Shown: positions 1-51,468 of the stretch, piece after piece
Position numbering within the stretch: the stretch's first letter is position 1
Layout: every line of letters starts with the position of its first letter
DNA from: Escherichia phage phiE31-2
DNA: 51,468 nt
Strand: one strand, 5' to 3'
Sequence record: PP988008.1
The notes under the pieces: model-generated
Told to the model about the DNA's origin: nothing
The model's input: the letters and a program-made list of their open reading frames with translations, nothing else
Database searches by the model: none
Position numbers and translations under genes: made by a program

Positions 1-539
1 ACGGTCTAACCAACCAAATGGCTACATTCCTTGCAACAGGAAAGGCAAACTTTAAGAGCTTCGCAACGTCAATCATCCAAATGATTATCCAGATGATCAC
101 GAAGATGGTTATCTTTAATGCCATATCCGGTGCGATTGGCGGTGACACTTGGACGATTGGAAGCCTTCTTAAAAATGTTGGATTTGCAACTGGTGGATAC
201 ACTGGCGACGGCGGGAAGTATGAGCCAGCAGGTGTTGTCCATAAAGGCGAGTTTGTCATGACGAAGGAGGCCACGAAGCGGATCGGAGTTGGAAATCTTT
301 ACAAAATGATGCGCGGTTATGCAAATGGCGGCGTTGTTGGCGGCACTTCATACACTGGCGGCGGAGTTTCATCTGGAGCAACAAATCTTAATATTGGCGG
401 GATCAGCGTTGATATTAACAGCGGAAACGATCCGAAAGGGTTGGAGACTGGCGTAAAAATGATTTTCACTGATATGATTAAGCGATCCTGTACGCAAGGT
501 GGGGAAGTTTACGAATTTGTTATGTCTAAGCGGGGGTGA
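1..539 (+). CDS. tail tape measure protein, C-terminal segment (5' end outside window)
   Basis: Frame open from nt 3 to stop at 537-539; Gly-rich TMP-like C-terminus; directly followed by lambda-like M/L/K/I/J genes; in frame with 49335..51468 across the junction. Confidence 0.8.
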
Positions 540-892
540 TAGTGAAACTTGAGCAATTCAAATGGTGTACGCAAACGCAAGGAGGCGGCGGCACTATGAC
601 CACATCAAATAACGACAGGGAAATCTCATTTGGTAATGGTTACACGCAGGTTGCTTCAGGAGGGTTTAACACGGTACGCAGGGAGTTTTCCATTGTCTAT
701 GTGGGTAATGATTACCGAGATGTTGTTGACTTCCTGAATGGTCACAGGTTGAAGCCGTTTTTATGGTTTATGCCTGACGGTCAACCTGGTCTATTCAGGG
801 TGAAATCCGGTAGCGTTGGATTGACTCCAATATCAGCAACCGTTCAGGAAGTGAAAGCAACATTTACTGAGCAATTTACATCAATGCAATAA
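536..892 (+). CDS. minor tail protein (lambda gpM-like)
   Basis: 118 aa; FKW..FGNGY..FLW pattern resembles lambda M; GTG start overlaps TMP stop; alternative ATG at 596 preceded by AGGAGG. Confidence 0.7.
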
Positions 893-896
893 TTCA

Positions 897-919
897 AGCC
901 GCCTTTGTGCGGCTTTTTT
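897..919 (+). terminator. rho-independent terminator-like hairpin after M
   Basis: GCCGC-loop-GCGGC followed by TTTTTTATT. Confidence 0.55.
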
Positions 920-953
920 ATTGATGATACAATGCACGAAAGGAGGTGCAATT

Positions 954-1715
954 ATGGCTAATGAAACAACAGGTCGCGCGGATCTTGAAAATTGTCTGCA
1001 AAGCCTTTACCCTGGCGAGATTATCACGCTAATTGAAATTGACGGCACAAAGTTTGGCGCAAACATTTACCGCATACACAATGAGAACATCTCATACACT
1101 GCGGAAGAATTATTGCAGGCGCGAGAAACTGGAGTTCTTCCGCCGAAAGAGATTACATTCCGTGGTGAGGTTTACGGAGCGCGCCCGTTCGGAATATCTG
1201 GAATCAACTTCACAAGCAACGGAAAGGCTGATAAGCCACAATTGATACTATCAAACCTTGATAGCCAGGTGAGCGCGATGATTCGCAACTTTAACGGCAT
1301 GATGCAAGCTAAGGTTACAATCTGGATCACGCCAGCGGAATTAATGGGGAAAGATGGCAGCATTAAAGATGGAGCATCAAGAAAGCTGGTTTACTACATT
1401 GAGCGCCCAAGCCATTACAATAGAATGATGGCGAAATTTGACCTGACATCGCCTTATGATATGGATGGAATAATGATTCCTCCGCGAATAACTCAAAGCG
1501 TTTGTTATTGGGCGCAGCGTGGATGGTATCGAAGCGGAAAAGGTTGCGGATACAATGGATCGCGAATGTTTGACAAAGACAACAATCCTGTAACCGATCC
1601 ATCTCAAGACTTTTGCGCAGGAACTGTAACAGCGTGCAAACTTCGTTTTGGTGCAGATAAGCAGCTTGATTTTGGCGGTGCACCAGTAGCAAGCCTGTTA
1701 AGGAGAAATCAGTGA
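954..1715 (+). CDS. minor tail protein (lambda gpL-like)
   Basis: ATG preceded by AGGAGG; size and position after M; Cys-rich C-terminal region as in L-like proteins. Confidence 0.8.
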   Translation: MANETTGRADLENCLQSLYPGEIITLIEIDGTKFGANIYRIHNENISYTAEELLQARETGVLPPKEITFRGEVYGARPFGISGINFTSNGKADKPQLILSNLDSQVSAMIRNFNGMMQAKVTIWITPAELMGKDGSIKDGASRKLVYYIERPSHYNRMMAKFDLTSPYDMDGIMIPPRITQSVCYWAQRGWYRSGKGCGYNGSRMFDKDNNPVTDPSQDFCAGTVTACKLRFGADKQLDFGGAPVASLLRRNQ

Positions 1716-2446
1716 TGATTAGTGCAAAAATAAAACTTGAAATAATGCAGCACGTAAAAGATGAATACCCGCGCGAGGCGTGCGGGGTTATCACTCAAAA
1801 ATCACGCGTGCAAAAATACCACCGCATAACCAACGTGCATGATGATCCTGAAAATCATTTTGAGATGAACGCAATTGAATACGTTGAGGCGTGTGAAAGT
1901 GGCGAGCTTATTGCTGTTGTGCATAGCCACACTGGAGACGGGGCAAGTACAATTCCAAGCGCCCATGATACATGCATGTGTGATGAAATGGGTGTTTCAT
2001 GGGTTATTGTGTCATGGCCCGAAGGTGATATGAGAATCATTGAGCCTGAATCTCGTCCTCTGATTGGTCGCCCGTGGTCGCTTGGTGCGTATGATTGCTG
2101 GGGGCTTATTATGGCATGGCACAAGCAACATGGCGTTATCCTTAATGATTTCAGGAAACCATATGAATGGTGGAAGCCTGAGTACGGTGAAAATCTTTAT
2201 CAAGAAAATTATCTGAAAGAGGGTTTTGTTGAAACAGGAGAGCCGCCAAAACCTGGTGATATGGTTATCTTTCAGCTTTCCGCGCCAGTGTGGAATCATG
2301 CAGGCATTTATCTTGGCAACAATCAGTTGCTTCATCATGCCTTTGGTAAGTTGTCGAGGGTTGATTTGTATTCTGGATGGTATCAGGAACATGCAAAAAT
2401 GGTTTGTAGACATAAGGATCTGAAATATGACTTTGAAGGTAATTAA
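1715..2446 (+). CDS. tail assembly protein (lambda gpK-like; MPN/JAB plus NlpC/P60-like)
   Basis: ATG overlaps L stop (ATGA); HSH-x-D metal-binding-like motif (VVHSHTGDG) and C-terminal Cys/His peptidase-like region; synteny. Confidence 0.8.
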   Translation: MISAKIKLEIMQHVKDEYPREACGVITQKSRVQKYHRITNVHDDPENHFEMNAIEYVEACESGELIAVVHSHTGDGASTIPSAHDTCMCDEMGVSWVIVSWPEGDMRIIEPESRPLIGRPWSLGAYDCWGLIMAWHKQHGVILNDFRKPYEWWKPEYGENLYQENYLKEGFVETGEPPKPGDMVIFQLSAPVWNHAGIYLGNNQLLHHAFGKLSRVDLYSGWYQEHAKMVCRHKDLKYDFEGN

Positions 2447-3023
2447 ATTATCTGGATCTTTAGGGCGAAGATTTGGTGTATTTCATAAGCTGGCTGTTGA
2501 CTCATACCCTGAAGCAATCCGTGCGCTATCTTCGCAGGTGGAAGGATTCAAGGACTACATGCAAAGCGAAGTAGGATCGCGAATGCGTTACGCTGTATTT
2601 GTTGACGGTAAGAATGTAGGACAGCACGATGAAAAAGCGTGGCAATGCGCAAAGGAAGTGAGGATTATTCCAATCCCAACAGGTTCAAAGTCTGGCGGGT
2701 TGTTTCAGGTTGTTCTTGGCGCGGTTATTATGGCGACTGCATTTTTCACTGGCGGCGCTTCACTTGCTTTGATGGGCGCTTTTGCATCTTCTGCTTTCAT
2801 GATGGGTGGTGCTATGGTGCTTGGCGGAGTAATGCAAATGATCTCACCGCAGCAAGGAGGATCAAGATTGTCATCCCAATCAGCAAAAAACAAGCCGTCT
2901 TATGCTTTCGGTGGCGCTGTTAACACAACGGCAGCAGGATACCCAATACCATTGCCATATGGTCAAAGGACCGTCGGCGGAGCTATCTGGTCGGCTGGGA
3001 GTTATGCAGAAGATAAGGCTTAA
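2427..3023 (+). CDS. tail assembly protein (lambda gpI-like)
   Basis: 198 aa; hydrophobic Gly/Ala-rich C-terminal half typical of I-like proteins; overlaps K end; lies between K and J. Confidence 0.75.
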   Translation: MTLKVIKLSGSLGRRFGVFHKLAVDSYPEAIRALSSQVEGFKDYMQSEVGSRMRYAVFVDGKNVGQHDEKAWQCAKEVRIIPIPTGSKSGGLFQVVLGAVIMATAFFTGGASLALMGAFASSAFMMGGAMVLGGVMQMISPQQGGSRLSSQSAKNKPSYAFGGAVNTTAAGYPIPLPYGQRTVGGAIWSAGSYAEDKA

Positions 3024-3031
3024 TATAAAAG

Positions 3032-3058
3032 AGTCGCGCGTTGCGCGGCTTTTTTTTT
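3032..3058 (+). terminator. rho-independent terminator-like hairpin between I and J
   Basis: CGCGCG inverted repeat followed by nine T. Confidence 0.6.
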
Positions 3059-3103
3059 GCCCGTATAATTCAACAAATCAAATAGCACAAAAGGTGAAAA
3101 AGC

Positions 3104-6100
3104 ATGGCTGAAAATATGATAACGGGCAGTAAGGGTGGATCATCAAAACCTTATGTTCCGAAAGAGATGGAAGATAACCTGATCTCAATCAACAAAATCA
3201 AAATCCTTCTTGCCGTTTCCGATGGTGAGTGTGATCCAGATTTTACACTTCGCGATCTGTATCTTGATGATGTTCCGGTAATTGCAGACGACGGAACTGT
3301 TAACTACCAGGGTGTGAAAGCTGAATTTCGACCTGGAACGCAGACGCAAGATTACATCAAGGGGTTTACTGACACATCAAGCGAAGTGACGCTGGCGCGT
3401 GACATTACTACATCAAATCCTTATGTAATTTCTGTAACCAACAAAACATTATCGGCTATCAGAATCAAAATGCTAATGCCAACAGGCATTAAGCAAGAGG
3501 ATAACGGCGATCTTGTCGGAGTTAAGGTTACTTATGCTGTTGATATGGCTGTTGACGGAGACTCTTACAAAGAAGTATTGCGAGACACTATCGAAGGTAA
3601 AACGCGTTCCGGTTACGACAGAAGCCGAAGGATTGACCTTCCGGCATTTAATGATCGCGTATTGCTTAGGGTTAGAAGGGTTACGGCAGACAGCGCATCA
3701 TCTCGCGTTACTGATCTGATTAAGCTACAAAGTTACGCTGAGGTTATTGATGCAAAATTCCGTTATCCTCTGACTGGTCTTGTATACGTTGAATTTGACA
3801 GTGAGTTGTTCCCTAACCAGATCCCTAACATTTCAATCAAGAAGAAATGGAAGCTGATTAACGTTCCGAGTAACTACGATCCTGTTTTGAGAGAGTATCA
3901 TGGTTCATGGGATGGTACTTTCAAGAAAGCGTGGTCGAACAATCCGGCGTGGGTTCTTTATGACATTATCACAAACCAGCGATACGGATTAGATCAGCGA
4001 GAACTTGGTGTGCAGGTTGACAAATGGAGTCTTTACGAAGCGGCGCAATACTGCGATCAGAAAGTGCCGGATGGAAAAGGCGGTACAGAGCCGCGTTATC
4101 TATGCGACGTTGTGATTCAAAGCCAGATTGAGGCTTATCAGCTTATTCGTGATATTTGCTCAATCTTCCGAGGCATGAGCTTTTGGAATGGCGAGAGCTT
4201 GTCAATCGTCATTGATAAGCCGCGCGATCCGTCGTACATCTTCACCAATGACAACGTTGTTGATGGTGATTTTCAGTACACAACAGCAAGCGAAAAGAGC
4301 ATGTACACGCAGTGCAACGTGACGTTTGACGACGAACAAAACATGTATCAACAGGACGTAGAGGGCGTATTCGACACAGAGGCCGCATTGCGCTTTGGAT
4401 ACAATCCGACAAGCATAACAGCGATCGGATGTACACGCAGGAGTGAGGCTAATCGTCGCGGTCGATGGATACTAAAAACCAACTTGCGCAGCACTACGGT
4501 AAACTTTGCTACTGGACTGGAAGGCATGATCCCATCAATAGGTGATGTGATTGCTATTGCTGACAACTTTCACAGCAGCAACCTGAAGTTAAACCTATCA
4601 GGGCGCGTGATGGAAGTTTCCGGCTTGCAGGTGTTCGTTCCGTTTAAGATTGACGCGCGACCAGGTGATTTCATTATCATCAACAAGCCGGACGGAAAGC
4701 CAGTTAAGCGCACAATCTCAAAAGTAAGCGGTGACGGAAAAACCATTGAGCTAAACATTGGGTTTGGGTTTGAAGTTAAGCCGGATACAGTTTTTGCAAT
4801 CGACCGCACTGATATTGCATTGCAGCAATACGTTGTAACGAGTATCGGCAAAGGTGATGATGATGATGAATTTACATACTCCATCACGGCTGTTGAATAT
4901 GACCCGAACAAATACGACGAGATTGATTATGGAGTAAACATTGACGACAGGCCAACTTCAATTGTCCAGCCTGACACAATGGCAGCGCCTGAAAATGTGC
5001 AAATATCCTCATACTCGCGAATTGTCCAGGGTGCAAGCGTTGAAACAATGGTTGTGTCGTGGGATAAAGTACCTTACGCATCGCTGTATGAAATGCAATG
5101 GCGAAAGGGTGATGGCAACTGGCTGAATACACCACAGACAGCAAACAAAGAAATTGAGGTTGAAGGTATTTATTCAGGAAACTACCAGGTAAGGGTTAGA
5201 TCTGTTTCCGCTTCAGGTTCTACGTCTCCGTGGTCCAGAATTGTGACAGCATCACTGACTGGTAAGGTAGGAGAGCCAGGCGCGCCAGTTAACTTAACCG
5301 CATCCGACAATGAAGTGTTTGGCATTCGTGTTAAGTGGGGGATGCCAGAAGGGAGCGGAGACACTGCATACATTGAGCTTCATCAGTCGCCAGATGGAAC
5401 AGCGGAAAACTCAAGACTGCTAACGCTGATCCCGTATCCACAATATGAATACTGGCATGGAACGCTTCCGGCTGGTCATGTTGTATGGTATCGGATCAGG
5501 AGCGTAGACAGGATCGGTAACGTTTCCGGTTGGACTGATTTTGTTAGAGGTATGGCTTCAGATGATGTGGAGGCTGTTTTAGGAGATATTCTTGATAAGA
5601 TTTTTGATACTGAAGCAGGTCAGGATCTTAAAGAGAACGCCATTGACAGTGCAAACAAGATAAAGGACCAGGCGCAAGCAATCATCCAGAATGCTCTTGC
5701 TAATGATGCTGATATTAAGTGGACGCGAGTACAAAATGGAAAGCGAAAGGCTGAATATGGTCACGCGCTTGAGCTTATCGCCACAGAGACTGAGGCGCGA
5801 GTTACGCAGATTGAAGAATTGAGGGCGTCAATCGACGAGGATATTGTTTCAAGCATAAAGACAGTGCAGGAGGCTATCGCCACAGAATCTGAAACGCGAG
5901 CAACTCAAATAAATGCTTTGGATTCAAAATTCACAACTGAAATTGACGGTGTAAAACGCGATACAGCCGCAAGCATTAATCAGGTGAATCAAACCATTGC
6001 CAATGAGTCAGAAGCGCGCGCGCAGGCCGTTAACGCGCTTGATGCGAAGTTCACAAAGGAGATCGAAGATTTAAACGGAGTCATTAAGACTGAGGTTGAG

Positions 6101-6682
6101 GCTAACATCTCTGAAGTGAAACAGGCTATCGCTAATGAGACAGAAGCAAGGGTGCAGGCTGACCAAGCGTTAACAGCTAAGTTCGGAGACGTTGAATCTG
6201 CATTAGCTCAAAAACTTGATTCGTGGGCTAACGTTGATTCGGTTGGCGCTAAGTACGCCATGAAATTGGGCCTTACTTACAACGGGCAGAAGTACAGCGC
6301 AGGAATGGTAATGCAGCTTTCTCAGAGTTCATCCGGCCTTATCTCGCAAATTTTGTTTGATGCGAATAGGTTTGCGATTATGACTAGCTCGACTGGCGGA
6401 GTGTATACGCTGCCTTTCGTTGTTGAAAATAACCAGGTATTCATCAATAGCTTGTTAGTTAAAAACGGATCAATAAACAATGCGATGATCGGTAACTTCA
6501 TCCAATCAAACAATTACGTTTGGAATCAAACAGGATGGAGGTTGGATAAAAACGGCACGTTTGAAAATTATGGTTCTACTCCTGGAGAGGGAGCCATGAA
6601 AATGACAAACGAAACGATCAGCGTTAGGGATGCAAACGGCGTTTTGCGTGTTCAGATTGGGCGTATCACAGGTTATTGGTAA
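3104..6682 (+). CDS. central tail fiber / host specificity protein (lambda gpJ-like)
   Basis: 1192 aa ORF after I; RBS AAGGTGA; coiled-coil repeat region in C-terminal third; position in tail module. Confidence 0.85.
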   Translation: MAENMITGSKGGSSKPYVPKEMEDNLISINKIKILLAVSDGECDPDFTLRDLYLDDVPVIADDGTVNYQGVKAEFRPGTQTQDYIKGFTDTSSEVTLARDITTSNPYVISVTNKTLSAIRIKMLMPTGIKQEDNGDLVGVKVTYAVDMAVDGDSYKEVLRDTIEGKTRSGYDRSRRIDLPAFNDRVLLRVRRVTADSASSRVTDLIKLQSYAEVIDAKFRYPLTGLVYVEFDSELFPNQIPNISIKKKWKLINVPSNYDPVLREYHGSWDGTFKKAWSNNPAWVLYDIITNQRYGLDQRELGVQVDKWSLYEAAQYCDQKVPDGKGGTEPRYLCDVVIQSQIEAYQLIRDICSIFRGMSFWNGESLSIVIDKPRDPSYIFTNDNVVDGDFQYTTASEKSMYTQCNVTFDDEQNMYQQDVEGVFDTEAALRFGYNPTSITAIGCTRRSEANRRGRWILKTNLRSTTVNFATGLEGMIPSIGDVIAIADNFHSSNLKLNLSGRVMEVSGLQVFVPFKIDARPGDFIIINKPDGKPVKRTISKVSGDGKTIELNIGFGFEVKPDTVFAIDRTDIALQQYVVTSIGKGDDDDEFTYSITAVEYDPNKYDEIDYGVNIDDRPTSIVQPDTMAAPENVQISSYSRIVQGASVETMVVSWDKVPYASLYEMQWRKGDGNWLNTPQTANKEIEVEGIYSGNYQVRVRSVSASGSTSPWSRIVTASLTGKVGEPGAPVNLTASDNEVFGIRVKWGMPEGSGDTAYIELHQSPDGTAENSRLLTLIPYPQYEYWHGTLPAGHVVWYRIRSVDRIGNVSGWTDFVRGMASDDVEAVLGDILDKIFDTEAGQDLKENAIDSANKIKDQAQAIIQNALANDADIKWTRVQNGKRKAEYGHALELIATETEARVTQIEELRASIDEDIVSSIKTVQEAIATESETRATQINALDSKFTTEIDGVKRDTAASINQVNQTIANESEARAQAVNALDAKFTKEIEDLNGVIKTEVEANISEVKQAIANETEARVQADQALTAKFGDVESALAQKLDSWANVDSVGAKYAMKLGLTYNGQKYSAGMVMQLSQSSSGLISQILFDANRFAIMTSSTGGVYTLPFVVENNQVFINSLLVKNGSINNAMIGNFIQSNNYVWNQTGWRLDKNGTFENYGSTPGEGAMKMTNETISVRDANGVLRVQIGRITGYW

Positions 6683-6688
6683 AAGCAA

Positions 6689-6716
6689 AGGGAGGCGCAT
6701 TGCCTCCCTTTTTTTA
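6689..6716. terminator. bidirectional terminator between J and convergent leftward operon
   Basis: GGGAGGC-GCATT-GCCTCCC followed by TTTTTTT, A/T-rich on the other side. Confidence 0.65.
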
Positions 6717-7331
6717 TTAGTCATATTTTGATGCGTCTATAGCAAGTATTGATGAAGAATAATAAACCCCAAGCGGACCAGGCGTTTGAGCAACCTGCTT
6801 TGATATTGAGTAAATATTTGATCCAGATGCGCCGGATTGTGATTCAAATATCATGTGACCGCCAAGTTGAGGATTTGGAACGGAGTTTATTGCCGTTTGA
6901 AATGGCGTTACAGCGCATGTATAACCCAAATAAACATCAAATGTTATTCCGCTAACTGGTATTTGGTGAGCCTCTAAAGGCTTCATTTTTCCGTGGTATG
7001 TCATTTGACCAGCGGAATTATAAAACGCTATTCCGTGACTACCAGGACTTGTTACCATATCGCTAAAAGCGTAAACCCTAATCCATCCAGGGTTGTCCGT
7101 CCTATCAATCCTAAGTGCATGATAACCACCATTATTTATGTGAGAAAAAGCAGTGTATGCACGAGATCCCATTCTCACAAAGAAAAAGCATACACGATCA
7201 AATGGTATTGATGTTTGATAAATGGAGCCGTTATAAACCCCCATATCACCTCGATTAATTAAATTCACAGGCGTAAAATCAGGACTTAGCCAAATTGACC
7301 CATCCGGCTTTGTGATCTGCATTCCGTACAT
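6717..7331 (-). CDS. hypothetical protein, candidate receptor-binding module component
   Basis: 204 aa; ATG 2 nt after stop of upstream gene (TAAcATG) with GGGGG RBS; Gly/Ser/Asn-rich; convergent with J and co-transcribed with lipoprotein. Confidence 0.5.
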   Translation of the reverse strand: MYGMQITKPDGSIWLSPDFTPVNLINRGDMGVYNGSIYQTSIPFDRVCFFFVRMGSRAYTAFSHINNGGYHALRIDRTDNPGWIRVYAFSDMVTSPGSHGIAFYNSAGQMTYHGKMKPLEAHQIPVSGITFDVYLGYTCAVTPFQTAINSVPNPQLGGHMIFESQSGASGSNIYSISKQVAQTPGPLGVYYSSSILAIDASKYD

Positions 7332-7332
7332 G

Positions 7333-7608
7333 TTACCCCCAAAACGTATATATATATCTTGACTCGCCAGCATTAAGACCAGACCACGAAACAGTATTCC
7401 CGCTAACGTTTATTGTTGGTGCTCCCCAGTTAACTCCAGCCCACGTCTGCGTTCCAATATATCCAGCCTTTAATGTTTTTCCTGGTGGCTGATTGTAATA
7501 TGTCTTGCTTCCTGATGGTTGTGTGAATCTATCCAGGAAGAATACAGGAGTTAATAAACCAGTAACATCCCTTCCTTGTTCGTCGTAAATTGCGTAACCG
7601 TATGCCAT
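7333..7608 (-). CDS. hypothetical protein, candidate receptor-binding module component
   Basis: 91 aa; ATG overlaps stop of lipoprotein gene (TAATG); N-terminus resembles that of the downstream 204-aa protein. Confidence 0.5.
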   Translation of the reverse strand: MAYGYAIYDEQGRDVTGLLTPVFFLDRFTQPSGSKTYYNQPPGKTLKAGYIGTQTWAGVNWGAPTINVSGNTVSWSGLNAGESRYIYTFWG

Positions 7609-7877
7609 TATTTGCACTCCACATAATCAAAATTATCCTCGCTTTGCCACCTGTGAACGAAAGTTACATATTTTTGTGATGGAGCTACGCGATAGTGTTT
7701 TTCACCGAATCTGTTTTCGCGCACAGCGTTTATTTTCACAGGATAGCTATCATTTACAGGGAATGTTTTCACCATGTATGAGCCAACGCAATCAACCTCT
7801 TTATAGCCCCCATCCATTGACGCAGAACAACCAGTCAGGGCAACGGCGGCAATCAAAACGGCTATTAACTTTTTCAT
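7608..7877 (-). CDS. outer-membrane lipoprotein, putative superinfection exclusion (Cor/Llp-like)
   Basis: Signal peptide MKKLIAVLIAAVALTGC with lipobox LTGC; AAGGAGA RBS; adjacent to tail-tip genes. Confidence 0.6.
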   Translation of the reverse strand: MKKLIAVLIAAVALTGCSASMDGGYKEVDCVGSYMVKTFPVNDSYPVKINAVRENRFGEKHYRVAPSQKYVTFVHRWQSEDNFDYVECK

Positions 7878-7910
7878 TTTTGGTGTCTCCTTAGTTGTTG
7901 TTGGTTGCAA

Positions 7911-7952
7911 CTATACACGATCTTGCGGTGGGCGTTTAGCAAAAAGTGCCAC
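7911..7952 (-). promoter_or_regulatory. conserved-motif promoter-like element (lipoprotein/RBP operon)
   Basis: Minus strand TGGCACTTTTTGCTAAAC - 18 nt - TATAGT, then RBS and ATG of lipoprotein. Confidence 0.5.
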
Positions 7953-8062
7953 TCTGTTCTTTTTGTTCTCCTGCGTTCTCAAATCTGCGGAGGCTTAAAT
8001 TTAGCTCAAAATGTGAGCAACAATAGAGCGATATACATACAGATAAATATATATACATACAT

Positions 8063-8190
8063 ATAAATCAATAAGTTAGTAGTATATATATTTATATTTG
8101 TTCTTTATTGTTATCTATGTTTTGTGTGATTTTGTGTGTCTGGTGATTTTTCTGTGATTATGTATGTGTCAGTGGTTGTGTGTGTCTATA
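8063..8190. repeat. AT-rich conserved core plus GTGAT(T) iteron cluster, copy A
   Basis: ~50-bp core (ATAAATCAATAAGTTAGT...ATTTATATTTGTT) ~85-90% identical by eye to 30350..30399; followed by repeated GTGATTTT/GGTGATTTTT units. Confidence 0.6.
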
Positions 8191-8322
8191 TATCTATATC
8201 CGGCGCAAATTGAGGAGCAAGAGAACAAAAAGACAACAAAGATATTTATCAATCACTTACATGTAAGTTTTGTTATCAAAGATGTCTAGAACGTTGTTAG
8301 AACAGAAAAAACAAAATAACTA

Positions 8323-8350
8323 TTGACTAAACGCATCAAATAGCTACAAT
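8323..8350 (+). promoter_or_regulatory. sigma70-like promoter for recombination operon
   Basis: TTGACT - 16 nt - TACAAT about 30 nt upstream of exonuclease ATG. Confidence 0.55.
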
Positions 8351-8379
8351 GCAGACATACCAACCAATGAGGGCAAATC

Positions 8380-9441
8380 ATGAATAAGTTTATGGCGTAC
8401 ACCAGCGAAGAAATGAGCAACGAGCTTTATCACAATCCAGAAGCGTGGACTGCTGATTATGTTAGCGGTTCAAGCCTGGCAGAGATTTACAGCACATGCC
8501 CGGCAGCGTGGAAGTTCAAGCCGCGTGACGACAAGAGCAAGGCGCTAGTTTTTGGTACGCAGTCGCATACCAATTTTGAAAGCAAGGAGCTTTTCGAAAA
8601 AACCTATCGCCGTGCGCCAGCGCCAGAAGACTTTAAGGATCTGATAACCAGCCAAACGGAGCTTGCTGCAAAGCTAAAATCATTTGGCCTGAAAGGTACA
8701 ACAGGAAAGACTTACCCTGAACTTATAAAAATGTTGGTTGACTGCGGAGAAGACCTTAACGTCATGTGGTTAATCGACATGATCGCAGAAAGTCAAGCCA
8801 GGGCCGATGGGGTTCAGTTAATCGAAGCTAAAGATTACGATGCGTGCGTGGCAATGCGCCAGGTTCTGGAATCAATACCGGAACATAACGCATGTATGAA
8901 TAGCAAGACGGCACAACGTGAATTATCGTTATTCGGTGAAATCAACGGCGTAAAAGTCAAAGTGCGATGCGATCACGTTGACGTAACAAAGAACGTGACA
9001 GCAACTCTTATTGATGGTTACGATGAAAAAGGTCAGCCGATTTGCCGCGATATTATTTATCCAGAAGCTATTGTGATCACTGACTACAAAACAACAATGA
9101 GCGCTAATCCGGTTGAGTTTATGCGCCTGGCTTACAATCACGGCTATTATTTGAAAATGGCGTTGCAATGTGATTTATTCAGAAAAGCGTATCCAGAAGA
9201 AAAGCGACCTATAGTTGTGCGACTGTTAGCGCAAGAGAAGAAAGAGCCTTATTTGCCGTTGGCTTTCCGCATGAACAGCGAGCAATTGAAGATCGGGCGC
9301 ATTCAGTACATGAGCGTAATTAACCAGTTTGCCATGTGCCAGCAACATGACGTTTGGCCTTCGTATTCAAACGGTGAGCCGGAGGTTTGCCTTGATACTC
9401 CTGATTGGGTGCGACGCCAGTTTAAGCAATATCTTATTTAA
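8380..9441 (+). CDS. PD-(D/E)XK-family recombination exonuclease
   Basis: 353 aa; nuclease-like D..(ITDYK) motif; precedes Erf and SSB genes; strong upstream sigma70-like promoter. Confidence 0.65.
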   Translation: MNKFMAYTSEEMSNELYHNPEAWTADYVSGSSLAEIYSTCPAAWKFKPRDDKSKALVFGTQSHTNFESKELFEKTYRRAPAPEDFKDLITSQTELAAKLKSFGLKGTTGKTYPELIKMLVDCGEDLNVMWLIDMIAESQARADGVQLIEAKDYDACVAMRQVLESIPEHNACMNSKTAQRELSLFGEINGVKVKVRCDHVDVTKNVTATLIDGYDEKGQPICRDIIYPEAIVITDYKTTMSANPVEFMRLAYNHGYYLKMALQCDLFRKAYPEEKRPIVVRLLAQEKKEPYLPLAFRMNSEQLKIGRIQYMSVINQFAMCQQHDVWPSYSNGEPEVCLDTPDWVRRQFKQYLI

Positions 9442-9522
9442 ACAGCACAAATAGCTAAACAAATGAAAAATGCGGTGTTATAATTCACCGCATAAGTTAA
9501 CAACAAGCGTAAGGAAATAAAC

Positions 9523-9801
9523 ATGGAAAACAAACAAGTGTCAGAGGTGGCAGTTCATATCAATAATTTTGCAACTGGCATGGCTATGTTGCTTCGTGAC
9601 TTTGTAGCGCCGCTCGATCCAACGGCAGGCGCAGAAGAAATGGAGTACATAAGAAAAGTAATGTATGCAGTAGATAACGTCGTACTTGTTGCAACAATGA
9701 GCGAAGACAACGAGGAAGCAGTCAAGGCGGTAAAAGAAAGTTCTGATCGCATGATGGAAAATCTGATTAAATTACACACCAAAGAAGAAACAAAACATTA
9801 A
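9523..9801 (+). CDS. hypothetical protein
   Basis: 92 aa ORF with AAGGAA RBS between exonuclease and Erf genes. Confidence 0.5.
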   Translation: MENKQVSEVAVHINNFATGMAMLLRDFVAPLDPTAGAEEMEYIRKVMYAVDNVVLVATMSEDNEEAVKAVKESSDRMMENLIKLHTKEETKH

Positions 9802-9846
9802 CAGCAATAAGGCGGCGAAAGCCGCCATTAATTACGGGAATTAATC

Positions 9847-10503
9847 ATGAAACTATCAGAGCAATTCGACAAGGTTTTACCAGCACTGCATAAGGCGCGC
9901 AGTTTGTTTGTAAAGGTGAAGAAGGATAAGCAAAATACGCACCTTAAAAACCGTTACGCAACGCTTGATGCCGTACTTGATGCAATCACTCCAGCATTGA
10001 ATGATAACGAGCTAATGTTGATGCAGGACATGATTGAAAGCGAACAACCAAACAGAATCAAGGTTGAAACAACAGTTCTTCATGTTTCCGGTCAGTGGGT
10101 GAAATTTTACGCAGAGCTACCAATCGTTAAAAACGATCCTCAAGGTGTCGGATCCGCATTCACATACGCTCGTCGTTATGCAGCCGCAGCTGCATTTGGC
10201 TTAAGCCAGGCAGACGACGACGCACAAATTGCTGTTAAATCTGCAAACGACTGGAAGCGTGACATTGAAAAATGCGAAAGCGTAAACGAATTACAAGAAG
10301 TGCTCAAATCAGCATGGAAGGCAAGCGATCCGGCAAGCAAGCAGGTAATTAAAGAGCATTACGAAAAACGTAAAGCAGAGCTTGAGATCGGAAAAGCACG
10401 AGGATTTAATCCAGCGCAACCAAAACAAAATCTTGCCGCTCAAGACGTTGACACAAAAAACGACGAGCAAGTAAAATCACAAAGCATAACTGACTTTGAA
10501 TAA
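9847..10503 (+). CDS. Erf-family single-strand annealing protein
   Basis: 218 aa; N-terminal [11 protein letters not shown] and ...[14 protein letters not shown]...DDD motifs typical of Erf-type SSAPs; next to exonuclease and SSB. Confidence 0.7.
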
Positions 10504-10510
10504 TTGACAT

Positions 10511-10532
10511 GGGGCGCTTGCGCCCCTTTCTT
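10511..10532 (+). terminator. terminator-like hairpin after Erf gene
   Basis: GGGGCGC-TT-GCGCCCC then TTTCTT. Confidence 0.45.
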
Positions 10533-10547
10533 ACAGGAGAATAAATA

Positions 10548-11000
10548 ATGCATATTATTACTGGTGAGATCCGAAAAGAGCCGCGAGTAAAGCAAATGCC
10601 TAACGGCAGCACACTTTATGTGGTTGAACTTTCAGAGCGATATAAAGATAAAGATGGAAACTGGCAATATACAAACTACAGTTTCTTTTTTAATGCGAAA
10701 ACTGACGGACTTAATGGTTGGTATGCTGAGGCGTTCCAGGTTGGCAAGGTTATTTCTGTTTCTTGTGACACCCTGCGCATTGAAACGCGAGAATACAACG
10801 GAAAGATGTATTCAAGTTTAATGCCAGGAGGATTTGCAAATCTTATCTTCAGTCAGCGCGGGGAAAGCCAGCAACAATATCAGCAGCGAACGCAAGGAGG
10901 ATGGGGCCAACCACAACAACAGAATCAACCGCAACAACCGCAACAGCCAAGACAAAGCAATCAACCTCCTATGGACTTTGACGACGACATTCCTTTCTGA
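10548..11000 (+). CDS. ssb: single-stranded DNA-binding protein
   Basis: 150 aa OB-fold-like N-terminus, Q/P-rich linker and acidic C-terminal tail DFDDDIPF; RBS CAGGAGA. Confidence 0.85.
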   Translation: MHIITGEIRKEPRVKQMPNGSTLYVVELSERYKDKDGNWQYTNYSFFFNAKTDGLNGWYAEAFQVGKVISVSCDTLRIETREYNGKMYSSLMPGGFANLIFSQRGESQQQYQQRTQGGWGQPQQQNQPQQPQQPRQSNQPPMDFDDDIPF

Positions 11001-11007
11001 TCAACAA

Positions 11008-11029
11008 AGGGGCATTACGCCCCTTTTTC
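11008..11029. terminator. bidirectional terminator between ssb and convergent leftward cluster
   Basis: AGGGGC-ATTAC-GCCCCT then TTTTT. Confidence 0.6.
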
Positions 11030-11272
11030 ACTTTCAGCCATCCCAAGCACGGCAATAACCTTAACAGCAATTCGCTTTGCAAGTTCAGTTTGATGAGCAT
11101 TCAACTTTCCGGTAGTCATTATTGACAACATGCCGCTCATGCTACCTAGTCCGTTAAAATCTGACATTGCAGATTTCATTATTGATATTGGTGAATGACC
11201 TTCATCAGCTATTGTGTGCGCTCTCTCTGACAGGTCTTTAACTACCTGATCAATTCCTTCACTTTTCGTCAT
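11015..11272 (-). CDS. hypothetical protein
   Basis: 85 aa ORF, last gene of leftward cluster before bidirectional terminator. Confidence 0.4.
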   Translation of the reverse strand: MTKSEGIDQVVKDLSERAHTIADEGHSPISIMKSAMSDFNGLGSMSGMLSIMTTGKLNAHQTELAKRIAVKVIAVLGMAESEKGA

Positions 11273-11750
11273 TTGCTTTTCCTTCAGGAGTTGATTGCTG
11301 TTCTGGCATTACAGGCCACGGGCTAATTGATTCCCTTTCTGCTACTGGCTTTTCAGGTTCAATTCCTAAAAACTTTCCTACAAACTCACCAACAAAATTT
11401 GAGCTATCGCTTACATAAACATGCATCCTGTCTAGATCTGCAACAGTAACGCTATTTGGTGCGATCATGATCCTCTGTTGGTGAAAACCGATATACATCA
11501 CATTAGCCGGACGCTCAAGAGTTCCCATATTTGGCGCAATTACGCCCATTATCCAACAATAATGAATGTTGCCATCAAGCGGTTCACATCCTGCGTTAAG
11601 CCAGTTTACTTTCTGGTGTGGGAATGCCATTGATGAATCAGTAGCATCACGCCGTAACGACCATTTAACGCCGCCAATCTCAATGATTTGTTTCGGCCTC
11701 ATCCCGTTGAATTGAGTCACGCCAGCGCCATTTTGATTAATGTTTTGCAT
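11259..11750 (-). CDS. hypothetical protein
   Basis: 163 aa ORF in leftward cluster. Confidence 0.5.
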   Translation of the reverse strand: MQNINQNGAGVTQFNGMRPKQIIEIGGVKWSLRRDATDSSMAFPHQKVNWLNAGCEPLDGNIHYCWIMGVIAPNMGTLERPANVMYIGFHQQRIMIAPNSVTVADLDRMHVYVSDSSNFVGEFVGKFLGIEPEKPVAERESISPWPVMPEQQSTPEGKANDEK

Positions 11751-11764
11751 ATCGGTTAACCTTT

Positions 11765-12088
11765 TTACATTGATTTCATTTTACGCAATGCGCAGATACA
11801 AGCGGCAGCAAGATCGGTTAATTCTTTCTCTATGCCATGATGCGAGCCGTCTGCCTTTTCGGTCATTAGCTCTTTGTATTCCATTTCTACAATCGACATT
11901 AAGCCGCCTGGCTTGTCAATGTGCGCGTCCCATGTCTTAGGATAGCGCTTAGTTCTTTCCATAACACTTCCCATAACTGAATCATTTTTGCTATCTCGCT
12001 CATAATCATCATCATGATCATCACTACCGATTAAAACTCGCGGCAAATGAATGCGCGGTATTTTATAGCCAGCATAACGGATCTTCAT
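11765..12088 (-). CDS. hypothetical protein
   Basis: 107 aa ORF with AGAGGG RBS; acidic HDDDYERD stretch. Confidence 0.5.
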   Translation of the reverse strand: MKIRYAGYKIPRIHLPRVLIGSDDHDDDYERDSKNDSVMGSVMERTKRYPKTWDAHIDKPGGLMSIVEMEYKELMTEKADGSHHGIEKELTDLAAACICALRKMKSM

Positions 12089-12137
12089 TATCTCGCCCTC
12101 TTGATGAAAAGCGCCCCGAAAGGCGCTTGATTTATTA

Positions 12138-12839
12138 TCAGCCGCAACAGCCAGTAGGCGGAGTCTGAGGAGTAGGCAACTTGAAGTTTACCAATTGCTC
12201 TACCTGGTTGATTTTGCAATTCAGTGCGGCGGTCTGGTTTGCCTGAGATAGAGCAAAACGCGCTTCCTGCAACTGAGCTTTCATATCGCAAATCAAAACA
12301 GCCTGAGAATCAGCAAACTGTTGACGAATCAGATCTCGCGTTGCGTTACCTTGTCGCTCAATGTTCAGGTTAGTCTCGCAGCAACATCTCTCCGCTGCAA
12401 TCTGTGCCTGATAGGAACGCTCAAGAGCATTAACATCAGCAGCATTAATCGCAGCAACTGTCTGGTTAGTACCGCTAACAATAGCGGTATTCAGTCCGGC
12501 AAAACCTTGCACCGATGCAAGCAGGCTTTGCGTATTCTGGCTGGTAATGCCGTTAAATGTTGATGCGGCGGAGCGCTCAACGGTAAGGTTTGTGGAGTTT
12601 TGGCCTTGCAGAGTTTGCAGCCCCAGGTTGTTTACGCCTGTCTGGATGTTATTAATACCATCAAGAACAGCGTTAGCACCGACAGCAACAGCAGCACCAT
12701 CACCACCATAACCACCACGACCATTAAAGCCATTACCAAACCAAGACCCAATCAGGCCACCAACAGCACCGCCAAGACCAGCCGCGCCAGCTTCGCCACC
12801 AAAACCACCACCAGTAGGGAGTAAAGTCATATCTGACAT
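12138..12839 (-). CDS. glycine-rich, cysteine-rich hypothetical protein
   Basis: 233 aa from ATG with AGAGGA RBS; N-terminal ~60 aa almost entirely Gly/Ala (GGGFGGEAGAAGLGG...), Q/N/T-rich middle, C-terminal cysteine clusters (CCC...GCCG). Confidence 0.55.
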   Translation of the reverse strand: MSDMTLLPTGGGFGGEAGAAGLGGAVGGLIGSWFGNGFNGRGGYGGDGAAVAVGANAVLDGINNIQTGVNNLGLQTLQGQNSTNLTVERSAASTFNGITSQNTQSLLASVQGFAGLNTAIVSGTNQTVAAINAADVNALERSYQAQIAAERCCCETNLNIERQGNATRDLIRQQFADSQAVLICDMKAQLQEARFALSQANQTAALNCKINQVEQLVNFKLPTPQTPPTGCCG

Positions 12840-12975
12840 AGTAAATTCCTCTTTGACGTTAAAAAAATTAAAAAAAGTTTGTAACATTTGCGTTACGACA
12901 AATAGTATGCGCCTAACTGTCAGGAATAGATATAAAGCATTTGTAAGCGATATGTCAGCAACTGGCATAAAGGCG

Positions 12976-13002
12976 AAAAAAGGCGCAGCCTGAGCCGCGC
13001 CT
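12976..13002 (-). terminator. terminator-like hairpin after fiber-like gene (leftward)
   Basis: GC-rich inverted repeat followed by T-run on minus strand. Confidence 0.45.
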
Positions 13003-13024
13003 TGTGATTAAATTTTGTTATTTT

Positions 13025-13672
13025 TTATTGATTCAATTTGGCTTTTAATTGCTCTATTTCTTCTTTCATCCGTTTCACATGATGAATTAGCGGAACAACC
13101 AAACGCTCATACATAACGCCTTCTGCAACCATGCCATTGCTTGAGGCGATTTCTGGATCATCACCTTCTTGTAATGGCCTCCAGTGAACGTATTCAGGCG
13201 CAATCTCTCCCACTTCTTCGGCGATCAGTCCATACCAACCCCAATCTTTTCTGTCATTCTCGCAAATCGACCGATACCAGACAGGACGCATGTCAAACAT
13301 TCGATCTGCATATTCATCCATAACAGTTTCAACAGATCTTTTGTATCTTTCGGAAGACGTTGAACGAAGAACGCTTGACACTGCGGCATCTGGATTGAGA
13401 TACAAGTTTGCGCCAGCGGTTGTTGTTCCAAGTCTAAAAAAGTAAACGTCCTCTTGTGCTGTTAATGGGTAAAATTTTCCGCTATGTGTTCCGCCCTCTA
13501 ATTCATTTGAAAGCTCGCTTTTCTTCATGTACGTCTTTAACTTGTTGTCAACGTCAGAGCTTGATGGCTTTGTGTTAACTTCTTGCTGCAACGTGGAAAC
13601 ATTGCCTTGCAACGTGGAAACATTGCCTTTTAAAGCAGTTATATCAGCCGGAATATTTGTTACGGTAGCCAT
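13025..13672 (-). CDS. short tail-fiber-like protein carrying a C-terminal intramolecular chaperone (peptidase S74-like) domain
   Basis: 215 aa; C-terminal SERYKRS...RPVWYR...GLIAEEVGEIAPEYV...ERLVVPLI...EEIEQLKAKL matches auto-cleaving fiber chaperone domains; N-terminal coiled-coil with duplicated GNVSTLQ. Confidence 0.7.
   Translation of the reverse strand: MATVTNIPADITALKGNVSTLQGNVSTLQQEVNTKPSSSDVDNKLKTYMKKSELSNELEGGTHSGKFYPLTAQEDVYFFRLGTTTAGANLYLNPDAAVSSVLRSTSSERYKRSVETVMDEYADRMFDMRPVWYRSICENDRKDWGWYGLIAEEVGEIAPEYVHWRPLQEGDDPEIASSNGMVAEGVMYERLVVPLIHHVKRMKEEIEQLKAKLNQ
13588..13629. repeat. perfect 21-bp tandem duplication inside fiber-like gene
   Basis: GCAACGTGGAAACATTGCCTT x2 (encodes duplicated GNVSTLQ on minus strand). 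Confidence 0.8.
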
Positions 13673-13674
13673 GA

Positions 13675-13953
13675 TTAAGCCCACTCCCTAAGTTTTTGAT
13701 CCGTCACAACGGTTCTGCTATTGAATAATTTCGCATCGTAATTATCATTAATGATGCGAGCGTTCACAAAATAACCATCATTTTTCTCTACAATTTCCTC
13801 TCCTTCTTCCGTTACAGATACAACAGTGTAAGTGTTCCCGATAACGTCGAGAAGAATTGCATCCTGAATGGATTCGTTTTCGTTCCATTCAATTTCTTCA
13901 AGAAAGGCAGAAAACTCTGCCTTGTCTGCAAATTTCAGTGTTAAATCTCTCAT
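13675..13953 (-). CDS. hypothetical protein
   Basis: 92 aa; ATG overlaps stop of tail fiber gene (TAATG). Confidence 0.5.
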   Translation of the reverse strand: MRDLTLKFADKAEFSAFLEEIEWNENESIQDAILLDVIGNTYTVVSVTEEGEEIVEKNDGYFVNARIINDNYDAKLFNSRTVVTDQKLREWA

Positions 13954-15908
13954 TATACAATTTCCCCCAATTGATGATCTGTTAATGCCTTATGCCAGAT
14001 CCTAAAGTTTCTAATGTGTCCAAACAAATGGCGCTCTCCAGTTCCTGTTTGTCCGCCAAACCTGATATTTTTATCTCCTGTTACGCCTATGTAATCGCAG
14101 TATGAATCAGACACTGCTATAGCATTGGTGACAACATGAAATTTGCCATCAGATTTTGCAATGCATCCAAAAGTGGATTTTTTTGCAAACACATCAGATG
14201 CCGCACTATTAATATATGCCCCAGCAGGCGTTGATAAACTCATGTATAATTTTCCACTTCCTCTATTTATTGCCGCAATTGCTGATTGACCAGTATTTGC
14301 AGCAGCTATATCCCAAACACGAGGGGCAGCATTTGGAGCAACATCCCAACACTTACTAACCTCAAGCAAAAAAGTAAACGGCAATTTATATAGGTTGTTT
14401 TTTGTTGGAATGCTAACAAGATCGCTAGCTCTCGTTGTTGGCATTGAAGTTATAATAAATGACGATGCTGTATTTCCAAGTTCAATTTGCGGCGTAGCCA
14501 TCGTTAACGTTGAATCAGAATAAAATGGTTCGTTGTTAATTTTATTAGTCATGTAAAATGCACAATTAACAGTGTCAACATTTTTATTGGCTGTATATGT
14601 CGCTTGATAATACATCCATTCGCCATCCTGTTCCACTTTAGCGGTTATAAGTGAAGTGTCGCCACTTACCGATGCAACCAAAGTATCAAGATCCAAATAA
14701 GAATCAGCAGAAAATGTATCTACTCCATCAATAATTGTAGACACTCGAAGCCTGCATCTTGCTTTAGCACCTTTAACCCTACAAGAAAAGGTGAAACTTT
14801 CACCTGACACCAAAGGGAATCTATCGGCTGTAACAACTCCATGAACGGTATAACCTCCAGTAGTACCAACAATACTTTCTACAGGGGTGACTGTAGCGTA
14901 GTTAAAACCACGATCATCCGTTCCGAAAGTTTTATTTAAAGAAGAATGAATAGTCCAAGAATCTGTTTTATTTGAGTTTCTTAGATAGTTAGTTCTTTGC
15001 CCTTCGATTAAAAGACCTTCTTTTTCAAAACGAGGTTCGTCAATCTCCGCAACAGTCAATACACCTGATTTGTTAATATAAGTTGCTGTTGAAGCGCGTG
15101 AAAATGTAACTACTTTATCTGTTGGCATAGTTATAACATCATTACCAACTGTTATTTTTTTGTAACCAGGCGCAAAGCCTGTAATCATCTCAAGAGAATC
15201 ATTAAACGGTATCCATACATCCGGCAGCGGTTGAAGCACATCTTTGTAAGGTTCTCCAGCTTGTTTTGCATATTCCTCCGCTTGATCGCGCGCAGTTTCA
15301 GCACCTGTCTTTGCGGTGTTAGCTGCATCGCGCGCTGATTCTGCGGCAGCCTTTGCACTTTCCGATCCAGTCTTTGCAGTGTTAGCTGCATCGCGCGCGG
15401 ATTCAGCAGCAGTCTTTGCAGAATCAGCGCCTTTCTTACTGTTTTCTGCATTTGTTGCGCTTATCTTCGCGTTATTCTCGCTAGTTTTAGCGGCATTCTG
15501 GCTTGCTGCGGCCGCAGCAGCATCGCTCTTTACGTCAGCCTGTATCTGTTGAAGTTTATCCCAATCAAATGTTTCGATGATCTCAATGAATCTGGCAAAT
15601 TCAGTTTCTTTACCCTGGTAATATCGCAGTGTTTCAGCGACATCTTGCGCCAGGCCATCAACAGTTATTGAATCATGAAGCATGATCAGATAGTTTGTCT
15701 TTGCTACAACAGCTCCGCCAGTAGTAATGGCGCGAATGCTTGTGTCGCTAATAACCTCAGTGATTACAGCGGCTTGCATTGGATTTGTTAAGAAAAATAT
15801 TGTTGCACCAGGGCGAATGAGTGTTAGCTGTTCGCGCCATTTTGTGCCGTATCCAGTTATATAACCTTGCGCGTCCATTGACGCCTGTCCGGTTCTGTAA
15901 ATTGCCAT
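13953..15908 (-). CDS. lateral tail fiber protein
   Basis: 651 aa from ATG with GGAGAAA RBS; N-terminal fiber-attachment-like region, Ala-rich repeated [15 protein letters not shown] motifs, beta-rich C-terminus. Confidence 0.75.
15290..15435. repeat. imperfect ~63-bp tandem repeats inside lateral tail fiber gene
   Basis: TCTTTGCRGTGTTAGCTGCATCGCGCGC...GATTC..GC.GCAG.CTTTGCA repeated with 63-bp period (Ala-rich protein repeats). Confidence 0.7.
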
Positions 15909-16007
15909 GCGTTTTCTCCAATGTTGCATGTTAATGTCAATGCAGATAATAGCATTTGCTAAGGCAAAAAAAAACCCCGCAATGCGGGGTAAAAGTAGCA
16001 GTGACAT

Positions 16008-16940
16008 TTAGAGAAGAGATTCAGGTTTGTAAACCTTCCTCTCTATCCCTTGCCTGTAATTATCATTAATCGGCATCATAATTTCAAGACCTCTTTCCTC
16101 TGCGGCAATGATAGCGTCACGATCTGTGCTCTTACAGACAACTCGCATTCTTCTGTTGCCTTTATACCTGTAAGCCACAATCTCAATGTTAGTTGCATCA
16201 AAGCAGGCCCAAACCTCTTGACCAGTTGCAAGATGGATGTGTTGCGCATCAATCCAGTCAACGCAAAGATAGATCGCCTTATCTGTGCTTCCTGTTCTCA
16301 CAATCGACCCGCGCGTGTAGTCCTTTGCGAGAAAAGACTTATTACCTTCTTCATCAATGAAAAGCACATTGCACATTTCATCATCAATTTCATCTGAATG
16401 TACCAGGTAACATGGGAGCGCGTGAATGTATCGACCATCTTTTACGCCGCAATCATAATGACTATCTTCAGGCGGGTATATTCCTTCATATGTGCTTAAC
16501 GGCGTGCGATCAAATTTTAGTGTTTTTGACATAACGCGCTCGCAGCATTCATGGCTTGCCTGTTTCCCAAACGAATAACCAGAATCACGAGATACTCGCT
16601 TATTTGACTTGATCCTATAGTCCTGCGGAACTTTTCCAAGAAAGCGGCCCAAAATATTGATCACTTCGCTGTAAGGTTCTCCGGTTAGCTTCATGATCCA
16701 ACCAATTCCAGTATCATTACCGCACACGTTGCAGATCGCACCGCCATCGCCTTTTTTATCGCCAAGTTTATCAGTCCACCTGAAGCGATCCTTTCCGCCG
16801 CAGTGGGGGCAAGATTGATGCTTGCCGTTAAAAACTTCATTTGGAAGACCGCAAATACTTTGTAGCGCCTCACGCCACAATCCTTGCATATATGGGAGAA
16901 CATCTTCCTTTTGATAAACCATAAAGTTTTCGTTATTCAT
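16008..16940 (-). CDS. DNA primase (zinc-binding CHC2-like plus TOPRIM-like)
   Basis: 310 aa from ATG with GAGGTG RBS; CPHCGG...C..C zinc-binding motif; acidic TOPRIM-like segment. Confidence 0.75.
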   Translation of the reverse strand: MNNENFMVYQKEDVLPYMQGLWREALQSICGLPNEVFNGKHQSCPHCGGKDRFRWTDKLGDKKGDGGAICNVCGNDTGIGWIMKLTGEPYSEVINILGRFLGKVPQDYRIKSNKRVSRDSGYSFGKQASHECCERVMSKTLKFDRTPLSTYEGIYPPEDSHYDCGVKDGRYIHALPCYLVHSDEIDDEMCNVLFIDEEGNKSFLAKDYTRGSIVRTGSTDKAIYLCVDWIDAQHIHLATGQEVWACFDATNIEIVAYRYKGNRRMRVVCKSTDRDAIIAAEERGLEIMMPINDNYRQGIERKVYKPESLL

Positions 16941-16952
16941 ATACACCTCAAA

Positions 16953-16988
16953 CAAAAAAGCCTGACAGATGATAACATCATGCCAGGC
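16953..16988 (-). terminator. hairpin with T-run between HTH gene and primase (leftward)
   Basis: GCCTG...CAGGC stem followed by TTTTTTG on minus strand, directly upstream of primase RBS. Confidence 0.4.
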
Positions 16989-16995
16989 ATTGTTT

Positions 16996-17469
16996 TTAGC
17001 AATTAGTGCTTTCAGGTTTATACAGGAATCCGCCAGGTTCATAATCTGACATTCTTACCACTCGCAACATTTCACGCTTATCACATCTCTTTGTGAGCGG
17101 TTTACCATTGGAATCAAATCGCAGATCTGGACGGCAGAATGACGCGCGATAGCCTTGACAACCATATTTCTTGTAATCGTTATGCACCTTTTGAGCGCCA
17201 GCGGCTGAAATCATACCGCGAACACGCCACTGATTTACAGTTTGCTGGCTAACGTTAAGACGTTTTGCCATTGCTGACACACTTCCGTAATACTCAATAA
17301 GGATGTCAAGTCGCGCTTTTAGCCCGGCGCGCACCTCATCTTTTAGAACATAATAACCTGTCGGTCGCTTGCGCTTCTTCTTGTCCTTGCCTCGTCTTGT
17401 TCCGTTATTGCCATTAATTGTGCGCTTGTCAATCTTGCCTGTTGATACTGCGATTCTTTTCTCTTTCAT
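16996..17469 (-). CDS. HTH DNA-binding protein, putative transcriptional regulator
   Basis: 157 aa; basic N-terminus (KDKKKRKR) and helix-turn-helix-like SAMAKRLNVSQQTVNQWRVRG; divergent from helicase gene. Confidence 0.6.
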   Translation of the reverse strand: MKEKRIAVSTGKIDKRTINGNNGTRRGKDKKKRKRPTGYYVLKDEVRAGLKARLDILIEYYGSVSAMAKRLNVSQQTVNQWRVRGMISAAGAQKVHNDYKKYGCQGYRASFCRPDLRFDSNGKPLTKRCDKREMLRVVRMSDYEPGGFLYKPESTNC

Positions 17470-17483
17470 TATTCATTCTCCAA

Positions 17484-17525
17484 TAGCATTTTTTGTTAAA
17501 CGATGATTTAATGATTGTGTATTAT
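17484..17525 (+). promoter_or_regulatory. conserved-motif element in helicase/HTH divergent region
   Basis: TAGCATTTTTTGTTAAAC - 18 nt - TATTAT; on the opposite strand a TTGAGT-16-TATAAT promoter for the HTH gene overlaps. Confidence 0.5.
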
Positions 17526-17558
17526 ACACGCCAAATGGCATTACTCAAAGGTTTTAGA

Positions 17559-19598
17559 ATGATTCCAAACATTGAAAAGCAAATATCAGCACTTGGTGAA
17601 GCGGTAATTAAATCCATTCAGGAGCGATTCACTGTTGGCGAGATTGTGCCTTACCCTTACCAGTGCATTGCATACGCTGAGATCGCAAAGCGTATGAAAA
17701 ATTATGAGCATCCATTCTTTGTTAAAGCGTCCGTATCTGCTGGCAAAACATTGATGTTTGCAATGGTTGCTCACCAGTGCCGGAAAATGGGCTTAAAAAT
17801 GATGGTACTTGCTCGCCAGGCTGAGATTGTGGATCAGGATTCTGAAGAGATAACAAATCTTGGTGTGCCGAACTCCATCTATTGTGCAGGACTGAAGACA
17901 AAAAGCGCATACTTTCCGATCGTTGTTGGTTCTGAGGGAACTGTAGTTAATGGACTTTTTAAAGCGCTTGGCGACTATGTTCCGCACGTTATCGGGATTG
18001 ACGAGTGTCACCAGGTGGATTGGGAAGACCTTGCCGACGCAATAGAGAAAGACGAATCATTTTTACAAATGACTACGAAGAAAGGCGAAAAAGTACCAAA
18101 TCCAGATTATGACATAGCGAGCGATAACGAATGCGAAGAGTTCCTGATTGGTGAGGATGGCTTGCCAATGGAGGGAACAGGTCGCACACAATACACTGTC
18201 ATTATCATGGAAATGATGCGCCGCTGCCGGAAAACATATGGTCATGAACTACGCATATTTGGTATGACTGGTTCTGAGTTTCGCGGCGTAGTCCCGATCC
18301 TGGTAGAAGACAAAAAACAAAAAGGATTTTGGCGTGAACAGGTTACTAATATTGACACCAACTACCTGATCAAATTCGGTTCTGTTGTGCCAACAAATTT
18401 TGGCGACGTTGGCGATCTAGGGTATGACCTTTCAGAGTTTGAGGCATCCAGCGAGGATGGCGTTGCAGACTTTGACGCTAAAACGCTTCGCAGGATGGAA
18501 CAAAAAATTCATGAAGAAGCGACCATGACAAAGAGCATCATGGCGAAAGTTCACGAGATCTGTAAAAACCGCAACGGCGTACTTGTGACATGTGCAGGAG
18601 AAAGGCATTGCAAAGAGGCAGCGGCAGCGTTGCCACTTGGAACTACTTACAGGATCATTACTGGTAAGACTGGCGACAATCAGCGCAAGGAGTGGTTGAG
18701 GGAAGCATACGAAGGGAAGGTAAAATACATCTTCCAGGTTCAGGCGCTAACTACTGGCGTTAACGTGCCGTTTTGGGATACGTCTGTTATTCTGCGTAAG
18801 ATTGGATCGCTAACTTTGCTGATTCAGCTTTTAGGACGAGGAATGCGACTTCTTAAGAAATGGCATAAGGAACAAGGCTTCAAGAAAGATGATCACCTTG
18901 TTATGGATTTTTCAGGAACGATGGACGAGTTAGGTGAGCTTTATTTTGATCCGATACTTGAACAGGCGCAACATCAGAAGCGATTCAGGAACGGTAAAGA
19001 TCCGAAGCCTTGTCCTGTTTGCGGAACTCTTAACAGCTATTACGCTCGTCGTTGTATGCACGTAGACGAAAACGGAAACAGATGTGAGTGGTTCTTTAAA
19101 TTCAGGACATGTGATGATCAGATTGACCCGCGCACTAAAAAGATTATTCAGCGCGGTTGTGGAACGAAAAATGATATTGCGGCCAGGGTATGCAGACATT
19201 GCGACATGTCATTGATTGACCCTAACGAGAAATTAAGCGGAAAGCACTACACAAAAAACGACTGGTTCCAGGTGCAATCTTTCTCGGTTGACATGACGAA
19301 AAACCAGAAAGGGATAATATTTAATTATGAGCTTTCCGATGGCATAGATACTTTCAGAGCGCGGGAAATATTTTTCCCTGAATCAGAAAGCCAGATTTGC
19401 CGCGCAAAATGGAGAAATGTTGCTCTTAAGCACATACCGGATCGCCGTATTGCTGGCATGGTGGCGAGCTATCGTAATGCACGAAAAATAATGCAATATG
19501 TGAATCACATCATGCCTCCATCGCGTGTTACTCACAGAAAGACTAGTAAGGGAGAAGATAATTTGTACAAGAAGGACTTTAATTATGGCAATGACTGA
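17559..19598 (+). CDS. DNA helicase (superfamily 2, DEAD/DEAH-like)
   Basis: Walker A SAGKT, motif II DECH, C-terminal Zn-ribbon-like CxxC pairs; start uncertain (ATG 17559 chosen downstream of promoter-like element, alternatives 17511/17535). Confidence 0.8.
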   Translation: MIPNIEKQISALGEAVIKSIQERFTVGEIVPYPYQCIAYAEIAKRMKNYEHPFFVKASVSAGKTLMFAMVAHQCRKMGLKMMVLARQAEIVDQDSEEITNLGVPNSIYCAGLKTKSAYFPIVVGSEGTVVNGLFKALGDYVPHVIGIDECHQVDWEDLADAIEKDESFLQMTTKKGEKVPNPDYDIASDNECEEFLIGEDGLPMEGTGRTQYTVIIMEMMRRCRKTYGHELRIFGMTGSEFRGVVPILVEDKKQKGFWREQVTNIDTNYLIKFGSVVPTNFGDVGDLGYDLSEFEASSEDGVADFDAKTLRRMEQKIHEEATMTKSIMAKVHEICKNRNGVLVTCAGERHCKEAAAALPLGTTYRIITGKTGDNQRKEWLREAYEGKVKYIFQVQALTTGVNVPFWDTSVILRKIGSLTLLIQLLGRGMRLLKKWHKEQGFKKDDHLVMDFSGTMDELGELYFDPILEQAQHQKRFRNGKDPKPCPVCGTLNSYYARRCMHVDENGNRCEWFFKFRTCDDQIDPRTKKIIQRGCGTKNDIAARVCRHCDMSLIDPNEKLSGKHYTKNDWFQVQSFSVDMTKNQKGIIFNYELSDGIDTFRAREIFFPESESQICRAKWRNVALKHIPDRRIAGMVASYRNARKIMQYVNHIMPPSRVTHRKTSKGEDNLYKKDFNYGND

Positions 19599-20004
19599 TA
19601 AAGGCGATTATCTAGAGTTTTACGAAAGAGATCCGACGGATACGCTAAAAGAGGAATCACACCAGATCGGGGCGTTTCAATGGTTGACTTATGCTTACCC
19701 TGAATTACTGGCATGGCATACGAAAAACGAGGGCGACAAGGGAATCGCCACCGCAATGATGGATCAGCAAGCTGGACTCGTTAAGGGAGTAAGTGATTTT
19801 ATCATCCTGATTGGATTAAAAGGCCGTTACCCGTTCGCGGCTATTGAGATGAAACGCGTCAATAAGTCTGGCAAGGGTAAGGCTTCACCAGTCAGCAAGG
19901 AGCAAAAAGCCTTCTTGCGCCGTGTGCGTGAACTTGGCGGATTCTCTGCCGTAACATACGGATATAAGCAATTCATGATCGCTGTAGAATACATGATGAA
20001 ATAG
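19585..20004 (+). CDS. VRR-NUC domain nuclease
   Basis: 139 aa; D..(AIEMK) PD-(D/E)XK core; overlaps helicase stop. Confidence 0.65.
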   Translation: MAMTDKGDYLEFYERDPTDTLKEESHQIGAFQWLTYAYPELLAWHTKNEGDKGIATAMMDQQAGLVKGVSDFIILIGLKGRYPFAAIEMKRVNKSGKGKASPVSKEQKAFLRRVRELGGFSAVTYGYKQFMIAVEYMMK

Positions 20005-20044
20005 CACTTTTTGTTAAAACAGGCGCGAAGGATTGCGCCATAAT
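20002..20044 (+). promoter_or_regulatory. conserved-motif promoter-like element (upstream of dam)
   Basis: TAGCACTTTTTGTTAAAAC - 18 nt containing GGCGC/GCGCC inverted repeat - CATAAT; TAG is stop of upstream gene. Confidence 0.55.
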
Positions 20045-20078
20045 AACACCAGTTCAACAAGCAACAGGTAATTAAGAA

Positions 20079-20780
20079 ATGAGTAAAGAAACTGAAGTGA
20101 CATTTGAACAAATAGAACGAGAAACATTCATTGGCAATGCTCTTGCTACTGGTGGTCATTACCAGGCTGTTAAACCAAATCAATATTTCAAAGTTACTGG
20201 CAACCGCTATAACGGCAGCAATACGCCGGACGTTGTGCGCGATTTGTGGTCTACGCCGTATGAGCTTGTCGAATGGATGGAAAGCGAATACGGTGATTAT
20301 GACATCGACGCGGCGGCAAGCAAAGAAAATGCTGTATGTGAAAAATTCTACAGCAAGGAAACAAATTGTTTAAAGCGTTGGTGGGGTAGTAATAAGCATA
20401 TATGGCTGAATCCACCGTACAGCAATATTACGCCATTTGTTAAGAAGGCGATTGAGCAAATGGAGCACGGAAACCAGATCGACATGCTTTTACCTTGCGA
20501 CACGTCAACAGGATGGTTTTATGAGGCGCAACAGCACGCAGCGGAAATAATCTGGATCACTGGAGAAGTTTACCAGGAGGACGGAACAGAATATTCCCGC
20601 ACCGGACGCTTGGCGTTTACTTCCGCGCTCACAGGTAAGCCAGTGCAGGGAAACAACAAAGGCAGCGTTATTTTCATCATGCGCGAACTGAAAGAAGGTG
20701 AGCAGCAGAAAACGCGATACGTTAAAATCAGCGACATTTGCCCTTCGGTGGCAGACCGTCGCGCACGGAAACGGAGCTAA
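20079..20780 (+). CDS. dam: DNA N6-adenine methyltransferase (phage Dam-type)
   Basis: 233 aa; catalytic NPPY motif (WLNPPYSN); phage-Dam-like N-terminus. Confidence 0.8.
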   Translation: MSKETEVTFEQIERETFIGNALATGGHYQAVKPNQYFKVTGNRYNGSNTPDVVRDLWSTPYELVEWMESEYGDYDIDAAASKENAVCEKFYSKETNCLKRWWGSNKHIWLNPPYSNITPFVKKAIEQMEHGNQIDMLLPCDTSTGWFYEAQQHAAEIIWITGEVYQEDGTEYSRTGRLAFTSALTGKPVQGNNKGSVIFIMRELKEGEQQKTRYVKISDICPSVADRRARKRS

Positions 20781-20784
20781 AACC

Positions 20785-21024
20785 ATGCAAAAAGAAAGAA
20801 GCGTTTATTTAAATGAAACTGGAGAATGGTTGTTATTTCGCGCTATGGTTTGCGATGCGCTTGATAAAAACGATTTCATAAAACCGCTATTATGTTGCGA
20901 TCCGTGGGAGTTTACAAGCGCGCTTGACATGAGCTTTGAGGAAACAAGAAAGCTACCGCTTGAAAAATGGCATGAGCAGATCTGTAAAGACTTGCAAGAG
21001 TTTTACGAATCCGCGTCAAAATAG
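20785..21024 (+). CDS. hypothetical protein
   Basis: 79 aa from ATG after ACGGAG RBS; stop TAG embedded in conserved motif. Confidence 0.5.
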   Translation: MQKERSVYLNETGEWLLFRAMVCDALDKNDFIKPLLCCDPWEFTSALDMSFEETRKLPLEKWHEQICKDLQEFYESASK

Positions 21025-21064
21025 CACTTTTTGTTAAAACGCCCGGCCTTGTGTCGGGCATAAT
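21022..21064 (+). promoter_or_regulatory. conserved-motif promoter-like element
   Basis: Identical 19-mer - 18 nt (GCCCG/CGGGC inverted repeat) - CATAAT. Confidence 0.55.
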
Positions 21065-21096
21065 TATTTCATCAAAACGAACAAGAGGAAAATAAA

Positions 21097-21276
21097 ATGG
21101 TTGTTTACGATCCACGCGCTTTTAAAATTGCTCAAGAAGTTTCACGCGAATCTGTTGCTGGCGGTTCGGTTAACGGCTATCAGTTTGATTGGTCGGCAGC
21201 AATGACCTTGCTTAAGGTTGCATATGGTCACGCGCCAATTGAAACAGCGGAGGCATATTATAAGCATGAAGGTTGA
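21097..21276 (+). CDS. hypothetical small protein
   Basis: 59 aa ORF (below ORF-track cutoff) with AAGAGGAAA RBS directly downstream of promoter-like motif. Confidence 0.4.
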   Translation: MVVYDPRAFKIAQEVSRESVAGGSVNGYQFDWSAAMTLLKVAYGHAPIETAEAYYKHEG

Positions 21277-21508
21277 ACAAGGTAGGCAGGCTGTATGGGA
21301 TCACGCAAAGGAATGCGGGATCGCAGAAGACATAGCCAGGATAGCGAAATATTTTGATATTGCCGACATAAGCATTATCAGCGGCGACAAAATGACATTT
21401 CTCAATGAGCGACCGCGCAAAATGCATCGCGTACCTGCAATACCAACAAAGATTGATTTCAAAGAGGCTATGGCGAAAATTCGCGAGCCGCGCAAATACT
21501 ACAAATGA
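21266..21508 (+). CDS. hypothetical protein
   Basis: 80 aa from ATG with GGAGG RBS; overlaps preceding small ORF by 11 nt. Confidence 0.45.
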   Translation: MKVEQGRQAVWDHAKECGIAEDIARIAKYFDIADISIISGDKMTFLNERPRKMHRVPAIPTKIDFKEAMAKIREPRKYYK

Positions 21509-21519
21509 GGATTATTATC

Positions 21520-21594
21520 ATGTGGCGTTTGTTACTTTTGCCCTTACCTGTTATGATGGCGATCTCTATTGTATATGTTGTCATAATGAGATAA
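21520..21594 (+). CDS. possible small hydrophobic peptide
   Basis: 24-aa ORF MWRLLLLPLPVMMAISIVYVVIMR with GAGG RBS; its stop lies in the RBS of the next gene. Confidence 0.25.
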   Translation: MWRLLLLPLPVMMAISIVYVVIMR

Positions 21595-21606
21595 GGAGAA
21601 TTTTTG

Positions 21607-22722
21607 ATGAAGCAAATCAAAATCACAGATGAACAATTTATCAATGAGCGCAAGCAGGGAAAGACATATAAGCAGATCGCTAATGAGTATGGTATGAACG
21701 TTCGCAGCATTGAGCGACGCGCGGCACGATTAGCAAAGCAAGGTAAAGTTACAACCATCGGATCACCTGGTTTTGGTGTTACTGGAGAATCAAAGCTAAT
21801 TGATAAAGATGGCAATGTGGTTATGACATGGATTAAGACAAGTAAGGACCGCGAACAGTTAGAAGCATTAATGCAGGCCGCTATGGATGCATTTAGCGAA
21901 GAAGTTCCTCGACTTGATCCACAGCCAGAATCACAAAAGGATTATAGCGAGACGTTATCACTGTATCCGATCTTTGACATGCACTTGGGAGCAATGGCGC
22001 ATAAGCATGAATGCGGCGAGAATTGGGATACAGCAACAGCAGAGCGCGTAATGAATAATTTCATTGATTATTCCATCCAGTGCGCGCCGGATAGTGAAAA
22101 GGCTGTTTTACTGATTGGTGGTGACATGCTTCACAGCGACGGACTGGAGGCGGTGACACCTGCAAGCGGTCACGTATTGGATCAAGATAGTCGATATGCA
22201 AAACTTGTTTATGTTGCCATCCGGTCAGTGCGTCGAGCAATTACAAAGCTGTTATCAAAACACAAAAACGTCGAGATTCAGATCATTGAAGGCAACCACG
22301 ACCAAAGCGGCATGATCTGGTTGCGCGCAGCAATGGCGGCAGCATATGAGAATGAGCCACGAGTGCATGTTGATGTTTCTCCGCGAGTAGTTCATCACAC
22401 ACAATATGGCAAAACATTCCTGGCATACCATCACGGGCACACTATCCGCAAGCCTGAAACATTGCTCATGATGTGCGCGGCAGACTGGCGCGAAGACTTC
22501 GGCAATTCAAAAATGATGTATGCTCACGTAGGGCACTGGCATCATCAAACAGTAACTGAAACAAGCCTGGGCATTGTTGAAGTGCATAGCACTATGGCGG
22601 CAAAAGATGCATATGCGGCGCGCGGTGGGTGGCGCTCTCGTCGCCGTGCGGCTGTTATTGTTTACGATAAAGAATACGGAGAAGTCGGGCGATTTATGCA
22701 TTATCCTGAAATGGCTGGTTGA
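21607..22722 (+). CDS. HTH domain fused to calcineurin-like metallophosphoesterase
   Basis: ATG after AAGGAG; N-terminal HTH-like YKQIANEYGMNVRSIERRA; phosphoesterase motifs DMH, GGDMLH, GNHD, GHWHH in order. Confidence 0.65.
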   Translation: MKQIKITDEQFINERKQGKTYKQIANEYGMNVRSIERRAARLAKQGKVTTIGSPGFGVTGESKLIDKDGNVVMTWIKTSKDREQLEALMQAAMDAFSEEVPRLDPQPESQKDYSETLSLYPIFDMHLGAMAHKHECGENWDTATAERVMNNFIDYSIQCAPDSEKAVLLIGGDMLHSDGLEAVTPASGHVLDQDSRYAKLVYVAIRSVRRAITKLLSKHKNVEIQIIEGNHDQSGMIWLRAAMAAAYENEPRVHVDVSPRVVHHTQYGKTFLAYHHGHTIRKPETLLMMCAADWREDFGNSKMMYAHVGHWHHQTVTETSLGIVEVHSTMAAKDAYAARGGWRSRRRAAVIVYDKEYGEVGRFMHYPEMAG

Positions 22723-22765
22723 ACTTTTAATCATTGAAATATAAATATAAATCATCAATTTAATT

Positions 22766-22797
22766 GGGCGTGGCATTTTGCTTCGCCCTTTTTTTAT
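22766..22797 (+). terminator. rho-independent terminator after phosphoesterase gene
   Basis: GGGCG-13 nt-CGCCC then TTTTTTTTT. Confidence 0.6.
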
Positions 22798-22868
22798 TCC
22801 TTTTTGTGCGTTCAATGGTTAGGATACAATCAATTAATTGTTGACTTTTATATACAGGAGATCTAATC

Positions 22869-23084
22869 ATGAAAGATTTTTTAAACGCTGCAACTTCCGG
22901 CACTGGCGGAGCGTCAATCACTGGCGCGGTAACTGGTCAAACAACAATCGCAATAGCCAGTTTGGTTTTGATGGCTGCATTTGGTATGTGGGGCGCTTAT
23001 CTTCGTTGGCGTGACAGTAAGGCGCTACGTGACGCGCTTGAATGCGGTGATATTAAGAAAGCTATTGAGATCAGAGGTAAATAA
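22869..23084 (+). CDS. holin
   Basis: 71 aa, single TMD ([20 protein letters not shown]), charged C-terminus; immediately upstream of endolysin. Confidence 0.6.
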
Positions 23085-23572
23085 TGAGTATAAAACAAAG
23101 AGTGACCGCTGCGGCTTTTGGCGTTGCTCTTGCCCTTACTTCTCCGCTACTGGAGGAAATAGAAGGAGTAAAACATAAGCCGTACAAAGATATTGCTGGG
23201 ATATGGACGGTTTGCGCCGGAATAACTGGACCTGACGTAATACCAGGTAAAACGTACACACAAAGAGAGTGCGATGCACTACTGGCAAAGCATGTCAAGA
23301 TCGCAAAGGATGAAGTTGATAAACGTGTAAAGGTTGACATTCCTGATACAATGCGCGCAGCAATGTATTCATTCACATACAATGCTGGAACTGGAGCTTT
23401 TAGAAATTCAACCATGCTTAAGCTGATTAATAACGGTCGTTATATGGAAGCGTGCAATCAGTTATGGCGATGGACAAAATACACCAATCCAAAAACAGGA
23501 AAGAAAGAAACGTCTAAAGGACTGCGCAACCGCCGCGCGGTGGAATTTAAATATTGCATTAAGGATCTGTAA
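23084..23572 (+). CDS. SAR endolysin (T4-lysozyme-like glycoside hydrolase)
   Basis: N-terminal weakly hydrophobic signal-anchor-release-like segment ([15 protein letters not shown]) then E-x8-D-x5-T catalytic triad; TAATG overlap with holin. Confidence 0.8.
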
Positions 23573-23574
23573 TC

Positions 23575-23973
23575 ATGAGAAAGTTATCAGCAATCGCGAT
23601 CGCTGTTATTTTGTCTGGATGTTCAAGCGTTACGCCACTGACCGGATTAATCGGTAGTAAGCCGGAAATCACAGCACAGGCAGGAGCGGAGAACGTAAAG
23701 CAGACCGTTGGCGTTACCGCAAAGCAGGACGCCAGCACAAAACAGGAAACTACAATAAAGGAATCTGCGGTTGATAAGGTGGACACTTCCAGCAAGAAGG
23801 ATTTCACTACGTCAACCATTCAGGCAAACACCATCAAGGCTGATAAAATCCAGGTTGTGCAGGGTGAGCAAAGGAAGTGGTACGATCCTATAATCTATTG
23901 CGCTGCAATTTTCAGTGGTCTTTTGTCAATGCTTTACTTTTCCTACCGCAAAGGCAACAAAAAGGAGGCTTAA
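23575..23973 (+). CDS. unimolecular spanin (u-spanin)
   Basis: 132 aa; N-terminal lipoprotein signal with lipobox LSGC plus C-terminal TMD (IIYCAAIFSGLLSMLYFSY); last gene of lysis cassette as in T1. Confidence 0.75.
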   Translation: MRKLSAIAIAVILSGCSSVTPLTGLIGSKPEITAQAGAENVKQTVGVTAKQDASTKQETTIKESAVDKVDTSSKKDFTTSTIQANTIKADKIQVVQGEQRKWYDPIIYCAAIFSGLLSMLYFSYRKGNKKEA

Positions 23974-23988
23974 CGCCTCCTTTGTTTT
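23963..23988. terminator. bidirectional terminator after spanin
   Basis: GGAGGC-TTAAC-GCCTCC then TTTGTTTT; spanin stop codon in loop. Confidence 0.55.
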
Positions 23989-24208
23989 ATAGTGAATCCA
24001 TCAAATCTTGAAAGCTGTTTCCGCTATAATCATTCTCGACAAGAATGTAAGCACCTTTCTTCTTTATATCCCATAGCATTTCATTGTATTCGTAACGATT
24101 TATTTCAAACGTGCTGCCATCTTCTCTTGTCGCAGTTCCTTTGTCGTTGAAAACATCAAAAGTTACATTGATGATTTTTGTCTCTTTCTTTGTTACTTTG
24201 ATAGCCAT
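23987..24208 (-). CDS. hypothetical protein
   Basis: 73 aa from ATG with GAGGA RBS downstream of promoter-like motif. Confidence 0.5.
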   Translation of the reverse strand: MAIKVTKKETKIINVTFDVFNDKGTATREDGSTFEINRYEYNEMLWDIKKKGAYILVENDYSGNSFQDLMDSL

Positions 24209-24241
24209 TTTTAAAATCCTCATATTCGTTCCGATGAAACA

Positions 24242-24284
24242 AATATACCCGATACGAGATCGGGAGTTTTAACAAAAAGTGCTA
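24242..24284 (-). promoter_or_regulatory. conserved-motif promoter-like element
   Basis: Minus strand TAGCACTTTTTGTTAAAAC - 18 nt - TATATT upstream of 23987..24208. Confidence 0.55.
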
Positions 24285-24476
24285 TTCAATACGCTTTACA
24301 GTAACCAACAAAACGCCGTCCTCATCACACAAATTATGCTCTGATATATCAAACGCTCGCATGTCAGAATGAATGAGCGTTAACATTGCGTGCATGAAGT
24401 CGTCATGTGAGATTGAACTTACGGCGCAGAACTTCAATATTTTGTCTATTAGCATTTGACGTAAACAATTCTTCAT
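24282..24476 (-). CDS. hypothetical protein (start uncertain; overlaps upstream ORF)
   Basis: 64 aa ORF; stop TAG embedded in conserved motif; overlaps 3' end of 24403..24795 in another frame. Confidence 0.3.
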   Translation of the reverse strand: MKNCLRQMLIDKILKFCAVSSISHDDFMHAMLTLIHSDMRAFDISEHNLCDEDGVLLVTVKRIE

Positions 24477-24795
24477 CGCTCATTTCTCCGATCCTTAAAA
24501 CATCCCTTACCCATTCGTTTTGCATACCTTCAAGGCTGTAAAGTTCAAACGAGAAAGGGCGATTTGCTGATCCTTTCTTACACCAGAACTTTCCACCAAC
24601 TCCATCAAGATAACCAGCGGTCATCATTCTTGCGCAAAACTCTTTTGAAACGGCGGTTGCAAACATTCTCGGCGTAAATCCTGCGGCCCTTGCGAGCCGC
24701 TCACATTCTCTATGCTGAAAGATAAATTTTGCTATATGTTGACGCGTAAACCATTCGAAAGACTCACACCAGCGATAAATATCAAGTAGAAACAT
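24403..24795 (-). CDS. hypothetical protein
   Basis: 130 aa ORF starting 2 nt after stop of upstream gene. Confidence 0.5.
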   Translation of the reverse strand: MFLLDIYRWCESFEWFTRQHIAKFIFQHRECERLARAAGFTPRMFATAVSKEFCARMMTAGYLDGVGGKFWCKKGSANRPFSFELYSLEGMQNEWVRDVLRIGEMSDEELFTSNANRQNIEVLRRKFNLT

Positions 24796-24797
24796 AA

Positions 24798-26381
24798 TTA
24801 CCCCAGCAATGTTGGATTTACGAAAACAACGCCATTAATCACACAAATATAATTTCTTTCCTCAAGCATCGGAAGCAGTTGCGTTTCCATTCGCTTCATT
24901 ACGCCAGCCTGACCAACAAACGGCTTAACTTTTCGTGCAGCCTCATATATGGCGCGAACATTCAAGATTCCCTTATTAGCCTTTCCGTGTCGAGTGATGA
25001 TCTCGATTAGTTTACCCATTTCAGCATCATCACCAGCGTAGCCAGAAGCGTTGGCGGCGCTAATGTATGTTTTGCTCAACTCGCTAAACATCAGCAGTGC
25101 TTCCTGAACGGTTTCAACCTCAATCTCTTTCGACTTTTGAGGGTATCCGCAAGGATTAAACCAATTGCGGATAGTGTGCAAAACCGAAGCAATCCTGATC
25201 ACCTGCTTATCCATTTTGCCAAGCGCACCGCGCAGCATTGTATGCGAATACTTTCCGCCATCGGCAAGGTGCGGTTCCATCTCCTGACGAGCCATGTTAA
25301 GAACTCGCATTGCTGATTTGCTGATCTTAAGCTGGATGTTTGATTCGCTCATGATGTTATGGATCAGCTTAAAATATTGGCTTTTCAGTTCCCCATCAAC
25401 AGGCTCATAAGTCGAATCACCGTTATCATCAACAAACTTTCTACGGCCTAAAAATGATTCCTCACGCACAAGCAAATAACGCTCACTTACACCGATACCG
25501 CGCGATCCTGCATCCATGATGGCATTGATTGTTTCATCCTGGGCAATTACCGCCATACAGCCAAGAGCTTTAAAACTCATATTGTTGTCAGCGTTTGCAC
25601 GAGCTATAGAAACATGACCATGATCCCATGCTTTCAGCACAAGTTCGCTGTTGGTTTTACGTTCGCTATTGGCATATGTCAGACCTAAAAGGCTGTTAAT
25701 ACTCGTTGCCTCGTCTGAAATTACAGCAAAGTTACCCTGGCGATTATTGATTCTTGCAAGTCCTTCCGGCGTGGTGTCGGACACAGGGAAAACAATGTCA
25801 CACATCTTTTCCAGCTTTTCTTCAAGATCTTCTTTCTCCTGGTATAGCGATTCCATATCAGCGCCGGAGCGCTCGCTTTTCATCTCTTTTGCAAGACCTG
25901 CCAACTTTGCCTGAATCTTTTTTCTTTCCTTCTTTCGCTGATCGTTAATTCTTTCCACTTCCGCAACCATTGGAGCAAGTGCCAGGCTGTTAACGGCAGA
26001 TTTACCAGTTGAAGGAGGTTGGCTTGTAACAACGTACAGAGCGGTTGGTTGATCCGTTCCGTGATACTCAACAGTGAAGCGTCCAAGCATTGCAGCAGAC
26101 ACGCATCCGATAAAATGCATATATGCCGATGATTCAGGGAATTGAACAGATCGAGCAATGTTGCGCGCCAACTTTCCAACAACATCAACATCATTGCCAA
26201 GAGAAATTACAGGGTAGCGATCGTTTCCGTTATTAACATCATTAACCTCACCCCAAAAGCTGGACGATTGACGGTATCCGTTTGCCTGAATGGACACGCG
26301 CACCGGAGACAATCCTTGCGCATCAGCTAATTCGATAATTTGTTTTGGTGTTAGTTTATTGGTTTCAAACGAAAAATTCAT
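24798..26381 (-). CDS. P-loop NTPase, putative replication-associated protein
   Basis: 527 aa from ATG with AAGGAG RBS; Walker A-like QPPSTGKS; coiled-coil K/E-rich segment; large early leftward gene. Confidence 0.6.
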   Translation of the reverse strand: MNFSFETNKLTPKQIIELADAQGLSPVRVSIQANGYRQSSSFWGEVNDVNNGNDRYPVISLGNDVDVVGKLARNIARSVQFPESSAYMHFIGCVSAAMLGRFTVEYHGTDQPTALYVVTSQPPSTGKSAVNSLALAPMVAEVERINDQRKKERKKIQAKLAGLAKEMKSERSGADMESLYQEKEDLEEKLEKMCDIVFPVSDTTPEGLARINNRQGNFAVISDEATSINSLLGLTYANSERKTNSELVLKAWDHGHVSIARANADNNMSFKALGCMAVIAQDETINAIMDAGSRGIGVSERYLLVREESFLGRRKFVDDNGDSTYEPVDGELKSQYFKLIHNIMSESNIQLKISKSAMRVLNMARQEMEPHLADGGKYSHTMLRGALGKMDKQVIRIASVLHTIRNWFNPCGYPQKSKEIEVETVQEALLMFSELSKTYISAANASGYAGDDAEMGKLIEIITRHGKANKGILNVRAIYEAARKVKPFVGQAGVMKRMETQLLPMLEERNYICVINGVVFVNPTLLG

Positions 26382-26409
26382 TGATGATAACTCCTTTTTG
26401 ATGCGGCAA

Positions 26410-26452
26410 TAATACCGCACCAATGCTACCCGCATTTAACAAAAAATGCTAT
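26410..26452 (-). promoter_or_regulatory. conserved-motif promoter-like element
   Basis: Minus strand TAGCATTTTTTGTTAAATG - 18 nt - TATTAT upstream of P-loop gene. Confidence 0.5.
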
Positions 26453-26670
26453 TTGATCCGCTCTATGCTAACTAAGATTTTTTCTGGTTCCTTTGCACTA
26501 TGGCAATGCGCGGTTACAGAATCAACAAAATCAAAGTAAAGTGATTTGTGATATGAGAATCCAATCAGCCACCCAACCATCGTTTTCTTTATTGGCCTGA
26601 CTATATCGCCAGGCTTAAAGGTTTTTGTTGCCGAATGAGTCACCTTATAGCGATATTCAGCCTTGATCAC
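26449..26670 (-). CDS. hypothetical protein
   Basis: 73 aa ORF with GTG start overlapping upstream stop. Confidence 0.4.
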   Translation of the reverse strand: MIKAEYRYKVTHSATKTFKPGDIVRPIKKTMVGWLIGFSYHKSLYFDFVDSVTAHCHSAKEPEKILVSIERIK

Positions 26671-27053
26671 TTATACATAGCCTCAAACAAATGACAGCCA
26701 CCAGCGGAAAATCCAACTTCTTCGCGGTATAGCGTCCAGCGGTCGCCAGCTTCATCAAACACATAACCAGCAACAGCGCCAAGCGCGCGGCCTTGCTCAA
26801 TCTGGTAGCGCTTTCCTTCTTTGAAATGCTTTTTACACGGGATCTTGTGATCTACAAAGGTGCATTTAATTGTTTTTGTCTTGATATGACGATAGTCAGA
26901 CTCAACAGCGTTTTGCCACTTGCTACCCTTTGTAATGCTCTTTACCTGGAATTGTTCCAACTCGATCACATCATCGCTACCAGCAATTTTTTCGTATACA
27001 GCTTTATAACGACCGTTCATCAAAACGTTGGTTTTATTGCAGATAACTTTCAT
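26667..27053 (-). CDS. hypothetical protein
   Basis: 128 aa with AAGGAG RBS downstream of promoter-like motif. Confidence 0.5.
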   Translation of the reverse strand: MKVICNKTNVLMNGRYKAVYEKIAGSDDVIELEQFQVKSITKGSKWQNAVESDYRHIKTKTIKCTFVDHKIPCKKHFKEGKRYQIEQGRALGAVAGYVFDEAGDRWTLYREEVGFSAGGCHLFEAMYK

Positions 27054-27084
27054 CGTTTATTTCTCCTTTCGTTTCGGTGAAGTG

Positions 27085-27127
27085 ATTATGCCAGGCTTTT
27101 ACACCTGGCTTTTAACAAAAAGTGCTA
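27085..27127 (-). promoter_or_regulatory. conserved-motif promoter-like element
   Basis: Minus strand TAGCACTTTTTGTTAAAAG - 18 nt (GCCAGG/CCTGGC hairpin) - CATAAT. Confidence 0.55.
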
Positions 27128-27835
27128 TTTTGCGTTAGCTTCAAAGACGGCGCGAGCAAAACCTCGCGGAGTGAGGGAGCGGATCATCTTTGTGCGAGAT
27201 GATTTTCCGCCAGTTTTGGCCCAACCAGGATTATCCTTGTCATCCTCTTTAGGAAGGATTGTTGCGCGCGGAGGAATAACAAATCCGTTTCCAGTCCAAA
27301 GGCATGTTTTCTTAAAGTACCGATCGCGCGCAGGAATAATATCAGGAAAGTCGGGATGTTTATCATCTTCCGGCAGATAGCCAGCATAATCGCACGGATG
27401 GAACGTATAATCAGGCTTGCGCCATAACGTTGACAGCTTTCCTACAGGATTCTCTATCATGTACGGAACACCGAAATAATCAGCGATATGCGCCGCAATT
27501 TTGCAAGTGTCGGCGGCTTCATCCTGGAAAGCTGGATTCTCAAGGCGTTTTTTGGTCCAATGGCGAGATCCGCTATTCGCAAGGTCAGTGCACGGCGGAA
27601 ATGCCATAATGAAATCAGGCTTGCCCCAATTTTCAAGTTTTGCGGTATATTTGAATAGCTCATCAATCCACACATTAACGTAAAAAATATTATCATGGAT
27701 TATGCGCACTGATTGGTAATCTCCGTGATCGGCATCATCGTAATTAAAGCAAATGCATTTATATCCAGCATCAGCCCAATCTTTAACGGCCTTACCAGAT
27801 CCATCAAACAAAGAGAAAATTAAACCTTTATACAT
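27125..27835 (-). CDS. compact DNA (cytosine-5)-methyltransferase-like protein
   Basis: 236 aa; C5-MTase-like motifs in canonical order and spacing: I FDGSG (aa 10-14), IV FPPCT (79-83), VI ENP (128-130), VIII PARDR (168-172), IX-like RSLTPRGFARA (219-229); only ~45 aa where a target-recognition domain would be; no motif X. Confidence 0.55.
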   Translation of the reverse strand: MYKGLIFSLFDGSGKAVKDWADAGYKCICFNYDDADHGDYQSVRIIHDNIFYVNVWIDELFKYTAKLENWGKPDFIMAFPPCTDLANSGSRHWTKKRLENPAFQDEAADTCKIAAHIADYFGVPYMIENPVGKLSTLWRKPDYTFHPCDYAGYLPEDDKHPDFPDIIPARDRYFKKTCLWTGNGFVIPPRATILPKEDDKDNPGWAKTGGKSSRTKMIRSLTPRGFARAVFEANAK

Positions 27836-27844
27836 TTCATCACC

Positions 27845-28069
27845 TCAAAACGGAAAGCATCTAGGACAGTTCGGATCAAAATTGCAACCACAATCATTAA
27901 CAATCATTGTTGGATCTGCAAATGCAGCGCCGCATTCATGGTCCATATCCATTTCACCCAACGCATCATCAAGCGTCCTGATTTTATATGCGACTTCAAG
28001 CGCTGCCTCTTTATTCAGTCCGGCATCTTCTGCTTTTTGCAGTCGCTCAAAAAAACCGTCTTGACTCAT
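27845..28069 (-). CDS. hypothetical Cys-rich protein
   Basis: 74 aa; C-terminal CGCNFDPNCPRC cluster suggests metal binding. Confidence 0.45.
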   Translation of the reverse strand: MSQDGFFERLQKAEDAGLNKEAALEVAYKIRTLDDALGEMDMDHECGAAFADPTMIVNDCGCNFDPNCPRCFPF

Positions 28070-28179
28070 TTAATAAACTCCTTAACAACAGCAAGAATAA
28101 TCACAAGCCCAGCAGTAAAAGCAAGCAAACCGACAAGGCCGATCATAACACCAAATAAAATATCAAGCGCCTTAATCAT
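28066..28179 (-). CDS. possible small membrane peptide
   Basis: 37-aa hydrophobic ORF with GGTGA RBS; stop overlaps ATG of next gene (ATGA). Confidence 0.3.
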   Translation of the reverse strand: MIKALDILFGVMIGLVGLLAFTAGLVIILAVVKEFIK

Positions 28180-28226
28180 TTATTCACCATTTATAAAATG
28201 GGAGGCGGAAACCTCCCATTGATTAA

Positions 28227-28454
28227 TCATACAGCTTTCCAGCTTTCAATAAACATGCTGTTTTCTTCCAGCAATTTAATCAATTCTTCGCGTGTATATT
28301 TGCGGATTTTACTACCTGGATGTGAGCCAACAACAAACACACCTTTACCACTCGTGATGGTTAACTGGTTTATTCCGCAAGATTTATCCATCTTAATGGC
28401 GACGCGGTGATGTGCATCAACAGTGTGCATGATGTTAGTGACTTTAGCTTTCAT
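28227..28454 (-). CDS. hypothetical protein
   Basis: 75 aa from ATG with GAGGA RBS downstream of promoter-like motif. Confidence 0.45.
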   Translation of the reverse strand: MKAKVTNIMHTVDAHHRVAIKMDKSCGINQLTITSGKGVFVVGSHPGSKIRKYTREELIKLLEENSMFIESWKAV

Positions 28455-28484
28455 TATGCAATCCTCATTATATTTGGCGTGGTA

Positions 28485-28526
28485 ACTATACCAGGTTTGA
28501 GAAATATTGTTTAGCAATTCGTGCTA
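28485..28526 (-). promoter_or_regulatory. conserved-motif promoter-like element (variant)
   Basis: Minus strand TAGCACGAATTGCTAAAC - ~18 nt - TATAGT. Confidence 0.45.
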
Positions 28527-28628
28527 TTAGTTGAAATAGCTATGGCGCTTTGCTCGCTTGCCGTCTCCACCATAATGATCATTAGAAACGGCAATCATCC
28601 AGGCATTATGGAATATTATTAGCTTCAT

Positions 28629-28910
28629 CTAATTAATGCCAACAACGTTAAAACTTACAGATTTTGTTGCGCTAAATACATACGCTTCAACAGCTTCACC
28701 AAATACACGAATTTTTCCATAGCCGTACTGCGCATTCATATTGCGCCAAACCGTTCTGTTAGAACAGAACGCGTTACCAGTCTTGATAAGATTATCCATC
28801 TCTTTTCTTAGGTCATGATAATCAAGCCAGAATCTATAAGCGCGTTGTTTAATGAGTTGCGCCTTGATGGTTTCGGCTGAGTTTTTAAAATCGCTGTTTT
28901 TGTAGGCCAT
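28629..28910 (-). CDS. hypothetical protein
   Basis: 93 aa; TAATG overlap with upstream gene. Confidence 0.5.
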   Translation of the reverse strand: MAYKNSDFKNSAETIKAQLIKQRAYRFWLDYHDLRKEMDNLIKTGNAFCSNRTVWRNMNAQYGYGKIRVFGEAVEAYVFSATKSVSFNVVGIN

Positions 28911-29104
28911 TACACAACCTCCATAAAAGTATTGAATCCACGCAGTTTGAAAGCATTGCCATGTTTAACAACGTTCCATGTCAGGCCGGAGTGATACGCA
29001 ACCATATCCTCAAGATCAATTGTGATGATAGCTCCTTTCTTAAAGATTCCTTTCTCGTGAGTGGCGTCACGCTGTACAACTTTAACGTCAACCTGATTTT
29101 CCAT
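28910..29104 (-). CDS. hypothetical protein
   Basis: 64 aa with GAGGA RBS downstream of promoter-like motif. Confidence 0.5.
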   Translation of the reverse strand: MENQVDVKVVQRDATHEKGIFKKGAIITIDLEDMVAYHSGLTWNVVKHGNAFKLRGFNTFMEVV

Positions 29105-29135
29105 TTTTAAATCCTCGTTCGTTGTCGATGCGCAT

Positions 29136-29178
29136 AATATACCAATCAGAGGCGCATCGGTTTTAACAAAAAGTGCTA
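29136..29178 (-). promoter_or_regulatory. conserved-motif promoter-like element
   Basis: Minus strand TAGCACTTTTTGTTAAAAC - 18 nt - TATATT, the hexamer sitting in the loop of a GATGCGC/GCGCATC hairpin. Confidence 0.5.
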
Positions 29179-29179
29179 T

Positions 29180-29446
29180 TTAGTCCAGGAATTCGATTTC
29201 GCGCTCGCCAGTTAACGGATCTTTAATCCAGAATCCAAGCGCCTCACCGTAAATACCGCCATAGAATCCAAGCGCCGACAGATCCTCACCTTTAACAAAT
29301 ACCAGATCTCCGCTACGGCTTACGTGAGATACGTTAACGATAACCGGAAAGGTGCGATCCTTAAATGCAGGCCGCAGGGCGTAACACCCGTTATTGAGCA
29401 AACGTGCTTTGCGCTTAACTGGAATAGGTGCATTGATTCGCGCCAT
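29180..29446 (-). CDS. hypothetical protein
   Basis: 88 aa with AAGGAG RBS. Confidence 0.5.
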   Translation of the reverse strand: MARINAPIPVKRKARLLNNGCYALRPAFKDRTFPVIVNVSHVSRSGDLVFVKGEDLSALGFYGGIYGEALGFWIKDPLTGEREIEFLD

Positions 29447-29459
29447 CTTTATTTCTCCT

Positions 29460-29705
29460 TCATTGTTGATCGTGTTTAACGGCCATCAGAACATCACAGG
29501 ACTCGTTAATGAATTTTGCCATGCGCTTATCATCACCAACAGGGATTAGCGCATTACACTCGCGTTTGCTACTGAATACCGTCACTTTATGAAACGATGC
29601 GAACGGCATCGACGGGAACTCGACTGTTTGCGTCAAGATCCGCAATCCCATCTTTTTGGCCCTTACCTGGGCCTCGGCAAGTTCAAAATCAACTTCACTA
29701 ATCAT
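29460..29705 (-). CDS. hypothetical protein
   Basis: 81 aa; ATGA overlap with upstream gene. Confidence 0.5.
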   Translation of the reverse strand: MISEVDFELAEAQVRAKKMGLRILTQTVEFPSMPFASFHKVTVFSSKRECNALIPVGDDKRMAKFINESCDVLMAVKHDQQ

Positions 29706-29974
29706 TTCTTGATCTCCTCAGCAATAAACTTCAGGACTTTGCGCAAAAACACTTCATTATTGATGGTCGCTGGCAATTCCTCTTTCACTTCTTGCGGCAG
29801 GTAAACGTTGCCATGCCAGGTTAAGCAATCGTAGTTGATACGATAAGAGCAAAGCCACTCGCAATCGTTATCCGCTTCCCAAATGCAGAGTTGCAGAACA
29901 TCGCCGAAGTCTTCAACAGTCAGGTCCAGACCATGACGCTTGGCGAAATTGAAAGTGGTTTTGCTGATGTTCAT
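29702..29974 (-). CDS. hypothetical protein
   Basis: 90 aa from ATG with CAGGAGA RBS downstream of promoter-like motif. Confidence 0.5.
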   Translation of the reverse strand: MNISKTTFNFAKRHGLDLTVEDFGDVLQLCIWEADNDCEWLCSYRINYDCLTWHGNVYLPQEVKEELPATINNEVFLRKVLKFIAEEIKK

Positions 29975-30012
29975 TTGCTTTCTCCTGATGGGTATCTCGT
30001 TTCGATGAGATA

Positions 30013-30055
30013 AATATACCAGGTTATTCCGATCGTGTTTTAACAAAAAGTGCTA
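30013..30055 (-). promoter_or_regulatory. conserved-motif promoter-like element
   Basis: Minus strand TAGCACTTTTTGTTAAAAC - 18 nt - TATATT upstream of 29702..29974. Confidence 0.55.
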
Positions 30056-30269
30056 TTTGCTGACTGGTTATTATTCCATCTATTCCATTAATCAGGAATA
30101 ACAGGAATAAATCATTCGCGATCACCTGGATTGTGAGACTTTGAGTTTGATCAATTTTAATCAGTTGATTAACTTTTTGTGTGGAGGGGATAGAGAAACG
30201 CGGTCCTCTTGCGTCCTTTCCGGCAATCCTGGCGCGCGCATCTGTTATTTCTGTTCCCTGTGTTATCAC
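30024..30269 (-). CDS. possible first leftward early protein
   Basis: GTG start 7 nt after GGAGG; ~81 aa; 3' end reads through the promoter-like motif of the next gene. Confidence 0.3.
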   Translation of the reverse strand: MITQGTEITDARARIAGKDARGPRFSIPSTQKVNQLIKIDQTQSLTIQVIANDLFLLFLINGIDGIITSQQIALFVKTRSE

Positions 30270-30349
30270 AATCAAGCCTCCGCACTTTTAGATAACAGAT
30301 TCGGCGTTCATCAACAAAAAGAACAAAATAAATTTTATATATATACCCA

Positions 30350-30520
30350 TAAAATCAATAAGTTAGTTATATATGTATTTATATTTGTTATTTACTGTTG
30401 AGCTTGTTCTATGGGTATATGGTGGTGTTGTATTGTTTGTGGTGATATGTATGTGTGATTGTATATTTTTTAATCAATGGTGATGCGTGGTGATTTTTGT
30501 ATGTATATATATGGGTATGG
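30350..30520. repeat. AT-rich conserved core plus GTGAT(T) iteron cluster, copy B
   Basis: Homologous core and four or more GTGAT units; lies in the divergent early control region. Confidence 0.6.
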
Positions 30521-30645
30521 GGGAATCCTCCGTCAACCAAGTCAACAAGGTCATTTTTAACAGAGAAACCAATGTCTTAACTGAAGCATTTTGTTATCTT
30601 TAAACGCGCCACATGCCAAAAATTGTTATTAAAACACAAAATATA

Positions 30646-30674
30646 TTGACATGTAGGAAAGGCAAGGCAATAAT
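30646..30674 (+). promoter_or_regulatory. sigma70-like rightward early promoter
   Basis: TTGACA - 17 nt - AATAAT upstream of first rightward early gene. Confidence 0.5.
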
Positions 30675-30710
30675 GCATCCAGTTTAAACGCAACAAAAGG
30701 AGTAGACGCC

Positions 30711-31181
30711 ATGAATGAAGAAAATGTTAGTTCTATGTCGCGTAGTGAGTTCTGCGATATGCTTCGCGACTTGGGCGCGGCAATTGGTAGCGGCGAGCGT
30801 AACAATGTATTCATGCCAGCACTTTTCTTGTGCGCTAACGTGGAAAACGGCGACGCAATTACAGCCTCGTACATGCGCCAGGTGGTCAACCGTGTTCCAG
30901 AAGTAAAGCAAAAAGGCGTGATCAGCATTAAGCGAAAGGTGACTGATGAGGGTGATGGCTTTGTGTTTACGCTCACTGAAGCCAAAAGCAAGCCTCGCGT
31001 TCTGACTGGTGAAGATATAGCGAAACTTGAAATCAAGTGGCGAGCAAAGTTTATCGCTCAACTTCTGAAAACTCAGCCGAGAATCAGCGACCTGGAAGGC
31101 GAGCGCCTGGAGGGTGCAGCAATCGCACTTGAGCGAATGAATGAAATGCTTAGCGAGATGGTGAAGATGGGGGATGAATAA
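30711..31181 (+). CDS. hypothetical early protein
   Basis: 156 aa with AAAGGAG RBS; first rightward gene after AT-rich control region. Confidence 0.55.
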   Translation: MNEENVSSMSRSEFCDMLRDLGAAIGSGERNNVFMPALFLCANVENGDAITASYMRQVVNRVPEVKQKGVISIKRKVTDEGDGFVFTLTEAKSKPRVLTGEDIAKLEIKWRAKFIAQLLKTQPRISDLEGERLEGAAIALERMNEMLSEMVKMGDE

Positions 31182-31441
31182 TGAATAAGGCATTAATTGG
31201 AGTTTTGATTGCAATTGCTACCCTGACCGGATGCGAAAAGGCATCGGAATCAACAGTTGTCGTAGGAGTGGAGTCAGATTTTAAAGTCGGTCGCCTGTTT
31301 ACTGTTGATGGATGCACTGCGTACCGATTCTATGACAACGGTCGAGCAATCTATTACACCAATTGTAATGGCGCAACGGATAGCACATACCGCAGCGGCA
31401 AAAACGTAATGCACCAGCAAGTCACAACAGATATGAAATAG
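31181..31441 (+). CDS. early lipoprotein
   Basis: 86 aa; signal peptide with lipobox LTGC; TAATG overlap with upstream gene. Confidence 0.65.
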   Translation: MNKALIGVLIAIATLTGCEKASESTVVVGVESDFKVGRLFTVDGCTAYRFYDNGRAIYYTNCNGATDSTYRSGKNVMHQQVTTDMK

Positions 31442-31481
31442 CACTTTTTGTTAAAACGCCAGGTGCAAATCCTGGCATAAT
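31439..31481 (+). promoter_or_regulatory. conserved-motif promoter-like element
   Basis: TAGCACTTTTTGTTAAAAC - 18 nt (GCCAGG/CCTGGC) - CATAAT; TAG is stop of lipoprotein gene. Confidence 0.55.
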
Positions 31482-31513
31482 AGCCTCATCGAAACGAGAT
31501 TGAGGAAAACAAA

Positions 31514-31699
31514 ATGGCACGTCGCATCACCAAAGACCTTAAAGTCCTGAACAAAGAAAACGTAGTTAAAATCCTGGTTATCTGGGGCTACAACGAAGAA
31601 ACAGCAAAGCAGAAGGTAGAGGCAGGTTATGACCTGGCTGTAAAAGCAATGCCAAACGACGACGCCAAAGGCATTGCAAACTATGTAGCTTTCTTTTAA
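31514..31699 (+). CDS. hypothetical protein
   Basis: 61 aa with GAGGAAAA RBS downstream of promoter-like motif. Confidence 0.5.
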   Translation: MARRITKDLKVLNKENVVKILVIWGYNEETAKQKVEAGYDLAVKAMPNDDAKGIANYVAFF

Positions 31700-31714
31700 T
31701 TAGCAGGTGAATAA

Positions 31715-31900
31715 ATGAAAACGAAATTAGTCCATAAATCAGAAATCAAGATCGGCGATACTGTGATTCACAACGGCGAGCTTAGAACGGTTGGCAAAGA
31801 GTCAATAAGCCACGATGAATTTATGGGGATCTTGTTGTTCGGTGACTCTTATCGGCTGGGTTATAAAATGGTTGAGCTTGTGGAAGAGGTAAAATTCTAA
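31715..31900 (+). CDS. hypothetical protein
   Basis: 61 aa with AGGTGA RBS. Confidence 0.5.
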   Translation: MKTKLVHKSEIKIGDTVIHNGELRTVGKESISHDEFMGILLFGDSYRLGYKMVELVEEVKF

Positions 31901-31901
31901 A

Positions 31902-31944
31902 TAGCACTTTTTGTTAAAACTCAAAAACGATAACCAGGCATAAT
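31902..31944 (+). promoter_or_regulatory. conserved-motif promoter-like element
   Basis: Same 19-mer - 18 nt - CATAAT, followed by GGGCG/CGCCC hairpin in the leader. Confidence 0.55.
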
Positions 31945-31998
31945 AAATCACATAGGGCGGCACGGCGTCGCCCACAAAACCAATCAGGAGAAAGCACC

Positions 31999-32892
31999 AT
32001 GTTAAAACTTGCTGACATTAAATTCCCGATCACCTTCGAATCTCGCGGAATTGGTCATTACACGTTCGCAGATAAGAACACTTGTTATAAGTTTTGGTCG
32101 CATAGCGACAAGCCAGAGCTATCAACTATGGAAATTGATCACTTCATTGATGCGCATAATAGCCTTTATGAGAAAACGAAGGACTACGGTTACGCAATGC
32201 CAGGCTACACTTGTTTGCACTACAAACCATATAAAGGCCAAGTGTTACCAGTGCGCTCAACTGAGCGATCAGAGATTAATACGGTCGAGATGAAAACTTG
32301 CGACTATAAAAAGTTATGGTGCTTAAACGTTGACAATATCAAGTATCCGATCACGTTCTACACGGTTGGTAATTCAACGATTCGCTTCACATCGCGCGAC
32401 AATGGCGTTTATAGTGATGGTACGAAATCAGAGTTGAAAGTTGATTTCTTTGTTAATGCTCATAACAAATTCAATCCGCACAATGAAAAAGATAAGGTGT
32501 ACTACGTGGAAGATATTACGAAACACTTGTTTGGAGAAACTCCATTCGGCGGCGGGAAGACGTCAATTCAGCAAATCATTGGCGAAGAGATCCATAAGGC
32601 GGCTACCAAAATGAAAGCGCCTGGAGGCTGGCGTATTGACAAGAGCGCCTTTGCCTATCAAGAAATCGTAACGCAGGGCGCTATTGAAGACATGCCGCTT
32701 GGCGCTTCAATCATCGGCATCAGAGACAATAACGGCTACTGGCATGATGTTTCATTCCCTGTCAAGCGGATCGAGTTGCACGAAGACCTGATTTGCATCC
32801 TGGCGCATCATGGCAGCTATAAGGACAAGCCATTCGCCGCAGAGCTTAACATCAAGCGCGGAACGATGGTTAAGTGGAAGGTGAAAGTGTAA
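31999..32892 (+). CDS. hypothetical protein with internal duplication
   Basis: 297 aa; two repeated segments (IKFPITF... and IKYPITF...); CAGGAGA RBS. Confidence 0.55.
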   Translation: MLKLADIKFPITFESRGIGHYTFADKNTCYKFWSHSDKPELSTMEIDHFIDAHNSLYEKTKDYGYAMPGYTCLHYKPYKGQVLPVRSTERSEINTVEMKTCDYKKLWCLNVDNIKYPITFYTVGNSTIRFTSRDNGVYSDGTKSELKVDFFVNAHNKFNPHNEKDKVYYVEDITKHLFGETPFGGGKTSIQQIIGEEIHKAATKMKAPGGWRIDKSAFAYQEIVTQGAIEDMPLGASIIGIRDNNGYWHDVSFPVKRIELHEDLICILAHHGSYKDKPFAAELNIKRGTMVKWKVKV

Positions 32893-32893
32893 A

Positions 32894-32935
32894 TAGCACG
32901 AATTGTTAAAACTCAAATGTGGGGCCAGGTATAAT
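32894..32935 (+). promoter_or_regulatory. conserved-motif promoter-like element (variant)
   Basis: TAGCACGAATTGTTAAAAC - 17 nt - TATAAT. Confidence 0.5.
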
Positions 32936-32965
32936 GGCCTCACTTTCAACGAAGGGGATAAAACG

Positions 32966-33196
32966 ATGTACATTAACAAGAAGATGAGATGCGTTTCCGT
33001 TAATTATGGTTGTGCTGGCATGTTCAAGCCTGGCGAAATCTATACGGCGCAAAAACTGAAATCATCAACCGGATCCTTTTACGTAAGCAACAGTAAAGGG
33101 CATCGCATGTTCCTGAACGGTGGCGAAGGCACTAAGGTTATGGCGCACGCTATGGTGATTGCTGAATTTGAGGAAGTGAAGGATGGAGACAAATAA
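32966..33196 (+). CDS. hypothetical protein
   Basis: 76 aa from ATG after GGGGA RBS downstream of promoter-like motif. Confidence 0.5.
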   Translation: MYINKKMRCVSVNYGCAGMFKPGEIYTAQKLKSSTGSFYVSNSKGHRMFLNGGEGTKVMAHAMVIAEFEEVKDGDK

Positions 33197-33404
33197 GCGC
33201 GTTAAACACAAGTTTATTGATCATCATGGCGATGCACTTGAGGTATACAAGTTCGGCGACCGTGTGTTTATTGATGGCACGTTTGAAGGTGGGCGCAGGC
33301 CGGATTTTAGGTCGATACTCACTATTGACCAGGTGCGCAAGCTGGCGGATAAGTTAAATGATCTGGCAGATGAAATCGAATACAAGCAAATTCATTTTAA
33401 TTGA
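33183..33404 (+). CDS. hypothetical protein
   Basis: 73 aa; overlaps upstream gene; GAGGAAG RBS. Confidence 0.5.
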   Translation: METNKRVKHKFIDHHGDALEVYKFGDRVFIDGTFEGGRRPDFRSILTIDQVRKLADKLNDLADEIEYKQIHFN

Positions 33405-33415
33405 TAGGTTTGATA

Positions 33416-33955
33416 ATGAAAAAATACGAATTTGAACTTTGGGGCAGCAAATACCATTTTTCCACGAGCAAGCCGATTGTTATCGTTGACCTGGACGGAA
33501 CGTTATCAGACGGAACGCATCGCTTGCACCTGCTTCCGACAGAAGATTTGCACCTTACAGAAAGTTGGTCTGAGTTCAATAAGGCGGCTGTTGGCGATTC
33601 GCCGATTAAGAGCACGGTTGCAGTGGTTAACGGTTTGTGGATGTCGGGATTTGCCATTGTTATCCTGACCGGACGTAGCGACGAAGTGATGGCGGATACC
33701 TGCAAGTGGCTTAACGAAAACGGCATCAAGTACGATGCGTTAATCATGCGCCGCAGGGAAGACAACCGCAAAGACACAATCATCAAAGAAGAAGTCTTGC
33801 GCGCTATCGGACTGGAAAACATTGTGTGCGCTTTTGATGATTCGCCGAACGTGGTTAAGCACTTCCGCAGCCTGGGAATCACAACCTATCAGGTAACGGA
33901 ATACGACAAGCCACATTCTCACATCCAATCGCACGGCGTGGAGGAATTGAAATGA
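33416..33955 (+). CDS. HAD-superfamily phosphatase (polynucleotide 3'-phosphatase / 5'-deoxynucleotidase-like)
   Basis: HAD motif I VIVDLDGTL and C-terminal Asp-containing motif CAFDDSPN; ~180 aa. Confidence 0.6.
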   Translation: MKKYEFELWGSKYHFSTSKPIVIVDLDGTLSDGTHRLHLLPTEDLHLTESWSEFNKAAVGDSPIKSTVAVVNGLWMSGFAIVILTGRSDEVMADTCKWLNENGIKYDALIMRRREDNRKDTIIKEEVLRAIGLENIVCAFDDSPNVVKHFRSLGITTYQVTEYDKPHSHIQSHGVEELK

Positions 33956-34113
33956 CCTGGTTACTTTTAATCTTTGTCACAAGTTACAACTCCGCCGCTA
34001 TTGAATCGCAAGAGTTCTACGGAGAATCAAGATGCCAGGAAGCACGAAAACAAGTTGTTCTCCACATGTCAGATAGCGGGAAAGATGTAACAGCGTTATG
34101 CGTTCGTAAGTAG
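33952..34113 (+). CDS. possible small membrane protein
   Basis: 53-aa ORF; ATG overlaps upstream stop (ATGA); hydrophobic N-terminus; stop TAG embedded in conserved motif. Confidence 0.35.
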   Translation: MTWLLLIFVTSYNSAAIESQEFYGESRCQEARKQVVLHMSDSGKDVTALCVRK

Positions 34114-34153
34114 CACTTTTTGCAAAAACACATTATCGGGCTTGCGGTATAGT
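34111..34153 (+). promoter_or_regulatory. conserved-motif promoter-like element (variant)
   Basis: TAGCACTTTTTGCAAAAAC - 18 nt - TATAGT. Confidence 0.5.
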
Positions 34154-34184
34154 AAGCCCATCGACAACAAACGAGGATTAAATC

Positions 34185-34445
34185 ATGGCTAACAAGATCG
34201 AGTTTTTTAAAGCGGTAGACAAGATTGACGGCGCGCCAAGTTTCTTTGCTATCCAGTCAATTGACGGTGAGGATATGGCATACAACGTTATCAGAGAAAA
34301 GAATCACAGCGTAAACGAGCTTATCATGCTTGTGGTTAAGTTCGGTAAATGTGGGTGGCTGGATTCTGGAGTAGAGCCGCGCCGCCGCGACATGGTAGAT
34401 CCTGTTCTGCTTTACACGCTAGTAATTGAGAAAGATAATAGTTGA
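34185..34445 (+). CDS. hypothetical protein
   Basis: 86 aa with GAGGA RBS downstream of promoter-like motif. Confidence 0.5.
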   Translation: MANKIEFFKAVDKIDGAPSFFAIQSIDGEDMAYNVIREKNHSVNELIMLVVKFGKCGWLDSGVEPRRRDMVDPVLLYTLVIEKDNS

Positions 34446-34473
34446 TTCTTACAGCAAATAAGGAGACGAAGAA

Positions 34474-35064
34474 ATGAAACGAGACATTATCATCCTTAAC
34501 GGACCGCCAGGAGTTGGCAAAGATACGCTTGCCGCATACTTAACGGGCCATCGTTACGCAGCGGTTAAAGCGTCGTTTAAACAGCCTATGTTCGATATTG
34601 CATTCTCCATGCTTGGCGTTTACAGATATGACGAGTTCATTGATCTGTATAACGACCGCGAGCAGAAAGAAAAGCCTCAAGCAATCTTGCAAGGTAAGTC
34701 TCCGCGACAATTCATGATCTGGATTAGTGAAGAAGTCATGAAGCCAGCTTTTGGCGAGCAATATTTTGGAAATCGCATGGTTGAGCAAGTACACGAGATG
34801 TACAGGGATTTAGCTGTTGTAATTAGTGATGGCGGATTCCCTGAAGAAATAAAGCCTCTCGTTAAGGCAGGCCATGAAGTTCACATTTGCCGACTGCATC
34901 GCGAAGGTTTCACGTTTGATGGAGATTCGAGAAACTATATTGACCTGAGCGGATACCATCACCGAGTCAAGCATTACGACTTCACAATGACTGATGGCGA
35001 TCCAGAAAAGACTGTTGACGAGATCATCAAAACGGTCCAGTGGAAACACATTAAGATCAAATAG
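34474..35064 (+). CDS. P-loop nucleotide kinase (T4 gp1-like dNMP kinase)
   Basis: Walker A LNGPPGVGKDT near N-terminus; ~196 aa; AAGGAGA RBS. Confidence 0.65.
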   Translation: MKRDIIILNGPPGVGKDTLAAYLTGHRYAAVKASFKQPMFDIAFSMLGVYRYDEFIDLYNDREQKEKPQAILQGKSPRQFMIWISEEVMKPAFGEQYFGNRMVEQVHEMYRDLAVVISDGGFPEEIKPLVKAGHEVHICRLHREGFTFDGDSRNYIDLSGYHHRVKHYDFTMTDGDPEKTVDEIIKTVQWKHIKIK

Positions 35065-35104
35065 CACGAATTGCTAAAAGAGGGGCGCAATGCCTCGCTA
35101 TAAT
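35062..35104 (+). promoter_or_regulatory. conserved-motif promoter-like element (variant)
   Basis: TAGCACGAATTGCTAAAAG - 18 nt - TATAAT. Confidence 0.5.
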
Positions 35105-35135
35105 GCAAACACCAATCAACGAGAGGGCTTGGAAC

Positions 35136-35537
35136 ATGTTAGAACTTAAAGACATTCGCGTTGGAACAAAATTTCGCGTAACCTGGGCAGATGAATATTG
35201 CGGCGTTAGCAAGGGCCAGGTTGTTACTGTGGATAGTATTTATCGCGGATGCAGCAAAGACTTTCGCCGCCCACGCATCAAGAATGGCTATATCATTACT
35301 CGCCGTTTTGGCTTTGATCATTATTGCGTAGTGTCAACTCAAGGCGCTTTAATTGAGCTTAAGCGAATAAGCGATCATCGCGGCTGTCATGTTAAGACAA
35401 TGAAGACACCATTTCAGCGAGCGCGATACGATGCGCGACGGATGCGCCGACTTGCTCGAAATGCGATCAAGTTCAAAAAGCCTGGTGGTAACTTTTACCG
35501 AATGTACAAAGGGATTGCGCGAAATGCTGGAAAATAA
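35136..35537 (+). CDS. hypothetical basic protein
   Basis: 133 aa from ATG after GAGAGGG RBS; Arg/Lys-rich C-terminus. Confidence 0.5.
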   Translation: MLELKDIRVGTKFRVTWADEYCGVSKGQVVTVDSIYRGCSKDFRRPRIKNGYIITRRFGFDHYCVVSTQGALIELKRISDHRGCHVKTMKTPFQRARYDARRMRRLARNAIKFKKPGGNFYRMYKGIARNAGK

Positions 35538-35655
35538 CAACAACGCAACCAATCCAAAGCCGCCATTTGATTTTCATGAAATCATGATTGTGTTATTCTT
35601 GATTCTCTTAGTTGTTTATTCAGTGAGGGCCGCAATATGGTTTTTAATGCATTAA
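35524..35655 (+). CDS. possible small membrane peptide
   Basis: 43-aa ORF with one TM helix (IMIVLFLILLVVYSV); overlaps both neighbours. Confidence 0.3.
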   Translation: MLENNNNATNPKPPFDFHEIMIVLFLILLVVYSVRAAIWFLMH

Positions 35656-35900
35656 AACGAATCTTTAAACCTGAATACCGGATCGTTGCTTGCACAGAAT
35701 GCAAGATTTATTACCTGCAACGCCGCCGCGTTATTGGTGGGGATTGGGAATATCTGACGGATGATGCTTTCGGCTTTTGGGCTATGGAGTTTAATAGTTA
35801 CAGTGAAGCGCGCGAATACGCTAAAAAGTTGCACAAGTTCCGACCTTACAAGCTGCGTTTGCTGGTTGTCAAAAAATGCGATGTGTGGGATCACGTATGA
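35637..35900 (+). CDS. hypothetical protein
   Basis: 87 aa ORF. Confidence 0.5.
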   Translation: MVFNALKRIFKPEYRIVACTECKIYYLQRRRVIGGDWEYLTDDAFGFWAMEFNSYSEAREYAKKLHKFRPYKLRLLVVKKCDVWDHV

Positions 35901-36076
35901 AAAGAGTAATTATCATTTTTATTGCCGTTATCGCTGGTTGTTACCTGGCTTATAATTATAGCGGTATTGTTGAGTCAATCGGCGGGTTGATTATCTTCAT
36001 GGCTGGTGGATATGCTGGCTATTGTGATGGATTCGAAAACGGAAAGCGTTACATGCTGACTGGAAAAAAGAAGTAA
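35897..36076 (+). CDS. small membrane protein
   Basis: 59 aa, two hydrophobic helices; ATGA overlap with upstream gene. Confidence 0.45.
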   Translation: MKRVIIIFIAVIAGCYLAYNYSGIVESIGGLIIFMAGGYAGYCDGFENGKRYMLTGKKK

Positions 36077-36118
36077 TGTTAACCGCGCCGCTTCGGTGGC
36101 GCTAAAAGGAGGAAACAA

Positions 36119-36406
36119 ATGGCTAAAAGCAATCGCAAAATGTTGATTAACGCATTCGAAAAGGCAGCGCGTGAGCGTGGTTGGAATGACTCATTCCACA
36201 CAGCAAACTGTATCCGCCGTTACGGATTCAAGAATTGCCGATCATGGGCGCGTGAAATGGCTTCATGGTATGATCTTGATGCGCATTACCTTGATATGGA
36301 TTGCGCCCTGGTTGAAATGATTGAGCAGGCAGCATTAGAGGATCGACCATTAACGCAATCTGATTTTGACGATTTTGTGCGCGATGAAATTTATTATATG
36401 AGCTAA
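36119..36406 (+). CDS. hypothetical protein
   Basis: 95 aa with AAAGGAGG RBS. Confidence 0.5.
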   Translation: MAKSNRKMLINAFEKAARERGWNDSFHTANCIRRYGFKNCRSWAREMASWYDLDAHYLDMDCALVEMIEQAALEDRPLTQSDFDDFVRDEIYYMS

Positions 36407-36449
36407 TAGCACTTTTTGTTAAAACTTCCGCGAGGGCATTTGTTAAAGT
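36407..36449 (+). promoter_or_regulatory. conserved-motif promoter-like element
   Basis: TAGCACTTTTTGTTAAAAC - 18 nt - TAAAGT. Confidence 0.45.
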
Positions 36450-36481
36450 GTCCTCATTGAAGCGAAACAGAGGAAATAAAA

Positions 36482-36694
36482 ATGAAAATTCGAATCACCA
36501 GGGTTGACATTGACCGCAACGACGGAAGCATTACCCTTGAGCAATGCGGGTTCAAAGTTGGTGACATTGTAGAGGTTGACGGATTCTTTCGCGATGGTTC
36601 TTACTGTGTGTTAGCAATCCGCAACACAGAAGAAATTCGAATCGGTGATAACATCGGCGTAAACCATGACGAATGCGAGGTAGTAGAAGAATGA
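36482..36694 (+). CDS. hypothetical protein
   Basis: 70 aa with AGAGGAAA RBS downstream of promoter-like motif. Confidence 0.5.
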   Translation: MKIRITRVDIDRNDGSITLEQCGFKVGDIVEVDGFFRDGSYCVLAIRNTEEIRIGDNIGVNHDECEVVEE

Positions 36695-36954
36695 TCACGA
36701 TTAACCTTTCAGAAGAACAAGCGCGCATTATGTTAGCGGCTTTTGGTTGGCGGGATGATGACGGTATTCAGGCAACGGTTAAAATTCCTGAGACAGTAGC
36801 GCGTGAAGTTTTTAGCCAGTTGGAGCGCGCATTTGTTCCTGTTGGCACTGATCAGGCAGAAACAGCAGCCTGGTTTGGTGAGAACGGATACCGCGATCAG
36901 CAGATTGAAGACTGGAAGCGCAAAAACGAGACTGCGGAGGATTCAGGATTATGA
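36691..36954 (+). CDS. hypothetical protein
   Basis: 87 aa; ATGA overlap with upstream gene. Confidence 0.5.
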   Translation: MITINLSEEQARIMLAAFGWRDDDGIQATVKIPETVAREVFSQLERAFVPVGTDQAETAAWFGENGYRDQQIEDWKRKNETAEDSGL

Positions 36955-37265
36955 TTTACATTCACTACTACCAGATCGGGACAAACGAGAACAAGAAAGA
37001 GCATCGTTTCATTCATGATGATTTTGACAAGGCAAAAGCCCAGCAACAGGTTTTAGGCGGTGTTATTCAGGCTTTTGAGCCAGTGGAAGACATAGAGCAC
37101 CGAGAGCATTTGAAAGAGATTGTTGTTGATGAAATTTCATCACTAATCGACGACATGACAAATCACGGGCCTGGTTCTCCGTGGGAAGAAGCCGGATCGA
37201 CGGAGTGGGATTGCGCTAAGGTTGCAACGCTTAACAACTTTCGTGAGTTGCTCGACGATTTTTAA
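36951..37265 (+). CDS. hypothetical protein
   Basis: 104 aa; ATGA overlap. Confidence 0.5.
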   Translation: MIYIHYYQIGTNENKKEHRFIHDDFDKAKAQQQVLGGVIQAFEPVEDIEHREHLKEIVVDEISSLIDDMTNHGPGSPWEEAGSTEWDCAKVATLNNFRELLDDF

Positions 37266-37336
37266 TTAAAATTGAATGCCTTATACAGCGAACAGGACGC
37301 ATTTTGACGAGGCATTTTTTTAGGTAAGGTGATTCA

Positions 37337-37465
37337 ATGGATAGCTACATAAAACCGTCGCAATGGTGCGCACAGAAGCAAGAGGAAGCATTAGAGCGCG
37401 GCGATACTGAAACAGCAATGCACTATTTCGAAATGTACAACTTGTGGAAGGGTAGAGGTCTGTAA
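37337..37465 (+). CDS. hypothetical small protein
   Basis: 42-aa ORF with AAGGTGA RBS; stop overlaps next ATG (TAATG). Confidence 0.35.
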   Translation: MDSYIKPSQWCAQKQEEALERGDTETAMHYFEMYNLWKGRGL

Positions 37466-37695
37466 TGTTTGGAATGAATGAGGCGCAATTCAACGCTGCA
37501 AAACGCCAGGCTAAGAAGTGCGGCGAGGCAATGAAGGCGGATGTTGAAAAGCGCGGGAAGTATGTTGATGAAGTTATGAAGGGCATTATTGCCGAACATT
37601 ATCAGCCAGTTGCGCCAATGCTGACAATTACCCAATTCATCTGGTTGTGTGGTTATCTTCGTGGGAGATGGGGAAACGCATTTGACCGCGAATGA
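37465..37695 (+). CDS. hypothetical protein
   Basis: 76 aa ORF. Confidence 0.5.
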   Translation: MFGMNEAQFNAAKRQAKKCGEAMKADVEKRGKYVDEVMKGIIAEHYQPVAPMLTITQFIWLCGYLRGRWGNAFDRE

Positions 37696-37724
37696 TTGAC
37701 AACGATTTCCTGATTGGTTAGCAT
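37696..37724 (+). promoter_or_regulatory. sigma70-like promoter
   Basis: TTGACA - 17 nt - TAGCAT; followed ~60 nt later by hairpin and T-run. Confidence 0.45.
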
Positions 37725-37787
37725 ATTCAACGTTTACATAAGAGCGGCATTAGTGCCGAACGGGTGGCGCGGTTGCCACGCAACAAC

Positions 37788-37830
37788 GGCGATATGCAGG
37801 TTTTTACCGTAAGACGTATCGCCTTTTTTA
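37788..37830 (+). terminator. hairpin plus T-run immediately upstream of gene 37842
   Basis: GGCGATA...TATCGCC stem followed by TTTTTTAT. Confidence 0.45.
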
Positions 37831-37841
37831 TAGGTGAATAT

Positions 37842-38075
37842 ATGGAAAAGTACAAATTAACTTTCATGTTTAATAGCATGGTGATGAATCCCTTAAATGG
37901 TTACGCTTGCAATAGCTTTTCTGTTACCGTTAATGAGGATGAAATTGATGATGATGGCAAATTCATTCGAATTGGTGAATACTTGTACCCCGTGCACAAT
38001 ATCAATTGCATCAAACGCGAGATCGTAAAAGATGAAGTACAAGGTAAGGTTGACGATCAGGCGAATGGGGCGTAA
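37842..38075 (+). CDS. hypothetical protein
   Basis: 77 aa from ATG with AGGTGA RBS, after a promoter-hairpin-terminator leader. Confidence 0.5.
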   Translation: MEKYKLTFMFNSMVMNPLNGYACNSFSVTVNEDEIDDDGKFIRIGEYLYPVHNINCIKREIVKDEVQGKVDDQANGA

Positions 38076-38213
38076 TTGCTCGTCATGTAGACAAAGTTTT
38101 GAATGTGAGGTTGAAGCGTGCGGAGAGCTTGAGGCGGCAGCAATAGCAAAAGAGTTGTCCGGCGCTAATCAAGACACTCACCAGTTTTCAATAGATCTTG
38201 TAAGGAAAATGTC

Positions 38214-38453
38214 ATGAGTTCTGTAATTATTGGTTTGGTTGCTTTAATCATTGGTGTTCTAATCGGCTTTGTTGCTGTATCTTTCGTGGTGGCTGTTGGT
38301 GTTCGCTATAAGTCAAAAAAAGGTGAATTTGCTTTAGCGTTTTGGGATGAAGATCAGAAAGTTTGGCAGGTTCGCGGTCACTACTTATCAATCGGTGGCA
38401 GGATTCACAGCACTATGAAGACAAATCCAGAAAAAGTAAAATACAAGTATTGA
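38214..38453 (+). CDS. small membrane protein
   Basis: 79 aa with N-terminal TM helix (VIIGLVALIIGVLIGFVAVSFVVAV). Confidence 0.5.
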   Translation: MSSVIIGLVALIIGVLIGFVAVSFVVAVGVRYKSKKGEFALAFWDEDQKVWQVRGHYLSIGGRIHSTMKTNPEKVKYKY

Positions 38454-38460
38454 ACAACTA

Positions 38461-38483
38461 CCCGCCAAATGGCGGGTTTTTTA
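38461..38483 (+). terminator. rho-independent terminator at end of rightward early region
   Basis: CCCGCC-AAAT-GGCGGG then TTTTTT; a perfect TATAAT lies ~15 nt downstream. Confidence 0.65.
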
Positions 38484-38533
38484 TTGCCTGCAATTTGTCT
38501 ATAATGATGCTTTGTTATAAAGGAGGGCGCATT

Positions 38534-39055
38534 ATGGCTAAAAACGTTGAGCCAGCAGTAAAGGCTTGCAATTTTAAAAAACTATATAATAAGCAATATG
38601 GCGATATAGCAAAAATGACAAAGGCGCACAAGTACACGCCGGAGCAGGTATTTGATCTGGCTGTTCGTTACTTTACGTGGGCTGAGGAAAACCATATACA
38701 GGCTGCGGAAACGGCATCCTTTCAGGGTGACGTATACGAAAGCAAGATTCACAAGCCGCGCGTGTTCACCTTAAACGGATTCCGATTATTCGCTGGCCTT
38801 TCTGCTTCCGTGCTTGAAAAATGGCGACGTGAGCCAGGATTCAGCGAGGTTATGGACTTTATCGACGGCGTTGTTTACGAGCAAAAATTCCAGCTTGCCG
38901 CAAACAATATTGTTAACGCCGGATTCATTGGTAAGGAGATCGGCATTGAAAAGCCAGCCACCGTTACCATTGAGAATAACACAAGCGCCAGCGTTGACGC
39001 TGTAACGGCGGAGGAAGTCAAAGAGGCGGTAATTGACATTCTGGAGAAGATATAA
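38534..39055 (+). CDS. terminase small subunit
   Basis: 173 aa from ATG with AAAGGAGGG RBS immediately upstream of and overlapping (TAATG) the large terminase gene. Confidence 0.6.
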   Translation: MAKNVEPAVKACNFKKLYNKQYGDIAKMTKAHKYTPEQVFDLAVRYFTWAEENHIQAAETASFQGDVYESKIHKPRVFTLNGFRLFAGLSASVLEKWRREPGFSEVMDFIDGVVYEQKFQLAANNIVNAGFIGKEIGIEKPATVTIENNTSASVDAVTAEEVKEAVIDILEKI

Positions 39056-40623
39056 TGCTTATTTGGGAAGACTTAACAGCGGCGCAAAAACGCGCCGTTA
39101 AGGAAATGAGCGAATATTCATTCGAAAAGATGATCCGCATTTGGTTTCAACTTCTCCAGGGGCAAAGGTTCTTAGGAAACTGGCATTTCAGTTACCTATG
39201 CAGCGAAGTTGAAAAAATAATCAAAGGCGAGTCACAGAACGTAATTTTCAACATAACGCCAGGCAGTGGTAAAACAGAGATATTCTCGATCCACATGTCA
39301 CCTTATGCGTCATTGAAAAGTAAGAAGGTGAGAAATCTTAATTTGTCGTTTAGTGATGGCCTTGTCCAGCAGAATAGCAACCGCATCAAAGAGATTATTG
39401 GTTCTCCAGAATGGCAGGAGCTATGGCCTGGAAAGTTGGCAAAGGCGAGCGCAAAGGATCTGATTGTAACCGATGGCGGCAAGGTTAAATTGCAAGTTAA
39501 CTCGCGTTCTATCGGTGGTCAGGTTACTGGTCTGCGTGGCGGCTACATGGACGATGGATTTACTGGTATGCTGGTTCTTGACGATCCAGACAAGCCGGAT
39601 GATATGCTTTCTAAGGTGAAGCGCGAAGCCGGACACATGCGCCTAAAGAACACGGTGCGATCGCGTCGAATGAAGGACACCACGCCAATTGTGATGGTTC
39701 AGCAACGTCTACACGTCAATGATTCAACATGGTTCATGACAAACGGCGGCATGGGCGGCATCCAGTTTAAGGTGGTTAGTATTCCGGCGCTCGTTACTAA
39801 GGAATATCGCGAAACGCTTCCTGACTGGTTAAAGCCTGAGTTTGATCGCGATGTTTTGTCCAGTAAGCCAGTGATGATTGATGGTGTTGCCCATTATTCG
39901 TTCTGGCCTGCTAAGGAAAGCGCGGAGGAATTACTTGCACTTCGAAATGCTGATCCGTACACGTTCGCTAGTCAGTATCAGCAACAGCCTGTTGCGCTTG
40001 GCGGTAACGTGTTTAAAACAGAGTGGTTCCAGTATTACGGCAGCAGCGAGAAATGCACGCTACCAAAACCGGATCGCTTTGAATATACATTTATCACGGT
40101 TGATACCGCGCAGAAAACAGGTGAGCTTAACGACTACTCCGTGATCTGTTATTGGGGGATGTATAAAGATCGTGTCTACTTCATTGATGGCGTTCGCGGA
40201 AAATGGGAAGCACCGGACCTTGAGACGAATTTTGTTGCATTCGTTAATCAGTGCTGGAAGCGCAATAAAGAATGCGGAACGTTGAGAAGGATTCATGTTG
40301 AAGATAAATCGTCTGGCACTGGTTTGATTCAGAGTGCAGCGAAAAGAATCATGATCAAGATCAATCCCGTTCAGCGCGATAAAGATAAGGTTACGCGAGC
40401 AATGGACGCAGCGCCAGTAATGCGCGCCGGACGCGTAGCACTTCCAGAATCACATCCTATGCTGGCTGAGATACTTGCAGAGGTTGCGGCTTTTGCTTAT
40501 GATGATTCAGCGCCACACGATGATATTGTTGATAACATCATTGATGCGGTTAACATTGAAATGAACATGGCAGATGATCCGGTTGGAAGAATGAAAAAAT
40601 TGGCAGGTTTGCGGAACAAATAG
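39055..40623 (+). CDS. terminase large subunit
   Basis: 522 aa; Walker A-like NITPGSGKTE; C-terminal RNaseH-like nuclease acidic motifs (VDTAQ..., DDSAPHDDIVD). Confidence 0.85.
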   Translation: MLIWEDLTAAQKRAVKEMSEYSFEKMIRIWFQLLQGQRFLGNWHFSYLCSEVEKIIKGESQNVIFNITPGSGKTEIFSIHMSPYASLKSKKVRNLNLSFSDGLVQQNSNRIKEIIGSPEWQELWPGKLAKASAKDLIVTDGGKVKLQVNSRSIGGQVTGLRGGYMDDGFTGMLVLDDPDKPDDMLSKVKREAGHMRLKNTVRSRRMKDTTPIVMVQQRLHVNDSTWFMTNGGMGGIQFKVVSIPALVTKEYRETLPDWLKPEFDRDVLSSKPVMIDGVAHYSFWPAKESAEELLALRNADPYTFASQYQQQPVALGGNVFKTEWFQYYGSSEKCTLPKPDRFEYTFITVDTAQKTGELNDYSVICYWGMYKDRVYFIDGVRGKWEAPDLETNFVAFVNQCWKRNKECGTLRRIHVEDKSSGTGLIQSAAKRIMIKINPVQRDKDKVTRAMDAAPVMRAGRVALPESHPMLAEILAEVAAFAYDDSAPHDDIVDNIIDAVNIEMNMADDPVGRMKKLAGLRNK

Positions 40624-40653
40624 CACGAATCGACAAACCAATATATAATCAAA

Positions 40654-40677
40654 GGCTGGAAAATCCAGCCTTTTTTA
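40654..40677 (+). terminator. terminator-like hairpin between terminase and portal
   Basis: GGCTGGA-AAA-TCCAGCC then TTTTTT. Confidence 0.55.
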
Positions 40678-40691
40678 TTGGAGGAAAGATA

Positions 40692-41972
40692 ATGAGTAAA
40701 TCACGAATCGTTAAGGCTGACGGCTACAACGAGATCTTTAAAGGCGAGAATTGCAACTCGCGAGTAGAGCAACCATTCTACATGCAATCAATGCCATACA
40801 AGACGCTTGCTGACTTTTACGAAAAAGATGGCCTGGCAAAAAGGGTTATTGACGTAGTACCAGAGGAAATGGTTTCCCCTGGCTTCACGGTTGACGGAGT
40901 GGCAGACGAGGCGGCATTCCGTTCTTTATGGGATGAGAAACGACTCAATGCAAAAATCATTGACGCTCTTTGTTGGTCGCGTTTGTTTGGCGGATCTGCA
41001 ATCATTGCTCTTGTTCAGGATGGGCGAGCGCTCAAATCACCTGTAAAGCCTGGGGCCATGCTGGAAGATGTGCGAGTTTATGATCGTTATCAGATTCGCG
41101 TTGAAGCGCGAGAAACTAATCCCCGCAAGGTTCGCTATGGTGAGCCAGTGCTTTACACTGTAACTCCAGGCGGAGATTTGCCGGAATACCAGGTACACTA
41201 CACGCGCGTTTGCATTATCGACGGTGAGCGGATACCTAACGCAAAGCGACGCAGCAATGATGGCTGGGGTGAGTCAGTTCTTAACAAGCGACTTGTTGAG
41301 GCTATTGTTGATTATAACTATTGTGAAACATTGGCAACGCAATTATTGCGGCGGAAGCAACAGGCTGTATGGAAGGCTAAAGGACTCGCTGACTTGTGCG
41401 ATGATGAGGAAGGTGTTAGCGCGGCACGCCTGAGACTTGCGCAGGTTGACGACGAGGGCGGTGTTGGAAAAACAATTGGTATTGATACTGAGGATGAGGA
41501 ATATGATGTTCTTAATTCTGACATCAGCGGCGTTGATTCTTTCTTGGAAAAGAAAATGGATCGCATCGTTTCCCTTTCAGGTATTCATGAAATCATCCTG
41601 AAAAATAAAAACGTTGGCGGCGTTAGCGCAAGCCAAAACACGGCGCTTGAAACATTCTATAAACTTATTGAGCGAAAACGCGTCGAGGATTACAAGCCTA
41701 TCCTTGAATTTCTATTGCCGTTCATCATTAGTGAGCAGGAGTGGAGCATTGAGTTTTCACCTTTGAGTGTGCCTAGCGATAAAGATCAGGCTGAAATTCT
41801 GAATAAGAATATCGACTCAATCAGCAAGGCTATTGATGGTCAGTTCCTTGATGTTGAAGAAGCGCGAGACACATTGCGAGCAATTGCCCCAAGCGTTAAA
41901 CTAAAGGACACTAATAAAATCAAGCTGCCGGAGCCAACTGAGCCGGAGCCAGGCACACAGGGGAATGAGTAA
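40692..41972 (+). CDS. portal protein
   Basis: 426 aa with GGAGG RBS directly after terminase; acidic C-terminus. Confidence 0.75.
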   Translation: MSKSRIVKADGYNEIFKGENCNSRVEQPFYMQSMPYKTLADFYEKDGLAKRVIDVVPEEMVSPGFTVDGVADEAAFRSLWDEKRLNAKIIDALCWSRLFGGSAIIALVQDGRALKSPVKPGAMLEDVRVYDRYQIRVEARETNPRKVRYGEPVLYTVTPGGDLPEYQVHYTRVCIIDGERIPNAKRRSNDGWGESVLNKRLVEAIVDYNYCETLATQLLRRKQQAVWKAKGLADLCDDEEGVSAARLRLAQVDDEGGVGKTIGIDTEDEEYDVLNSDISGVDSFLEKKMDRIVSLSGIHEIILKNKNVGGVSASQNTALETFYKLIERKRVEDYKPILEFLLPFIISEQEWSIEFSPLSVPSDKDQAEILNKNIDSISKAIDGQFLDVEEARDTLRAIAPSVKLKDTNKIKLPEPTEPEPGTQGNE

Positions 41973-42736
41973 TGAAAGTGAAAGGCGTTGTTAAACAATG
42001 GCGCTTTCCTGAAGCAAGCGAGCGGCAATTTAGCCGCTCAATTCAGGAGGCAATTAGGGATCTGGTAGTCATCATGCGCAAGCGAACAAAAGCGATGAAG
42101 TTTGACGCAACAGATAATGAGATCAACAGCGCAGAAGATGAAATTAACAACCTGGCAACTTACCTTATAGCTGGCATTGTTTCAACTCTTCCCGCAATCG
42201 CGTTGACCATTTATAAATTCAATGCGAAGCAGTTTATCAATGTTGCCAAGTCAACTGGCGGAAAGGATAATACGGCGGTAATTGTTTTGATCGCGGTTGG
42301 CGCTAACGCTAACGAGGATTGGTATCAGACGCTCTACGGTCAATGGCACGGGCTTACAGAATCATCGCTAAGGAAGTTATTCACAAACATTGTTTCTGAT
42401 TGGTCAACAAACATTCGCAATGCAAACTTTCGCGGAAGCAATGATAAACAGGTTAATGATCTTGCAGAAAAGAGATTTGCTGTTTATAGCTCTTGGGGTA
42501 AAACGAGATCAGAAAACATTATCGGCGCGTGGAATAGTCGCCTGATGCGCCAGCGCCTTTATGATGCTAAGGTGACTCATTATTTCTGGCATGGAATGTT
42601 AGATGATAGAGAGCGCTTGCAGCATGTGTTATGGGAAGGTAAAAGAATAGCGCTTGATGCAATTCATGATTTCCCTGGTGAGCCGTGGGGTTGCCGTTGC
42701 TGGGCGATTCCAGATTGGAATAATAAAGGAGAGTAA
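41972..42736 (+). CDS. minor head / head morphogenesis protein (Mu F-like)
   Basis: 254 aa; TAATG overlap with portal; position typical of F-like head protein. Confidence 0.6.
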   Translation: MKVKGVVKQWRFPEASERQFSRSIQEAIRDLVVIMRKRTKAMKFDATDNEINSAEDEINNLATYLIAGIVSTLPAIALTIYKFNAKQFINVAKSTGGKDNTAVIVLIAVGANANEDWYQTLYGQWHGLTESSLRKLFTNIVSDWSTNIRNANFRGSNDKQVNDLAEKRFAVYSSWGKTRSENIIGAWNSRLMRQRLYDAKVTHYFWHGMLDDRERLQHVLWEGKRIALDAIHDFPGEPWGCRCWAIPDWNNKGE

Positions 42737-42739
42737 TTA

Positions 42740-43852
42740 ATGAAGGCAAAGCAAAGATTTGATAGCGTCCAGGTTAAGGCGCATTTTGATGATAATGGCT
42801 TTTTAGTGGATCGCCCAATTGTGGCGCGAATTGGTTTGCAGGAGTACCGCACACCGTATGGAATCAGACGAGAGTTCCGACCAGCGTCAGAGGTGTTTAA
42901 GGCTGATTCGCTTGCTACGTTCGCAGGCAAGCCGATCACTATCGGTCACGTCACGGTAACGCCAGACAATGCGGATCAGGTTGTTGTTGGTTCATGCGCT
43001 GGCGCTGGTGTTCCAAATGGGATTGGCGTTGAAGTTCCGTTAAGCATTTATTCAAAGCGAGCAATTGAGAGCGCAAAAAAGAAAGACACGGCGGAAATTT
43101 CAGTTGGTTACACATCGGTTGATATTGACAAGCCAGGCTGGGGTAATAATAAAACAGGTGATTACTTGTTTGAGGAAGACCTAAAGGAAGACTGGAATCC
43201 TGATTCTCCTGATTGGGTTAAATTTGACGCCATTCAGACGAATATCCGTGTTAATCACATTGCACTTGTCTTTCGTGGTCGTGCTGGCATTGCCAAATTA
43301 AATCTTGATAGTGAACAGGATTTTCCGTATAGTGACGAGGTTCTAAATGACAAAGGAGATGAGGAAATGACAGTAAAAATTAAACTTGATGGCGCGGTAG
43401 AATTTGATGTTCCAAAGGCCGTTGCTGATCATATTGAGGCGTTAAAGGCAGATGCAAAAGCTGCAACCGAAAAAGCTGATGGCCTTGAGGCTGAGCGCGA
43501 CGCCCTGAAAAATAAAGTCGATGGCATTCCGGCGCAGATTGCAGAAGCTGTTAAGAAGGCAAAGACTGACGCAGAAGAACACGCCAAGCTGGTTGCAGAT
43601 GCAACTGAAATTGGCATCAAGTGTGACGGCTTGGACGCTAAAGCGATCAAGGTTGCTTACGTCAAAGAAGTCACTGGCGCTGATATTTCAGAAAAAGCCG
43701 ATGCATATATTGAAACAGCTTTTGACCTTGCGAAGCAGTCTGATAAAATGGCGGCGCAGCGTAAATCTGTCAAGGGCGATTCTTTCGAGTCTGGCAAGAG
43801 TGAAAAAACCGACTCCCTTGATCCGACTGCGCGTTTGAAAAAACTTAAATAA
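42740..43852 (+). CDS. head scaffolding protein (possibly fused to prohead protease-like N-domain)
   Basis: 370 aa; C-terminal half Ala/Lys/Glu-rich coiled coil; position before capsid genes. Confidence 0.55.
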   Translation: MKAKQRFDSVQVKAHFDDNGFLVDRPIVARIGLQEYRTPYGIRREFRPASEVFKADSLATFAGKPITIGHVTVTPDNADQVVVGSCAGAGVPNGIGVEVPLSIYSKRAIESAKKKDTAEISVGYTSVDIDKPGWGNNKTGDYLFEEDLKEDWNPDSPDWVKFDAIQTNIRVNHIALVFRGRAGIAKLNLDSEQDFPYSDEVLNDKGDEEMTVKIKLDGAVEFDVPKAVADHIEALKADAKAATEKADGLEAERDALKNKVDGIPAQIAEAVKKAKTDAEEHAKLVADATEIGIKCDGLDAKAIKVAYVKEVTGADISEKADAYIETAFDLAKQSDKMAAQRKSVKGDSFESGKSEKTDSLDPTARLKKLK

Positions 43853-43864
43853 GGAGAAATAAAC

Positions 43865-44377
43865 ATGGCTACAATTGGAGCAAGTTATTTTGCTGTAATG
43901 TCTCGTGCGTTACCTGGTCAGGTTTCTGACACTTCAGCTTATAATATTGATGGCGCTTGTGTTCTTGAGAATGCGGCAGGAAATCAGAATCAGTCTGTTT
44001 TTGTTGGTGTGGCGGTCCAGCATGGCGGCGTTGATGCGATGGGTAATAAACTGATCAAGCCTATGGCGGCAAGCGGCAAGGCTTACGGTGTTGCAATTCG
44101 ATCCCACTTCCAGACTACTTCGGCTGACGGTCGAATGATTTATGAATCTGGCGGCGGAATCAACGTAATGACTGAAGGGCGTGTTTGGATGTTGGCTAAA
44201 GACGCATCCGCGCCAGCGTTCGGCACTACAATCAAACTGTCTGATGATGGTCAGGTTGATACCGGGTCTGGTACTATCGAAACCAACTGGATCGCGACTG
44301 GTGATTTCACCAAATTTCAAGACTTGAAGCTGGTAGAGGTTCAGGTGCAAAAAGTTCCGGCAGTTTCAGCAGGTTAA
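43865..44377 (+). CDS. hypothetical head-associated protein (paralog A)
   Basis: 170 aa with AAGGAGA RBS; shares VGVA...GRVWML...DG...W motifs with next gene. Confidence 0.5.
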   Translation: MATIGASYFAVMSRALPGQVSDTSAYNIDGACVLENAAGNQNQSVFVGVAVQHGGVDAMGNKLIKPMAASGKAYGVAIRSHFQTTSADGRMIYESGGGINVMTEGRVWMLAKDASAPAFGTTIKLSDDGQVDTGSGTIETNWIATGDFTKFQDLKLVEVQVQKVPAVSAG

Positions 44378-44384
44378 TAAATAT

Positions 44385-44407
44385 GGCGCTCACTGAGCGC
44401 CTTTTTT
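44385..44407 (+). terminator. terminator-like hairpin within head gene cluster
   Basis: GGCGCTC-ACT-GAGCGCC then TTTTTT. Confidence 0.55.
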
Positions 44408-44422
44408 ATATTTGGGGTTATC

Positions 44423-44857
44423 ATGAGTGATTATTCAGTAATTGTTGGCGCTGAGTCGCCAGGGTGCATGGTCGATTCTTCAATAATGGTGATTAACGGC
44501 TCTTTCGTGTGCGGAGATGAATTTATTGCGCCAGGTAAGATTGTGCGACTATCACATATAACAAATGGATACAAAATGGCAAGTGTTAATGGGGATCTCG
44601 TTATTGGCGTGGCAGTAAGACCGCCGGACTCGTGCATATATGAGGAGGGTGATCCCGTTAATGTGGTTAGTAGAGGTAGTGTGTGGTGCTTAACTTCTGA
44701 GAGCGAAGCGCCAGAATATGGAGATAAAGTATTTGTAACGCAAGATGGAGATGCGGCATACAGTGAAGGCGACTTGCTGATTGGTTGGAGCTTTACTGGC
44801 GAGCATGTAAAGTTTGATCATGATTCATATATTGTCGGGGTAAGCATTATCGCATAA
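44423..44857 (+). CDS. hypothetical head-associated protein (paralog B)
   Basis: 144 aa; similar motif pattern to 43865..44377. Confidence 0.5.
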   Translation: MSDYSVIVGAESPGCMVDSSIMVINGSFVCGDEFIAPGKIVRLSHITNGYKMASVNGDLVIGVAVRPPDSCIYEEGDPVNVVSRGSVWCLTSESEAPEYGDKVFVTQDGDAAYSEGDLLIGWSFTGEHVKFDHDSYIVGVSIIA

Positions 44858-44874
44858 CACAAAATTATGTTGCA

Positions 44875-44893
44875 CGTTTAACAAAAAATGCTA
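44875..44893 (+). promoter_or_regulatory. inverted copy of conserved motif upstream of major capsid gene
   Basis: CGTTTAACAAAAAATGCTA (reverse complement of motif) about 45 nt upstream of ATG; overlaps a TTGCAC-16-TATCAT promoter-like pair. Confidence 0.4.
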
Positions 44894-44940
44894 TCATTGG
44901 GGCGTTACATACTAACGGCCTTTATATATGGAGGAAGAAA

Positions 44941-45915
44941 ATGGAAAAAGAAAAATTTGATCAGCTAGATGCGGATATTGTTTCTAGCTATCTGGCTACT
45001 CGCGGCGTTAAGGGTGATGCTTCTGATATGGGTATCTGGACGGCGCAAGAGCTTCACAAGATCCGCTCTAATGCTTACGAGAAAGAGTATCCGGCAGGTT
45101 CAGCGCTTCGTGTGTTCCCTGTAACTAATGAGCTTTCTGATACTGATAAGACTTTTGAATATCAGATGTTTGATAAGGTTGGTTACGCAAAAATTATTGC
45201 TGATTACACCGACGACCTGCCGACCGTTGACGCGCTGATGTCTAGCGAATTTGGTAAAGTGTTCCGCTTGGGTAACGCGTTCTTGATCTCCATTGACGAA
45301 ATCAAGGCTGGTCAGCGTACTGGCAAGAGCCTTTCCACTCGCAAGGCAAACGCAGCGCAAAACGCGCATGATCAGGAAGTTAACCGCCTGGTGTTTAAGG
45401 GTTCAAAACCGCATAAGATTCTTTCGGTGTTCGAACATCCTAACCTGACAAAGATCGTGTCTTCTGGCTGGTTAAGTAATGATGAAAACACTAAGTTCCC
45501 GCAGGATGCATCTGATGAACTGGAAAAGGCTATTGAAACCATTCAGACCATCACCAATGGTCAGCACCGAGCAACCAACATCCTGATTCCGCCGTCTATG
45601 CGCAAGGTTCTTTCCGTTCGAATGGAAAACACCACTGAAAGTTATCTGGAATACTTCCAGAAACAAAACAGCGGAATCACCATTGACTCAATCGCAGAGC
45701 TTGAGGATATTGATGGCGCTGGAACGAAAGGTTGCCTGGTATATGAGAAAGACCCGATGAACATGTCGATCGAAATTCCAGAAGCATTTAATATGCTTCC
45801 GGCGCAACCAAAAGATCTGCATTTCAAAGTTCCGTGCACTTCAAAATGTACTGGCCTGACGATTTACCGTCCGTTTACGCTAGTGCTTATTACTGGCTTG
45901 AAAAAATCAAGTTAA
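44941..45915 (+). CDS. major capsid protein
   Basis: 324 aa with GGAGG RBS; position after scaffold and before head-tail connector genes; followed by strong terminator. Confidence 0.7.
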   Translation: MEKEKFDQLDADIVSSYLATRGVKGDASDMGIWTAQELHKIRSNAYEKEYPAGSALRVFPVTNELSDTDKTFEYQMFDKVGYAKIIADYTDDLPTVDALMSSEFGKVFRLGNAFLISIDEIKAGQRTGKSLSTRKANAAQNAHDQEVNRLVFKGSKPHKILSVFEHPNLTKIVSSGWLSNDENTKFPQDASDELEKAIETIQTITNGQHRATNILIPPSMRKVLSVRMENTTESYLEYFQKQNSGITIDSIAELEDIDGAGTKGCLVYEKDPMNMSIEIPEAFNMLPAQPKDLHFKVPCTSKCTGLTIYRPFTLVLITGLKKSS

Positions 45916-45927
45916 TCGTATAACATT

Positions 45928-45956
45928 GGGGAATCCTTAACTGGATTCCCTTTTTA
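45928..45956 (+). terminator. rho-independent terminator after major capsid gene
   Basis: GGGAATCC-loop-GGATTCCC then TTTTT. Confidence 0.6.
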
Positions 45957-45970
45957 TTGGAGGTTATGAA

Positions 45971-46243
45971 ATGGCTAAAGAAAAAACTGTAACGCTAAAG
46001 GTTTCCGGCGTGTGCCTTATCATTGTTGATGGTGAGCATTATCATCCAGGCAAAGAGTTTGACGTAGAAGAATCAAAATTGAAAACAAGCGCGTTTGAAT
46101 ATCTAATTGCAAAAGGCGATCTGGAGGTTAAAGACAACTCCGCATTGAACGAAGAAATCAAACAGAGCGCAGCAAGCAAACGTAAAAAAGACCCGCGAGA
46201 GGGCAAGAGCAAAGCCGAACTTGAAGACGGCGGCATCTATTAA
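45971..46243 (+). CDS. hypothetical protein
   Basis: 90 aa with GGAGG RBS between capsid and connector genes. Confidence 0.5.
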   Translation: MAKEKTVTLKVSGVCLIIVDGEHYHPGKEFDVEESKLKTSAFEYLIAKGDLEVKDNSALNEEIKQSAASKRKKDPREGKSKAELEDGGIY

Positions 46244-46290
46244 TAAAGAGGGCGCTATAAGCGCCCTTTGTCATATCTGGAGGAAACAAA

Positions 46291-46707
46291 ATGGTTGATG
46301 AATTTTTCACTGACGCAGAAATCACGCAGCAAATCGTGAAATTAGCTCCACCGATGAAACAGATTGATCCAGATTTAATGGTGGCATGGATTGACCTGGC
46401 AAAGGAATTTGTTTGCAAGAAGCGGTTTAAAGAATCATATCCTAAAGCGGTTGCCCTTTATACTTTGCACCTTATGACGCTTGACGGAGCTATGAAGCAA
46501 GAAGGGGAAAGCGTAGAGAGTTACTCACGGCGCGTGGCGTCATTTTCCCTGACTGGTGAATTTAGCCAGACATTTGATCGCGTGTCCGGCGATTCAAGCG
46601 GAAAAGAGATTAGACAAACTCCGTGGGGCAAAATGTATGAGACGTTAAATAGAAAAAAAGGCGGTGGATTTGGCCTTGTGACTGGATTTCGGAGGCGCTG
46701 CAAATGA
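46291..46707 (+). CDS. head-tail connector protein
   Basis: 138 aa with GGAGG RBS; first of four coupled small genes preceding major tail gene. Confidence 0.5.
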
Positions 46708-47075
46708 ACTATAACGAGATCGCAAGAATGGCAACCGAAGGAATTAACTTCTTTAGTGATGGCAACGGTGAGTTTAAGTGCATAACGCAGCGTGGAAGCG
46801 TTGAAATCATCGGAGGCGAAGAAGTAGAAAAGCCAGAGATTAGTGTAATGATTAAGGGTTTAATTAGATCACCCAAAGTCCGAGAGATTGACGGCGAGAC
46901 AATACGAGTAACCGATAAGTTGGGAGTTTTTAACAATAAAGTTGAAATTAAGAACGGGTATCATATTGATGTTGATGGTGAATTATATGTTGTAGTTGAA
47001 GCAAGACCAATCAGACAAACCAATGTCACTGTTGCTTATCGGCCTATTTTGAGAAGGATTTCTGTACATGGCTAA
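46704..47075 (+). CDS. head-tail joining protein
   Basis: 123 aa; ATGA overlap. Confidence 0.5.
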
Positions 47076-47511
47076 AAACTACACGATAAGGGAATTTCAC
47101 GGCAACATTGATGCGTGGATAAACGCCGTTGATAGTGGACTAAAAGATTGCGTGGAGTTGTTCGCCGAAAAAGTACACACAGATTTGGTTAAGCGTTCTC
47201 CGGTAGATACTGGTCGTTACCGTGGAAACTGGCAGGTAACAGCAAATAAGCCGCCATTGTATGCGCTTAACCAGTACGACAAGCACGGCGACAAAACTAT
47301 CGCGGAAGGCAAGCGCGCCATATACGCAATATTACGAGGTGGCGGCGCAGTAAGAGCTATTTATTTTTCTAACATGCTTATTTATGCTAACGCGCTTGAG
47401 TACGGTCATTCAAAACAAGCGCCAGCGGGTGTGCTTGGTATTGTTGCCGTGAAATTGCGTTCATATATGGCTGAGGCAATAAAAGAGTCGAGGGCAAAAA
47501 ATGCACTATGA
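47068..47511 (+). CDS. neck protein (HK97 gp10-like)
   Basis: 147 aa; overlapping start; position. Confidence 0.5.
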   Translation: MAKNYTIREFHGNIDAWINAVDSGLKDCVELFAEKVHTDLVKRSPVDTGRYRGNWQVTANKPPLYALNQYDKHGDKTIAEGKRAIYAILRGGGAVRAIYFSNMLIYANALEYGHSKQAPAGVLGIVAVKLRSYMAEAIKESRAKNAL

Positions 47512-47899
47512 ATTAATGCTATCGGCGCGTAAGGCGCTGGCGACTGAATACGAAAGCAGATTCATGATCGCTTATGAAAACGTAGAGTTTACGCCACCTG
47601 GTGACGGTTCGCCGTGGTTGAAGTTTGACTATGCCGAAGTTGACACAGAATACTTGTCATTGGATCGAAAATGCGTTTCTTATATCGGAATGATTCAGAT
47701 TGGTATTGTGTTTCCACCAGGTTACGGAACTGACAGGCCGCGCGTTCTCGCTAAAGAGATTGCGCAATTCTTTTACGATGGTAAAATGCTGGAGCATGGT
47801 TATATATATGAGGGTGCAAGAGTTCACAAACCGCTCAAGAGTGAAAGCGGATGGCTTCTCCCTATAAGGTTTTATGTTCGAATTGAAACAAAGGAGTAA
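47501..47899 (+). CDS. tail completion / terminator protein
   Basis: 132 aa directly upstream of major tail gene. Confidence 0.5.
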   Translation: MHYELMLSARKALATEYESRFMIAYENVEFTPPGDGSPWLKFDYAEVDTEYLSLDRKCVSYIGMIQIGIVFPPGYGTDRPRVLAKEIAQFFYDGKMLEHGYIYEGARVHKPLKSESGWLLPIRFYVRIETKE

Positions 47900-47904
47900 A
47901 AATT

Positions 47905-48567
47905 ATGCATTTACCAAATGGATCGCAAATTTTCGTTGAGAGCAATCGCGGAAGCGAAATCCAAGCAACAGCAGTGTCAAACGCCAAAGATCCTGTTTTC
48001 ACTGTTGCATCTGGCGGCACTGCGTACAAGAAAGGTGATTATGTGATCATCACTGCGTCTTCTTGGGGTAAGCTGATTGATCGTGTTATGCGTGTAAAAG
48101 AAAACGGTCAAGAAACAAGCGTGACTCTTGAAGGCGTAGATACTACTGATCAGAACGTTTTCCCATCTGGCGGTACTGCATCTTTTGCCAAAATTGATGC
48201 ATGGACTGAGATCCCTTGCGTTCAGGATTTGTCGCAGGACGGCGGCGAACAGCAATACTACACTTATCAGTGTTTGGCAGACGATCAGGAACAGCAGTTA
48301 CCTACCTATAAGAGCGCCGTTTCTCTTACCTACACTTTTGCGCACGAATACGATAACGCGATCTATCCGTTACTTCGTGCAGCAGATGAATCCGGCGCTG
48401 TAACGGCGCTTCGTATGTATGTACCAAAAGCAAAAGAGATGCGTTGCTGGGCTGGTGTATTTTCATTTAACGAGATCCCACAAACGACAGTTAACGAAAT
48501 GGAAACCGTTTCCCTGTCTGTATCCCTGAAAGGTCGATTCACCTTCCTACCTTCTCAAGTATCATAA
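47905..48567 (+). CDS. major tail protein
   Basis: 220 aa with AAGGAG RBS; followed by strong terminator then G/GT chaperone genes and tape measure. Confidence 0.7.
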   Translation: MHLPNGSQIFVESNRGSEIQATAVSNAKDPVFTVASGGTAYKKGDYVIITASSWGKLIDRVMRVKENGQETSVTLEGVDTTDQNVFPSGGTASFAKIDAWTEIPCVQDLSQDGGEQQYYTYQCLADDQEQQLPTYKSAVSLTYTFAHEYDNAIYPLLRAADESGAVTALRMYVPKAKEMRCWAGVFSFNEIPQTTVNEMETVSLSVSLKGRFTFLPSQVS

Positions 48568-48574
48568 TCACAAG

Positions 48575-48596
48575 GGGCGTTGCGCCCCTTTTTTTG
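48575..48596 (+). terminator. rho-independent terminator after major tail gene
   Basis: GGGGCG-TTG-CGCCCC then TTTTTTT. Confidence 0.6.
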
Positions 48597-48633
48597 TTAC
48601 TGTACAATCAAGCTACACGATTCATAATCAATT

Positions 48634-48652
48634 CTTTTAACAAAAAGTGCTA
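48634..48652 (+). promoter_or_regulatory. inverted copy of conserved motif upstream of gpG
   Basis: CTTTTAACAAAAAGTGCTA ending 14 nt before the gpG ATG. Confidence 0.4.
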
Positions 48653-48666
48653 TCAAGGGGAAAGAA

Positions 48667-48984
48667 ATGTCAAAAATGAAATTGACGATTGGGCCGCTTC
48701 CTGACTTTAAATTACCAGTGAAATTTGCAATGCCTAACGGAGAAGATCAAACAATTATCTTCACAGTTCGCCACCGCAAAACAAGTGAGATTCACGAGCG
48801 CTACACGTCAGATACTCCAATGAGCGATGTTGAAATGATCACCTTCCTTGCTTCCGGTTGGAATCTTGATGATGAATTTAACGAAGAAAATATTAAACAG
48901 CTTCTTGATTACTACCCAGCGACAGCAATCGGATTAACTAGCGCATACATGAAAGCGCTTGCGGGGCAGCGAGTAAAAAACTAA
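48667..48984 (+). CDS. tail assembly chaperone (lambda gpG-like)
   Basis: 105 aa immediately upstream of tape measure; ends at slippery A_AAA_AAC. Confidence 0.7.
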   Translation: MSKMKLTIGPLPDFKLPVKFAMPNGEDQTIIFTVRHRKTSEIHERYTSDTPMSDVEMITFLASGWNLDDEFNEENIKQLLDYYPATAIGLTSAYMKALAGQRVKN

Positions 48985-49295
48985 AAAGGGCGGTTTACCT
49001 GTTTTATCAGAAACCGCCGACAGATGCAGAGCTTGAGGCCGTTGGCCTTACAAGGGCAGACTATGAAGGAGAAGATCCGCCAGAGGTTATATTTGATGAA
49101 AGCATGATGCAATCATGGGATATATTTTGCGCAATGCAAACGCAATGGAGATGTTATGGCGGTGGCGCTTACGGATTTGATTATAATGTCTTGCCTATGC
49201 TTTTTGAGATTTACAAGGTTGAGGATCGCGAGATGGCGCTAAACGACTTGCGAATCATGGAGCAAAAAGCACTTGAAATGATGCATTCAAAATAA
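48667..49295 (+). CDS. tail assembly chaperone frameshift product (gpGT-like; -1 shift at 48975..48981)
   Basis: -1 frame after A_AAA_AAC stays open to stop at 49293-49295 and merges with ORF 49104..49295. Confidence 0.6.
48975..48981 (+). other. -1 programmed ribosomal frameshift slippery heptamer A_AAA_AAC
   Basis: X_XXY_YYZ heptamer 3 nt before gpG stop; -1 frame open for 104 further codons. Confidence 0.65.
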
Positions 49296-49316
49296 GCGCC
49301 TACGGGCGCTTTTTTA
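49295..49316 (+). terminator. terminator-like hairpin between GT and tape measure
   Basis: AGCGCC-TACG-GGCGCT then TTTTTT. Confidence 0.55.
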
Positions 49317-49334
49317 TTACCTGGAGGATTAATA

Positions 49335-51468
49335 ATGTCAGAACAATACGCAGGCTTGACGCTTGGGGTTGACGTTTCTCAACTCAACAATGCTGTAAAG
49401 TCTTTGCAGCAATTCAAGAAGGCAAACGACGACGCAAAGGGAAGCGTTGAGAGTTTTGTTGATTCAGAGGTTGTTGCAAGACAAAGAGCCAAACAACTGG
49501 CTGAGGAATTGGCAAAGCAGAGGCAAGAATTTAAAGCAATTCAGTCGGCAATAGATCCGACAGCAAGCAAAATGGATAAGTTGCGCCAGGCTGCAACACA
49601 GCTTGATGCGCTTTGGAAAAAAGGAATTGTGCCGGATGATACATTCTTTGAGTTAGGATCAATTCTTGAGACGCAGCAAAATAAACTGATCGCAACGAAA
49701 AAAGCGCTAACTGAAGAAGGCCGCGCGGCGCTTGAGGAAGCAAAAAATAAGGCAAGAGCAGAGGCTGAGGCAAGAAAGTTTATTGCGGCATTGCAGGCGC
49801 AAGCTGACGCAGCGGAAAAAACGAAATCAGAGCTTGTCGAAATGAGAGCCGCACAACTTGGAGTCAGTGCAGAAGCTGCGCCATTTATTGCAAAAATGAA
49901 GGAGCAGGAAAAACAAGCCTCAAAACTTGGCGTTTCTATGGGGCAGTACAAGCAAGCAATGGCGCAATTGCCAATGCAGATCACTGACGTTGTTACTTCT
50001 CTTGCTTCAGGTATGCCAGTATGGATGATCGCAATCCAGCAGGGTGGGCAAATCAAGGACTCATTCGGCGGTGTTGCTAATACGTTTAAAGCGCTAATGA
50101 CATTTGTCACGCCTTTAAGTGTAGGAATGACGGCGCTGACTGGTGCTCTTGGTTATGCTGCATATAATGCATACAAAGCAAATGCACAATTGAAGGAGAT
50201 TACAAAAACCGTTCAGGAGGCAACAGGTCTTTCCGGTGAGTTTGCAGAGCGGATCGCAACTGGAATCCAGGCGCTATCTGACAAGACAGGAGAGAGCGCA
50301 GACAATATCGCAAAGGCTTACATAAGCACTAAGGATGGAGCAAGCGAGGCTATACAAAAACTCGTCGATGTTGGATTTACCTATGACGAAGCAAAGGCAA
50401 AAGTAAATGAATACAAAAACGCATCAAGTTTTGTAAGTCTTAACAATGAAATTGCTGATCACAAAAACAAAGTTCTTGAGCTTGGCGATTCATGGTATGC
50501 GGTCTTAAAAGCAAAACGTGATTATGCTTCACCGTCCGGCGGGCTGTTGGGGAAAGAGCTTGGTTATGTGAATCCAATGCTGCAATTTGCGAAGAACACC
50601 TATGAGGATATAGGAAAGATTGTAAAAGATGCGAATAAGGATATGGCGGAACGAGCAGCACGCATCGACAGAGAAAACCTTTCCTTAAACAGAGTTCGAG
50701 CGGCGCAAGAGGCTTTAAACAAAGCCATAGAGGATCAGAAGAACGTAGCAAGGACAGCAGACGAAGAGTTGAAAAAGCGCGCGGCTGAGAACGTGGAGTT
50801 CAGGCGAAAAGAGCTTGAAGAGGCGAAGAAGGCGCAGCAGCAAAAGGAAAAAGTTGGTGGAGTTGTAAAAGCACCAACAGAGCAGCTTGATAAGGAGCTA
50901 TATGTTCTCAAGGCGCAACTTGAAACGCTGAAAGAGCACCGAACTGTAAATGATGTTATTTCACGCCAGAGGCAATCTTTGTGGAGCATTGAAAAGCAGA
51001 TCCAGATCCTTGAGGAAGCGCAAAGTAAACGCAAGCTGACAAAAGCGGAACAGGCGTTACTAAACGAGCAAAAAGCAGTTATTGCTATGGCAAAAGAAAA
51101 GGCAGAGATAGGCGATCAGATTGTTTTGCAACAGAGAAAGAACAAGCAATACCAGGAAGGGCTTAAATTCATTCAGCAAACATCAGATGCTATTGACGCT
51201 ATGAACTTGCGACAGTCTGGAGCTACAGATCTGCAAATCCAGCGAGAGCTTGAGTTGAAGAAGTTGCGAACTGATTATGTTGCTGGCGGCGGTAGTATCG
51301 ACGATGAAATTTATCAGCAGATGGAAGCAAAGCTGAAGGAGTATTACGCCACTGAGGATCAGCTTAGAAATAACTGGATTGCAGGAGCAAAAAACGCATG
51401 GGAGGTTTACGGACAAGATGCAATGGATATGTACGGCAACGTGCAAGATATTGCAAGCGAGGCGCTCA
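49335..51468 (+). CDS. tail tape measure protein, N-terminal segment (3' end runs off window)
   Basis: ATG with GGAGG RBS; open through window end; Ala/Lys/Glu/Gln-rich coiled-coil typical of TMP; after G/GT. Confidence 0.85.
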   Translation, partial: MSEQYAGLTLGVDVSQLNNAVKSLQQFKKANDDAKGSVESFVDSEVVARQRAKQLAEELAKQRQEFKAIQSAIDPTASKMDKLRQAATQLDALWKKGIVPDDTFFELGSILETQQNKLIATKKALTEEGRAALEEAKNKARAEAEARKFIAALQAQADAAEKTKSELVEMRAAQLGVSAEAAPFIAKMKEQEKQASKLGVSMGQYKQAMAQLPMQITDVVTSLASGMPVWMIAIQQGGQIKDSFGGVANTFKALMTFVTPLSVGMTALTGALGYAAYNAYKANAQLKEITKTVQEATGLSGEFAERIATGIQALSDKTGESADNIAKAYISTKDGASEAIQKLVDVGFTYDEAKAKVNEYKNASSFVSLNNEIADHKNKVLELGDSWYAVLKAKRDYASPSGGLLGKELGYVNPMLQFAKNTYEDIGKIVKDANKDMAERAARIDRENLSLNRVRAAQEALNKAIEDQKNVARTADEELKKRAAENVEFRRKELEEAKKAQQQKEKVGGVVKAPTEQLDKELYVLKAQLETLKEHRTVNDVISRQRQSLWSIEKQIQILEEAQSKRKLTKAEQALLNEQKAVIAMAKEKAEIGDQIVLQQRKNKQYQEGLKFIQQTSDAIDAMNLRQSGATDLQIQRELELKKLRTDYVAGGGSIDDEIYQQMEAKLKEYYATEDQLRNNWIAGAKNAWEVYGQDAMDMYGNVQDIASEAL

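What the first reader, a model, noticed from the sequence alone, without database searches (positions are those of the whole stretch)
31181..31441. Early-expressed lipoprotein distinct from the tail-linked lipoprotein
This is a second lipoprotein (lipobox LTGC), unrelated in mature sequence to the one at 7608..7877, encoded as the second gene of the rightward early operon. An early OM lipoprotein is a classic way to block the phage receptor and prevent superinfection or progeny inactivation.
Basis: inference. Interest (0 to 1): 0.45.

Follow-up and report, generated by a model that had tools for sequence, protein, structure and literature searches.

The report
Early phage lipoprotein of unknown function
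This is a real, conserved small outer-membrane lipoprotein gene (family DUF4884) near the left end of a T1-like coliphage genome, but comparison with sister phages indicates it is not the protein that blocks the phage's own receptor, and its true role is still unknown.

Summary
The ORF at 31181..31441 (+) is real. It encodes 86 aa with a canonical lipoprotein signal peptide (lipobox LTGC, Cys18, Glu at +2) and a six-stranded beta domain. It is the second gene after a positionally conserved sigma-70-type promoter at the genome's left end. It belongs to DUF4884 (PF16225, PHROG 6360), a very large family of about 85-aa phage lipoproteins of unknown function (1,433 clusters at 50% identity).

The receptor-blocker reading is not supported. 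The window already carries a Cor-like lipoprotein inside the receptor-binding locus (7608..7877, minus strand). That locus is 99.5-100% identical to phage KarlJaspers, a BtuB user. The sister phage JakobBernoulli (FhuA user) has a completely different receptor locus and lipoprotein, yet its DUF4884 protein is 96.5% identical. LptD-using phages (Rtp, JeanPiccard) also carry the family, and Rtp's blocker is known to be Rtp45.

In unrelated phages the gene always lies in arrays of small early-type genes. It is never next to tail or lysis genes and has no conserved partner. No solved or viral structure matches the fold.

The best reading is a stand-alone, receptor-independent envelope effector. 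The mechanism is inferred, not shown.

The parts
30646..30674 (+). Sigma-70-type promoter-like site, TTGACA-17 nt-AATAAT, 37 nt upstream of the first gene of the unit.
   Evidence: 11 of 12 consensus matches; the -35 and -10 hexamers and their spacing are kept in relatives (L035, L041) whose flanking sequence has diverged. Function as a promoter is inferred.
30711..31181 (+). First gene of the unit: DUF7174 protein, 156 aa, with no signal peptide evident in the sequence. Its stop overlaps the lipoprotein start by one base.
   Evidence: PF23796, 156 bits; phrog_4841. It lies upstream of DUF4884 only in Drexlerviridae.
31169..31174 (+). Shine-Dalgarno-like GGGGGA, 6 nt before the ATG.
   Evidence: Read directly from the sequence.
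31181..31441 (+). DUF4884-family lipoprotein gene (86 aa plus stop): the finding itself.
   Evidence: PF16225, 24.4 bits, below the cut-off of 30. (phrog_6360, E=5e-12). (all 38 homologues carry PF16225). (107 of 113 family members match PF16225).
31181..31234 (+). Lipoprotein signal peptide MNKALIGVLIAIATLTGC. The lipobox is LTGC and the lipidated Cys18 codon is 31232..31234.
   Evidence: Cys18 is invariant in alignments A1 and A2. Cleavage and lipidation are inferred from the consensus, not shown.
31235..31438 (+). Mature domain. It has a conserved tether (EKAxE) and six beta strands (residues 24-28, 34-42, 45-52, 55-60, 64-72, 75-83). The core is RLFTVDGCTAYRFYDNGRAIYYTNC. Cys45 and Cys62 lie opposite each other across the strand 3/strand 4 hairpin, so a disulfide is likely.
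   Evidence: AlphaFold2 model with a 113-sequence alignment: pLDDT 89.7, pTM 0.70. Conservation. The disulfide is inferred from the strand register.
31458..31476 (+). GC-rich hairpin (GCCAGG-7 nt-CCTGGC) in the 72-nt spacer after the gene. No T-run follows it.
   Evidence: not called as a terminator; spacer fold -20.6 kcal/mol, z = -3.7. Role unknown.
7608..7877 (-). Comparator: the Cor-like exclusion lipoprotein (89 aa, also LTGC) of the receptor-binding locus. It is the probable cognate receptor blocker.
   Evidence: phrog_1119 Cor, E=4e-11. (NF047972, below cut-off). (100% identical to KarlJaspers, a BtuB user).
6717..7617 (-). Comparator: the two other genes of the receptor-binding locus downstream of the J-like tail tip gene (3104..6682). 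They encode 218 aa and 94 aa.
   Evidence: phrog_425, phrog_557. (100% identical to KarlJaspers; absent from the FhuA-type loci of JakobBernoulli and PeterMerian).
23575..23973 (+). Comparator: the third lipoprotein of the window, a spanin-like lysis protein (132 aa, lipobox LSGC).
   Evidence: (phrog_1804 Rz-like spanin, E=7e-49).

Best explanation
The gene encodes a stand-alone accessory lipoprotein of the DUF4884 family.

Shown:
- It is a conserved gene under purifying selection with an invariant lipobox cysteine.
- It is the second gene after a conserved host-type promoter at the left end of a Hanrivervirus-like (T1-like) genome.
- Its homologues sit in arrays of small co-directional genes in many unrelated virulent and temperate phages.
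- They have no conserved partner gene.
- Its alleles do not track the phage's receptor.

Inferred:
- Host RNA polymerase transcribes it soon after infection.
- The precursor is exported, lipidated at Cys18 and cleaved.
- Because residue +2 is Glu, the Lol system carries it to the inner leaflet of the outer membrane.
- There its roughly 65-residue, probably disulfide-stapled beta-sheet domain and its unusually conserved tether bind an envelope component common to Gram-negative hosts, or a common part of incoming phages' entry machinery. The target is not BtuB, FhuA or LptD specifically.

The most likely benefit is receptor-independent protection or conditioning of the infected cell's envelope. 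In logic this is closer to T4 Sp or Imm than to T5 Llp. Cognate receptor blocking would be left to the Cor-like lipoprotein in the tail locus.
For: - Real gene and lipoprotein.
- Family: PF16225 and phrog_6360. There are 1,433 clusters at 50% identity with E<=1e-3, almost all 80-100 aa with a signal peptide and lipobox.
- Promoter and its conservation.
- Many database records of relatives start 0.5-1.3 kb upstream of the gene. T1's left 2.8 kb is annotated as a terminal repeat.
- Receptor decoupling, the natural experiment. Rtp45 is Rtp's blocker while rtp3 is the DUF4884 homologue.
- Context elsewhere: Dolphis gp86, MTx_093 and BUDD, and 84-kb and 166-kb metagenomic phage contigs. All show long arrays of small genes near replication or nucleotide-metabolism genes.
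- In 11 Pseudomonas loci (bacterial-genome and viral-collection contigs, so likely temperate phages or prophages) the gene lies 1-3 kb upstream of a lambda-type integrase on the same strand.
- No neighbouring family is shared by more than 5 of 47 DUF4884 groups.
- High-confidence all-beta model.
Against: - No experiment or transcript data exist for any family member.
- The target is unknown, and no fold or sequence match gives a functional lead.
- Early timing rests only on promoter type and position.
- The window protein scores below Pfam's gathering threshold (24.4 versus 30 bits).
- Receptor decoupling rules out a receptor-specific blocker. It does not rule out one aimed at a feature shared by several receptors.
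- Bacteroides-type members lack the Cys45/Cys62 pair, so the disulfide is not universal.
Confidence: 0.55

Rival explanations
1. One reading: an early outer-membrane lipoprotein binds the phage's own terminal receptor from the periplasmic side. This prevents superinfection and the loss of progeny on debris, as T5 Llp, Cor and Rtp45 do.
For: It resembles Llp and Rtp45 in being a small phage lipoprotein with a probable disulfide and predicted outer-membrane sorting. It is promoter-proximal.
Against: Alleles do not co-vary with receptor. They are 96.5-98.8% identical between a BtuB user and an FhuA user of one genus whose receptor loci are non-homologous. The family is present in LptD users, whose blocker is Rtp45. 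The window already has a Cor-like gene in the receptor locus. The gene is never linked to tail genes in other phages. The core is strongly conserved across phages of different host phyla. There is no sequence or fold similarity to Llp, Cor or Rtp45.
Confidence: 0.1
2. Counter-defence factor: the lipoprotein neutralises an envelope-associated host anti-phage system or a stress-sensing pathway that would otherwise abort infection.
For: It lies among small early accessory genes, where anti-defence genes typically sit. It is patchily distributed and exchanged as a cassette between near-identical phages such as FritzSarasin and tonnikala. It is absent from T1.
Against: It has no match to PADLOC models. 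No conserved host partner is known. Very broad conservation of the core across host phyla argues for a universal target rather than a sporadic defence system.
Confidence: 0.15
3. Lysis-related accessory protein: an outer-membrane lipoprotein that tunes the last step of lysis or protects against premature envelope rupture.
For: Phage lipoproteins are often spanin components. The window's spanin-like protein is also a lipoprotein.
Against: The gene lies about 7 kb from the spanin gene, in another transcription unit. It has no C-terminal transmembrane segment and no proline-rich o-spanin character. It was not seen next to annotated lysis genes in the other phages examined, and no neighbouring family recurs widely.
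Confidence: 0.08
4. Dispensable passenger gene with no significant role in this phage.
For: It is accessory: absent from T1 and from many Drexlerviridae. The 3-kb region matched 179 phage records, whereas 119 phage records carry the gene.
Against: dN/dS is 0.05-0.29. The lipobox and core are invariant across more than 100 diverse homologues. The family is very large. Translational coupling is preserved.
Confidence: 0.05

Closest known systems
Pfam DUF4884 (PF16225) / PHROG 6360: small lipoproteins of unknown function
   Same: This is the family it belongs to. Members share the length, the signal peptide plus lipobox, and the core F.V..LF..DGC.VYRF.D.G...YFTNC.G. Close relatives in GenBank are already labelled 'DUF4884 domain-containing protein' (Henu8 gp6, JLBYU phages, Dolphis gp86).
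   Different: The window protein scores 24.4 bits, below Pfam's cut-off of 30. It lacks the second Cys pair (CGKNC) that many members have near the C-terminus. No member has a known function.
T5 Llp (FhuA-blocking early lipoprotein)
   Same: A small phage-encoded lipoprotein made early. It is anchored at the periplasmic face of the outer membrane and stabilised by a disulfide (PMC9586334, as summarised in PMC12685063).
   Different: There is no sequence hit and no fold hit. From general knowledge, the llp gene lies next to the receptor-binding protein gene. This gene is unlinked to the tail genes and is decoupled from the receptor.
Cor / Rtp45-type exclusion lipoproteins of T1-like phages
   Same: They occur in the same phage family, share the type of signal peptide (even the same LTGC lipobox) and are of similar size.
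   Different: Those genes lie in the receptor-binding locus downstream of gpJ and swap together with it. The window's own copy is at 7608..7877 (minus strand). The mature sequences are unrelated. The DUF4884 protein does not hit phrog_1119 or NF047972.
T4 Sp (spackle) and Imm (receptor-independent exclusion)
   Same: From general knowledge of T4: early envelope-located proteins that protect the infected cell regardless of which receptor the incoming phage uses. This is the closest functional analogy to the favoured explanation.
   Different: The analogy rests on reasoning only. They are not lipoproteins, no homology was tested or expected, and no evidence shows that DUF4884 blocks DNA entry or tail lysozymes.
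Spanin lipoproteins (Rz1-type o-spanins, T1 gp11-type u-spanins)
   Same: Phage outer-membrane lipoproteins.
   Different: Spanins sit in lysis cassettes and have a proline-rich periplasmic domain or a C-terminal transmembrane segment. This protein has neither feature, and the window has its own spanin-like gene at 23575..23973.

Membership tests
Bacterial or phage lipoprotein (signal peptidase II substrate) | An N-terminal positive residue, an uncharged hydrophobic stretch, a lipobox [LVI][ASTVI][GAS]C, and the Cys at position 15-35. | tested here: met
   MNKALIGVLIAIATLTGC, with Lys3 and Cys18. The Cys is invariant in 113 homologues. The rule was applied by hand.
Bacterial or phage lipoprotein (signal peptidase II substrate) | Actual lipidation and cleavage, and outer-membrane localisation. 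| not testable with these tools
   Needs palmitate labelling, globomycin treatment and membrane fractionation. Outer-membrane sorting is inferred from Glu at +2 (no Asp).
DUF4884 (PF16225) | A match to the Pfam HMM at or above the gathering score of 30 bits. | tested here: not met
   24.4 bits, E=2.4e-5, residues 32-60.
DUF4884 (PF16225) | Homology to bona fide members, shown by continuity through a profile. | tested here: met
   All 38 first-round homologues, and all homologues listed, carry PF16225. 107 of 113 aligned relatives match PF16225 at E<=1e-3. phrog_6360 matches at E=5e-12.
Cor superinfection-exclusion lipoproteins (phrog_1119 / NF047972) | Sequence similarity to Cor. | tested here: not met
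   No hit in PHROGs or NCBIfam. BLASTP against the window's Cor-like protein gives no alignment at E<=100.
Cor / Llp / Rtp45-type receptor blockers (functional class) | The gene is linked to the receptor-binding protein locus and co-varies with receptor specificity. | tested here: not met
   The gene is about 23 kb from the gpJ locus. It is 96.5-98.8% identical between BtuB and FhuA users, whose receptor loci are non-homologous.
Cor / Llp / Rtp45-type receptor blockers (functional class) | Expression blocks adsorption through the cognate receptor. | not testable with these tools
   Requires adsorption and plating assays.
T5 Llp | Sequence or fold similarity to the solved Llp structure. | tested here: not met
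Spanins (o-spanin / u-spanin) | Location in the lysis cassette, with a proline-rich domain or a C-terminal transmembrane segment. | tested here: not met
   The gene lies about 7 kb from the spanin-like gene. It has no C-terminal hydrophobic segment.
Early gene | Transcribed by host RNA polymerase soon after infection. | tested here: inconclusive
   A strong, positionally conserved sigma-70-like site lies upstream. No transcript data were found.

The most novel reading that the evidence does not exclude
DUF4884 could be a previously unrecognised, very widespread class of receptor-independent phage envelope effectors. Each would be a single early lipoprotein that docks on a universal outer-membrane or periplasmic machine of Gram-negative bacteria (for example Bam, Lpt, Lol, Tol-Pal or cell-wall enzymes), or on the entry apparatus of incoming phages. 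It would thereby give general superinfection exclusion or envelope protection across siphophages, myophages, jumbo phages and prophages.
Probability: 0.3. Interest if true: 0.65.

Novelty: new member of a known kind. Interest (0 to 1): 0.3.

Why it matters
For this window the result is mostly corrective. The receptor-blocking role belongs to the Cor-like gene in the tail locus, not to this gene.

More broadly, DUF4884 is one of the larger families of phage lipoproteins with no assigned function. It spans about 1,400 clusters at 50% identity, in virulent and temperate phages of several Gram-negative phyla. Its core is conserved enough to imply a common envelope target.

The BASEL phages give a ready-made test set. 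KarlJaspers and JakobBernoulli have the same DUF4884 allele but different receptors. FritzSarasin and tonnikala have similarly scoring Cor-like proteins (probably the same allele) but different DUF4884 alleles. A few plating and adsorption experiments could therefore settle what the family does.

Tried and rejected
- Foldseek against the PDB using the first, shallow model (pLDDT 65) found nothing with E<=0.001.
- A BFVD search returned only family members.
- The afdb50 library was unavailable.
- A profile search of PDB sequences hit only designed repeat proteins, by chance.
- PADLOC gave no hit. NCBIfam matched only signal-peptide-level noise.
- The genome-contig scan used a narrow peptide pattern and returned only 11 loci, mostly Pseudomonas. 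A first attempt with the wide alignment failed.
- The search for a conserved neighbouring gene across 94 loci and 47 groups found none.
- Literature searches for DUF4884, for early lipoproteins of T1-like phages and for Drexlerviridae transcriptomes found no functional or timing data.
- The simple scan found no minus-strand promoter for the Cor-like operon.
- I first took the window phage for an FhuA user because of the 'Cor' label. I rejected that after finding the locus identical to that of BtuB-using KarlJaspers.

Full report
**What is there**

The window is a T1-like siphophage genome (Drexlerviridae, Tempevirinae, Hanrivervirus-like). The region around the finding is 93% identical in DNA to Escherichia phage KarlJaspers (Bas06).

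The ORF at 31181..31441 (+) exists as described and encodes 86 aa: MNKALIGVLIAIATLTGCEKASESTVVVGVESDFKVGRLFTVDGCTAYRFYDNGRAIYYTNCNGATDSTYRSGKNVMHQQVTTDMK.

- The N-terminus has Lys3, twelve uncharged residues and L-T-G-C with Cys18. By my own hand check this satisfies the standard lipobox rule.
- Residue +2 is Glu. The Lol-avoidance rule (Asp at +2 keeps a lipoprotein in the inner membrane) therefore predicts outer-membrane sorting. That rule is established knowledge; the sorting itself is inferred.
- A GGGGGA motif lies 6 nt before the ATG.
- The ATG overlaps the stop of the upstream gene (TAATG).

**The lipobox and the gene are not chance**

- In 22 close homologues L15, G17 and C18 are invariant, as are C45 and C62.
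- In 113 diverse homologues C18, F40, F50 and D52 are invariant. L39, G44, C45, Y48, R49, Y58, C62, G64, G73 and K74 are at least 90% conserved.
- Among four close alleles dN/dS is 0.05-0.29.

**Operon position and timing**

- A TTGACA-17-AATAAT site (11/12 match) lies at 30646..30674. It is followed by a DUF7174 gene at 30711..31181 and then by the lipoprotein gene.
- The two hexamers and their spacing persist in relatives whose flanking sequence has diverged: TTGACA-17-GATAAT in L035 and TTGACA-17-TATAAT in L041.
- Upstream is a roughly 660-bp gene-free, AT-rich stretch. Many database records of relatives begin within it, about 0.5-1.3 kb before the gene.
- In T1 the corresponding left 2.8 kb is annotated as a terminal repeat.

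So 'second gene of the rightward unit at the left genome end' is right. 'Early' is a reasonable inference from a host-type promoter, but I found no transcript data for this phage family.

**Family**

- The protein matches Pfam DUF4884 (PF16225) at 24.4 bits, below the cut-off of 30. It matches PHROG 6360 at E=5e-12.
- All 38 first-round homologues carry PF16225, and 107 of 113 aligned relatives match it on their own.
- A profile search of 1.84 billion cluster representatives found 1,433 clusters at E<=1e-3 and 392 at E<=1e-10. Almost all are 80-100 aa, with a signal peptide, a lipobox Cys and the core F.V..LF..DGC.VYRF.D.G...YFTNC.G.
- tblastn finds the gene in 119 phage records. These include many Drexlerviridae (Rtp gene rtp3 among them), Serratia myophages, Pseudomonas phage Dolphis, the Xanthomonas jumbo phage BUDD, and Erwinia and Pantoea phages.
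- T1 itself lacks it.
- No paper assigns a function. The only two mentions are a genome table and a Bacteroides proteomics list.

**Structure**

- With a shallow alignment the model was poor (pLDDT 65). With 113 sequences it reached pLDDT 89.7 and pTM 0.70.
- The model has a signal helix, a short conserved tether and six antiparallel strands forming a meander.
- In the strand 3/strand 4 hairpin, residue i pairs with residue 107-i. Cys45 and Cys62 are therefore cross-strand neighbours, which makes a disulfide likely (inference).
- BFVD returned only family members.
- The profile found nothing relevant among PDB sequences.

**Test of the receptor-blocker idea**

The window has three credible lipoproteins. 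One is the spanin-like protein at 23575..23973. One is this protein. The third is a Cor-like protein at 7608..7877 on the minus strand (phrog_1119, E=4e-11).

The Cor-like gene lies with two other minus-strand genes directly after the J-like tail tip gene. This is the locus that the BASEL study matched to terminal-receptor specificity, together with cognate exclusion proteins (PMC8594841).

The window's J protein, both locus genes and the Cor-like protein are 99.5-100% identical to those of KarlJaspers. KarlJaspers uses BtuB (S5 table), so the window phage almost certainly uses BtuB.

| Phage | Receptor | DUF4884 identity to window | Receptor locus |
|---|---|---|---|
| KarlJaspers | BtuB | 98.8% | 99.5-100% identical to the window |
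| JakobBernoulli | FhuA | 96.5% | Non-homologous |
| FritzSarasin | BtuB | 90.7% | Same architecture; Cor-like protein 56.8% identical |
| PeterMerian | FhuA | 89.5% | FhuA type, like JakobBernoulli |
| JeanPiccard | LptD | 55.8% | Not examined |
| Rtp | LptD (LptDE) | 55.8% | Blocker is Rtp45 |

- JakobBernoulli belongs to the same genus. Its J N-terminus is 99% and its exonuclease VIII 98% identical to the window's. Its receptor locus nevertheless has two plus-strand genes and a different 75-aa lipoprotein.
- tonnikala is FritzSarasin's closest relative (about 95% ANI). Both have a Cor-like protein equally distant (56.8%) from the window's, probably the same allele. Yet tonnikala has only a 45% DUF4884 allele.
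- In Rtp the blocker has been solved bound to LptDE. It is Rtp45, the tail-linked lipoprotein (PMC12685063). rtp3, the DUF4884 homologue, is a separate gene at the left end.

The tail-linked lipoprotein therefore swaps with the receptor module, and the DUF4884 gene does not. The two mature proteins are unrelated.

**Context in other phages**

- In Dolphis, MTx and BUDD the gene sits inside long runs of small co-directional hypothetical genes near primase, helicase, polynucleotide kinase or exonuclease genes. The same holds in 84-kb and 166-kb metagenomic phage contigs. It is never next to tail-fibre or lysis genes.
- I clustered all ORFs within 3.5 kb of the gene in 94 loci, which represent 47 DUF4884 groups. 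No neighbouring family occurred in more than 5 groups.
- DUF7174 is the upstream neighbour only in Drexlerviridae, usually with overlapping stop and start.
- In 11 Pseudomonas loci (bacterial-genome and viral-collection contigs, so likely temperate phages or prophages) a lambda-type integrase lies 1-3 kb downstream on the same strand. This is the position of non-essential early-left genes in lambdoid phages (general knowledge).

The gene therefore behaves as a stand-alone accessory cassette of early regions.

**Most likely mechanism**

- Shown: gene, lipobox, family, position, lack of a partner, and decoupling from the receptor.
- Inferred: early transcription by host polymerase, lipidation at Cys18, Lol transport to the inner leaflet of the outer membrane, and binding of a target common to Gram-negative envelopes or to incoming phages' entry machinery.

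Three things argue for a conserved target: the very strong conservation of the core and even of the tether (E19, K20, A21 and E23 are at least 90% conserved in close relatives), the spread across host phyla, and the interchange of alleles between near-identical phages.

I favour receptor-independent protection or conditioning of the infected envelope. This is analogous in logic to T4 Sp or Imm, with cognate receptor blocking left to the Cor-like gene.

| Reading | Probability |
|---|---|
| Receptor-independent envelope effector (the class) | about 0.55 |
| Any particular target within that class | much lower |
| Counter-defence factor | 0.15 |
| Cognate receptor blocker | 0.10 |
| Lysis accessory protein | 0.08 |
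| Passenger gene with no role | 0.05 |

**Novelty and verdict**

The lipoprotein and operon parts of the interpretation hold, and the receptor-blocking part is contradicted by comparative evidence.

The object is a new member of a known family of unknown function, and relatives are already annotated as DUF4884. Interest is modest (0.3). It would rise if the family proves to be a general envelope effector.

Noticed in passing
window 7608..7877 (-), with 6717..7373 (-) and 7333..7617 (-): The 'Cor'-labelled locus is 100% identical to that of KarlJaspers, which uses BtuB experimentally. A recent paper describes the Cor cassette as a feature of FhuA-targeting BASEL phages (PMC13164509). So the same three-gene architecture seems to serve different receptors through different alleles (FritzSarasin's Cor-like protein is 56.8% identical).
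   Followed up: partly
L101 (phage T1, NC_005833) 2099..2272: T1 lacks DUF4884. However, its gene ST72 (57 aa, MMRILICMMAAVAMAILVVSGCGEARD...) looks like a different small lipoprotein in the same left-end array of small genes, inside the annotated 2.8-kb terminal repeat.
   Followed up: no
window 30047..30710: A roughly 660-bp gene-free, AT-rich stretch lies between divergent gene blocks. It has several imperfect inverted repeats, including arms at 30035-30049 and 30623-30637 that flank the whole region. Several relatives' records begin inside it, so it probably holds the packaging start or genome end.
   Followed up: partly
window 31442..31513: The 72-nt spacer after the lipoprotein gene folds into two hairpins (-20.6 kcal/mol, z = -3.7 against shuffles). 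It has no T-run, so it is not a standard terminator. Its role is unknown.
   Followed up: partly
L003-L010, L026, L031-L034, L037, L040 and others (Pseudomonas loci): Pseudomonas members carry a conserved roughly 35-aa C-terminal extension (…NERQLSPHETQPEPTPALAPGRWIDERYQL) that enterobacterial phage members lack.
   Followed up: no
L067, L068, L073, L090-L096 (probably Bacteroides-type phages): One subgroup replaces both core cysteines (DGITVYRF … YFTNRTG) and has a single Cys near the C-terminus. The putative disulfide is therefore dispensable in these, presumably anaerobe-infecting, phages.
   Followed up: no
L103-L105, gene at 5070..5999 of L103: In one group of metagenomic phages the DUF4884 gene directly follows a Band_7 (SPFH/stomatin-like) membrane protein gene with a 1-nt gap. 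This was not seen elsewhere.
   Followed up: no
Phage records MG065636, MG065643, MG065657, MG065680, MG065681 and others: About 20 records named 'Campylobacter phage', with host given as C. jejuni, are about 90% identical to this coliphage. They carry the same DUF4884 and Cor-like genes. They look like T1-like coliphage sequences deposited under a doubtful host label.
   Followed up: no
window 35897..36076 (+): A small ORF (59 aa, MKRVIIIFIAVIAGCYLAYNY…) has a lipobox-like IAGC, but hydrophobic residues follow it. It is more likely a small membrane protein than a lipoprotein.
   Followed up: no
window 6687..6711: A strong hairpin with T-runs on both sides (11-bp stem) lies between the J-like gene and the convergent Cor-like operon. 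It looks like a bidirectional terminator.
   Followed up: no

What the first reader, a model, noticed from the sequence alone, without database searches (positions are those of the whole stretch)
33416..35064. Separate HAD-type phosphatase and P-loop nucleotide kinase genes in the early region
A HAD-motif phosphatase (33416..33955) and a T4-gp1-like kinase (34474..35064) lie two genes apart, each with its own promoter-like motif. Together they resemble a split polynucleotide kinase/phosphatase or a nucleotide-pool remodelling pair, which can support nucleic-acid repair after host nuclease attack or favour phage DNA synthesis.
Basis: partly seen in the sequence, partly recalled or inferred. Interest (0 to 1): 0.45.

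Follow-up and report, generated by a model that had tools for sequence, protein, structure and literature searches.

The report
Linked phosphatase and dNMP kinase genes
A T1-like coliphage carries a PNKP-type phosphatase gene and a T4-gp1-type nucleotide kinase gene that are already annotated in its relatives and almost always travel together, most likely to recycle DNA breakdown products into building blocks for phage DNA, not to repair broken RNA or DNA ends.

Summary
Both genes are real, intact and at the stated coordinates. The window is a T1-like phage (Drexlerviridae, Hanrivervirus; the kinase is 99.5% identical to that of phage JakobBernoulli/Bas07).

- **Phosphatase, 33416-33955.** This is a 179-aa stand-alone PNKP-type HAD phosphatase. 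It scores 79.6 bits against Pfam HAD_PNKP, and every T4 Pnkp phosphatase catalytic residue is conserved. It has no kinase domain, so its usual database name, "polynucleotide kinase", is a misnomer.
- **No repair partners.** The window has no Pnkp-type kinase, ligase or tRNA gene, so a split T4-type end-healing enzyme is not supported.
- **Linkage.** In 103 distinct related pairs the order is always phosphatase then kinase on one strand, and 64 pairs are adjacent. Three natural phosphatase-kinase fusion proteins exist, and an SbcD/Mre11-like exonuclease often lies next to the pair.

The best reading is a nucleotide-salvage or pool-remodelling module. The phosphatase's substrate is unresolved. 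The claim that each gene has its own promoter is not supported. The genes are already annotated, so interest is low to moderate.

The parts
33416..33955 (+). Stand-alone PNKP-type HAD phosphatase, 179 aa. It has no kinase domain. Relatives are annotated 'polynucleotide kinase' or 'kinase-phosphatase'.
   Evidence: - Pfam PF25109 HAD_PNKP 3.3e-22; phrog_415 1.4e-66.
- A profile search of the PDB hits only Pnkp1 4xrp (5e-14) and T4 Pnkp 1ltq/5uj0.
- D25, D27, R36, T85, R87, D120, K124, D141 and D142 are invariant. They align with T4 D165, D167, R176, S211, R213, D254, K258, D277 and D278.
33952..34113 (+). Intervening small ORF, 53 aa. Its ATG overlaps the HAD stop codon (ATGA).
   Evidence: ORF list; phrog_5579 3.7e-08, function unknown; junction read directly.
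34185..34445 (+). Intervening small ORF, 86 aa, function unknown.
   Evidence: ORF list; phrog_25318 5.5e-06. The genes in this position differ among close relatives.
34411..34439 (+). Sigma-70-like motif TTTACA-17-GATAAT, 35 nt upstream of the kinase ATG. Probably not significant.
   Evidence: It matches 10 of 12 consensus positions, but the region has fewer such sites than its shuffles. It is absent from the close relatives examined, which carry a different upstream gene.
34474..35064 (+). T4 gp1 / T5 Dnk-type deoxynucleoside monophosphate kinase, 196 aa, with a strong AAGGAG ribosome-binding site upstream.
   Evidence: - phrog_139 2.1e-51. T4 gp1 (1.8e-65) and T5 Dnk (1.4e-51) fall in the same PHROG.
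- hhalign: T5 Dnk 95% probability, T4 gp1 75%.
- Invariant P-loop G15-K16-D17-T18, the 'GKDT' of gp1 and Dnk.
21604..22722 (+). SbcD/Mre11-like 'DNA repair exonuclease', 372 aa. It is not adjacent here. In Kagunavirus, Webervirus and the fusion-bearing phages it lies directly beside the HAD-kinase pair.
   Evidence: phrog_704 1.7e-151. Neighbourhoods in relatives. The KanT1 paper also notes this arrangement (PMC13164509).

Best explanation
The two genes encode (i) a stand-alone PNKP-type HAD phosphomonoesterase and (ii) a T4 gp1 / T5 Dnk-type dNMP kinase. Together they form one conserved functional module of T1-like and related phages.

**Proposed mechanism.** The phage has no de novo dNTP genes and lives on host DNA breakdown.
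1. The kinase converts 5'-dNMPs released by nucleases into dNDPs. Host Ndk then makes dNTPs.
2. The phosphatase handles phosphomonoester products that the kinase and exonucleases cannot use. The favoured substrates are 3'-phosphates on DNA fragments or nucleotides, as for the T4 Pnkp phosphatase domain. This would unblock fragment ends for exonucleolytic digestion, for example by the SbcD/Mre11-like exonuclease that sits beside the pair in many relatives.

**Shown here:** the family identities, the intact active-site residues, the synteny and the fusions.

**Inferred:** the substrates and the salvage pipeline.

It is not a split T4-type Pnkp, and it is not part of a phage-encoded RNA repair pathway.
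For: **Identity.**

**Catalytic residues.** The HAD residues are invariant and map onto the residues essential in T4 Pnkp. The kinase keeps the GKDT P-loop and the DR..KE and LNGKSP-R motifs shared with gp1 and Dnk.

**Linkage.**
- 80 of 80 HAD-centred loci carry the kinase downstream, and 72 of 80 kinase-centred loci carry the HAD upstream.
- There are 103 distinct pairs, all on one strand in the order HAD then kinase. Of these, 64 are adjacent or overlapping.
- In Raoultella phage RP180 (L047) the HAD stop codon is followed 7 nt later by the kinase ATG.

**Natural fusions.** P0255 (403 aa), P0391 (413 aa) and P0266 (461 aa) each join a HAD to a gp1-like kinase. The kinase halves of P0255 and P0266 score 6.8e-65 and 2.3e-59 against the kinase profile. 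P0255 and P0391 were confirmed in DNA from three independent samples; P0266 was seen on one 1.9-kb contig and its DNA was not examined.

**Exonuclease neighbour.** A phrog_704 exonuclease lies next to the pair or the fusion.

**Precedents and context.**
- T5 Dmp and T5 Dnk fall in the same two PHROGs.
- T1 and TLS degrade the host chromosome and reuse its nucleotides, and TLS Gp09 and Gp14 are this same pair (PMC11447400).
- In SP6/K1-5-like podophages the same kinase sits between a metallophosphoesterase and a DNA ligase. From my own knowledge, T7 gene 1.7 kinase occupies a comparable position.
- No RNR, thymidylate synthase or ligase is annotated in the close relative pSf-1.
Against: - No biochemistry exists for either protein in any T1-like phage.
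- The kinase does not reach Pfam's DNMK model (no hit at E <= 0.1). HMMER profiles do not link it to 1dek. Its gp1 relationship therefore rests on the PHROG, hhalign and the predicted fold.
- The source of 3'-phosphate ends in an infected cell is unknown. From my own knowledge, the common E. coli and phage nucleases leave 3'-OH and 5'-P ends.
- A phosphatase fused to a kinase is also the architecture of genuine end-healing enzymes, so the linkage evidence does not by itself separate salvage from repair.
- The loci used for the synteny counts are largely related phages, so the counts are not independent events.
Confidence: 0.6

Rival explanations
1. Non-orthologous split PNKP. The gp1-like kinase phosphorylates 5'-OH DNA or RNA ends and the HAD removes 3'-phosphates. 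Together they heal nuclease-cut nucleic acid for sealing by host enzymes, as a repair or counter-defence function.
For: - The HAD is a bona fide PNKP-type domain. It is 33-38% identical to the phosphatase domains of genuine AAA_33+HAD_PNKP proteins and shares their HR..H..W..F..D.PI segment.
- The same domain is found either fused to a PNK-type kinase or fused or linked to the gp1-like kinase. This looks like a swap of kinase partner.
- A 'DNA repair exonuclease' is a frequent neighbour.
Against: - The kinase resembles T4 Pnkp only at the P-loop (27 columns).
- Its best structural match is T4 gp1, and T4 Pnkp is not in the top 60.
- It is in phrog_139, not in phrog_505 or phrog_2071 where the T4 Pnkp kinase falls.
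- The window has no ligase and no tRNA genes.
- From my own knowledge, host RtcB needs the 3'-phosphate that the HAD would remove.
Confidence: 0.15
2. The HAD is a T5 Dmp-like 5'-deoxynucleotidase. The pair sets the balance of the dNMP pool, destroying some dNMPs and phosphorylating others. It might also alter nucleotide signals that host defences read.
For: - T5 Dmp matches phrog_415 over its full length (3.6e-57), the same PHROG as the window HAD.
- T5 Dmp shares all the catalytic residues in the alignment.
- T5 also encodes a phrog_139 kinase.
- T5 Dmp remodels dNTP pools and is a site of escape mutations against the Clover defence system (PMC12265719).
Against: - T5 Dmp has no Pfam HAD_PNKP hit, whereas the window protein scores 79.6 bits.
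- hhalign of the HAD profile against Dmp gives only 23% probability, and BLASTP matches only motif I. T4 Pnkp gives 96%.
- Dmp is not among the 50 best viral fold matches.
- A general 5'-dNMP phosphatase co-transcribed with, or fused to, a dNMP kinase would run a futile cycle. In T5 the two genes are separated in position and in time of expression.
Confidence: 0.2
3. The two genes are functionally unrelated early genes that merely lie in the same mosaic gene block.
For: - In the window they are separated by two unrelated small ORFs.
- The intervening genes vary between relatives.
Against: - The order and strand are invariant in 103 distinct pairs.
- 64 of those pairs are adjacent.
- The pair persists while the genes between and around it are exchanged.
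- Two lineages of in-frame fusions exist: P0255/P0391, and P0266 at 37% identity.
Confidence: 0.05

Closest known systems
T4 polynucleotide kinase/phosphatase (PseT, PDB 1ltq/5uj0) and bacterial Pnkp1 (4xrp): C-terminal HAD phosphatase domain
   Different: - There is no N-terminal PNK-type (AAA_33) kinase domain. The protein is the phosphatase domain alone.
- The phage has no RNA ligase partner.
- T4's segment between motifs I and II is about 14-15 residues shorter, although other genuine PNKPs share the longer version.
T4 gp1 (PDB 1dek) and T5 Dnk deoxynucleoside monophosphate kinases (Pfam DNMK PF21448, phrog_139)
   Same: - Same PHROG.
- They share the GKDT P-loop and the DR(E) and LNGKSP-R motifs.
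   Different: - Identity is only 16-25%.
- The window protein is about 45-55 residues shorter, lacking the long insertions of gp1 and Dnk.
- It falls below Pfam DNMK's threshold.
- Its family-specific invariant motifs (DGGF, RLHR, GDSR) have no clear counterpart in the alignment.
T5 Dmp + Dnk (5'-deoxynucleotidase and dNMP kinase)
   Same: This is the same pair of PHROG families (415 + 139) in one phage, and both T5 enzymes are characterised as acting on dNMPs.
   Different: - In T5 the genes are about 21 kb apart and belong to different temporal classes (pre-early and early).
- T5 discards host nucleotides, whereas T1-type phages reuse them.
- Dmp is very divergent from the window HAD.
TLS Gp09/Gp14, Bas07 0073/0078 and pSf-1 gp42/gp47: the same genes in described T1-like phages
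   Same: These are orthologues at 84-99% identity, already annotated as 'polynucleotide kinase' plus 'dNMP kinase', 'ATP-binding protein' or 'P-loop NTPase'.
   Different: Nothing substantive differs. The published name 'polynucleotide kinase' for the HAD protein is not justified by its domain content.

Membership tests
HAD superfamily phosphatase | Motifs I (DxDGT), II (S/T), III (K/R) and IV (DD). | tested here: met
   D25-L-D27-G-T, T85, K124 (with R118/K119) and D141-D142 are present. The acidic and basic catalytic residues are invariant in 28 homologues.
PNKP-type phosphatase domain (Pfam PF25109) | Score above Pfam's gathering threshold. | tested here: met
   79.6 bits against a cut-off of 27.6, covering profile positions 3-140 of 143.
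PNKP-type phosphatase domain (Pfam PF25109) | Residues essential in T4 Pnkp phosphatase: D165, D167, R176, R213, D254, D278. The list is from my own knowledge of the Shuman laboratory's mutagenesis. | tested here: met
   They align to D25, D27, R36, R87, D120 and D142, all invariant.
PNKP-type phosphatase domain (Pfam PF25109) | 3'-phosphatase activity on nucleotides or polynucleotides. | not testable with these tools
   This needs enzyme assays.
Bifunctional T4-type Pnkp (5'-kinase/3'-phosphatase) | A PNK-type P-loop kinase domain (AAA_33-like) on the same polypeptide. | tested here: not met
   - The 179-aa protein is filled by the HAD domain alone.
- Genuine PNKPs in the same search are 287-323 aa and carry AAA_33.
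- tblastn with seven PNK-type kinase domains finds nothing in the window below E = 0.026.
Phage or bacterial RNA repair (Pnkp + RNA ligase) | A ligase partner, and typically tRNA targets. | tested here: not met
   - No ligase is annotated in the relative pSf-1.
- tblastn with T4 Rnl1, T4 DNA ligase and an SP6-like ligase gives no hit below E = 0.4.
- The window has no tRNA genes.
dNMP kinase of the T4 gp1 / T5 Dnk type | Membership of the same sequence family. | tested here: inconclusive
   - For: phrog_139 at 2.1e-51, the same PHROG as gp1 and Dnk. hhalign gives 95% to Dnk and 75% to gp1 over 68-73 columns.
- Against: no Pfam DNMK hit at E <= 0.1, and no HMMER hit to 1dek.
dNMP kinase of the T4 gp1 / T5 Dnk type | The gp1 fold as the closest structure. 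| tested here: met
dNMP kinase of the T4 gp1 / T5 Dnk type | An unusual P-loop ending in GKDT, with Asp after the Lys. | tested here: met
   G15-K16-D17-T18 is invariant in 37 homologues and shared with gp1 and Dnk. T4 Pnkp has GKST.
dNMP kinase of the T4 gp1 / T5 Dnk type | Phosphorylation of 5'-dNMPs. | not testable with these tools
   This needs enzyme assays.
T5 Dmp-type 5'-deoxynucleotidase | Specific sequence relationship to Dmp. | tested here: inconclusive
   - Same PHROG.
- hhalign gives only 23% probability, BLASTP matches only motif I, and Dmp has no Pfam HAD_PNKP hit.

The most novel reading that the evidence does not exclude
The PNKP-type HAD and the gp1-like kinase together form a previously undescribed bifunctional phosphatase-kinase enzyme. 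It is encoded as two genes in T1-like phages and as one polypeptide in some uncultured phages, with the domain order reversed relative to T4 Pnkp and a different kinase fold family.

It would act on a shared substrate stream. One possibility is converting 3'-phosphorylated DNA breakdown products into 5'-dNDPs. Another is acting as a non-orthologous end-healing enzyme that counters host nucleases.
Probability: 0.2. Interest if true: 0.55.

Novelty: already known. Interest (0 to 1): 0.3.

Why it matters
These two proteins are the only nucleotide-metabolism enzymes annotated in the close relative pSf-1, in a phage group reported to build its DNA largely from the host chromosome. Three practical points follow.

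1. The widespread annotation of the HAD protein as 'polynucleotide kinase' is wrong in its domain content and suggests an RNA-repair role for which the phage has no other parts.
2. The strict linkage and the natural fusions of the HAD with a gp1-like kinase make the pair a defined, testable module. The BASEL phage Bas07 is a ready genetic system for it.
3. Nucleotide-pool enzymes of phages, such as T5 Dmp, are now known to be read by host defences such as Clover. The T1-like pair is therefore a candidate determinant of sensitivity to nucleotide-sensing or nucleotide-depleting defences.

Tried and rejected
- **HMMER against solved structures.** Searches with the kinase alone and with a 37-sequence profile gave only P-loop noise. 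The gp1 relationship appeared only through the PHROG, hhalign and the predicted fold.
- **A cap-insertion argument.** I considered that the ~15-residue segment after motif I (HRLHLLPTEDLHLTESWSEFN), absent from T4 Pnkp and matched in length in T5 Dmp, marks a small-molecule 'cap' and so a nucleotidase. I rejected it. Six genuine AAA_33+HAD_PNKP proteins carry the same segment and the same motif I-II spacing of 55-62 residues.
- **Promoters.** The consensus scan and a comparison of upstream regions gave no support for independent promoters.
- **N-terminally extended HAD forms.** I suspected that the 236-237-aa forms in the database were N-terminal extensions. They are C-terminal tails or in-frame additions.
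- **Literature.** Searches for a stand-alone Pnkp phosphatase in phages, and for dNMP kinase as a defence determinant, found nothing specific. The mention of polynucleotide kinase in the retron Eco2 paper was only a reagent.
- **Phages with the kinase but no HAD.** I looked for a non-homologous phosphatase replacement. SP6-like phages have a metallophosphoesterase upstream. This is suggestive and was not pursued.
Full report
**What the window is.**
The 2.6 kb around the finding matches T1-like phages of the family Drexlerviridae (Tempevirinae, Hanrivervirus). Identity is 94% to Shigella phage pSf-1 and Escherichia phage JLBYU09. The kinase protein is 99.5% identical to that of the BASEL phage JakobBernoulli/Bas07. 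The window is about one genome length. It has no tRNA genes. The annotated relative pSf-1 has no ligase, DNA polymerase, ribonucleotide reductase or thymidylate synthase.

**The observation.**
- Both ORFs are present as stated: 33416-33955 (179 aa) and 34474-35064 (196 aa), both on the + strand.
- Exactly two small ORFs of unknown function lie between them.
- The first of these starts with an ATGA overlap on the HAD stop codon.
- The promoter part does not hold. The HAD ATG lies 11 nt after the upstream stop codon.
- The consensus scan finds fewer promoter-like sites in the region (9) than in shuffles (12.6 +/- 3.5), and none on the + strand before the HAD.
- The one motif before the kinase (34411-34439) lies within the preceding ORF. 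It is absent from the close relatives examined, which have a different gene there.

**The phosphatase.**
- It passes Pfam's HAD_PNKP model (79.6 bits against a cut-off of 27.6) and phrog_415 (1.4e-66).
- A profile of 28 homologues finds only Pnkp1 (4xrp, 5e-14) and T4 Pnkp (1ltq/5uj0) in the PDB.
- Aligned with T4 Pnkp, the residues D165, D167, R176, S211, R213, D254, K258, D277 and D278 correspond to D25, D27, R36, T85, R87, D120, K124, D141 and D142. All are invariant in the family.
- The protein is the phosphatase domain and nothing else. Genuine PNKPs recovered in the same library search are 287-323 aa and carry an N-terminal AAA_33 kinase domain.
- The GenBank and PHROG name 'polynucleotide kinase' is therefore a misnomer.

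**The kinase.**
- Pfam and HMMER give only P-loop-level matches.
- It belongs to phrog_139 (2.1e-51), as do T4 gp1 (1.8e-65) and T5 Dnk (1.4e-51).
- hhalign links the family profile to T5 Dnk (95% probability, 68 columns) and to T4 gp1 (75%, 73 columns). These alignments include the GKDT P-loop and the DR(E) and LNGKSP motifs.
- The only similarity to T4 Pnkp is the 27-column P-loop.
- tblastn with PNK-type kinase domains, T4 Rnl1 and two DNA ligases finds nothing credible in the window. Only the T4 phosphatase part matches, at 33641-33907 with E 5.6e-8.

**Linkage of the two genes.**
- I fetched up to 80 viral loci around relatives of each gene and scanned them with both profiles.
- All 80 HAD-centred loci have the kinase downstream on the same strand. 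Of the 80 kinase-centred loci, 72 have the HAD upstream.
- After collapsing duplicates there are 103 distinct pairs, all in the order HAD then kinase. Of these, 64 are adjacent or overlapping, and the rest are separated by 1-4 small, variable ORFs as in the window.
- Adjacent versions occur in Kagunavirus-like phages. In Raoultella phage RP180 the HAD stop codon is followed 7 nt later by the kinase ATG. They also occur in Webervirus. In both groups the pair lies directly after a calcineurin-like 'DNA repair exonuclease'. The KanT1 paper reports the same arrangement (PMC13164509).
- These loci are related phages, so the counts are not independent events. The pair nonetheless persists while the genes between and around it are exchanged.

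**Natural fusions.**
- A profile search of 1.84 billion representative proteins found 11,174 relatives of the HAD.
- Most of the best 150 are stand-alone proteins of 140-170 aa.
- Eight proteins of 287-323 aa carry the HAD at the C-terminus. Seven of these were scanned against Pfam, and all seven have an N-terminal AAA_33 kinase domain.
- Two are fusions with the HAD at the N-terminus and a gp1-like kinase at the C-terminus: P0255 (403 aa) and P0266 (461 aa). Their kinase halves score 6.8e-65 and 2.3e-59 against the kinase profile.
- A third fusion, P0391 (413 aa), is 74% identical to P0255.
- P0255 and P0391 translate correctly from phage contigs of three independent samples. In each case a phrog_704 exonuclease follows them directly.
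- P0266 is known from a single 1.9-kb contig, and its DNA was not examined.
- The window's own phrog_704 gene is at 21604-22722, about 11 kb away.
- The same HAD domain therefore partners either a PNK-type kinase (N-terminal) or a gp1-type kinase (C-terminal or downstream).

**Relation to T5.**
- T5 Dmp is the characterised 5'-dNMP phosphatase. It matches phrog_415 over its full length (3.6e-57) and shares the catalytic residues.
- Dmp is nevertheless far from the window protein. It has no Pfam HAD_PNKP hit, hhalign gives 23% probability, and BLASTP matches only motif I. It is absent from the 50 best viral fold matches.
- T4 Pnkp gives 96% by hhalign.
- I tested whether the longer segment after motif I, shared in length with Dmp, marks a nucleotidase-type cap. 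It does not, because genuine kinase-fused PNKPs carry the same segment.
- The phosphatase's regiospecificity (3' or 5') cannot be decided here. Sequence proximity favours the PNKP-like 3'-phosphatase.

**Interpretation.**
- T1 and TLS are reported to degrade the host chromosome and reuse its nucleotides. TLS Gp09 and Gp14 are this same pair (PMC11447400).
- The related phage has no annotated de novo dNTP genes. The kinase belongs to the gp1/Dnk family. An exonuclease is a recurrent neighbour.
- The best-supported reading is therefore a salvage or pool-remodelling module. The exonuclease yields 5'-dNMPs, the kinase makes dNDPs, and the phosphatase removes blocking or unusable phosphomonoesters.
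- The family identities, the intact active sites, the linkage and the fusions are shown here. The substrates and the pipeline are inferred.
- The main rivals are a non-orthologous end-healing enzyme and a Dmp-like 5'-nucleotidase. The first is disfavoured by the kinase's family and by the lack of a ligase. The second is disfavoured by sequence distance and by the futile cycle that co-expression would create.

**Verdict.**
- They are orthologues of genes already annotated in many T1-like phages and already discussed as a nucleotide-supply pair. As an observation the finding is ordinary.
- This analysis adds three things: the correction of the 'polynucleotide kinase' label, the rejection of the split T4-type PNKP reading, and the evidence from synteny and natural fusions that the two enzymes work together.

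Noticed in passing
window 33930-33955; relatives P0121, P0124, P0148, P0236; Bas07 L166:883-1596: The HAD gene has variable C-terminal additions in close relatives. One is a 58-aa tail (237-aa forms, as in Bas07). Another is a Cys4, zinc-ribbon-like tail 'PKIECEGEHCFSVVDGKCLRCGVE' (206-210-aa forms). Some proteins carry both (264 aa). In the window the ORF stops at GVEELK, and a separate 53-aa ORF starts by ATGA overlap.
   Followed up: partly
L041, L043, L046 (for example L043:8735-11523): In SP6/K1-5-like podophages (Klebsiella K1-ULIP33, Vectrevirus) the gp1-like kinase has no HAD partner. It sits between a 398-aa metallophosphoesterase (phrog_221) and a 316-aa ATP-dependent DNA ligase. That phosphoesterase-kinase-ligase trio has the same domain set as bacterial Pnkp/Hen1-type repair enzymes.
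   Followed up: partly
L163:6001-8500; L164:6001-8517; L165:1470-3986: Uncultured phage contigs of 23-61 kb encode an in-frame HAD_PNKP and gp1-like kinase fusion (403-413 aa, linker about 60 aa). A phrog_704 exonuclease follows it immediately. A third, distant fusion (P0266, 461 aa) has a linker of about 100 aa.
   Followed up: yes
P0272 (243 aa; on two contigs, the longest 52 kb): A chimeric ORF joins the first ~95 residues of the HAD (through motif II) directly to residue ~47 onwards of the kinase. It lacks HAD motifs III and IV and the kinase P-loop. It looks like a deletion between two adjacent genes and is probably inactive.
   Followed up: no
window 34138-34159: A hairpin, GGGCTT-gcggtatagt-AAGCCC, lies in the 71-nt gap between the two intervening small ORFs. 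No T-run follows it. Its role is unknown.
   Followed up: no
phage database hits (for example MG065671.1 Campylobacter phage A120): Twenty to 39 records labelled 'Campylobacter phage', with host given as C. jejuni, match this E. coli T1-like region at up to ~93% protein identity. The host labels are probably wrong, or the records are contaminated.
   Followed up: no
T5 locus L160:124-3376: T5 dmp (phrog_415) lies in the same pre-early operon as A1, a predicted metallophosphatase reported to drive host DNA degradation. This parallels the metallophosphoesterase-type exonuclease next to the HAD in T1-like and Kagunavirus-like phages. However, A1 (phrog_1745) and the exonuclease (phrog_704) belong to different PHROGs.
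   Followed up: partly

What the first reader, a model, noticed from the sequence alone, without database searches (positions are those of the whole stretch)
37696..37841. Promoter - structured leader - terminator unit that may encode a small RNA or attenuator
A near-consensus promoter (TTGACA-17-TAGCAT, 37696-37724) is followed by about 95 nt with two hairpins (GTGGC/GCCAC near 37762-37780 and GGCGATA/TATCGCC at 37788-37822) and a T-run (37823-37830) that abuts the RBS of gene 37842. Transcripts from this promoter should largely stop before the gene, giving a ~100-nt RNA unless antiterminated. No ORF with an RBS occupies the interval.
Basis: partly seen in the sequence, partly recalled or inferred. 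Interest (0 to 1): 0.55.

Follow-up and report, generated by a model that had tools for sequence, protein, structure and literature searches.

The report
Conserved structured leader RNA of T1-like phages
The flagged stretch is the start of a transcription unit found in essentially all T1-like (Drexlerviridae) phages: a strong host-type promoter followed by a ~100-base RNA with three evolutionarily maintained hairpins. In this phage the last hairpin also acts as a stop signal; the RNA is in no RNA family library, and its function is still unknown.

Summary

**What is there.** The window is a Hanrivervirus, 99% identical to E. coli phage KarlJaspers/Bas06.
- Promoter: TTGACA-17-TAGCAT at 37696-37724.
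- RNA start: predicted at 37731/2.
- RNA body: a 14-nt unpaired leader (CGUUUACAUAAGAG) and three hairpins (37745-58, 37764-79, 37788-823).
- End: U6 at 37824-29, 2 nt before the RBS of gene 37842.

**Why it is real.**
- It is one copy per genome.
- It recurs at the same position in every Drexlerviridae lineage examined, T1 included: after the T1p59 homologue and before two core small genes and the terminase.
- The stems covary strongly: 98% of cells paired, 7 of 9 core pairs with double changes, ten compensated versions of the hairpin-3 stem.
- Wobble pairs mark the + strand.
- There is no Rfam match and no description in the searched literature.

**What is not conserved.** The U-tract is strong here but weak or absent in other genera. 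The conserved function therefore lies in the RNA, not in termination.

**Most likely reading (about 0.45).** A cis-acting, factor-bound leader that works as an attenuator in this phage.

**Rivals.** A trans-acting sRNA, a put/nut-like antitermination RNA, or a riboswitch.

It is a new RNA family of a known kind and of moderate interest.

The parts
37465..37695 (+). Upstream gene, 76 aa. It is the homologue of T1 gp59 (phrog_303, function unknown). Its stop codon TGA overlaps the -35 region.
   Evidence: tblastn finds it in 834 phage records. It always lies just upstream of the element, with one extra gene in between in Tunavirus.
37696..37701 (+). -35 hexamer TTGACA
   Evidence: It is TTGACN in all 59 distinct versions.
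37710..37717 (+). Conserved spacer motif CTGATTGG. Its 3' end supplies the G at -14 (a partial extended -10). In Tlsvirus the same motif gives a canonical TGG+TAGATT.
   Evidence: Relatives have CTGACCGG or CTGAGCGG.
37719..37724 (+). -10 hexamer TAGCAT
   Evidence: It is TAnnnT in all versions, with 12 different hexamers and a 17-nt spacer in 57 of 59.
37731..37744 (+). Predicted RNA 5' end (37731/37732) and the unpaired conserved leader CGUUUACAUAAGAG
   Evidence: The 6 nt between the -10 and this motif vary in sequence but not in length. The covariance model match starts at 37731.
37745..37758 (+). Hairpin 1 (CGGCA-UUAG-UGCCG)
   Evidence: Three of its four pairs show double compensatory changes across 31 distinct sequences.
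37759..37763 (+). Conserved linker AACGG (family consensus AACGCG, counting the first stem base)
37764..37779 (+). Hairpin 2 (GUGGC-GCGGUU-GCCAC). The loop consensus is RCGRUW.
   Evidence: All cells are paired and four of five pairs show double changes.
37780..37787 (+). Linker GCAACAAC
37788..37823 (+). Hairpin 3. The lower stem is GGCGAUAUG/CGUAUCGCC. The apical part carries the conserved motif CCGUAAGA (37807-37814). In this phage it is the stem of an intrinsic terminator.
   Evidence: -15.2 kcal/mol, z -3.65. Ten distinct compensated stem versions, all paired. The CCGUAA motif is also in the last hairpin of Tlsvirus, Tunavirus and T1.
37824..37829 (+). U-tract (T6) of the terminator. The expected RNA 3' end is about 37826-37830.
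   Evidence: Its length varies from T4 to T8 in related genera and it is absent in others.
37832..38075 (+). RBS AGGTGA (37832-37) and the first downstream gene (ATG 37842, 77 aa). This is variable cargo.
   Evidence: It is replaced by a different gene in A16a/JakobBernoulli and by tRNA genes in other phages.
38032..38217 (+). Core gene phrog_2919 (61 aa), the conserved cargo of the unit
   Evidence: 797 phage records. The AF2 model has pLDDT 89.9 and a beta-beta-alpha-beta fold. The closest folds are eL20 and PurS.
38214..38453 (+). Core gene DUF7299, a small membrane protein (79 aa)
38460..38483 (+). Strong intrinsic terminator that ends the unit
38500..38505 (+). TATAAT of the separate promoter for the terminase operon (extended -10 type in relatives). 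It is not part of the unit and marks its boundary.

Best explanation
The interval is the 5' end of a transcription unit that is a core feature of Drexlerviridae.

What the sequence predicts:
- Host sigma70 RNA polymerase starts at 37731/2 from a promoter that depends on its -35 element.
- The first ~100 nt form a non-coding leader RNA: a 14-nt unpaired 5' motif followed by three hairpins.
- The stems of these hairpins drift by compensatory changes.
- The unpaired parts stay fixed: the 5' motif, the AACGCG linker, the RCGRUW loop and the CCGUAAG motif.

Inferred function: that conservation pattern fits an RNA recognised as a folded object by a factor, either a phage or host protein or RNA polymerase itself. 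It does not fit a simple base-pairing RNA.

Inferred mechanism in this phage:
- The last hairpin is followed by U6, so it should terminate most transcripts, both from this promoter and from the operon upstream.
- This releases a ~95-100-nt RNA.
- Only read-through polymerases would express the three small genes 37842-38453, whose last two (38032-38453) are the core genes.
- The unit therefore works as a cis-acting leader/attenuator that sets the level of the downstream genes.
- The factor would modulate read-through here. In relatives without a U-tract it would act on translation or mRNA stability at the hairpin placed 8-10 nt before the RBS.

Shown: the promoter anatomy, the RNA structure, the strand, the single-copy status, the synteny and the lineage-variable U-tract.

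Inferred: the transcription start, termination in vivo, the existence of a factor and the cis mode of action.
For: - Identity of the phage and location of the element.
- Structure.
- Covariation in the core (31 distinct sequences): 98.1% of cells paired, 7 of 9 pairs with double changes, score 0.78 against 0.26 in shuffles (0 of 500 reach it) and at most 0.15 when the partners are slid.
- Hairpin 3: ten compensated stem versions.
- Strand: 25 G.U cells against 2 A.C cells on the + strand.
- Promoter geometry is invariant, and the conserved RNA begins at the canonical start distance.
- Copy number: one per genome (66.5 bits, next best 6.3). There is one hit per locus, on the + strand, in all 44 hits from non-Webervirus loci and in T1.
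- Conserved order: T1p59 homologue, promoter, leader, variable cargo, phrog_2919, DUF7299, terminator, own promoter of TerS.
- The U-tract varies or is absent while hairpin 3 and its CCGUAA motif persist. This argues that the hairpin has a role other than termination.
- The invariant positions in the 5' motif are interspersed (G2 T3 A6 C7 A10 A13) and do not form a contiguous seed.
- The element always lies 2-15 nt before an RBS or a tRNA gene, so it is a 5' leader.
Against: - No partner factor was identified. The flanking proteins have no informative family.
- The fold of phrog_2919 is generic.
- No alternative terminator/antiterminator pairing is visible, and none covaries.
- There is no conserved complementarity between the leader and the downstream translation start.
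- The first downstream gene is interchangeable and is sometimes a tRNA cluster. This fits poorly with gene-specific translational control.
- No transcript data exist for any T1-like phage in the searched literature.
Confidence: 0.45

Rival explanations
1. A trans-acting small RNA. The ~98-nt terminated transcript is the functional product. It acts on host or phage mRNAs by base pairing through its unpaired 5' end, or it titrates a host protein. The downstream genes merely use leak-through.
For: - The promoter is near consensus, and a solid terminator directly follows three hairpins.
- The conserved RNA starts at the first transcribed base, with an unpaired 5' stretch as in sRNAs that carry a 5' seed.
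- In A16a/JakobBernoulli, similarity ends right after the U-tract while the downstream gene is swapped. The RNA therefore behaves as a module of its own.
- Hanrivervirus, Warwickvirus, Henuseptimavirus and many Weberviruses keep a U-tract.
Against: - The U-tract is weak (UUUU, UUAUUUUC) or absent in several genera, T1 and TLS included. There the RNA runs into an RBS or into tRNAs.
- Invariant leader positions are interspersed, not a contiguous seed.
- Many other unpaired positions are conserved too, which is unusual for a base-pairing sRNA.
- There is no complementary site in the phage genome: CTCTTATGT with up to 1 mismatch occurs 3 times against 10.4 expected, and one of the three is the element itself.
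- Host targets could not be screened. The BLAST search of E. coli genomes found nothing but cannot detect short pairings.
Confidence: 0.25
2. A processive antitermination signal. The nascent leader, alone as with HK022 put or with a phage/Nus factor as with lambda nut, stays bound to the polymerase that made it. That polymerase then reads through hairpin 3, the terminator at 38460 and further terminators.
For: - It is a promoter-proximal series of short hairpins with conserved loops and linkers, single copy, coupled to one promoter at a fixed distance.
- It is followed by intrinsic terminators at 37788-37829 and 38460-83.
- The cargo downstream is interchangeable and includes tRNA clusters, as expected for a device acting on transcription and not on a particular gene.
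- The late region carries many terminators on the coding strand (and the TLS table).
Against: - The terminase/late operon has its own promoter immediately after the 38460 terminator in every lineage inspected, so read-through from this unit is not required.
- The terminator hairpin is itself a conserved part of the RNA, which is odd for a signal meant to defeat it.
- There is no boxA on the transcribed strand.
- There is no similarity to anything in HK022, put sites included.
- No N-like or Q-like protein family was detected near it.
Confidence: 0.15
3. A riboswitch-like sensor. The conserved unpaired nucleotides form a ligand pocket, and the variable 3' part is the expression platform (a terminator here, an RBS-proximal hairpin elsewhere).
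For: - Stems are variable while unpaired positions are conserved.
- The 3' output varies between lineages.
- The element is constantly associated with the phrog_2919 and DUF7299 genes.
Against: - The architecture is a string of independent hairpins, with no enclosing helix, junction or detectable pseudoknot.
- No alternative pairing links the 'aptamer' to the terminator or the RBS (and inspection).
- There is no Rfam match.
- Cargo genes and tRNAs are inserted between it and the core genes.
Confidence: 0.05
4. Nothing RNA-specific: an ordinary promoter that happens to lie next to the terminator of the upstream operon, or a small protein-coding gene.
For: - Promoter-like and terminator-like matches are no more frequent than in shuffled sequence.
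- A 35-aa CDS is annotated here in one relative.
Against: - Compensatory changes occur in all three stems.
- Wobble pairs are strand-specific.
- Frame-breaking indels occur in relatives.
- The element is conserved from T1 to Webervirus while neighbouring genes diverge to 33-57% protein identity.
Confidence: 0.03

Closest known systems
Lambda PR' - 6S RNA - tR' unit (Q-dependent late promoter)
   Same: A strong constitutive sigma70 promoter is followed within ~100-200 nt by an intrinsic terminator. A short RNA is the default product, and downstream genes need read-through. It is single copy and lies next to the packaging/late genes.
   Different: - In lambda the signal is DNA (the Q-binding element) plus a sigma-dependent pause, and the RNA between promoter and terminator is not structurally conserved. 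Here the RNA structure is what is conserved.
- No Q-family protein was found.
- The initial transcribed motif lacks the T at the last position of a -10-like element.
- The late operon here has its own promoter.
HK022 put RNA (factor-independent antiterminator RNA)
   Same: A promoter-proximal nascent RNA made of stem-loops with conserved unpaired nucleotides, followed by terminators. The phage has no RNA polymerase of its own.
   Different: - There is no sequence or profile similarity.
- put has two long stems with a triple helix and occurs twice per genome (PMC9378689). This element has three or more short hairpins, occurs once, and one of its own hairpins is the terminator.
- Activity on RNA polymerase is untested.
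Lambda/P22/mEp021 nut sites (boxA + boxB)
   Same: A short hairpin with a conserved loop, preceded by a conserved linear motif, lies in an early leader.
   Different: - There is no boxA on the transcribed strand. CGCTCTTA occurs only on the opposite strand, at 37745-37738, and is not conserved in the family.
- No arginine-rich N-like partner was identified.
- It is single copy.
Protein-dependent leader attenuators and operators (for example PyrR, TRAP and BglG-type leaders, and ribosomal-protein and ThrRS operators)
   Same: A structured 5' leader whose conserved loops would be read by a protein. The output is a terminator in some lineages and an RBS-proximal hairpin in others.
   Different: No alternative antiterminator/terminator pairing is visible, no partner is known, and the first regulated gene is interchangeable.
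Phage small RNAs encoded beside tRNA genes or leaders (T4 species 1/2 'band C/D' RNAs, lambda OOP)
   Same: Small, stable-looking structured phage transcripts of ~75-140 nt, some next to tRNA genes, with function long unknown. This comparison rests on my own knowledge.
   Different: There is no sequence relationship. The present RNA is tied to its own promoter and to a fixed genomic slot across a whole phage family.

Membership tests
Any Rfam family (release 15) | Covariance-model score at or above the family's gathering threshold | tested here: not met
   There are no hits at gathering thresholds in the whole window. Only chance-level hits (E of 0.8 or more) appear in 37400-38100 and 37725-37835.
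Intrinsic (Rho-independent) terminator | A GC-rich stem directly followed by a run of at least 5-6 U | tested here: met
   A 9-bp stem at 37788-96/37815-23, -15.2 kcal/mol, with U6 at 37824-29. The inner part is atypically large at 18 nt, so the simple scan did not list it.
Intrinsic (Rho-independent) terminator | Termination in vivo or in vitro | not testable with these tools
   This needs Term-seq, a Northern blot or single-round transcription.
Sigma70 promoter | -35 and -10 hexamers at 16-18-nt spacing, conserved among relatives, with conservation of the transcript starting at +1 | tested here: met
   The -35 is TTGACN in 59 of 59 versions, the spacer is 17 nt in 57 of 59, the -10 is TAnnnT in 59 of 59, and the leader begins 5-6 nt after the -10.
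Structured non-coding RNA (conserved secondary structure) | Compensatory base changes beyond controls, with strand-specific wobble pairs | tested here: met
HK022 put RNA | Sequence/structure similarity to putL or putR | tested here: not met
   Model R1 finds nothing in the complete HK022 genome (best 4.9 bits). The architecture also differs (PMC9378689).
HK022 put RNA | Factor-independent suppression of pausing and termination by the nascent RNA bound to the RNAP beta' zinc-binding domain | not testable with these tools
   This requires in vitro transcription.
Lambda Q / PR' late unit | A Q-family antiterminator gene next to the promoter | tested here: not met
   Pfam and PHROGs scans of the flanking ORFs give no antiterminator family.
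Lambda Q / PR' late unit | A -10-like pause element in the initial transcribed region | tested here: inconclusive
   The conserved ACAUAAGAG contains CATAAG and TAAGAG. These have the A at position 2 but lack the T at position 6.
Lambda Q / PR' late unit | Late genes depend on read-through of the terminator | tested here: not met
   A separate promoter (TATAAT 38500-05, TGnTATAAT in relatives) lies between the unit's final terminator and TerS.
N/nut antitermination | boxA (CGCUCUUA-like) upstream of the boxB hairpin on the transcript | tested here: not met
   There is no boxA on the + strand. The match lies on the - strand only and is not conserved.
Hfq-type base-pairing sRNA | A contiguous conserved seed and a conserved terminator with a long U-tail | tested here: not met
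   The invariant leader positions are interspersed. The U-tract is absent or weak in several genera.
Hfq-type base-pairing sRNA | Identified mRNA targets or chaperone binding | not testable with these tools
   No phage-internal target was found. The host transcriptome was not available for a pairing search.
Riboswitch | A ligand-binding fold (junction or pseudoknot) coupled to mutually exclusive pairings with the expression platform | tested here: not met
   Only independent hairpins are predicted. No competing pairing with the terminator or the RBS was found.

The most novel reading that the evidence does not exclude
The leader is a new class of promoter-coupled regulatory RNA used by a whole family of virulent phages. 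Two readings remain open. In one, it is an RNA that rides on host RNA polymerase and changes its elongation or termination behaviour: functionally like HK022 put, but unrelated to it and present in about 800 sequenced Drexlerviridae, T1 included. In the other, it is a ribonucleoprotein made at the very start of infection for host takeover or anti-defence.
Probability: 0.15. Interest if true: 0.8.

Novelty: new member of a known kind. Interest (0 to 1): 0.5.

Why it matters
- T1 is one of the classical coliphages, and its relatives (Drexlerviridae) are among the most often isolated E. coli, Shigella and Klebsiella phages. Many are therapy candidates.
- Their transcription programme is essentially unmapped. 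They have no phage RNA polymerase or sigma factor, and only a handful of promoters have been predicted.
- This element is a conserved, single-copy, promoter-linked structured RNA that sits in a core position of every genome examined and has gone unannotated.
- It gives an experimentally tractable handle on how these phages regulate a core early/pre-packaging operon.
- It adds a well-supported family to the small catalogue of structured RNAs from virulent phages.
- It marks a slot where phages insert cargo (small genes, tRNAs), which is useful for phage engineering.
- If it turned out to act on RNA polymerase, it would be only the second kind of antiterminator RNA of that type.

Tried and rejected
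1. Rfam at gathering and at permissive thresholds: nothing.
2. Late-operon antitermination argument. I first reasoned that terminase transcription must read through the 38460 terminator. Reading the sequence in six lineages showed a conserved promoter right after that terminator, so the argument was dropped.
3. boxA. CGCTCTTA exists only on the non-transcribed strand and is not conserved. Rejected.
4. RfaH ops-like element. GGCGGTA occurs in the Webervirus leader only and is not family-wide. Rejected.
5. Shine-Dalgarno mimic in the leader (GAGG). It is absent in this phage (GAGC), and the G is part of hairpin 1. Rejected.
6. Leader pairing with the downstream translation start. Duplex energies are no better than shuffles in 85 sequences.
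7. Leader pairing with the U-tract (seen in the MFE). It is not conserved in lineages without a U-tract.
8. Hairpin-2 loop (GCGAUA) pairing with the 3' arm of hairpin 3 as an antiterminator. It does not covary when the hairpin-3 stem changes.
9. K-turn in hairpin 3. The non-bulged strand has CA/CU where GA is required.
10. Conserved UAA of CCGUAAG as the stop of a leader peptide. It is in frame only in Hanrivervirus and Warwickvirus. The SD plus mini-ORF is confined to the Warwickvirus/JLBYU09 insertion.
11. Phage-internal sRNA target: none.
12. Copies in bacteria. The E. coli genome BLAST was empty. The pattern scan of 185,579 species genomes gave one chance hit inside a coding sequence.
13. 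Origin of replication. GC skew follows gene orientation only.
14. Partner protein.
    - Pfam, PHROGs and PDB profile searches of the flanking proteins were uninformative.
15. Literature. No transcript map or RNA description was found for T1-like phages. The TLS re-annotation does not list this promoter.
Full report
**Where the window comes from.** The region 37400-38100 is 99% identical to Escherichia phage KarlJaspers (Bas06; Drexlerviridae, Tempevirinae, Hanrivervirus) and 93-98% identical to other Hanriverviruses. The finding lies in the 146-nt gap between two unannotated small genes, bas06_0086 (37465-37695) and bas06_0087 (37842-38075). This is about 700 nt upstream of the terminase genes (TerS from 38534, TerL 39055-40623).

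| Feature | Coordinates |
|---|---|
| -35 TTGACA | 37696-701 |
| Spacer | 17 nt |
| -10 TAGCAT | 37719-24 |
| Hairpin GUGGC/GCCAC | 37764-79 |
| Long hairpin, lower stem GGCGAUAUG/CGUAUCGCC | 37788-96 / 37815-23 |
| T6 | 37824-29 |
| RBS AGGTGA | 37832-37 |
| ATG | 37842 |

- All three hairpins are in the MFE and centroid folds of the + strand (-33.6 kcal/mol, z -2.4).
- Hairpin 3 alone gives -15.2 kcal/mol, z -3.65.
- The reverse strand folds no better than shuffles.
- Taken alone, a 10/12 promoter match is not unusual. The scan found 13 promoter-like sites in 10 kb against 16.6 expected.
- The terminator scan did not list hairpin 3 because its inner part is longer than 8 nt. The case therefore rests on comparison across phages.

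**Conservation.**
- blastn with the 156-nt interval finds it in 129 phage records.
- In some records (A16a, JakobBernoulli) similarity stops right after the T-run, and a different gene follows.
- The upstream 76-aa protein is the homologue of T1 gp59 and occurs in 834 phage records.
- I fetched the region downstream of that gene from annotated phages and from 80 IMG/VR contigs. Every lineage examined has the same arrangement.
- The arrangement is: a TTGACN -35, a 17-nt spacer, a TAnnnT -10, and 5-6 variable bases. Then comes the motif CGUnnACAUAAGAG, a first hairpin, the linker AACGCG, and a second hairpin with loop RCGRUW.
- In most lineages a last hairpin follows, carrying CCGUAA in its loop or on its 3' side.
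- Over 59 distinct promoter-plus-leader versions the geometry is nearly invariant.
- The segment between the -10 and the motif varies in sequence but not in length. The conserved RNA therefore begins at the canonical start position, predicted as 37731/2.

**Structure is selected, and on the + strand.**
- On 31 distinct core sequences, 98.1% of cells are paired and 7 of 9 pairs show changes on both sides (82 cells).
- The covariation score is 0.78 against 0.26 +/- 0.03 in column shuffles (0 of 500 reach it), and at most 0.15 when the partners are slid by 1-3 columns.
- Hairpin 2 uses at least eight different 4-bp stems.
- The 9-bp lower stem of hairpin 3 occurs in ten versions: eight are fully paired and two have a terminal U.U mismatch. 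Examples are GGCGAUAUG/CGUAUCGCC, AGCGCCGCG/CGCGGCGUU and GGUGAUGUG/CGCAUCACU.
- G.U pairs on the + strand number 25 cells. A.C cells, which would be G.U on the other strand, number 2. The functional molecule is therefore + strand RNA, not a DNA cruciform or an antisense transcript.
- Indels of 1-2 nt in the loops, and a 17-18-nt insertion at the apex of hairpin 3, break any reading frame.

**Copy number and range.**
- A covariance model of the core (R1) hits the window once, at 37731-37786 (66.5 bits). The next best hit scores 6.3 bits.
- It gives 44 hits of 49-68 bits in non-Webervirus Drexlerviridae loci, one per locus and all on the + strand. The divergent L081 and the truncated L051 gave no hit.
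- It hits T1 itself at NC_005833 7623-7678 (51.8 bits), in the unannotated gap between ST58 and ST57.
- Weberviruses carry a shortened version (leader, one hairpin, and a GC-rich hairpin with UUUUAUU or AUUUAC) that the model detects only weakly.
- Nothing similar is in Rfam 15, in 5,426 E. coli genomes or in HK022.
- A specific pattern scan of one genome per bacterial species gave a single chance match inside a coding sequence.
- The literature searches found no description. The recent re-annotation of TLS lists three promoters and 18 direct repeats, but not this promoter.

**Genomic logic.**
- The unit is always: T1p59 homologue, promoter, leader RNA, a variable slot, phrog_2919 (61 aa), a small membrane protein (DUF7299), a strong terminator, then TerS.
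- phrog_2919 is present in 797 phage records, nearly the same set as the T1p59 homologue.
- The variable slot holds unrelated small ORFs, nothing at all, six tRNA genes (L081) or a tRNA-Ser (L108).
- I first suspected that the unit was the late promoter and that the leader served to read through the 38460 terminator.
- Reading the sequence showed a separate promoter directly behind that terminator in all six lineages inspected: TATAAT at 38500-05 here, and TGnTATAAT in relatives. That argument fails.
- The genome is built of modules with their own promoters. About 19 copies of ATAGCACnnnTTGnTAAAA turn out to be promoter cassettes with an extended -10 and a shared short 5' UTR.
- Against that background this promoter is singular. 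It is the only conserved promoter identified here with a consensus -35 and without the ATAGCAC element, and the only one followed by a long structured leader.

**What the terminator tells us.**
- Here, and in Warwickvirus and Henuseptimavirus, hairpin 3 is followed by 4-8 U.
- In Tlsvirus (TLS, Sazh), Tunavirus (T1, Shfl1), Kyungwonvirus and other groups the last hairpin keeps its CCGUAA motif but is followed by AACCAUUCAGGAG or similar. This is the RBS of the next gene, with no U-tract.
- Termination is therefore a lineage-specific addition to a hairpin that has another, conserved role.
- The unpaired parts of the RNA are conserved at interspersed positions (G2 T3 A6 C7 A10 A13 of the 5' motif, AACGCG, the CG of the hairpin-2 loop, CCGUAAG), while the stems vary freely.
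- This is the signature of an RNA recognised as a folded object by a protein or by RNA polymerase. It is not the signature of a base-pairing seed.

**Most likely mechanism, about 0.45.** I conclude that the element is a cis-acting leader.
- In this phage the default outcome is termination at 37826-30, producing a ~98-nt RNA.
- Read-through sets the expression of 37842-38453.
- The postulated factor would tune this attenuation.
- These steps are inferred. No transcript data exist, and no partner was found.

**What the flanking proteins show.**
- The flanking proteins have no informative family.
- phrog_2919 models confidently (pLDDT 89.9) as a small beta-beta-alpha-beta domain.
- This is compatible with RNA or polymerase binding but is not evidence for it.

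**Rivals.**
- A trans-acting sRNA (0.25) fits this phage's anatomy, and the module boundary falls after the U-tract. It does not fit the lineages without a terminator or the non-contiguous conservation of the 5' motif. No phage-internal target exists, and host targets could not be screened.
- A put- or nut-like antitermination RNA (0.15) fits the promoter coupling, the hairpin series and the interchangeable cargo. However, the late operon does not need it, there is no boxA and no similarity to put, and the terminator hairpin is part of the conserved RNA.
- A riboswitch (0.05) lacks a junction and competing pairings.
- 'Just a promoter next to a terminator' or a small ORF (0.03) is contradicted by the covariation.

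**Verdict.** The element is a previously undescribed, family-wide structured leader RNA of T1-like phages. It is a new family of a known kind (structured 5' leader, attenuator or sRNA), its mechanism is still open, and it is directly testable in available phages.

Noticed in passing
Window, for example 20001-20019, 21021-21039, 31438-31456, 31901-31919, 35061-35079, 36406-36424 (+), and 24267-24285, 27110-27128, 29161-29179, 30038-30056 (-): - About 19 copies of ATAGCACnnnTTGnTAAAA occur: 23 matches with up to 3 mismatches against 2.8 expected.
- Each is followed 14-15 nt later by (T)GG plus TATAAT or CATAAT.
- Each is also followed by a shared 5' UTR, CAUCGAAACGA..GAGGA..AUG.
- They look like promoter cassettes: an upstream ATAGCAC element, a weak -35 TTGTTA and an extended -10.
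- The TLS paper records them only as 21-nt direct repeats of unknown role.
   Followed up: partly
Window 38460-38536: - The strong terminator (ACCCGCC-AAAT-GGCGGGT plus T6) is followed at once by TATAAT (38500-05), 28 nt before the TerS start.
- In CS01, tonnikala, Sin4 and Shfl1 the same spot reads TGnTATAAT, TGnTATACT or TGnTAAAAT (an extended -10). Sazh has TATAAT preceded by AGC rather than TGn.
- The terminase operon therefore has its own promoter, overlapping the terminator tail.
   Followed up: partly
L010/L012/L014/L016 (Warwickvirus) and L007 (JLBYU09), apex of hairpin 3: A 17-18-nt insertion forms its own hairpin. It reads AGGAGG, 8 nt, then ATG CAA AAT AAT CCG TAA: a perfect RBS with a 5-codon mini-ORF ending in the conserved CCGUAAG motif. 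The start is TTG in tonnikala and is lost (ACG) in SECphi27.
   Followed up: partly
L081 1607-2254; L108 1802-1889: In some relatives the slot between the leader RNA and the phrog_2919 gene holds tRNA genes: six in L081 and tRNA-Ser in L108. In others it holds unrelated small ORFs or nothing. The slot is a cargo-insertion hotspot.
   Followed up: yes
Window 38032-38217: - phrog_2919 is a Drexlerviridae core protein, present in 797 phage records.
- It has a conserved MGxxCxxC motif.
- AF2 predicts a beta-beta-alpha-beta domain with pLDDT 89.9.
- A PDB profile search weakly hits HMA copper-binding domains.
   Followed up: partly
Window, whole: TGATTGG, the motif in the promoter spacer, occurs 20 times on both strands against 9.2 +/- 3.2 in shuffles. 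One copy is the spacer of a repeat-type promoter (ctgattggTATATT, promoter at 29161). The cause of the excess was not examined.
   Followed up: no
Window 40651-40673, 44385-44401, 49294-49311: Perfect bidirectional terminator hairpins (U-tracts on both strands) lie inside the late region, on the coding strand. Together with terminators at 45928, 48572, 896 and 6687, they divide the structural genes into short modules.
   Followed up: no
Window 37465-37695; phage records JQ072023 (mEp021), SFP17, JLBYU41: The T1p59 homologue is 47% identical to an ORF on the mEp021 fragment. That similarity is probably the source of the label 'inducer of pleiotropic effects' on one of the ORFs under the 37400-38100 match in SFP17 and JLBYU41. 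Which ORF carries the label was not checked. No domain was recognised. A PDB profile search gives only a weak eS25 (winged-helix) hit, E 0.05.
   Followed up: partly
Records MG065636 and others ('Campylobacter phage' A16a, A143, and so on): Twenty UNVERIFIED 'Campylobacter jejuni phage' records are classified as Hanrivervirus (A16a checked) and are 92-96% identical to this window across the element (12 of the 20 were listed). The host label is probably wrong.
   Followed up: no
Window 37736-37744, - strand: The complement of the leader motif, CTCTTATGT, is rarer in the genome than expected: 3 sites with up to 1 mismatch against 10.4 +/- 3.2. One of the three is the element itself. The - strand of 37738-37745 also reads CGCTCTTA, identical to lambda boxA, but this is not conserved in relatives.
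   Followed up: partly

Follow-up and report, generated by a model that had tools for sequence, protein, structure and literature searches.

One 17-nt motif of the T1-like phages appears to serve two promoter classes at once. In Escherichia phage phiE31-2 (PP988008.1; the window is the whole stretch of 51,468 nt), we find that its forward copies are predicted promoter elements, that its inverted copies overlap predicted sigma-70-type promoters facing the other way and that these inverted copies are conserved, none of which had been described. The arrangement suggests that one phage protein activates early genes and at the same time restrains three promoters, those of the major capsid gene, a gpG-like tail assembly chaperone gene and a helix-turn-helix (HTH) regulator gene.

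The window comes from a T1-like phage (Drexlerviridae, Hanrivervirus) and is 97% identical to Escherichia phage JakobBernoulli and Shigella phage pSf-1. It holds 16 matches to the 17-mer TAGCAYTTTTTGTTAAA at ≤3 mismatches, 12 of them exact, where 0.91 would be expected; the enrichment is about 18-fold, and none of 100 shuffled sequences reached 16 matches. The sequence-only reading had described a 19-mer, of which this 17-mer is the core; the two flanking bases are not conserved between copies. The motif is asymmetric, with invariant G/C positions (TAGCAC). Fourteen copies are co-oriented with the next gene, and the capsid and gpG copies are inverted. All three copies that are inverted relative to a gene (capsid, gpG and HTH) are among the 12 exact cores, and phage T1 has all three.

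The identical sequence element was reported from phage TLS as intergenic 21-nt direct repeats with the consensus aaATAGCACnnnTTGnTAAAA, seen also in T1, Rtp and Rogue1 and assigned no function (PMC11447400). Copies in the window fit this consensus, including its T and G sub-classes, and likewise lie ~76 nt before start codons, mostly along transcription. According to the text of that paper the repeats follow the direction of transcription; its table lists DR7 before the capsid gene on the opposite strand, which is left undiscussed there (PMC11447400). In the window, the rule of lying along transcription ~76 nt upstream of a start codon does not hold for the capsid and gpG copies, and the copy at 17484 obeys it for the helicase gene only. 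Absent from the TLS paper are the −10 at a constant 20 nt, the placement of a copy within the capsid promoter and, for the regulator and gpG genes, the modules with a shared −10. Our literature search found no transcriptome or 5′-end mapping for the T1-like phage family.

Forward copies are predicted promoter elements consisting of the motif, 20 nt and TAnnnT, without a −35 hexamer at 17-nt spacing. The 17-mer would thus form the upstream half of a family-specific promoter class, spanning about −49 to −33 and followed by a variable 20-nt spacer and the −10. In the window's forward copies, G at position 19 is present in 100%, A22 in 81% and T26 in 93%. Among 220 unique instances from relatives, 137 have A-11/T-7 at offset 20 and another 21 have it at offset 19; the remaining offsets have 0–41 instances each, mostly <30. 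No −35 hexamer is present at the forward sites, and the position at 17-nt spacing reads AAAACN in the window. The cassettes are stereotyped units of ~75 nt between same-direction genes that begin at the upstream stop codon, which the copies overlap. From this architecture, spacing and conservation, all observed, we infer promoter activity; since the forward sites lack a −35 hexamer, RNA polymerase probably needs a sequence-specific factor on the motif. One site is built in another register:

40621–40649, + strand: predicted promoter of the portal gene; its forward motif, TAGCACGAATCGACAAA, is degenerate and differs in register

Here TAGCAC occupies the −35 position, 17 nt before TATAAT (40644–40649), and a hairpin follows at 40651–40673. 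In many relatives the portal site carries the copy TAGCACGAATTGCTAAA, with zero mismatches to the relaxed consensus TAGCACNNNTTGNTAAA. A sigma-54 promoter (TGGCAC-N5-TTGC, with GG and GC at −24/−12), suggested by the copy at 7935 (TGGCAC...GC), was rejected because the GC in TGGCACTTTTTGCT is 2 nt too close and the other copies read TAGCAC, without GG.

At the capsid gene, the inverted copy makes up the spacer and the TG/−10 start (TGnTA) of a predicted sigma-70-type promoter:

44870–44897, + strand: predicted sigma-70-type capsid promoter (−35 TTGCAC at 44870–44875, 16-nt spacer, TG at 44889–44890, −10 TATCAT at 44892–44897)
44877–44893, − strand: inverted 17-mer (TTTAACAAAAAATGCTA on the + strand, TAGCATTTTTTGTTAAA on the − strand)
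44900–44920, + strand: terminator-like hairpin and T-run, beginning 2–3 nt past the capsid −10
44941–45915, + strand: major capsid protein gene (Pfam Major_capside, E = 4e-54; annotation of relatives)

The inverted motif claimed before the capsid and gpG genes was borne out at 44877–44893 and 48636–48652. The capsid copy had been placed in the 5′ leader just before the ribosome-binding site, and that assignment fails: the copy ends 36 nt before the Shine–Dalgarno sequence (SD; 44930–44934), with the hairpin in between, and, lying in the promoter spacer and TG/−10 start, it is not in a leader. The elements of an extended −10 promoter (a −35-like hexamer, a 16–18-nt spacer, TGn and TAnnnT) are present as TTGCAC, 16 nt and TG-c-TATCAT. 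In the window this −35 is weak; a simple promoter scan missed the promoter because TTGCAC matches at only 3 of 6 positions. In each of the 72 unique sequences upstream of the capsid gene, the corresponding promoter ranks first, with a 16–17-nt spacer, TG plus TATCAT, TATATT, TATTCT or TATTAT, and a −35 of TTGACG, TTGACC, TTGAAC or TTGCAC (TTGACC or TTGACG in many).

Most of 77 related loci have the capsid copy, with ≤2 mismatches, on the − strand ~50–70 nt ahead of the capsid ATG; T1 has it at 15069. Its spacer portion matches the motif at 0–1 mismatch in all lineages bar the most distant clade, even in some with a capsid protein ~55% identical; in that clade the copy has 2–4 mismatches (counted separately, among the 72 unique upstream sequences). 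The 16-nt spacer of a sigma-70 promoter carries no sequence requirement, yet the capsid spacer matches the motif. The hairpin past the promoter has a ΔG of −9.0 in the window; in other genera its stem differs in sequence and the ΔG ranges from −5 to −15. It is absent from the distant clade, and it was annotated as terminator T35 in TLS (PMC11447400). A predicted start ~7 nt past the capsid −10 would fall in its 5′ arm.

At the regulator gene, a single copy serves two divergent genes:

16996–17469, − strand: gene of a predicted Cro-like HTH protein, the product being a candidate motif-binding factor (PHROG 2856, 'transcriptional regulator', E = 6e-78)
17484–17500, + strand: dual-role motif copy, reading TAGCATTTTTTGTTAAA; forward for the helicase gene (ATG at 17559) and inverted in the HTH leader
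17520–17525, + strand: −10 (TATTAT) of the helicase promoter, predicted to be motif-dependent, 19 nt after the motif and overlapping the leftward TATAAT
17521–17548, − strand: predicted sigma-70 promoter of the HTH/primase operon (TTGAGT at 17548–17543, 16 nt, TATAAT at 17526–17521)

The sequence-only reading had this copy inverted relative to the leftward HTH gene; it is, 14 nt from the ATG (17469), and for the helicase gene, which runs rightward, it also serves as an ordinary forward copy. The promoter scan detected the HTH/primase promoter at 10 of 12 positions, and a perfect TATAAT stands 20–21 nt upstream of the leader motif in 36 of 37 unique sequences. The copy is the most conserved of all: it is kept in nearly all HTH-gene loci, including those with an HTH protein 57–70% identical, and lies at 36445 in T1.

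The gpG gene has a similar module:

48580–48608, + strand: predicted sigma-70-type gpG promoter (−35 TTGCGC at 48580–48585, 17-nt spacer, −10 TACAAT at 48603–48608)
48610–48615, − strand: TAGCTT, a −10-like hexamer that follows the inverted motif at exactly 20 nt
48636–48652, − strand: inverted 17-mer, reading TTTAACAAAAAGTGCTA on the + strand
48667–48984, + strand: gpG-like tail assembly chaperone gene (Pfam Phage_TAC_4, E = 2e-31)

The inverted copy ends 14 nt before the ATG and 4 nt before the SD, and together with TAGCTT it constitutes a predicted leftward, antisense motif-promoter with the geometry of the forward cassettes. It was found in 17 unique sequences from several genera, plus T1, which has TAAGAT at the leftward −10 position. 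After the motif on the − strand, T21, A22 and T26 are conserved in 17 of 17 unique copies, and the inner −10 bases and the 20-nt spacer vary among them; lineages without the gpG motif also lack the conserved TAnnnT bases. The T/A/T conservation could in part serve the start-site region of the rightward promoter. A distance of 1 bp separates the leftward −10 from that of the rightward gpG promoter, the −35 of which (TTGCGC) lies inside the major-tail terminator hairpin (48572–48590); a TGTAnAAT / TGCATAAT box after this terminator is kept in all lineages, motif present or not.

The gpG and HTH copies do lie in leaders, as had been proposed, 2–5 nt from the SD in every lineage; they are more than passive sites, each belonging to a full predicted cassette (motif, 19–20 nt, TAnnnT) that points away from the gene, with a −10 that abuts or shares that of the gene's own promoter. 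In relatives, the capsid and regulator copies are near family-wide and the gpG copy is lineage-variable. The same-position comparison put forward with the original proposal came out in its favour, positions being kept in distant relatives including T1; the gpG copy is absent from TLS-like and Klebsiella-phage-like lineages.

A factor acting at the motif would most likely be the Cro-like HTH protein, our candidate binder. Its Pfam scores are sub-threshold (YdaS_toxin, 29.8 bits with a cut-off of 30; P22_Cro, 25.2 bits with a cut-off of 30.2), and residues 54–91 match two Cro-like PDB chains, 5w8y (E = 2e-5) and the Cro protein 3bd1 (E = 3e-4). The protein occurs in 842 phage records, the organism names listed being those of T1-like phages; it is a core gene product of the family, ~70% identical where the capsid protein is 55% identical. 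Besides it, no recognisable regulator was found among the ~30 early open reading frames. Dimeric proteins of the Cro type do not usually have asymmetric sites; the binder could also be encoded by one of the many early open reading frames of no assigned function, or a host factor could bind.

The model we favour, held at slightly less than an even chance, is that a phage factor, probably this HTH protein, activates the forward sites and antagonises the capsid, gpG and HTH promoters. We also infer its binding, its identity, the direction of regulation and the release of the late promoters. Each inverted copy would be a site placed to interfere with an oppositely oriented, ordinary sigma-70 promoter. 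In the HTH transcript, the motif would lie at about +14 to +30, and it would drive the divergent helicase promoter, the two promoters sharing a near-palindromic −10 (TATTATA); once bound, the factor would divert polymerase away from the regulator gene and towards the helicase gene, a form of autoregulation. At gpG, the two −10s are 1 bp apart, and two open complexes would therefore exclude each other. At the capsid gene, the bound factor would occlude a promoter of which the motif is the spacer and TG/−10 start. If so, the active factor would keep early and middle genes on and hold back the regulator, capsid and gpG promoters. The operator interpretation of the sequence-only reading thus survives in part: the positions suit position-dependent roles, including autoregulation of the HTH gene, with the capsid copy lying outside a leader. 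If the factor represses the capsid promoter, something must remove or outcompete it late, and the DNA reveals no means for this. Neither late copy is essential, since several lineages lack the one at gpG, and one clade that keeps the regulator shows 2–4 mismatches in the one at the capsid gene.

The host RNA polymerase might instead read the motif directly, as a UP-like or −35-like element of an unusual kind. This would make the forward cassettes constitutive host-type promoters, and those at gpG and HTH would act as divergent or antisense promoters that compete with the facing ones without a phage regulator. The UP consensus register is about −41; the motif's AAA block ends near −33, the wrong register, even if TTTTT-NNN-AAA(A) resembles an UP element. 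That likeness was raised by the TLS authors (PMC11447400). TTAAAA (19-nt spacer) or TTGTTA (22-nt spacer) could be read as a poor −35, the portal promoter has TAGCAC exactly there at 17-nt spacing, and the T1-like family is not known to encode a sigma factor or an RNA polymerase. However, 12 identical 17-mers with an invariant TAGCAC go far beyond what UP or −35 conservation needs, and the full motif in the capsid spacer across genera is left unexplained, which makes this account unlikely. A role in repression alone, with the Cro-like protein binding all copies for global dampening or shut-off, we regard as rather unlikely. It would cover the upstream promoter region at forward sites and the core promoter at the capsid gene, and would act as a leader roadblock at gpG and HTH. 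Cro-family proteins are typically repressors, and all inverted-copy positions fit repression; the TLS authors likened the repeats to the stoperators of mycobacteriophage L5 (PMC11447400). Against it, forward cassettes without a usable −35 should be weak unaided, leaving little to repress, the strict 20-nt spacing from motif to −10 suits a polymerase-contacting activator and is needless for a blocker, and global silencing has no obvious use in a family described as virulent.

Two further explanations were considered. The copies could be neutral relics left where duplication or recombination had spread a mobile promoter cassette, in some cases inverted and without function. The stereotyped ~75-nt units starting at a stop codon accord with this idea, as does the presence or absence of the gpG copy among otherwise related lineages; it is nevertheless improbable, given that the capsid and HTH copies keep place and orientation at 55–70% protein identity while the flanking intergenic sequence diverges, and that TAnnnT is invariant at gpG while the surrounding spacers vary. 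Alternatively, the leader motif UUUAACAAAAAGUGCUA by the gpG and HTH SDs could pair with the forward motif in read-through early transcripts, the 17-bp duplex blocking translation or triggering cleavage. The constant proximity of these copies to the SD is in keeping with such pairing, and forward copies overlapping an upstream stop between same-direction genes would be present in read-through RNA. But the forward and capsid copies lie upstream of their own predicted start sites, exact DNA spacing to a −10-like hexamer is meaningless for RNA pairing, and Rfam covariance models at gathering score gave no match anywhere in the window; we consider this highly improbable.

The motif and its predicted promoters have parallels in known systems. 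Like the L5 stoperators, the motif is an asymmetric site with many copies throughout the genome, whose orientation is biased with respect to transcription; stoperators block elongation from within transcription units, whereas most copies here are at a fixed distance upstream of a −10. Only the gpG and HTH-leader copies are in a stoperator-type position, in predicted transcribed DNA past the promoter; the forward and capsid copies are upstream of predicted starts. The middle and late promoters of phage Mu, activated by Mor and C, have a good −10, no −35 and a dyad activator site at about −51 to −33. Forward sites here share the good −10, the missing −35 and an upstream site near −41 to −43, with the motif at ~−49 to −33; they differ in that the motif is asymmetric and the recognisable regulator is Cro-like, with no Mor-family match in a Pfam search of the HTH protein. 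Lambda CII is a small HTH activator that binds non-palindromic TTGC-N6-TTGC sites flanking the −35 of −35-poor promoters, and the CII-activated antisense promoter PaQ delays late gene expression. PaQ is antisense to the late-gene pathway, as the predicted leftward gpG promoter would be; motif, spacing and protein differ here, and the T1-like family is described as virulent.

In Bacillus phage phi29, protein p4 operates a switch at the divergent A2b and A3 promoters, with the factor site overlapping a −35. The geometry of the HTH/helicase and gpG modules resembles this: a single factor site would serve two close, opposed promoters, recruiting polymerase to the −35-less one and shutting the facing one, of sigma-A or sigma-70 type. 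Here, by contrast, there is no p4 homologue and the −10 elements overlap or abut. Since early and middle genes would be driven by the promoters that depend on the factor, and those shut would include late ones, the temporal sense may be reversed relative to phi29.

The window is a complete or nearly complete genome (51.5 kb) of a T1-like siphovirus, sharing 97% identity over 5 kb with Escherichia phage JakobBernoulli (Bas07) and Shigella phage pSf-1, both classified as Drexlerviridae, Tempevirinae, Hanrivervirus. T1 belongs to the classic set of seven T phages, and its relatives, the Drexlerviridae, are abundant coliphages and Klebsiella phages. Gene names were taken from the JakobBernoulli and pSf-1 records and from Pfam and PHROG scans, which identify the genes discussed here as follows:

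16996-17469, minus strand: 'transcriptional regulator' of 157 aa (the HTH gene)
17559-19598: helicase gene
44941-45915: major capsid gene
48667-48984: gpG-like tail assembly chaperone gene

The repeated element of this genome has a conserved 17-nt core, TAGCAYTTTTTGTTAAA, with 16 matches at ≤3 mismatches, 12 of them exact; 0.91 matches are expected in the window, and 0 of 100 shuffles gave 16. Reading orientation from an alignment of all copies in motif orientation, we found 14 copies co-oriented with the next gene. A sequence-only reading had described inverted copies at the capsid, gpG and HTH genes, which the sequences bear out: the copies at 44877-44893 and 48636-48652 are oriented against the capsid and gpG genes, respectively, and the copy at 17484-17500 opposes the leftward HTH gene, whose ATG is 14 nt away as that reading had it, and runs along the rightward helicase gene, for which it is also a forward copy.

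A 2024 re-annotation of phage TLS describes a 21-nt direct repeat, aaATAGCACnnnTTGnTAAAA, whose 18 intergenic copies lie 'in the direction of transcription' at ~76 nt ahead of start codons, and notes that T1, Rtp and Rogue1 also carry a repeat of this type (PMC11447400). By sequence, the window's element is a member of this published T1-like repeat, whose stated orientation rule is broken by the window's inverted copies. The TLS authors guessed at UP elements, enhancer sites or stoperators and left function an open question (PMC11447400). Their main text, in which all repeats follow transcription, is at odds with their own Supplementary Table S1: DR7, on the negative strand at 15044..15024 directly before 'terminator' T35, is opposed in the rightward late region, and the text makes no remark on its opposite strand (PMC11447400). 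In TLS (locus L023 among the fetched relatives), DR7 corresponds to the capsid copy. We found the motif sequence in no paper except PMC11447400, and our literature search returned no transcriptome of the T1-like phage family. The motif is already known; as far as we could find, the architecture of its inverted copies has not been described.

Forward units follow a common order: an upstream stop codon (AAATAG or TAAATAG), the motif, a 20-nt variable spacer, a −10-like hexamer (CATAAT, TATAAT or TATATT), a short leader often beginning TCATCGAAACGA, the Shine-Dalgarno sequence (SD) and the ATG. Among the window's copies, the base at position 19 after the motif is always G (100%), while 81% have A at position 22 and 93% have T at position 26. 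Pooling the window, T1, JakobBernoulli and 170-odd related loci gave 220 unique motif instances. Of these, 137 have the A-11/T-7 pair at offset 20 and 21 have it at offset 19, with counts at other offsets of 0-41, mostly <30. Setting the −10 at −12 to −7 puts the motif at about −49 to −33, and the −35 window at 17-nt spacing reads AAAACN. Given this tightly fixed spacing and the lack of a −35 hexamer, the forward copies look like promoters that depend on a factor bound to the motif. They would work much like the Mor/C-dependent promoters of phage Mu, although the site here is no dyad and the candidate protein is not of the Mor/C family.

The capsid copy has a different setting. On the plus strand, the region reads TTGCAC-g-TTTAACAAAAAATGC-TATCAT, which contains a sigma-70-type promoter with a 16-nt spacer:

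44870-44875, plus strand: −35 of the capsid promoter
44889-44890, plus strand: TG extension
44892-44897, plus strand: −10 of the capsid promoter

A simple promoter scan missed this promoter because TTGCAC scores only 3/6, a caveat for this genome. An unbiased search for the best sigma-70-type promoter found an equivalent in 72 of 72 unique upstream sequences, with TTGACG, TTGACC, TTGAAC or TTGCAC as −35 and TATCAT, TATATT, TATTCT or TATTAT as TG-extended −10. The spacer of the capsid promoter is filled by the reverse complement of the motif, which also supplies the TGnTA, and it matches the motif with 0-1 mismatch in all lineages but the most distant clade. The spacer of a sigma-70 promoter has no sequence requirement of its own, and retention of the motif match therefore suggests a second constraint; the obvious candidate is that the reader of the forward copies, whatever it may be, recognises this site too. 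The capsid copy is thus inverted, as the sequence-only reading held, but it is not a leader element lying just before the SD: it ends 36 nt upstream, a hairpin intervenes and it sits in the promoter.

We also considered, and rejected, an antisense promoter at this copy. Only 5% of 34 unique capsid copies have T at −7, which leaves no usable −10 on the opposite strand; the CATAAT found 7 nt after the capsid motif, a further candidate for an antisense −10, is confined to the window's own genus.

At both the capsid (44900-44920) and portal (40651-40673) genes, a terminator-like hairpin followed by a T-run begins 0-3 nt past the −10. Stem sequences of these hairpins vary between genera and pairing is preserved; the capsid-leader hairpin was judged by single-sequence folds, and its loop lengths differ between sequences. 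A start ~7 nt past the −10 would fall in the 5' arm, so that upstream read-through would stop and local transcripts would escape. The capsid hairpin is annotated as terminator T35 in TLS (PMC11447400).

The gpG and HTH copies belong to modules with predicted promoters in both directions:

48580-48585, plus strand: −35 (TTGCGC) of the gpG rightward promoter
48603-48608, plus strand: −10 (TACAAT) of the gpG rightward promoter, 1 bp from the leftward hexamer
48610-48615, minus strand: gpG leftward −10-like hexamer, 20 nt after the inverted motif
17548-17521, minus strand: HTH-gene leftward promoter TTGAGT-16-TATAAT, from the promoter scan
17520-17525, plus strand: predicted motif-dependent helicase −10 (TATTAT), on the other strand of the HTH TATAAT near-palindrome

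At gpG, all 17 unique copies have a TAnnnT on the minus strand at precisely 20 nt past the motif, with T21, A22 and T26 each at 100%. The hexamers include TAGCAT, TAGAGT, TAGGAT, TATATT and TACGAT, with TAAGAT in T1, and the spacers between motif and hexamer are unrelated in sequence. The gpG rightward promoter is kept in all lineages, motif present or not; the T/A/T pattern is absent in the motif-less lineages, which indicates that it belongs to the motif unit. At the HTH gene, 36 of 37 unique sequences carry a perfect TATAAT at a distance of 20-21 nt from the motif. Judged by these elements, the gpG and HTH copies are complete predicted motif-promoters that face away from the gpG and HTH genes. 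In both modules, the motif and an ordinary −35 flank a −10 that is shared or abutting, from which we infer that two open complexes could not form together. In logic, the two bidirectional modules would resemble the phi29 p4 switch at A2b/A3, without homology, and the leftward promoter at gpG recalls the CII-dependent PaQ of lambda.

The inverted motif as gpG's own promoter (TGCTATCAA) was rejected because the SD follows within 2-5 nt, which would put the start at or after the SD, and because it has no −35. At 48572-48608, the hairpin of the major-tail terminator contains the gpG −35 (TTGCGC) within its loop and 3' arm, an overlap of terminator and promoter that is kept across the family and fits the 'transcripton' idea attributed to T1 by the TLS authors (PMC11447400).

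Conservation of the inverted copies was followed in 77 loci around capsid-gene relatives (53-99% protein identity), in 44 and then 54 loci around HTH-gene relatives, and in the T1 genome. The capsid copy lies on the opposite strand ~50-70 nt before the ATG with ≤2 mismatches in most loci, down to ~55% capsid identity; in one distant clade, the copy has decayed to 2-4 mismatches. The HTH copy occurs in every group, including those with a 57-70% identical HTH protein. The gpG copy was found in 17 unique sequences from several genera plus T1, and is absent in TLS-like and Klebsiella-phage-like lineages, where leaders are ~35-45 nt shorter; these natural relatives show that a phage lacking the roughly 45-nt gpG motif block is viable. 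Klebsiella-phage-like loci also have motif-like matches near 9100, which fall within the coding sequence of the major tail gene (MHLPNGAK) and were dismissed as chance. The sequence-only reading had named absence of the motif at the equivalent positions in relatives as grounds for its own refutation; this refutation applies to none of the three copies, whose conservation is stronger than that reading could have known. One close relative, IMGVR_UViG_2974632794_000001 (loci L010, L091 and L143), has additional bases separating the capsid SD from the ATG, a capsid motif 1 nt shorter and a disrupted region upstream of the HTH gene, oddities that could reflect assembly errors or a defective genome.

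A candidate for the binding factor is the HTH protein (bas07_0038 in JakobBernoulli, ST23 in T1), which matches PHROG 2856 'transcriptional regulator' at 6e-78. Its residues 54-91 match Cro-like PDB chains (5w8y, 2e-5; 3bd1, 3e-4), and the Pfam families YdaS_toxin and P22_Cro score just under their cut-offs. Ahead of the HTH is a strongly basic N-terminal stretch, RRGKDKKKRKR (basic region, residues 18-36), and a conserved C-terminal block (104-129) contains three invariant cysteines, Cys104, Cys112 and Cys129, which could serve in metal binding or oligomerisation. The HTH gene overlaps the primase gene by 47 nt. Among ~30 early ORFs, most without known function, we recognised no other regulator. 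The protein is better conserved than the capsid protein, with ~70% versus ~55% identity in one and the same distant clade. It occurs in 842 phage records, with T1-like phages as the organism names shown, and a profile search of viral contigs for distant relatives returned only contigs of T1-like size and arrangement. Because motif and protein are both family-wide, their co-occurrence cannot discriminate between binder candidates.

We tentatively propose, at slightly less than even confidence for the mechanism as a whole, that a phage factor, probably the Cro-like HTH protein, activates the forward sites and antagonises the three inverted-copy promoters. Bound to the motif and centred near −41 of promoters that have no −35, it would help polymerase to start transcription of early and middle genes. 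At the HTH gene, it would move polymerase from the regulator promoter to the helicase promoter, a form of autoregulation; at gpG, it would fire the leftward promoter and so exclude the gpG promoter; and at the capsid gene, it would block the promoter by occupying its spacer and −10. The sequence-only reading's operator with position-dependent roles and autoregulation would then be right in spirit, although its capsid copy is not a leader site. A wider reading, in which this compact direction switch and its late release set T1-like gene timing through one autoregulated Cro-like protein, is more doubtful. Where a shared or abutting −10 lies between the 17-bp site and an ordinary −35, the protein would set the direction of host polymerase; it would turn ~14 early or middle promoters on and its own gene off, and hold back capsid and tail-chaperone transcription until replication multiplies the sites or the factor decays.

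Several rival explanations address the same sites. Host polymerase might recognise the motif directly; T1-like phages have no known polymerase or sigma gene of their own (PMC11447400), and a sigma-54 promoter was rejected on wrong spacing and the lack of GG in most copies. A motif-bound factor might instead act as a repressor only, a view to be set beside the fixed distance between motif and −10-like hexamer. Compared by eye, the motif has no convincing match to the consensus sequences of IHF, Fis or CRP sites. Transcripts of forward and inverted motifs might also pair as RNA; the Rfam families tested were excluded. Lastly, the inverted copies might be neutral relics of a mobile cassette, to be weighed against their conservation and the motif match kept in the capsid spacer.

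For further study, this anatomy offers one candidate protein, three promoter modules and five predicted starts, near 17532, 44904 and 48615 on the plus strand and near 17514 and 48603 on the minus strand. If the circuit is true, the T1 family would have its first described regulatory circuit, and the TLS authors' question would be answered. A model that holds would provide a small, portable one-protein switch that reverses promoter direction, and would explain the coupling of capsid and tail-chaperone expression to the early programme; should it fail, one would still have to account for the motif's conserved position within the capsid promoter.

Several smaller features of the forward cassettes were recorded. 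TCATCGAAACGA is a second conserved element that begins ~4 nt after the −10 of many forward cassettes, which would put it at the very 5' end of the predicted transcripts. Its copies, five with ≤1 mismatch, are:

21069-21080: TCATCGAAACGA copy
24226-24237, minus strand: TCATCGAAACGA copy
27069-27080, minus strand: TCATCGAAACGA copy
29997-30008, minus strand: TCATCGAAACGA copy
31486-31497: TCATCGAAACGA copy
36454-36465: TCATCGAAACGA copy

The flanks of TCATCGAAACGA co-vary (ctc...gag, ttc...gaa), which suggests a small stem. The variable region between motif and −10 is often a G+C-rich dyad of 5-6 bp, differing in sequence per cassette; in some cassettes the dyad encloses the −10 instead of the spacer, and a terminator scan flags some of them:

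20002, 21022, 24268 (minus strand), 27111 (minus strand), 31439: motifs of cassettes with spacer or −10 dyads
26435 (minus strand), 29162 (minus strand), 32894, 34111, 36407: further motifs cited for such dyads

Most forward motifs have the preceding gene's stop codon (AAATAG, TAAATAG) inside or abutting them, for example at 20002, 21022, 31439 and 36407, and at 30039-30055 the whole motif is read through by the upstream ORF; cassettes and coding sequences are packed end to end. At the portal gene (40621-40649), a forward motif of a G sub-class, degenerate in the window, is set in a different register, with TAGCAC at the −35 position 17 nt ahead of a perfect TATAAT. The relaxed consensus TAGCACNNNTTGNTAAA is matched without mismatch (TAGCACGAATTGCTAAA) at this position in many genera; T1 and TLS-like phages lack the portal copy. 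The forward cassette with its motif at 29162 is predicted to express a 64-aa early protein (28910-29104, minus strand) that matches Pfam PF25180 'Phage antiviral trigger protein Gp54' (E = 1e-37). Between divergent early gene blocks lies a non-coding, very A+T-rich stretch of ~350 nt (30290-30640) with degenerate TATATAT and GGTGAT repeats; it might serve as an origin or for immediate-early control, or might be a genome-end region. Next to it, at 30646-30674, the gene at 30711 has a predicted sigma-70 promoter close to consensus (TTGACA-17-AATAAT).
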